A DNA stretch of 13,732 bases, taken from positions 1 to 13,732 of the forward strand of contig CAZYCQ010000072.1 in assembly GCA_964645535.1 (NCBI GenBank). Direction: 5' to 3'. The notes beneath the pieces were generated by a model. It was not told the origin of the DNA, ran no database searches, and was given only the letters and a program-made list of their open reading frames with translations. A program made the position numbers and the translations under genes. Positions 1 to 13,732 of the stretch are shown here, piece by piece (position 1 is the first letter of the stretch; each line of letters opens with the position of its first letter). This DNA is from an uncultured archaeon (GTDB lineage: Archaea > Asgardarchaeota > Heimdallarchaeia > Heimdallarchaeales > Kariarchaeaceae).

Positions 1-1086
1 CACCCCTCCTTTCCATCGACCTTGTTCCAAGTCGTAGTTTTCCGGATAGAAGAAGTACCGCATGGAAGTCGAGGGATCGATCACCATCTGGTCAAGGAAT
101 TGGGTCATGGGCAGGAAGATCTTGATGATTTGGTTGGCAATTCCCGAGGGACAGTAGACATACCAGAGGAATTCTCCATCGGCTGAATTGCAAGAGAACT
201 GGGATGCGAACGGGAAATTCTGTGAATGCAGGTACATCTGGAACTTTCTGAGTTCATTTCTGTCCATTGTTCCGGAGAAGGCAAAAATTGAATTGAGATT
301 GAAGAATTCCCTGTTGTAGATTATGGTTTCCTTTGTCAGGTATTTTTCACGTAGCTTGTTCAATCTCCGGGTGATGGTGGCAACATCTTTTTCATAGAGT
401 TTTGCCAGATCCGTTGCTTTGACCTTTGAGTTGATGGACAGCTCGCGTAGGAGGTACAGGTCAAGCCTGTCCCCATTGAACTGGGTTCGTGCATCATTCG
501 GTTCAGGTAGTTTTCCATTGGGTTTGTATTCTGTGTATGACCGTATGAAATCGAAGTTCCACTTGAATTCATCGAAGTTCCATTTGGTGAAATCGTCTTT
601 GGTTTCCAGACGTGTGGGGTGGTCGATTAGGACGGCCGAGTTGCACCATCCGTTGCCTTCAACAAGCTTGAGGAGTTCTTCAAGCCGTCCAGCTTCTTCT
701 GGAGGGACATCGAATTGGGCATAGACTGCTGGTGCTCCTGCTGTTCCTCTTGCTCTGAAATATGTGTAGGGATGATTGTCCAGCATCTTGATGATGCGGT
801 CATAGTTCTGGTATGTCTTGATTTCCCTAAACATTACCTGAACCCTTTTAAGACCAAGAAGACGCGGATCGGGATGACCTACTCTTTCGGAGACCTTTCT
901 CTCTCCAAGGATGGAGTCATTGATTGTCCTGTCCCTTCTCAACAGGTTTTCCTTTTTGAGGTGGTCGATCCATGCCCTGATGGTGTTGGGAGCGACGTCC
1001 ATCTGGTCAGCCAGCTGCTGAAGGGTTGCTCTGGGATTGTTTCTCAGGAGTACGACCAGTTGGAGATGTTTGATCCCAATTCCCAT
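1..1086 (-). CDS. Tandem (duplicated) Lrp/AsnC-type wHTH transcriptional regulator, 3'-partial (runs off window start)
   Basis: Manual translation from ATG at 1086 is open to position 1 (362 codons): MGIGIKHLQLVVLLRNNPRATLQQLADQMDVAPNTIRAWIDHLKKENLL (HTH 1)...DPRLLGL...HPYTYFR...; second HTH DRLDLYLLRELSINSKVKATDLAKLYEKDVATITRRLNKL; ends YFFYPENYDLEQGRWKGGV. Starts 9 nt after the stop of the 153-aa gene. Absent from the ORF track because the stop is outside the window. Confidence 0.88.
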   Translation of the reverse strand, partial: MGIGIKHLQLVVLLRNNPRATLQQLADQMDVAPNTIRAWIDHLKKENLLRRDRTINDSILGERKVSERVGHPDPRLLGLKRVQVMFREIKTYQNYDRIIKMLDNHPYTYFRARGTAGAPAVYAQFDVPPEEAGRLEELLKLVEGNGWCNSAVLIDHPTRLETKDDFTKWNFDEFKWNFDFIRSYTEYKPNGKLPEPNDARTQFNGDRLDLYLLRELSINSKVKATDLAKLYEKDVATITRRLNKLREKYLTKETIIYNREFFNLNSIFAFSGTMDRNELRKFQMYLHSQNFPFASQFSCNSADGEFLWYVYCPSGIANQIIKIFLPMTQFLDQMVIDPSTSMRYFFYPENYDLEQGRWKGGV

Positions 1087-1095
1087 ACAGGTACC

Positions 1096-1557
1096 TCAGT
1101 TGACCCTTACGCCAAATCCGGATGAATCTGAGTTGTCTCCTCCAGGTGGGTCAAAAATCATGTGATCGGAATCGGAGATATTGGGGTCTCCATTGAGGGT
1201 TGCATGAACCGAGGTGGAGTACCAACCCGATTCCGTTGCGGTATTGTAGAAGAAATTGGTTGCAGTGACTTGAGCCATGTTGGTGACGATAAGGACGTAT
1301 CCCACATAGGTTTTGCCCGAAGGCAGGGCGAGATCGACGGTGTAGGTGAGACCATTGAGAGTACCTCCGCCCTGTATTGCGAAGTGAATGATTACCACCA
1401 CATCATTGGGGACACCTCCACCATCCGCATCGGTGTAATATGCATCCATGATGGTGGCAGTGACTGAGCTTGCAGTGGCTGCATTCACGGAGTTTCCATG
1501 CGGAAGGAAGGTCAGTGCCATGATCGTAACTATCAGGACGAATTTCAGTTTTCGCAT
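1096..1557 (-). CDS. Secreted hypothetical protein, beta-rich, with a DxDGG putative Ca-binding loop
   Basis: Signal peptide MRKLKFVLIVTIMALTFLPHGNSVNA; YTDADGGGVPND loop; alternating beta-strand pattern; acidic tail FDPPGGDNSDSSG; TATA-like TTTTAAAT about 28 nt upstream. Confidence 0.8.
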   Translation of the reverse strand: MRKLKFVLIVTIMALTFLPHGNSVNAATASSVTATIMDAYYTDADGGGVPNDVVVIIHFAIQGGGTLNGLTYTVDLALPSGKTYVGYVLIVTNMAQVTATNFFYNTATESGWYSTSVHATLNGDPNISDSDHMIFDPPGGDNSDSSGFGVRVN

Positions 1558-1577
1558 GAATCAGCTCTCTGAAAACG

Positions 1578-1585
1578 ATTTAAAA
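1578..1585 (-). promoter_or_regulatory. Putative TATA box for the secreted protein / tandem-Lrp operon
   Basis: TTTTAAAT on the minus strand begins 28 nt before the ATG at 1557, the spacing expected for a leaderless archaeal transcript. Confidence 0.45.
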
Positions 1586-1720
1586 CTCTTATGCGTGGGT
1601 TGCAAAATAATTCATTAAAATTCAGATAATTTATGGATTATTTGCATTTCCTGCTTGGTCACCCATGTCCAAAATGGCTTGCTTTGAGTTTATTGGCGAA
1701 ATCTCCTGAATGAATGAAGT

Positions 1721-1770
1721 CTGCAAGGTTGTGCAACATTTTGCAATTTTTTACAAGAAAAGTTAATAAA
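1721..1770 (+). promoter_or_regulatory. Four 10-bp-phased TRCAA repeats followed by a BRE/TATA-like element upstream of the subtilisin gene
   Basis: CTGCAAGGTT GTGCAACATT TTGCAATTTT TTACAAGAAA (TRCAA at 1722, 1732, 1742, 1752), then AG-TTAATAAA. Confidence 0.55.
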
Positions 1771-1845
1771 TTTTGCATTTTATGGTCGATCGTTGCGGGT
1801 TCGTTACGGAATTCGCAAAACAACAGAAAAAATCGGAGAATGAAT

Positions 1846-2847
1846 ATGAATCACCGAAAACAATTTAGTCTGTTGGTGAGTTTTCTGATGCTCACCTCAT
1901 TTCTGCCGTTGATCGGAACAGGTGCTTCCGTTGCGGCGGATGCGCAAATCATGGCGGTTTCCGGTCCCGGAACTCCTCAGACAGTTCCTTGGGGCATTTC
2001 CCGGATCAATGCCCAACAGGCAGCTGCACAGGTTGATGAATCCAATGTCATTGTGGCGATCATTGACACTGGTTTGGACATGGATCATGAGGATCTGCAA
2101 GGCAGATTCCTTTGGGGATACAGCTGGTATGAACAGGGTGCCTTCAGTTTCTGGTTCTGGTTGCCCCGTATTGTAAGACAGGAATGCACTCAGGCAAATC
2201 CTGCTCCTTGCAATGATGATCATGGTCATGGTACCCACGTTGCAGGGATCATTGCAGGACAGGACAATTCCGTGGGTGTTGTGGGTGTTGCACCCGATGT
2301 AGGTCTGTATGTGTTCAAGGCATTGGCATCTGATGGATCCGGTTCCTATACTGCCATTTCTGAAGCGATCATCAAGGCTACCGAGGGTCCTGACGGTGTG
2401 GCGGGAACTGCCGATGATGCCGACGTCATTTCAATGTCCTTGGGCGGTTCATCAGGCAACAGCCAATTGCAGGATGCAGTCAACTTTGCTCTGAACAATG
2501 GTGTGGTTGTTGTTGCGGCAACCGGCAATGATGGTGCCTCTTCACCCAGCTATCCTGCTGCATATCCTGGTGTCATCAAGGTCGGTGCAGTCGACAGCAA
2601 TGACAACATTGCTTCATGGTCCAACAGGGGCGAGACAATTCTGGCACCGGGTGTCTCGATCCTGTCCACCATTCCTGGCAGCCAATATGACAGTTGGTCC
2701 GGAACTTCAATGGCAACGCCCCATGTTTCTGGAGTCGCGGCATTGGCTTGGGCGGCTCATCCCACGTATACCAATGATCAGATACGGGCATTGGTCGAGG
2801 GAAGCGCGGATAGCGCCGGTGTGGTCAATGCATTGGCTGTGATTTGA
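1846..2847 (+). CDS. Secreted S8 family (subtilisin-like) serine protease lacking an I9 propeptide
   Basis: Catalytic triad motifs IIDTG, HGTHVAG, GTSMATPHVSG; oxyanion AATGN; mature-type N-terminus QTVPWGISRI. Start placed at ATG 1846 (alternative 1840) because GGAG lies at 1835-1838 and a signal peptide follows directly. Confidence 0.95.
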   Translation: MNHRKQFSLLVSFLMLTSFLPLIGTGASVAADAQIMAVSGPGTPQTVPWGISRINAQQAAAQVDESNVIVAIIDTGLDMDHEDLQGRFLWGYSWYEQGAFSFWFWLPRIVRQECTQANPAPCNDDHGHGTHVAGIIAGQDNSVGVVGVAPDVGLYVFKALASDGSGSYTAISEAIIKATEGPDGVAGTADDADVISMSLGGSSGNSQLQDAVNFALNNGVVVVAATGNDGASSPSYPAAYPGVIKVGAVDSNDNIASWSNRGETILAPGVSILSTIPGSQYDSWSGTSMATPHVSGVAALAWAAHPTYTNDQIRALVEGSADSAGVVNALAVI

Positions 2848-2890
2848 GAGATTTTCAAAGTAATTGTCTACCAATCAACTGAATTATCAT

Positions 2891-3733
2891 TTAGGTATTA
2901 AGCATTGTAAGGAACATGGTAATCCTTTTTTCGAATTCTGGATGTGAAGAGATGTCAGAATGGCCTCGATTGTCCACAAGCCATAATTCGAGGATTCTTG
3001 TATCATTTTTCTTTTCTTGGGCTTGGATCTTTTGGAAATGACGTTCTACAGTGAACATGGTATCTTTTTCTCCATGAAGGATGAATGTGTTGGGTTTCAG
3101 GTTGGTCAGATCATATTTTTGTGGAAACTCACCTAGGTACCTGAGTCTGAAAATAAGTTCAGAGATACCGATTGTAAGGAAGAAGAAAATTGGTGGAATG
3201 CCTGCAAACCTGAGGAAGTCCGCAAATACTCCTGTAAGCTGTGCAGGGGCGGATTCAAGAACCAATGTATCGATGATGTCGGGATGCCGTGTTGCGAGAA
3301 TTGCGGCGGCAGTTGCCCCGAATGAAAGTCCATGCACAACTGGTTTTTCGATGCGTTCCTTCTTGATAAGTTGCAGAAGCCTCTCTGAATAGACCACTCC
3401 ATTTGGGAAAAAGGCGAATCCTGATTTTCCATGACCCGGTCCATCAAGGAAATAGAGGTCATAGCCAAGGTTCCAATAGGGGATGGCACGGCTTACCATT
3501 TGAGAACTGTTTTCGCTCCATCCATGGAGAAGAATGGCGGTTTTTCCATTGGGTTCGGCATTCCTTGCAATCCAGTATGCCCCTATTTTCTTGTCCGATT
3601 TCATGGTTGCATTGAATGGAATTTCATAGTCCTGTTTTCTCCAAAGCAGAACAACATTGTTGTTCAGCACGACAATGCCCAAGACACTTAGGGTCAGATA
3701 GGCTTCCAATAGGTACAGGCCAAGATTAATCAA
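2891..3733 (-). CDS. Membrane-anchored alpha/beta-fold hydrolase (serine aminopeptidase S33 / lipase-like)
   Basis: LLHGW oxyanion motif, DGPGHGKS, nucleophile elbow GLSFG, acid HGEKD, histidine RGHS; N-terminal hydrophobic anchor. Confidence 0.92.
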   Translation of the reverse strand: MINLGLYLLEAYLTLSVLGIVVLNNNVVLLWRKQDYEIPFNATMKSDKKIGAYWIARNAEPNGKTAILLHGWSENSSQMVSRAIPYWNLGYDLYFLDGPGHGKSGFAFFPNGVVYSERLLQLIKKERIEKPVVHGLSFGATAAAILATRHPDIIDTLVLESAPAQLTGVFADFLRFAGIPPIFFFLTIGISELIFRLRYLGEFPQKYDLTNLKPNTFILHGEKDTMFTVERHFQKIQAQEKKNDTRILELWLVDNRGHSDISSHPEFEKRITMFLTMLNT

Positions 3734-3833
3734 GGAGAATCACTTGTGGGGTTTTTGTATGGGTCTAAATATACTTTTGGCAAATTGCATGTTTACATCA
3801 ATTTTCAGGTATTGAAAACGGTAAAATCAGTCT

Positions 3834-4064
3834 ATGGATGATTTGAATGGCAATCTCGTAACAATGAACCCAATATTTCACCAAATTTTTTTATTCCTTG
3901 AAAACTCAACAGATAGCATGGTTTCTAGTATTTTGGTTTGGCTGGCCGTGATTGCCAGATTGGCGCTTTTGGGAATATCGATGATGATTAGGTGGAAATC
4001 AAGAGAAATTATGATTTCCAGGCGATCAATTACATTTTTCTTTTCATATTGTTTCTTTCATTGA
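3834..4064 (+). pseudogene. Probable N-terminal fragment (TM1) of the downstream membrane protein, separated by a frameshift near 3996-3998
   Basis: Encodes TM helix SSILVWLAVIARLALLGISMMIRWK; one extra A in TGG AAA TC fuses it to IKRNYDFQAINY of 3992..5002. True start could be 3834, 3864 or 3918. Confidence 0.55.
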
Positions 4065-5002
4065 ATGCAGTCATAGGAATAATCGTCGGTCTTGTAGATC
4101 CGTCTTTTTTCAAATTCTACGTATTTGATGCAATCGTTGGAATAATCGACGGATATTTGCTTGTCCTATTCATTAAAAGCTATGAATCCTTTTACTTACA
4201 GATCAAGACGATCTTCTCAACATTCCTGGCAACAACATCATTGCTCCTTATCTTGGTCACACTTTTTCCTGACGTTACGAATTTCCTGAATGATCTCACC
4301 AACTCAATATCTTTAATGGTTTTCAATTTGACAATTCCGATCTATTATTTCTATATCTTGGCTGTGGTATTGCAATCCACTCATAAAATCAAGAAACAAT
4401 CTTCACACTACCAACAAAAATACCTGAATATCTTCATGGTTTTTGCCGTAATTGTTTTTGGTTTGGTCACATTGGTGGTCAGCTTAGGATTTGTCCTGTT
4501 TTCCGAAGGAACAGTTCTTCCTCAAACCGATTTTGTCTATGCTTGGATGAACATCCTTCCTGTTCTTTTGTTCTGTATAGCTTTGATGCTTTTCCATGTT
4601 TCCTATTCCAACCATTCCACACCTGCTATTTTTCTTCCCCAAATTGTCGAGAGGTTGCTGATCATTACACCGGAAGGTCTTCCGATCTACGACACAACGA
4701 TTCTTGACAACGATATCAGTGAAGCCTTGCTGTCAGGAGCTATCATTGCGATACGGGCCGTTCTGAATGAAGCTACACAGATCAATGATGAATTGAAATC
4801 CATTACCTTGGGTGAATATGACCTGATCATCAGGGTAAATGAAAAGGCAATGATAGTTGTATTCACAAGACAACCGACTACATATCTCCATCAAATTATT
4901 CCTAAAATTCTGGCGGAAGTCACGGCACTCGATGGTGATCTCTTTTCAGCAGAAAATCAGGAAAAAATAGATGAGATCGTCAAGACACTTCTTTTGATCT
5001 GA
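3992..5002 (+). CDS. Polytopic membrane protein (6 TM here, 7 with the upstream fragment) with C-terminal longin/roadblock-like domain
   Basis: Six hydrophobic segments, then soluble domain VERLLIITPEGLPIY...EALLSGAIIAIRAVLNE...LKSITLGEYDLII...MIVVFT with a beta-beta-alpha-beta-beta-beta-alpha pattern. The GTG at 3992 directly follows an in-frame TAG, so it is a doubtful start. Confidence 0.8.
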   Translation: MEIKRNYDFQAINYIFLFILFLSLNAVIGIIVGLVDPSFFKFYVFDAIVGIIDGYLLVLFIKSYESFYLQIKTIFSTFLATTSLLLILVTLFPDVTNFLNDLTNSISLMVFNLTIPIYYFYILAVVLQSTHKIKKQSSHYQQKYLNIFMVFAVIVFGLVTLVVSLGFVLFSEGTVLPQTDFVYAWMNILPVLLFCIALMLFHVSYSNHSTPAIFLPQIVERLLIITPEGLPIYDTTILDNDISEALLSGAIIAIRAVLNEATQINDELKSITLGEYDLIIRVNEKAMIVVFTRQPTTYLHQIIPKILAEVTALDGDLFSAENQEKIDEIVKTLLLI

Positions 5003-5038
5003 ACTCGGTTCTGGATGTTGGAATTATTTAGTGGCATG

Positions 5039-5047
5039 TTTTTTTTG
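5039..5047 (+). terminator. Oligo-T tract, putative archaeal intrinsic terminator
   Basis: Run of T about 36 nt after the stop at 5002. Confidence 0.35.
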
Positions 5048-5052
5048 CAGTA

Positions 5053-5069
5053 TATTTGGAAACCAAATA
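5053..5069. promoter_or_regulatory. Perfect 7-3-7 palindrome, candidate operator
   Basis: TATTTGG-AAA-CCAAATA, about 20 nt upstream of TATA-like TTAATAA (5091-5097). Confidence 0.45.
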
Positions 5070-5117
5070 CGTTCACAGTTGCAACAATACTTAATAATCG
5101 TATTTTTTCTTTTGAGC

Positions 5118-5230
5118 TGTGGGGTGGTTGGCTCTCGTAACAGCAACCGCGGAACCTCTAAGGGAACCTTAAGTGGGAACCTTGTGGTCCTTGAGTTGCT
5201 GAACCCGGTTGGAGAGTGCACCACCCCACA
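5118..5230 (+). ncRNA. Putative structured RNA / 5' leader of unknown family
   Basis: TGTGGGGTGGT (5118-5128) pairs perfectly with ACCACCCCACA (5220-5230); CTCTC/GAGAG (5132-5136/5212-5216); CAGCAAC/GTTGCTG (5141-5147/5195-5201); three GGAACCT repeats inside. GC-rich island in AT-rich spacer with TATA-like box about 27 nt upstream. Confidence 0.55.
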
Positions 5231-5249
5231 TTTACATTTGTGAATCAGG

Positions 5250-6668
5250 ATGGAGAAACTGGAGATCATTATCCCCTTTGCAATCCCTTTAAATTTACGG
5301 AGAATGTTCTGGATCGGGATACGGTTGAATGGATTGAAAATAAACGGAACAAGATGGAGAAGCCAAGAAAACCGATTTCCACGAATGGCTCCATTCATGA
5401 GGAAGTATTTGGAAATAAATGAATTGACAGATCTTGTTCCGCCCATCCCATATGTGAACGATTCCAAACATGAAAGGAAGGGAAGAACTCCCAGCTCCCC
5501 TCCTTGCAGATCCAGCAACCTCTACCGTGTAATGGTAAGATCAAATGGAATTGGAACGATAGTTGTGGAAACCTTTATTGATTCCAGTAATGAGCACATT
5601 GACCTCAATGATCAGAAGAATGAATTGGTGAAAAAAGCCAGAGATTTTGCTCGATGCGTCCTGAAAGCAATTAAGTCATATTTTTCCTCTTCTTTCCAAC
5701 TAAACGATAATTTGCAATCTTCGATTGAATCAATTTCATTTGGAGAACCCTTTTGCCTGTATTTCAGCAATCTGTTCAATAATGGTGTTTCCTTTTCAAA
5801 GTTGAAGAAATTGGCGGCAGGAGCTTCACTGGAAACAAACAGGGCAGGCACTGACCAGTATTTTGTTTCTTCTTCTACACTTGGTGTCCTATTCAAGTCT
5901 GTCAGGAAGCCTCGAAATTATGTCATTCGTTCGAGGGAAGGAGTGGCTCTTGCCCTTGGAATCAAGTTCTATCTTGATACATATTTCCGGCAGAAGAATT
6001 ATTTGTATGCCTCGGACTTGGATTTCCTCTATCTTGTCCATTTCCTCAATCCGTACATAATGCTGAAACGGCAGAGTCCTGACGGTTTCCTTCCTTCATT
6101 GACCCGAATCTGGTTCAAACGAATCTCATTGAAATTTGCATTGCAAGAAAAATTCAGGAAACATCTTTCTCGTTTTACAACAGGTCATATTAAGTCAAAT
6201 TTGATCCAAATTCAATTGCTGTTTGCTTTGAAAACCCTAGGTCTCTCCTTTACGCCTCCCACCATCCAGAATCTTTCTCCATCCTTTGCCCCGTTGGAAC
6301 CAGAGGAAATTTCTGTGATGCTGGCAATCATCGAGCTTCAGAAAAATCAAGGAACCATCTTTCAGACACATATCTGGAAGTTGATCAAAAGCAAAAGCTT
6401 TCGTAAATTTCTTGTGCAATCCGAAGATATGTTTCACAGCCTGAAAAAGCTTGAGAAGGACAGGAAAAACAACCCTTGGGCATCTTGGGAAAATCTGGGA
6501 AAATTGCTGGACAAGCTTCATGACAAAAACCTGATCAAGAAAACTGAAGTATTTGGTCGTCCGGGACGTGGGAAAATCAAATATTCCTACAACCTGATTG
6601 ATCGCCACTGGAATTTTTCGGAGGAACTGGTTCACCTGATCAGGCTATTTTTTTCTGATGGTTCATAA
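5250..6668 (+). CDS. Hypothetical basic protein with C-terminal winged helix-turn-helix domain
   Basis: 472-aa ORF; C-terminus LEPEEISVMLAIIEL...IFQTHIWKLI...SWENLGKLLDKLHDKNLIKKTEVFGRPGRGKIKYSYNL fits a wHTH recognition helix plus wing; N-terminal ~340 aa not recognised. Confidence 0.75.
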   Translation: MEKLEIIIPFAIPLNLRRMFWIGIRLNGLKINGTRWRSQENRFPRMAPFMRKYLEINELTDLVPPIPYVNDSKHERKGRTPSSPPCRSSNLYRVMVRSNGIGTIVVETFIDSSNEHIDLNDQKNELVKKARDFARCVLKAIKSYFSSSFQLNDNLQSSIESISFGEPFCLYFSNLFNNGVSFSKLKKLAAGASLETNRAGTDQYFVSSSTLGVLFKSVRKPRNYVIRSREGVALALGIKFYLDTYFRQKNYLYASDLDFLYLVHFLNPYIMLKRQSPDGFLPSLTRIWFKRISLKFALQEKFRKHLSRFTTGHIKSNLIQIQLLFALKTLGLSFTPPTIQNLSPSFAPLEPEEISVMLAIIELQKNQGTIFQTHIWKLIKSKSFRKFLVQSEDMFHSLKKLEKDRKNNPWASWENLGKLLDKLHDKNLIKKTEVFGRPGRGKIKYSYNLIDRHWNFSEELVHLIRLFFSDGS

Positions 6669-6820
6669 ACCAATTTTCAGGAGTTTCTAGAGCTGTTTTT
6701 CATGGATAAGGGTAAAAAAATAAAGGCATCAGTCCTTCTTCTCTGCGAATTGCAAATCGATTCTTTGCTATTTCTTTGAAATAAATCACCATGGAATAAT
6801 TTATACTACATTAACATAGC

Positions 6821-6952
6821 ATGATTGCGATATTCCCAATCACAGCAATTCTTCCTGTGCTTCTGGCACAGCTGGCAGCTTTGACCATTGCCTTCTTGGG
6901 CGACGATGACCAAGGAGGACCTCCACAGACAGATCCCTACGGTGGGGGCTAA
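6821..6952 (+). CDS. Unannotated 43-aa peptide: hydrophobic N-terminal helix plus acidic Gly/Pro tail
   Basis: MIAIFPITAILPVLLAQLAALTIAFLGDDDQGGPPQTDPYGGG*; GC content rises at the ATG relative to the AT-rich spacer; TAATTTATA at 6797-6805; its TAA overlaps the TAG of the convergent 578-aa gene. Confidence 0.65.
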   Translation: MIAIFPITAILPVLLAQLAALTIAFLGDDDQGGPPQTDPYGGG

Positions 6953-8685
6953 GAAATAGATCTATTCAAGTATTGAGTCATTTGAATTGTTTTCCATCCA
7001 TTTTCTGTAGGGACAAGTTTTTCCGTTTTCGGTGAAAAAGGAACAATCAACGGATCAGTAATCAATTTTGCATTTCCATCAATTTTCCGTATCTCATTGA
7101 TTATGTCCCTTCTGTGATTGTTGGGTAAGAAAAGATTTGCGACTCCAATTTTCACTTTGGCTTTTCGTGGATTGTCAAGAATTTCTTTCGCCTCTTCTGC
7201 TGAAGTTTTGAATGGAATGGTACCTATGAGGTTAACAAGAGCCACAGGGACTCTTGAAGCAACATATTTGATGAATTGGTGATACTTGTGTGAGGTTCCG
7301 TCAATCAGTACCAGATAAGGAGACATTTCTTTGGGGGCGAAAACCCACCTTCTTTCAAGGATCTTGTTTACCTTCAGTTCCCGTTTCAGATTTGAAAGTG
7401 TTGCTGGTTTTACATCGTATTTTGCCCTGATTTCGGTATCCGGTTTCTTGGTGAATAAATCCAATACGATCTGTTTCTTTTTGATGTCCAGATTGATTGA
7501 TAAATCCTGTTGGACTGCAAATCCATCTGAAGCGGAAGGTTTTGTCAGACTCCATTCTCCGGTTTCCAGGTTCAGGCCTTCAACGGAAAGAAACTGTCTT
7601 CTTTTTTCCGGGATCTCCACGCCGAAAACAATTTCGGGATCCTTGGGATTCGAAGAAAACCATTTCTGGATTTTCATCCATTCAATGATATACTTCTTGG
7701 TTCCCGCATTCCGAGGAAGGAGAAACTTGGATTGCAGTACGGTTCCCCATCCCCTGAATTCAGTGAAACGATAAATAATTGGGAATTCCTTGATAATGTC
7801 CTTCCAAGAAACGATTGTTTTCTCATTGGATGATGAGACAATAAGGTTGAGGACAAAAAGCCCTAAAGGTTCAAAGTTGGCGTAGTTTCTTTCCTGAAGC
7901 AAATAAGACTTGATGAGCAGATTCAACCTTTTCTGAAAGGTTTTCTTGCTCATTCCCATCATCTCGGCAAGCTTTTGAAGTGACAGATCCTGATGGAGTA
8001 CTCGTAACTTTAGAACTTGCAGGAAATCCCTACTCAAGGCAGGATAGGAAATCATGCTGATATAGGGCAGTCGTTCCAGTTCCCAAGTTGAAAGGGTTTT
8101 TCCTTTTAGACTCAGAATTCTTTCGACATAGGTTTCCAAAATCAACCTCTGTTCAATGGCTTGGGTCAGTTGCTCCAAATAGGTGGGATAGTCATAGTAG
8201 ATGCCTGGATAATCCTTACTCTCTCTTACCGGCAATACATCTTTCCAGAATTTTCGGAGTTGGGTTCGTTTTCCTTTCAGGACTATCCAGAGTATTCCAA
8301 ATGTAAAATCCACAAAAGGTATTATGACATTTCCGCTTAAACAGCCTTCAACTTGATTGCAGACAATATAATAGACAAAAATGAAGGGAACAAATATGGT
8401 GTTCAGTATTTGATCCCTGAAAATATGGATTTCAACAACCAATTCAACATTGTCTTTCTTCTTTTTCAATGAAAACTCAAGGAAAACTTTTTTCAGGATC
8501 TGGGTTTCCTTTGATGCTCCTTTAATGGAAACAATTCCAATGGCTGGCATGCAATCACCAAAGGCGTCATTCCATTTTTCAATTGCTTCATTAAGGATTT
8601 CCTGCAATTCTTCCTTGCTTTTCGGTTGGCGCTGAAAAAGATCTACCACAAGGTGTTGAAAATGATCACCTTTGGAAATTTCCAT
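6949..8685 (-). CDS. Tandem Lrp/AsnC-type wHTH regulator with an extra ~210-aa N-terminal domain
   Basis: HTH LSRDFLQVLKLRVLHQDLSLQKLAEMMGMSKKTFQKRLNLL followed by NFEPLGL linker and FPIIYR; LNLETGEW motif; second degenerate HTH LDIKKKQIVLDLF...DTEIRAKYDVKPATLSNLKREL. Same architecture as the 1..1086 protein. Confidence 0.82.
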   Translation of the reverse strand: MEISKGDHFQHLVVDLFQRQPKSKEELQEILNEAIEKWNDAFGDCMPAIGIVSIKGASKETQILKKVFLEFSLKKKKDNVELVVEIHIFRDQILNTIFVPFIFVYYIVCNQVEGCLSGNVIIPFVDFTFGILWIVLKGKRTQLRKFWKDVLPVRESKDYPGIYYDYPTYLEQLTQAIEQRLILETYVERILSLKGKTLSTWELERLPYISMISYPALSRDFLQVLKLRVLHQDLSLQKLAEMMGMSKKTFQKRLNLLIKSYLLQERNYANFEPLGLFVLNLIVSSSNEKTIVSWKDIIKEFPIIYRFTEFRGWGTVLQSKFLLPRNAGTKKYIIEWMKIQKWFSSNPKDPEIVFGVEIPEKRRQFLSVEGLNLETGEWSLTKPSASDGFAVQQDLSINLDIKKKQIVLDLFTKKPDTEIRAKYDVKPATLSNLKRELKVNKILERRWVFAPKEMSPYLVLIDGTSHKYHQFIKYVASRVPVALVNLIGTIPFKTSAEEAKEILDNPRKAKVKIGVANLFLPNNHRRDIINEIRKIDGNAKLITDPLIVPFSPKTEKLVPTENGWKTIQMTQYLNRSIS

Positions 8686-8695
8686 ATATATGCAA

Positions 8696-8754
8696 AAGAA
8701 AAATGGGGTAATAAACTAATTGAGAATTCCCTATTTTTTCTACCCATTTTTCTT
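8696..8754. promoter_or_regulatory. 12-bp perfect inverted repeat bracketing the promoter of the 578-aa regulator
   Basis: AAGAAAAATGGG (8696-8707) / CCCATTTTTCTT (8743-8754), with a related copy CCCTATTTTTTC (8729-8740); minus-strand TTTATTA at 8709-8715. Confidence 0.5.
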
Positions 8755-8839
8755 GTGATTTTCATATTGTTGCTCTACGTGGTCTCTATATTTCAAATAG
8801 GTATCATAATGTTCAGAAATAGGTTGACCCCATGGTTTT

Positions 8840-8990
8840 ACTTCTATCCCGCCAATACTACAGTTGAGGTTGAATGACCTCAACCCACCACGCCATTGGC
8901 ATGTGTGGAATGTGACCTCAGGGGCAGAATAGGATTATCCTGTTCCCCCCGAACCTCCAATCGGTCGCAGAATGGGGGGTGGGGGGGAGT
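8840..8990 (+). ncRNA. Putative multi-hairpin structured RNA of unknown family (strand tentative)
   Basis: Hairpin GTTGAGGT/ACCTCAAC (8863-8870/8877-8884); hairpin CCAC..GCC-ATT-GGC..GTGG (8885-8908); stem TGTGACC/GGTCGCA (8911-8917/8963-8969) enclosing GGGG..GAATAGGA-TTA-TCCTGTTC-CCCC (8921-8949); 5' ACTTCT.ATCCC can pair with the 3' G-rich tail. Confidence 0.55.
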
Positions 8991-9093
8991 CCTCTTTACA
9001 ATCAGTTGGCAATATCATTCTGTATTTTTTTAAGTAAACTTTGTCGTTTGTTTTGCCGAAAAACGATTAAACCATGAACATGATAAGGAAATA

Positions 9094-9726
9094 ATGATTG
9101 AAATCATCACCAAAGGAAATTTCTCACTTTGTCGAGGAGAGATTGGTGTCGATGATTTTTCCCCGTATCTGGAGAGTCTTCCGAAAATTGATTTTGTTTA
9201 TTGTGGTTTGCCCAAGCCAGAATATTACAGGTATTGGTATTCGACCATGAAAACCAAACCACAAATGAATTATGAAGACTATCTGTTAGTTGTTGGGGAC
9301 ATTCTTGTACAATTGGATGCAGCAGAATATCACCTTGAAGTGAATGACGGGAACAAGGATTTGGTTCTGAAAATCTTCGGAAATATGGATTTGAACTTCA
9401 AAAGCATGCCAATTCTGTATTCTGCCCCGATTGATGCAACTTCCGAAAGATATGCTAGAAAAAGAAAACCCGATGAGATGCTTGTAATTTCGAAAAAAAC
9501 TCTGCAATTGCCCACATCCGCAAAATATTCGCATGAATATCTTGATCAAGTTCTGGCAAGACCTCAAAAGTTGACATGCTTTGATCCTGCAATGGGCAAG
9601 GGACTTCTCGTGAAATTTTGTCTGAAATATGGTCATTCAGCCCATGGAATCGACATGAATTGGAATAGGTTGAAGGTTGCACTTGAAATGATTGAAACAA
9701 GCATCAGTTCTGACAAACCAATCTGA
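9094..9726 (+). CDS. Small beta-class N6A/N4C methyltransferase-like protein with degenerate catalytic motif
   Basis: C-terminal SAM-binding motif CFDPAMGKG...AHGIDMN; N-terminal SLCRGE...IDFVYCGLPK at the position of the usual D-x-(V/I)-Y-x-DPP(Y/W). Confidence 0.75.
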   Translation: MIEIITKGNFSLCRGEIGVDDFSPYLESLPKIDFVYCGLPKPEYYRYWYSTMKTKPQMNYEDYLLVVGDILVQLDAAEYHLEVNDGNKDLVLKIFGNMDLNFKSMPILYSAPIDATSERYARKRKPDEMLVISKKTLQLPTSAKYSHEYLDQVLARPQKLTCFDPAMGKGLLVKFCLKYGHSAHGIDMNWNRLKVALEMIETSISSDKPI

Positions 9727-9761
9727 CCTCAGAATTTGCCAACAATTGGTCAATGACCATT

Positions 9762-10016
9762 TCAGGAAGAGGTAGCCATTCGTTCAATGATTCGTTGAAA
9801 AAACCTGCGCAATGTAGGAAGGAACAAAGCCACAGTCGCAAAAATCTTGGACAAAGTTACAATAATGGGCCCCGTCACTTGCAGAACCAAATTTTCTAAA
9901 TGCAGTCCAAAGAGGAAAACAGCGGTTCCCACTGCGTAGAAGACCACGGAAATGAGGAGCTTCTTGCGATGCAGGGAAAAATAATGAATGATGTTTGTGA
10001 ACATGCTTTTTTTCAC
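9762..10016 (-). CDS. Small two-TM membrane protein
   Basis: Two hydrophobic segments (LLISVVFYAVGTAVFLFGL; VLQVTGPIIVTLSKIFATVALFL) with basic flanks; TTTAAATA about 30 nt upstream on the minus strand. Confidence 0.6.
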   Translation of the reverse strand: MKKSMFTNIIHYFSLHRKKLLISVVFYAVGTAVFLFGLHLENLVLQVTGPIIVTLSKIFATVALFLPTLRRFFQRIIERMATSS

Positions 10017-10170
10017 ACTTAAATTATGACAGGGAACTATTTAAACACTACATTACGTCCGGTACATTTGTTGTAAACAATTTGCACAAGAAAACTTCTG
10101 TAAAGACATTAGGTACCTGTCATAGGATGTTAACCATTCAAATCAATTTTACCAGTAAATTCAATTTAAC

Positions 10171-10182
10171 TCGGTTAACCGA
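10171..10182. promoter_or_regulatory. Perfect 12-bp palindrome upstream of the ABC exporter operon
   Basis: TCGGTTAACCGA is its own reverse complement; related GTTAACC at 10129-10135. Confidence 0.55.
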
Positions 10183-10233
10183 TAGCTCAAAGCTTTTAAC
10201 CTTCTGAATCATGATGACAACATTGGTGATAGC

Positions 10234-11994
10234 TTGTATAGGAACGGTACTTTTCTTTTCCTGTCATTTTTCAGACGACAACCTCTTCGATTGGCTTTGT
10301 CCGTTTTTTTGATGGTTCTGTCAGCCGTGGCCTCGATGGTTCCTGCATTGCTTGTCGGAATGGCCATTGATTTTCTCGAGACCGATGGATTTGGAACAAA
10401 CTTCATCCTGACGGGACTTGGGGTTCTGCTTTCAGGTGTGATTTTTTACATCATTTCATTTGTGGGAATGTTTACCTTTGTGACTCTTTCGTTCAGTTTT
10501 GAAAGGGATATCCGGCAAGAATATTTTGATACCATTCAGTCACACAGTTTGACTTTTCATGACGAGCATAATTCTTCCCATCTTCTTTCAATGGGGATGA
10601 CAGAAATTTCGCAGATGCGGCAGGGCATTGTTCCTGCATTGCGTATGATCATGCAGAACTTTTTTTCGGTTCTGTTCATTTTGGGAAGTATATATTTCAT
10701 TGCAGGCATTCAAATGGTTTTGATTGCATTGGCGGGCTTCATTGTCTACTATATTCTGGCAGTGTATCAGGCGAGAAGAATAACGCCTGTGAGGATGAAG
10801 CTTGCAGACACCGCGGGTCAACTGACTGAACAGTCTCAGGAGATTTTCAGGGGGATTGACGTGGTTCGTTCATTCAAGGGAACGGTTAGGGAGATCCTCA
10901 GATTCAGAAAGGCAAGCAAGCAATATGCGGATTTGGGTGTCAAGGAAGGAAGAATGGCGGCATTCTATTGGCCTGATCTCATTCTTCTTATGCTGACTGC
11001 GGGATTGTTTGGAATGTCGGTCAGTCAGGTCACTCAGGGAACCATGAGTGTCGGGGAGCTGGTTCAGATAATGGGTCTGTTGCTGACCCTCCAATTGTCC
11101 TCAATGATGATGCCTCAGATGCTATTGTTCCTGAATGCGGCAATCACCAACGCCAACAGGGTGTGGGAGAAGATGAACTGGAAAGACCCTCAACCTGACA
11201 AGGTGATCGACAATCCACCTGAGGTGAATTGGAAAGGGGATCTGCGTTTTGAAAACGTGACCTTCTCCTATGTCAATGGCGGGCGTCCCGCCCTGAAAAA
11301 TATCAACATCACCATCCCCTCAAAATCTAAGGTTGCTTTGATTGGCGGTCCTGGAAGTGGAAAGTCCACTTTTCTGAAATTGCTTCTGAAATTGTATGTG
11401 CCACAGGAAGGGAGGATTACCATTGATGGGATCGATTATGAGGACATTCCGCACCAAGAGGTCAGAAAACATGTGAGCCGTGTAGAACAGGAGGTCTTTC
11501 TCTTCTCTGGAACCATCCGGGACAACATTGCCTTTGCCCGTCCTGATGCAACGGAAGAGGAAATCATCCGTGCTGCGGAGGCCGCTCAGGCAATGGAATT
11601 TATTTCCGAGCTTCCTGATGGATTGAATACCATGATCGGAGAACGTGGAGTCGATCTGTCAGGTGGACAAAGGCAAAGGCTAGCCATAGCCCGTGCCATA
11701 TTGGCTAATCCTGACATACTTCTTTTGGATGATAGTGCCTCTGCCTTGGACAGCAAGACTGAAGAACTTCTCCGGAAGGCATTGGACAACCTGAGCGCCA
11801 ATCGGTTGACGATTTCCGTGACACAACGATTGAACACACTGATCCGTGCAGATCTTGTGATTCTTCTGAAGAAAGGAGAAATTTTGGACGCAGGAACCCA
11901 CAAGGAACTTCTTTCCCGATGCAAGGAGTACCAGAAGATCTTTGAACTTCTGCCGGAATCCGAAAAGGTTATTGTACAGGGAGGTCTGAACTGA
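10234..11994 (+). CDS. Heterodimeric ABC exporter subunit (TMD+NBD) carrying the degenerate catalytic residues (TM287-like)
   Basis: Six-TM domain; Walker A GGPGSGKS; Q-loop VEQE; signature LSGGQ; Walker B LLLDD (Asp for catalytic Glu); switch TQR (Gln for His). TTG start; the frame is open upstream to an alternative CTG at 10204. Confidence 0.95.
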   Translation: MYRNGTFLFLSFFRRQPLRLALSVFLMVLSAVASMVPALLVGMAIDFLETDGFGTNFILTGLGVLLSGVIFYIISFVGMFTFVTLSFSFERDIRQEYFDTIQSHSLTFHDEHNSSHLLSMGMTEISQMRQGIVPALRMIMQNFFSVLFILGSIYFIAGIQMVLIALAGFIVYYILAVYQARRITPVRMKLADTAGQLTEQSQEIFRGIDVVRSFKGTVREILRFRKASKQYADLGVKEGRMAAFYWPDLILLMLTAGLFGMSVSQVTQGTMSVGELVQIMGLLLTLQLSSMMMPQMLLFLNAAITNANRVWEKMNWKDPQPDKVIDNPPEVNWKGDLRFENVTFSYVNGGRPALKNINITIPSKSKVALIGGPGSGKSTFLKLLLKLYVPQEGRITIDGIDYEDIPHQEVRKHVSRVEQEVFLFSGTIRDNIAFARPDATEEEIIRAAEAAQAMEFISELPDGLNTMIGERGVDLSGGQRQRLAIARAILANPDILLLDDSASALDSKTEELLRKALDNLSANRLTISVTQRLNTLIRADLVILLKKGEILDAGTHKELLSRCKEYQKIFELLPESEKVIVQGGLN

Positions 11995-13732
11995 TGTCAA
12001 GACATAGAGGTGCCATGTTTGCGGATCGAACCCGAACACGGAGTTCGAAAGTTTTACTTGGAATTCTTTGGAGATACCTTTCTCCCTTCAAACAGATCAT
12101 TTTCACGGTTGCCCTTTTGACCTTGGTTTATACGGCTGCGGTCACTTATCAACCGATTCTGGTTCAAAATGCCATTGATCAGCTTCTAGGAGGAAGTTCA
12201 TTTGATTCCCTTATCCTGCTTCTTGTGCTTTATGCCTCACTTTCCCTGTTTTCATGGTTGTCCAATTCCCTGATCACATGGTTGATGGCGAGAGTCCAGA
12301 ATGATCTTATCCATGTTCTTAGGTCAGATACTTTCGAAAAAATGGTTGAGGCAGACATGGCCTACCATGCGCAGGTTCAATCCGGCAATGTTACCTCACG
12401 AGTCATCAATGATACTCAGGAAATTACGGCGGGTTTGAGCGTATTCACCACAAGCCTTACCAATTTGCTGGTTGCATTTGCCACCCTTGGAGTCCTGTTC
12501 TCAATATCGATCTGGTTTGGGTTGATAGCCCTTTTGGCTCTTCCGACTGCGGGGATCATCACCAAGGTAATCTCAAGCAAGGGTAGGGAGAGGATGCTGA
12601 AAGTCAGATCTTCTATGGGACGTGTGAGTGGCAAATTGGCGGAAAATCTGGCTGGTGTGGCAATTGCGAAGTCATTCAATCAGGAAGAAAGAACTTCTGC
12701 CGAGATCAGAAAATTGAATGATGAGACCTTTGAATATTTTAAACAGTTGGGCGCAATGTTCACCATGATCTTCCCTTCCATTACCTTGGTCAGCATGGTC
12801 ATGATCTCAATGATACTCTTTGTCGGGGGTTATATGAACGAGATTGGACTGATGACCTCTGGAGCGATTTATCTAGGGACTGTAATGGTGAGACGTTTTC
12901 TCAGTCCCATTCTTGCTCTTTCAAACAATATCACAAATCTTCAGGCCTCCCTTGCAGCTCTTGACAGGGTAGTTGATGTCCTTCAAACCAAACCTGCCGT
13001 TACAAATGCACCAAATGCGGAACAGTTGATTGTCACTGACGGAGAAATTGAATTGAAAGGGGTCTGGTTCAAATACAAAATAAATGAAACCGCGCGAAAG
13101 AGTCGGAGAAGGGATGATGCTGTATTGGCACATTCCAATGGCAATGTTAACGAAAGCAGAGGAAGAGGTGAAGAATGGGTTCTCAAAAATGTCAGCTTTA
13201 AGATTCCCGGCAAGAAAAAAACTGCCTTGATTGGTCATACAGGTGCTGGAAAGACCACAGTCACAAAACTGGTTCTCCGGTTCTATGATCCCGATAAAGG
13301 TTCCATTGTGATTGACGGACAGGACATTCGGGGAGTTACTCTGGAATCACTCTACGATTCGATCAGCCTAGTGACTCAAGAACCATACCTATTTGCTGGA
13401 ACCATCTTGCAGAACATCAAATATGGAAAACCGGATGCATCTGATGAGGAAGTATTTGAACTTTGCAGGAGAATAGGGGCTGATGAATTCATCGAAGCCC
13501 TTCCTGATGGATATGATACCGAAATTTCCGAGTCAGGGAAATCATTGTCGGCAGGACAGCGCCAAATGATTACCATTGCCCGAACCATGTTACAAAATCC
13601 CAAAATCCTGATCTTGGATGAAGCAACAAGTCGTTTGGATGCCTATACTGAAAGTCTGGTTCAAGAAGCCCAAAACATGCTTTTTGAAGGGAGAACCACC
13701 CTTGTGATAGCCCATCGGTTATCCACAATTAG
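11994..13732 (+). CDS. Heterodimeric ABC exporter subunit (TMD+NBD) with consensus catalytic residues (TM288-like), 3'-partial
   Basis: ATG overlaps the upstream stop (TGATG); MSRHRGAMFADRTRTRSSKVLLGILWRYLSPF...; Walker A GHTGAGKTT; signature LSAGQ; Walker B LILDE; switch IAHR; runs off the window end, so absent from the ORF track. Confidence 0.95.
   Translation, partial: MSRHRGAMFADRTRTRSSKVLLGILWRYLSPFKQIIFTVALLTLVYTAAVTYQPILVQNAIDQLLGGSSFDSLILLLVLYASLSLFSWLSNSLITWLMARVQNDLIHVLRSDTFEKMVEADMAYHAQVQSGNVTSRVINDTQEITAGLSVFTTSLTNLLVAFATLGVLFSISIWFGLIALLALPTAGIITKVISSKGRERMLKVRSSMGRVSGKLAENLAGVAIAKSFNQEERTSAEIRKLNDETFEYFKQLGAMFTMIFPSITLVSMVMISMILFVGGYMNEIGLMTSGAIYLGTVMVRRFLSPILALSNNITNLQASLAALDRVVDVLQTKPAVTNAPNAEQLIVTDGEIELKGVWFKYKINETARKSRRRDDAVLAHSNGNVNESRGRGEEWVLKNVSFKIPGKKKTALIGHTGAGKTTVTKLVLRFYDPDKGSIVIDGQDIRGVTLESLYDSISLVTQEPYLFAGTILQNIKYGKPDASDEEVFELCRRIGADEFIEALPDGYDTEISESGKSLSAGQRQMITIARTMLQNPKILILDEATSRLDAYTESLVQEAQNMLFEGRTTLVIAHRLSTI

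Follow-up and report, generated by a model that had tools for sequence, protein, structure and literature searches.

The window, by which we mean the whole stretch of 13,732 nucleotides analysed, contains a 43-codon reading frame that meets the gene of a 578-aa protein tail to tail, and the question raised by this locus is whether the small frame is a real gene and, if so, what its product does to its neighbour. In the preliminary description, the two were proposed to form a candidate archaeal peptide signalling pair, by analogy with the RRNPP systems of Firmicutes. The small frame and its parts are the following:

6821..6952, + strand: P0001, small protein gene, 43 aa, 'type A', belonging to a 16-member peptide family (translation, homologues, dN/dS)
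6824..6898, + strand: hydrophobic N-terminal segment of P0001, residues 2-26 (Kyte-Doolittle mean 2.21 over 19 residues, alignment)
6920..6949, + strand: C-terminal motif PPQTDPYGGG of P0001, residues 34-43, predicted regulator-contact region (alignment, pattern scans, complex prediction)

Translation of 6821..6952 on the + strand agrees with the frame as originally outlined, namely about 26 hydrophobic residues followed by a tail. The ATG lies two codons 3' of an in-frame stop, and the first ~26 residues are uncharged, with a maximum Kyte-Doolittle mean of 2.21 in a 19-aa window. In the peptide alignment this segment has a conserved LP at positions 11-12 and a polar residue at 16-17, and it is probably a membrane helix. 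The tail is acidic, rich in Gly and Pro, and ends with PPQTDPYGGG. The reported overlap of stop codons is also present, as the TAA of P0001 (6950-6952) and the TAG of the 578-aa frame have two bases in common within CTAA at 6949-6952. The word 'hidden' applies to the gene track of this window only, but not more widely, since gene callers had called the frame in four other assemblies. The peptide belongs to no family in Pfam, NCBIfam, PADLOC or PHROGs.

Altogether, 16 homologous small ORFs were found in Heimdall-type Asgard archaea. Their core PPxxDP is invariant in 14 of 14 aligned peptides and present also in the two peptides found later, while the back-translated motif pattern reveals synonymous wobble within the motif codons. 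Pairwise dN/dS, proposed earlier as a check, is 0.07-0.40 at near-saturated dS values of 0.6-2.0, and judged from these sequences the gene is under purifying selection. The motif is also specific: a scan of 83 genomes of the class with the back-translated pattern gave four matches, each being one of these ORFs (control 0), and exactly three frames of the complete 3.6-Mb genome end with the relaxed motif (reversed control 0). Based on the homologues with their common core, the dN/dS values and the motif specificity, we conclude from sequence that the 43-codon frame is a real, conserved gene. Two outcomes that had been named as speaking against it, no conserved ORF beside homologous regulators and frame disruptions in relatives, were looked for and the opposite was found. 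The DNA pattern of the type A motif had no match in JGI metagenome contigs, and no fused or longer form of the peptide scored in the search, which is weak evidence.

Conservation in the alignment is concentrated in the last 8-10 codons, and the tail varies by clade, ending in ...DPYGGG in type A, ...DPWG in type B, ...DP[LT]P in type C and ...DPWP[FL] in genus g9. The C-terminal part is thus the conserved and type-specific portion, in line with the key role first assigned to it. The hydrophobic segment is conserved within each type that carries one. In g9, which belongs to a second family of the order, the peptides comprise 19-22 aa and have no such segment, and the tail is therefore taken as the functional core.

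The small ORF adjoins homologues of the 578-aa protein (P0002) and of a 472-aa protein (P0003) at every locus with readable flanks, except at L023/L024. Across five gene orders, it is thus genetically tied to the tandem-Lrp protein, as had been suggested. The unit, however, is a trio rather than a pair, as a homologue of P0003 is always adjacent. The gene orders and the third member are as follows:

Window, L002, L004, L022, L025/L026: P0003-like gene, then peptide gene, convergent with the regulator gene
L043, L076, L077: regulator, P0003-like and peptide genes in a same-strand, operon-like run
L020; L040/L044; L041/L042: three further gene orders
5250..6668, + strand: P0003, 472-aa wHTH protein, third conserved module member (sequence and fold searches, neighbourhoods)

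In the window, L002, L003, L004 and L022, the stop codons overlap or lie at most 4 nt apart. The exceptional locus L023/L024 is syntenic and carries an intact peptide gene, no P0002 homologue and a frameshifted P0003-like gene, which may mean either that the peptide does not strictly need the regulator or that the locus is decaying. The regulator tree and the tree of P0003-like proteins contain the same clades A, B, C and g9, so that, by their sequences, the two large proteins co-diverge as modules. The genome studied here has three paralogous modules, namely C72, C137 (L002) and C115 (L043), each with its own tail variant, and the distribution of the module is patchy, multi-copy and fast-diverging. 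CRISPR-Cas genes occur near some of the relatives. Among distant regulator homologues, 23 loci (~84 kb) from across the phylum contained no motif-bearing ORF, the same was true of P0008, P0009, P0010 and P0012, and none of these had a P0003-like neighbour in the flanks examined. P0003 itself ends in a winged helix of DNA-binding type (residues 345-455; a VIA-wide fold match to that part only). Its N-terminal and middle parts had no fold match, a Foldseek search of the PDB had no match with E <= 0.001, the protein atlas gave scores of 0.82 or below only, and no family was assigned in Pfam, NCBIfam, PADLOC or PHROGs. Peptide, P0002 and P0003 probably constitute a previously undescribed three-gene module that includes a probable peptide ligand of an Lrp-type sensor; in the libraries and literature searched, no pairing of a peptide with an Lrp-type regulator was found.

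The protein that would receive this ligand consists of the following parts:

6949..8685, - strand: P0002, 578-aa tandem-Lrp-fold protein, predicted receptor of the peptide tail (fold, complex prediction)
8041..8685, - strand: N-terminal domain of P0002, ~residues 1-215, no recognised fold, low model confidence (AF2 model)
7651..8031, - strand: first HTH + RAM-like module of P0002, residues 219-345, with near-invariant R266 (secondary structure, weak Lrp matches, fold)
7051..7488, - strand: second HTH + RAM-like module of P0002, residues 400-545 (model secondary structure, fold matches, contacts)

Transcription factors of the Lrp type belong to the most common ones in archaea. In the AF2 model of P0002, the element order of Lrp/AsnC proteins occurs twice, at residues 219-345 and 400-545. 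The best structural match is NirDL (4ch7; Foldseek E 2.8e-6), with which model residues 219-578 align at Z 12.3 and rmsd 6.9 over 287 of 309 residues, and single Lrp/AsnC chains come next in the Foldseek list; identity in the structural alignments is 10-12%. A sequence profile search of the PDB gave weak Lrp matches to residues 222-304 and 403-465 (E 0.03-0.9). At the Pfam gathering score there was no match, the sole one being HTH_WhiA at 21 bits with a cutoff of 27, and HTH_AsnC-type domains were matched in two of five family members (best E 0.033), again below the gathering score. For P0002, the matches in Pfam, NCBIfam, PADLOC and PHROGs were limited to HTH or CARF-like fragments below threshold. 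The label 'tandem-Lrp' is therefore supported by fold (AF2 model, Foldseek, NirDL) but not by Pfam gathering score. The N-terminal domain noted as unexplained has indeed no recognised fold in the model over ~residues 1-215. No TPR family was found in P0002 with Pfam, and the fold being tandem HTH+RAM rather than TPR, the analogy to RRNPP-type receptors fails on this point. Since HTH-like sequence matches exist, below Pfam thresholds, P0002 presumably binds DNA. Paralogues have 22-25% identity to one another, and P0002 alone as query had no match in the viral, metagenome or genome contigs searched.

Prediction of the complex of the tail with the 578-aa regulator, one of the checks initially proposed, placed peptide residues 30-43 in the cleft that separates the two RAM-like domains of P0002. 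The median ipSAE, which is the model's own confidence, was 0.63 (runs 0.42, 0.71 and 0.63), while the best of three controls reached 0.00. Of 80 solved complexes, 58 reach the ipSAE mark used, as do two of 110 mismatched pairs; this calibration is rough here, as own alignments and three chains were used. Agreement among the three runs was modest, with at least 33% of contacts in agreement, and partner pLDDT was 38-48, so that the fold is uncertain. In the model, the invariant Asp38 of the peptide is beside the near-invariant Arg266, Tyr40 enters a pocket of V448, V481, L483, N517 and F519, and part of the N-terminal domain of P0002 closes over the site, with residues 161-169 and 204-211 touching the peptide. 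Of the contact residues, 266, 448 and 451 do not vary within the close family. Asn517 is confined to regulators of the Tyr type (A), the position being F, I, Y or Q in those of the Trp and Leu types. Distant homologues without an adjacent peptide also conserve R266, which may be a structural residue and not a ligand-binding one. When P0002 was replaced and P0003(139-472) kept as a control, the score was 0.00, a value that neither supports nor counters binding of the peptide to P0003.

Our preferred reading, to which we assign a probability of about 0.5, is that P0001 is the third part of a three-gene regulatory module and that its tail is the predicted ligand of the RAM-RAM cleft of P0002. The conserved residues 30-43 would bind between the RAM-like domains of the adjacent 578-aa protein, as in the predicted complex, and would be a gene-encoded effector where ordinary Lrp proteins have amino-acid ligands, with binding expected to alter the DNA binding or the location of P0002. 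In this genus, the hydrophobic N-terminal helix would most likely anchor the peptide in the membrane, and tail binding would therefore tether the regulator there. In g9, a free 19-22-aa peptide would carry the same tail; the anchor would thus be a lineage-specific addition and the binding most simply intracellular.

Small membrane modulators and membrane sequestration of regulators are familiar from bacteria, e.g. MgrB-PhoQ, Mlc-PtsG and single-pass anti-sigma factors. P0001 resembles proteins of the MgrB-PhoQ type in being a very small single-helix protein that is encoded with a regulator and proposed to act directly, whereas those proteins act on sensor kinases or sigma factors. To our knowledge, none of the MgrB-PhoQ, Mlc-PtsG and anti-sigma cases has a linear C-terminal motif proposed for an Lrp-type effector cleft, and we know of few archaeal small proteins with an assigned function. 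In Lrp proteins, the effector pocket is in the RAM domain, and the known effectors of Lrp-type regulators are amino acids and small metabolites (PMC2995911). P0002 has the same HTH + RAM-like element order, with its predicted effector site likewise in the RAM part, but differs in having two modules in one chain behind an extra ~215-aa domain, in a sequence too diverged for Pfam thresholds, and in having as predicted effector the tail of the protein made from a neighbouring gene instead of an amino acid or metabolite in free form. If the tail fills the effector cleft, protein or peptide ligands would be a new input class for the Lrp family, and the module, if true, would be an undescribed one in the archaeal lineage closest to eukaryotes. 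The claim is testable, as the tail is short enough to synthesise, the contact residues are named and the three paralogous sets provide specificity controls. Without export, the peptide would be a new case of regulator control by a very small protein; with export, the system would be a candidate case of peptide signalling in archaea.

Export is the reading that survives best among the alternatives, and we consider it unlikely. In this reading, export would be driven by the hydrophobic segment, and the C-terminal 8-17 residues would be released outside, re-imported and bound by the tandem-Lrp receptor, and the three modules would be 'pherotypes'. The comparison is with the RRNPP/arbitrium peptide-receptor pairs of Firmicutes and phages, Rap/Phr, PlcR/PapR, Rgg/SHP and AimR/AimP (PMC9232636, PMC12700828). 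As in those systems, a short ORF adjoins the gene of a (predicted) cytoplasmic receptor with an HTH, conservation and type specificity reside at the C-terminus of the small product, one genome has several paralogous cognate sets (here three), and the peptide sits, here by prediction, on the sensor part of the receptor. The very acidic C-terminal flank and the Lys4 before the helix in type C peptides fit an outward-facing tail and translocation of the C-terminus, and the type A loci of the window and L023 have in common, in synteny, the genes of a secreted S8 subtilase and of an ABC exporter pair. Unlike in RRNPP/arbitrium, however, the receptor would be tandem HTH+RAM instead of TPR, the host is an Asgard archaeon, the unit includes a P0003-like third protein, and no usual secretion signal, processing site or Opp-type importer is seen. 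Of Sec-type features, the hydrophobic core is present (KD 2.2), but types A and B have no Lys or Arg and no AxA-like cleavage site; the basic n-region that had been reported missing is absent from these two types, and two of three type C peptides have Lys4. The L020 peptide has KRLK after the helix, which fits an inward-facing tail, and a hydrophobic segment is lacking in g9. Neighbourhoods of types B and C contain neither the S8 nor the ABC genes, and no module neighbourhood contains an oligopeptide importer. The module has no conserved importer or exporter, and the peptide, a putative pheromone in this reading, has no signal-peptidase-like site. In the ABC proteins (10234-11994 and 11994-13730), ABC_membrane begins at residues 21 and 38 and no peptidase domain was detected by Pfam. 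A double-glycine leader with a C39-ABC exporter was rejected, as the ABC proteins have no C39 domain and do not occur in modules of types B and C. Orthogonal peptide-Lrp/RAM sets per genome would make Heimdall-type Asgard archaea the first archaea with such cell-to-cell communication, independent of TPR-based RRNPP, which we consider decidedly improbable; cell-to-cell signalling is a minority reading. The literature searched on archaeal RRNPP-like systems and small-protein Lrp partners contained nothing relevant.

It is similarly improbable that the three proteins form a non-transcriptional complex (mobile-element, defence or enzyme-like), in which the Lrp-like fold would be a scaffold and the peptide a structural or membrane-anchoring subunit or a RiPP-like substrate. 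The closest fold match is an enzyme, NirDL. In the AhbA/B sirohaem decarboxylase, the ligand site is a cavity between two RAM-like domains, which is faced by a conserved HXYXR motif (PMC4145669). P0002 has, as AhbA/B-NirDL (4ch7), two tandem HTH+RAM-like halves with a cavity between RAM-like sheets, but it has an extra N-terminal domain and the low identity given above, the regular expression H.Y.R for the catalytic motif is absent from all 19 family members, and no alternative-haem or haem d1 genes are found around it. A patchy, multi-copy and fast-diverging module with paralogues of 22-25% identity, the lower G+C over 3.5-10.5 kb of the window, the CRISPR-Cas genes close to some relatives and the parts of P0003 without known fold would suit this reading, but PADLOC, PHROGs and NCBIfam gave no match of substance, no relative occurred in the viral contigs searched, several members have HTH-type sequence matches, and P0003 ends in a DNA-binding-type winged helix.

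A cis-acting arrest peptide, whose Pro-rich C-terminus (PP, DP and [WYL][GP] before the stop) would stall the ribosome and control neighbouring transcripts, in the convergent arrangement possibly through the regulator mRNA with its overlapping 3' end, would fit the conservation concentrated in the 8-10 terminal codons, where Pro and Asp-Pro are near the stop, and the close stop codons of the window, L002, L003, L004 and L022, but is very improbable given five positions and orientations of the peptide gene with no consistent downstream gene for cis control, variable last residues (GGG, G, P, PF, PL, PA), a hydrophobic segment that is conserved within each type and unneeded for arrest, and a predicted docking that already explains the motif.

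Returning to the regulatory module, two elements precede the peptide gene:

6778..6786, + strand: A-rich promoter-like box GAAATAAAT, 35-43 nt 5' of the ATG (comparison of upstream regions, 10 loci)
6800..6805, + strand: TTTATA, 16-21 nt 5' of the P0001 ATG, not conserved in other loci

The TATA-like box first ascribed to the gene thus exists as TTTATA, but it is unconserved and just 16-21 nt from the ATG, and the A-rich box is conserved instead, keeping its position in type A and B loci (AAAGAAAT-like). Neither Rfam nor ARAGORN had a match in the window. The G+C content of the window between 3.5 and 10.5 kb is below that of the flanks. A repeat search of 5003-9093 for a common operator gave weak candidates only, one being an imperfect 26-nt inverted repeat at 8693-8757 and another a TTTGAAATA-like box common to the peptide promoter and the region 5' of P0002.

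The source genome of the window is a 3.6-Mb Asgard MAG, in which the preliminary description had drawn attention to a short hydrophobic peptide encoded tail-to-tail with a 578-aa regulator and served by its own TATA-like box. The ORF is present as described, with the following surroundings:

6821-6952, plus strand: peptide gene P0001, 43 aa, starting two codons past an in-frame stop
6949-8685, minus strand: gene of the 578-aa protein P0002
5250-6668, plus strand: gene of the 472-aa protein P0003
6800-6805: TTTATA, 16-21 nt from the peptide ATG
6778-6786: A-rich box, 35-43 nt upstream of the peptide ATG, at a position conserved among related loci

Residues 2-26 of the peptide are hydrophobic and without charge (KD19 maximum 2.21), the tail is acidic, rich in glycine and proline and ends in PPQTDPYGGG, and the peptide TAA shares two bases with the TAG of the 578-aa ORF (CTAA, 6949-6952). 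The TTTATA does exist, but it lies too near the ATG for a standard archaeal TATA box, and the element conserved in position is the A-rich box. Additionally, an imperfect 26-nt inverted repeat is located directly upstream of the P0002 start (8693-8757), and a TTTGAAATA-like box, in the same orientation relative to the gene, is common to the peptide promoter region (6766-6783) and the P0002 upstream region (8789-8806); the repeat and the boxes are candidate promoter or operator elements.

On comparative sequence grounds, the 43-aa ORF is a gene. Searching its own genome with the peptide returned a second copy on contig C137, also tail-to-tail with a paralogue of the 578-aa protein (25% identity), and the arrangement is the same in the congeneric genomes G001 and G002. 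Three more called peptides (P0038-P0040), besides that of G002, were found by a profile search of a 5.8-billion-protein collection, and additional members came from short metagenome contigs. Relaxing the motif to PPxxDP[WYLT][GP] yielded a third module (peptide, P0002-like and P0003-like genes) of the window's genome (contig C115, L043) with orthologues in G001 (L077) and G002 (L076), one member each in genome G003 (L042) and on a Logan contig (L020), and three in g9, a genus of another family of the order (L040, L041, L044). The family totals 16 distinct sequences, with PP..DP invariant in 14/14 aligned peptides (alignment A7) and present in the two found later. Pairwise Nei-Gojobori dN/dS of the peptide genes was 0.17-0.40 within type A (tail ...DPYGGG, as in the window) and 0.07-0.08 within type B (...DPWG), at dS 0.6-2.0 over both types; synonymous third-position differences occur in the motif codons, and none of the peptide copies showed a frame disruption. 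Conservation of the small ORF beside regulator homologues and the dN/dS comparison, both proposed in the preliminary description, came out in favour of a real gene. In 83 genomes from the class, the back-translated motif pattern matched at four places, each of them a peptide ORF, and the control gave no match. The relaxed motif is the ending of exactly three frames in the whole window genome, against zero when the sequence is reversed. This motif is absent from 23 loci (~84 kb) around distant P0002 homologues.

Gene neighbourhoods and phylogeny indicate that the peptide belongs to a trio with P0002 and P0003. A P0003 homologue adjoins the peptide in every module with available flanks, in five gene orders:

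Order 1: P0003-like gene, then peptide, convergent with the regulator (window, L002, L004, L022, L025/L026)
Order 2: regulator, P0003-like gene and peptide in a co-directional, operon-like run (L043, L076, L077)
Orders 3-5: three other permutations (L020; L040/L044; L041/L042)

The maximum likelihood trees of the regulators and P0003-like proteins contain the same clades (A, B, C with ...DP[LT]P and g9 with ...DPWP[FL]; A and B together), and the peptide tail variants match them, from which we infer that the genes of the module have been duplicated and passed on together. The one exception among the modules is L023/L024. It lacks a P0002 homologue, while its S8 subtilase, hydrolase, P0003-like gene, peptide, 210-aa gene and ABC pair are syntenic with those of the window. 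At this locus (6402-8997) a frameshift divides the P0003-like gene into parts of 360 and 111 aa, yet the gene of the 42-aa peptide remains intact; the module may be decaying, or the peptide may work without an adjacent regulator.

The P0002 family is small, with 33 matches at E <= 1e-3 among 1.84 billion representatives and weaker partial matches in 67 of 400 Asgard genomes, and Pfam gave only sub-threshold HTH matches. The AF2 model (mean pLDDT 66) is poor up to residue 220 and good from there on. Its best structural match was NirDL, a fused sirohaem decarboxylase (Foldseek E 2.8e-6; Z 12.3, rmsd 6.9 and 287/309 residues aligned against model residues 219-578), followed by single Lrp/AsnC regulators; from these matches, the earlier label of a tandem Lrp protein with an unexplained N-terminal domain is right at fold level. 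A role as sirohaem decarboxylase was rejected, as the HXYXR motif of that enzyme (PMC4145669) is absent in 19/19 members, and there are no haem-pathway genes in the context. In type A regulators the N-terminal domain contains two stretches of strong hydrophobicity (window 8275-8410, P0002 residues ~93-137), about 20 residues of which are deleted in type B; model confidence is low there. The P0003 model (pLDDT 80) includes a C-terminal winged helix at residues 345-455 (Z 8-9 to the winged-helix domains of YceH, Fur and Orc1), and the rest of it had no structural match.

The peptide was scored as partner in a single three-chain complex job with P0002 and P0003 residues 139-472, using our own alignment for each chain. 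The ipSAE was 0.42, 0.71 and 0.63 (median 0.63; best of three controls 0.00), and the mark for this score is reached by 58/80 solved complexes versus 2/110 mismatched pairs, counts that apply only roughly here because of the self-supplied alignments and three chains. Run-to-run contact agreement was at least 33% and partner pLDDT at least 38. The confident contacts are between peptide residues 30-43 and, in P0002:

161-169 and 204-211: N-terminal domain
261-269 and 305-308: first RAM-like sheet
448-451, 481-483 and 517-519: second RAM-like sheet
547-552: further contacts

The predicted peptide site is the cleft between the two RAM-like domains. Its counterpart in AhbA/B is the ligand cavity (PMC4145669), and in Lrp the effector pocket is found in this domain (PMC2995911). 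In the model, Arg266 adjoins peptide Asp38, and peptide Tyr40 is surrounded by V448, V481, L483, N517 and F519. Residues 266, 448 and 451 do not vary within the close family; Asn517 occurs only in Tyr-type regulators, which is no more than suggestive because it represents a single phylogenetic event.

What we infer of function derives from sequence and models. Of the readings that account for the whole family of 16, the simplest is that the tail would act as a gene-encoded effector on the tandem-RAM sensor P0002. The g9 peptides (19-22 aa) lack the hydrophobic segment, and this suggests that they act intracellularly. In the window's genus, g1, this segment would be a membrane anchor, tethering or sequestering the regulator, or, less likely, a helix packing on a partner protein; Lys4 and an acidic C-flank in type C favour a tail outside, and the KRLK that follows the L020 helix a tail inside. 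Export as a pheromone keeps a low probability. A secreted subtilase and an ABC exporter pair are syntenic in type A loci, but the other types lack them, and no module neighbourhood contained a visible importer. An arrest peptide would suit the proline-rich C-terminus, whereas the shuffled positions of the gene speak against it. In principle, the module would be comparable to established peptide-receptor pairs; what sets it apart is the fold of the receptor, the domain of life and the presence of a third partner. The peptide, P0002 and P0003 families are absent from the curated libraries Pfam, NCBIfam, PADLOC and PHROGs, and the literature searched held no description of them or of an Lrp-type regulator with a peptide as its effector.

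G+C is 0.35-0.43 in window 3500-10500 versus 0.44-0.51 in the flanks, and the module and its neighbours may form a compositionally distinct island. Non-coding positions 8878-8987 (within 8840-8990) are 85.6% identical over 111 nt to L023 8421-8531, well in excess of the 34-70% aa identity of the proteins around them; the segment occurs once in the genome, matches neither an Rfam family nor a tRNA, and probably represents a conserved structured RNA or regulatory site. The window also holds a second regulator directly downstream of a secreted-protein gene:

1-1086, minus strand: tandem-HTH regulator (MarR/HTH_24 residues 8-57, HTH_AsnC-type 206-246)
1096-1557, minus strand: 153-aa secreted protein with a classical signal peptide and FDPPGG in its tail

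This pair is kept in L023 (2308-3438 and 3448-3948). CRISPR-Cas genes lie no more than a few kb from a distant regulator homologue (Cas5/Cas7/Cas8-like/Cas6, L012 1-3795) and from the type A module of another organism (Cmr2/RAMP, L023 1-1033).

Follow-up and report, generated by a model that had tools for sequence, protein, structure and literature searches.

A conserved structured RNA element next to the gene for a putative HTH regulator in two Heimdallarchaeota genomes, a candidate stand-alone small RNA

The stretch of DNA analysed here, referred to as the window, comprises 13,732 nucleotides from the genome of an uncultured archaeon (G000; contig CAZYCQ010000072.1) and carries a GC-rich island at 8840-8990, with 51% GC compared with about 29-35% in the surrounding spacer. 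The island lies between the start of a gene for a 578-aa protein (6949-8685, - strand) and a gene for a 210-aa protein (9094-9726, + strand). Three hairpins with an enclosing stem, a G-rich tail and a T7 tract had been described there in a first-pass annotation, and all of them are present at the positions given (Table 1). The element is about 130 nt of real structured RNA and has a single copy in the 3.6-Mb G000 genome, as judged by BLAST and by a covariance model. The sequence TGACCTCA, which had been noted as duplicated, is indeed found at two places in the element and has four occurrences in the whole window, compared with 0.68 expected, but it is absent as a repeat from the homologue in the related genome G002; since the repeat is not retained there, we treat it as incidental.

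The 578-aa gene encodes two HTH-like units and is the only conserved neighbour of the element. Its orthologue in G002, a Candidatus Heimdallarchaeota MAG that is congeneric with the source of the window, was found with an E-value of 7e-169 and 47% identity and is the sole orthologue among 60 relatives; a third one is present in public data (P0006/P0008, 53% identity) on contigs of 2077 and 2846 nt. Weak HTH matches were obtained at residues 213-259, a sequence search of the PDB with the protein gave no match, and an AlphaFold model calculated from a three-sequence alignment was unusable (mean pLDDT of 38.7), with two short three-helix segments, ~219-266 and 401-439, reaching values of 55-78. 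On the basis of the weak HTH matches, the protein may act as a transcription factor. The 210-aa protein, on the other side of the island, had been labelled methyltransferase-like; neither a methyltransferase domain nor any other domain was detected in it with Pfam and NCBIfam. A fragment similar to its C-terminal third (38% identity, five stops) is found elsewhere in the same genome, at G000:C134:149-370 (L012), and looks like a decayed paralogue of the 210-aa gene.

The element belongs to a rare Heimdall cassette of four parts that are kept together, namely a structured leader with its winged-HTH (wHTH) gene, a gene for a 43-aa peptide, the 578-aa HTH gene and the RNA. The proteins of the cassette are just 37-47% identical between the two species and the neighbourhoods of the cassette differ between the two genomes. 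In G002, the orthologue of the 472-aa wHTH gene is located at a contig end (C47:81-1511) and is preceded by a gene for an NYN/Zc3h12a-type RNase, whereas a 7TM gene takes this place in the window. The peptide gene is found at the start of C141 of G002, with its PPQTDPYGGG tail conserved, and the ABC-transporter genes that the window carries on the right of the 210-aa gene are on another contig in G002. A GC-rich fold-back at the other end of the cassette in the window (5118-5230) is the leader of the wHTH gene; the G002 gene also has a fold-back leader, ACGGGATGG...CCATCCCGT (L099 1545-1600, on G002:C47, - strand), ~20 nt before its start codon. The motif GAACCTC is common to the element and to the 5118-5230 fold-back and was rejected as a link between them, as it is lost in G002.

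The distance between the start codon of the 578-aa gene and hairpin 1 is 177-181 nt in both species, and the sole conserved block within this spacer is TGGGGTAATAAA, which reads as a TTTATTACCCCA box on the - strand. A similar box, TTATAATTACCCC, is present in the tRNA-Met promoter region of the same genome, and the conserved box is likely the TATA region of a leaderless or near-leaderless 578-aa mRNA. Because this promoter box implies such an mRNA, the element would lie outside it. The box is overlapped by an imperfect inverted repeat centred on GAATTC, a candidate operator through which the HTH protein might regulate its own gene. In place of the inverted repeat, the G002 spacer contains GGGGTAA(T/A)A as a direct repeat, its two copies 79 nt apart.

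Table 1. Coordinates of the element, its parts and the features of the adjoining spacer (window positions unless another locus is named).
Feature	Position	Strand	Remarks
Imperfect 26-nt inverted repeat (I1)	8693-8718/8732-8757	.	77% complementary; AGAAAAATGGGGTA ... TACCCATTTTTCT
TTTATTACCCCA box	8704-8715	-	20-30 nt upstream of the 578-aa start codon; TGGGGTAATAAA read on the - strand
5' strand of the 'closing helix'	8841-8853	+	tail-paired in the minimum-energy fold of the window; unconserved
Conserved RNA element	8861-8992	+	extent from the covariance model; three hairpins and G-rich tail
Hairpin 1	8863-8884 (8863-8871 with 8876-8884)	+	9 bp; structure kept, sequence not
Hairpin 2	8885-8908	+	CCACC...UGUGUGG conserved; loop AUU (G000) vs GUAA (G002)
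Hairpin 3, outer stem	8911-8917 with 8963-8969	+	form A; encloses the inner stem
Hairpin 3, inner stem	8921-8934 with 8938-8949	+	form A
Hairpin 3, one-sided internal loop	8950-8962	+	carries ACCUCCA (8953-8959), identical in both species
G-rich tail	8970-8989 (G6-U-G7 = 8974-8987)	+	GAAUG6UG7AG; conserved in G002
T7 tract	9025-9031	+	~35 nt 3' of the tail; may terminate a + strand transcript of the window copy
G002 copy of the element	L016 2123-2251		directly upstream of and divergent from the 578-aa orthologue

A BLASTN search with the element against 60 relatives gave no match, and the second copy was located in G002 (contig WAKA01000141.1) by means of the orthologue of the neighbouring 578-aa gene. 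A covariance model built from the window copy alone (R1) scores the G002 copy with 48.5 bits (E 7e-11), and a model built from both sequences (R2) gives 146 and 135 bits for the two copies. Comparison of the two copies, a check that had been proposed in the first-pass annotation, revealed changes on both sides in 9 of the 37 pairs of the model-based alignment. Standard pairs fill 94% of the alignment cells, compared with 37-49% when the partners are slid by 1-3 columns. Hairpin 1 has diverged the most, with 17% sequence identity, yet eight of its nine pairs are held and six have changed on both sides; hairpin 2 combines seven invariant pairs with one compensatory change (C-G to U-A), and two compensatory pairs are found in the inner stem of hairpin 3. 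The outer-stem core GACC/GGUC, the GGGG/CCCC stack, ACCUCCA and the tail, GAAUG5-6UG6-7AG, are invariant, so that the outer stem, the pairing of the C-run with the tail and ACCUCC are backed by conservation and energy rather than by covariation. Since only two copies exist, the covariation is that of a single species pair from one genus, in an alignment that was fitted to the structure. The compensatory changes show that the RNA has a real fold kept in both species.

Between the two species, identity in the 3' domain is 76%, compared with a background of ~60% for the spacer and the downstream 100 nt in optimised global alignments, and the similarity on the right side breaks off exactly at the G-rich tail; the RNA is therefore the fourth conserved part of the cassette.

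The + strand of 8840-8990 folds with an energy of −66.2 kcal/mol compared with −51.0 ± 3.8 kcal/mol for 200 dinucleotide shuffles (z −3.99), none of which is as good, whereas the - strand reaches z −2.72 with 3 of 200 shuffles as good; for the G002 copy the corresponding values are −4.20 and −2.76. The fold is thus better than that of shuffled sequences on both strands and in both species it is better on the + strand, in agreement with the strand preference that had been read from the G-U pairs. Indeed, three helix pairs are G-U when read on the + strand but A-C mismatches when read on the - strand, and the reverse case does not occur. The hairpin of the C-run with the tail is better on the + strand by 7-9 kcal/mol, with energies of −26.9 and −27.1 kcal/mol in the two species compared with −19.6 and −18.3 kcal/mol on the - strand. 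Hairpin 2, as had also been noticed, is better on the - strand, where it gains one pair. On these grounds transcription from the + strand appears fairly probable.

The surroundings of the G002 copy suggest where such a transcript would begin and end. A T5 run follows the tail immediately, T8 and T6 runs lie just 5' of hairpin 1, and these T-runs would bound a + strand RNA to about 2103-2253; nothing C-rich that matches 8841-8853 of the window is found there. The closing helix of the first-pass annotation does form in the minimum-energy fold of the window, but its 5' strand has no counterpart in G002 and the helix is for this reason probably outside the conserved RNA, with 8841-8853 probably located in or upstream of the promoter. 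Termination at oligo-T is in use in G000, as T5-T7 runs directly follow most of its 35 tRNA genes. AT-rich, TATA-like boxes occur on both strands near the element, one of them to the right of the tail in both species, and the placement of the promoter is ambiguous from sequence.

Two folds are available to the 3' domain. In form A, hairpin 3 is formed, ACCUCCA lies in its one-sided internal loop and the tail is free, whereas in form B the C-run (8945-8950) and ACCUCC (8953-8958) are paired with both G-runs of the tail, in G002 as a perfect 14-bp helix. Once the unconserved 5' strand is omitted, the minimum-energy fold of each species is form B, with a margin of about 10 and 20 kcal/mol. The pairing of the tail with the C-run, one of two options suggested at first sight, is therefore real and is extended by ACCUCC; the other option, a G-quadruplex, is not needed as an explanation because a C-rich sequence able to pair with the tail is conserved. 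For the inner stem of form A the support comes from compensatory changes, for form B solely from conservation and energy. True competition with the tail is confined to the 4-bp GGGG/CCCC stack, and the GACC/GGUC helix is compatible with form B as a possible H-type pseudoknot.

ACCUCC is also the anti-Shine-Dalgarno end sequence of 16S rRNA, and the tail itself resembles a Shine-Dalgarno (SD) sequence, with GGGGGU in G000 and GGAGGU in G002. In 1774 long ORFs of G000, GGAGG is found 106 times at −14..−5 compared with 15 times at −30..−21, and the SD-type motifs GGAGG, GGTG and AGGT are 4- to 7-fold enriched at −14..−5. No 16S rRNA 3' end was found in the G000 MAG. A duplex scan of the element against the mRNAs of its own cassette gave nothing above the shuffled controls; the best matches, none of which beats the shuffles, involve the C-rich antisense of the 3' end of the peptide gene.

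An AUG within the conserved GAAUGGGGG opens Gly-rich frames of 22 codons in the window (8973-9041) and of 16 codons in G002 (L016 2232-2282). A small coding ORF was rejected, as the similarity ends after the Gly run and the frames have no SD, and they are probably untranslated. We also considered a relic of a peptide gene, as the window copy reads PP-x5-GGG in one frame and thereby resembles the PPQTDPYGGG tail of the cassette peptide; this was ruled out by stops in the frame, by run lengths that shift the frame and by the DNA of the G002 peptide gene, which is devoid of the motifs.

Searches for further copies returned the same two genomes. Of the 83 class genomes scanned with R2, just G000 and G002 gave a match, and again only these two among 12 genomes of the family when laxer filters were used (E<=5); a search of 400 genomes from the phylum for the exact tail pattern also returned these two alone. 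Phage and plasmid sequences contained no BLASTN match to the element. The 578-aa gene follows the same distribution: a pattern scan for its family returned G002 only among genome contigs and none among metagenome contigs, and the gene and the element occur together in two genomes and are both absent from the other 81 of the class, a co-occurrence that the first-pass annotation had proposed to examine.

The gene on the other side behaves differently. Homologues of the 210-aa gene are present in two congeners, G001 and G002 (L013 6442, L014 4510), in unrelated neighbourhoods, and no GC-rich element was found upstream of either. A + strand gene begins 93-104 nt past the tail in both genomes, but in G002 it encodes an ACT-ACT-HAD (SerB-like) protein unrelated to the 210-aa one. 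Because the downstream genes differ and the 210-aa homologues are devoid of the element, we assign the element to the 578-aa gene and correct the first reading, which had tied the RNA to the neighbouring methyltransferase-like gene. As judged from the two loci, the element travels with the 578-aa gene at fixed spacing and not with the downstream gene.

We sought to place the element in a known class of RNA. None of the 4227 models of Rfam 15 matched the window at the gathering threshold; in E-value mode the best matches on the G000 and G002 elements scored 13-17 bits, compared with gathering scores of 50-80, and are at chance level, as is mir-4433, the only family matching both copies. With BLAST and the covariance model also giving no repeat element, the view that no known family is involved is upheld. 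ARAGORN detected no tRNA or tmRNA gene in the window, and the GGGG..CCCC hairpin has no T-loop. An H/ACA guide sRNA was rejected, as the loop of hairpin 3 is one-sided, with 3 nt on its 5' side and 13 nt on its 3' side, and there is no conserved ACA, the lower stem being followed by AGAAUG in G000 and GAAUGG in G002; the H/ACA contacts in Rfam are to eukaryotic snoRNA, with 16-20 bits compared with gathering scores of 74-80, are at chance level and differ between the copies. Similarly, a C/D box sRNA was rejected with neither a C box (RUGAUGA) nor a D box (CUGA) in both aligned copies, and a riboswitch or cis leader class with no shared downstream gene family.

The motif C-(A)GAA-UGGG before the last helix strand led us to consider an HDV-like self-cleaving ribozyme. 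It was ruled out by the order of the helices, which is not P1-P2-P3-P1'-P4-P2' and, as read from the structure, places a hairpin between the first strands of the knotted helices, and by the two additional 5' hairpins. A REP/MITE-like interspersed repeat was rejected on the single copy in G000. One feature expected of an sRNA divergent from its regulator was observed, namely an adjacent gene in divergent orientation that is kept with the RNA: the 578-aa gene is conserved with the element, 177-181 nt apart, in both genomes. No published account of a comparable Asgard or Heimdall sRNA came up in a literature search.

A scan of metagenomes with the pattern C5...ACCTCCA...AATGGGGG returned 75 loci, most of which are an unrelated multi-copy repeat from one sample group or 3' ends of tRNA/tmRNA type, and the same scan of viral contigs gave one match, which duplicates a tRNA/tmRNA-type 3'-end locus (L094). 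The repeat (L023-L097, for example L023, L024, L029 and L084; contigs Ga0056114, Ga0056129, Ga0056130 and Ga0209680) is present on more than 30 contigs of this one sample group, is at least 130 nt long and ~80-95% identical by eye, contains ...ATCGCTGACCCCCTACGACCTCCACTTCCCCCAAAATGGGGGTTCC... and is unrelated to the Heimdall RNA. Three look-alikes, L035, L079 and L047, score 37, 19 and 17 bits with R2 and share the order of the 3' domain, that is a stem, a GGGG..CCCC hairpin, AACCUCCA, AGAAUG5-6 and a second G-run. Unlike the Heimdall loci, they are from GC-rich hosts, L079 and L047 are bacterial and upstream of rnpA, their gene contexts are unrelated to one another and to those of the Heimdall loci, and they are closer to the large unrelated repeat family from the same scan than to the Heimdall RNA. 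The 5' half of L035 alone gives 7.6 bits with R2. We do not count the three as members of the family, because the pattern preselected three motifs, the 5' half of L035 is weak and the contexts are unrelated; their homology to the element is not established. The region upstream of the bacterial rnpA (L079 4505-4722, - strand, and L047 1897-2006) is GC-rich and ~215 nt long, with a z of −5.5, a C-rich 5' end and a G-rich 3' end able to close, and has no Rfam match.

Taken together, these data are best accounted for, tentatively and at a little less than an even chance, by a stand-alone + strand sRNA gene of ~125-170 nt that would be divergent from the 578-aa HTH gene and form the fourth component of the cassette. 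Of the two readings offered by the first-pass annotation, standalone ncRNA or leader, it is thus the former that we continue to prefer. Among the observations that count against it, the first long T-run in the window lies 35 nt beyond the tail and hairpin 2 is slightly better on the - strand. A - strand transcript from a distal promoter at ~9000-9035, which would serve as a 5' leader or as an interfering transcript and regulate the 578-aa gene in cis, would agree with the extra pair of hairpin 2 and with the linkage of the element to this gene at a fixed 177-181 nt. It would also agree with the TATA-like A/T-rich box that each species has ~25-35 nt beyond the tail on its right, and with the distribution of T-runs in the spacer, in which the + strand is rich, whereas the - strand holds a single T5 in the window (8698-8702, close to the start codon) and lacks any in G002. 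The fold of the - strand still beats most shuffles (z −2.7). However, the + strand folds better in both species (0 of 200 compared with 3 of 200 shuffles as good), the - strand turns three G-U pairs into A-C mismatches and costs form B 7-9 kcal/mol, a leaderless mRNA is suggested by the conserved TATA-like box close to the gene, and the T5 that adjoins the tail in G002 suits a 3' end on the + strand. We consider this - strand transcript unlikely.

A cis leader or riboswitch-like attenuator of the downstream + strand gene, with forms A and B as anti-terminator and terminator, would make use of the two mutually exclusive folds of the 3' domain, of the GC-rich hairpin of form B that is followed by T5 in G002, and of the + strand gene found 93-104 nt after the tail in both genomes. 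The downstream genes, though, are unrelated (a 210-aa protein and an ACT-ACT-HAD phosphatase) and the 210-aa homologues of G001 and G002 are without the element, which together argue against a leader for the downstream gene, and the sequence from the tail to the gene is unconserved. Moreover, archaeal termination depends on oligo-U and not on a hairpin, so that a hairpin switch would have no known way to control it, and the attenuator seems to us quite unlikely.

Acting as DNA, the element could mark a structured terminus of a mobile cassette or a site for its recombination, or it could bind protein and fold only by chance: it lies exactly where the similarity between the two genomes breaks, the cassette has different neighbourhoods in them, a second GC-rich fold-back (5118-5230) lies at the opposite end, and compensatory changes are also possible in single-stranded DNA hairpin sites. 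Genes for a recombinase, transposase or integrase are nevertheless missing from the cassette, and the element, present in a single copy, has neither target-site duplications nor inverted terminal repeats. The elements at the two ends share no sequence relationship, the left one being a leader placed immediately 5' of the wHTH start codon in each species, and the strand asymmetry of the G-U pairs fits RNA; a role as DNA is very unlikely. Finally, a GC-rich fold arising by chance, with no function of its own, would be in keeping with the existence of just two copies and with the tendency of GC-rich islands to fold well anyway. It was already disfavoured and is scarcely credible, given a homologue that retains all the helices with nine double changes, a hairpin 1 structure kept at 17% sequence identity and a 3' domain that is 76% identical within a spacer at ~60% background, next to cassette proteins that are merely 37-47% identical.

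If the element is a stand-alone sRNA, it would be transcribed from its own promoter just 5' of hairpin 1 and stop at oligo-T, namely T5 after the tail in G002 and T7 ~35 nt beyond the tail in the window. The neighbouring HTH protein would control this transcription from the shared intergenic region and the sRNA would be the regulatory output of the cassette, as RNAIII is for agr, AimX for arbitrium and OxyS and SgrS for OxyR and SgrR; by analogy with these systems, we propose this role tentatively. In the most speculative step, ACCUCC would be a seed that binds the ribosome-binding sites of target mRNAs, exposed in form A and masked in form B by the SD-like tail. It could serve as a seed because it is the same sequence as the anti-Shine-Dalgarno and the genome uses GGAGG-type SD sites.

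The largest proposal is a Heimdall signalling cassette made up of a secreted peptide, an HTH receptor or regulator, a basic wHTH protein with an RNA leader and an sRNA with a switched ACCUCC seed, that is an archaeal counterpart of agr/RNAIII or arbitrium/AimX, and as a whole we judge it unlikely. Asgard archaea are the closest prokaryotic relatives of eukaryotes and, to our knowledge, almost nothing is known of their regulatory RNAs. The element is a candidate new RNA family, lineage-restricted, with clear structural conservation and no Rfam family. If the RNA is the output of the peptide and regulator pair, the cassette would be a complete portable archaeal signalling module, tractable for heterologous tests; if it is not, it would still be a clean example of a lineage-restricted structured RNA.

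Among known systems, the arrangement is most similar to agr P3/RNAIII, OxyR/OxyS, SgrR/SgrS, GcvA/GcvB and AimX of the SPbeta phages, in which a small RNA gene is divergent from the gene of a DNA-binding protein, and agr and arbitrium also encode a small peptide at the locus. As in these bacterial regulator-linked sRNAs, the RNA moves with the regulator and not with the flanks, and a stable 3' hairpin would be followed by a U-run. Unlike them, the Heimdall RNA is from an Asgard archaeon and has no sequence or Rfam relation to them, and it would start ~180 nt from the start codon of the putative regulator, which is farther than in most divergent pairs.

With respect to the putative seed, the C-rich ACCUCC could pair with GGAGG-type ribosome-binding sites in the manner of S. 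aureus RsaE/RoxS and the loops of RNAIII. The sole Rfam contact of this kind, with RsaE, is at chance level (17 bits compared with a gathering score of 79) and falls on the opposite strand in the G002 copy, and the C-rich stretch, unlike RsaE/RoxS-type seeds, is largely masked by the intramolecular G-rich tail. This masking recalls translational riboswitches and RNA thermometers such as preQ1-II and ROSE-type elements, in which an anti-SD-like ACCUCC pairs with an SD-like G-run and a competing fold exists, and the possible H-type pseudoknot of the GACC/GGUC stem with the ACCUCC/G-run helix is a further likeness. The Heimdall RNA differs from both in that no start codon follows its tail at a working distance and the downstream genes are unconserved, and from translational riboswitches in that no Rfam riboswitch model matches it.
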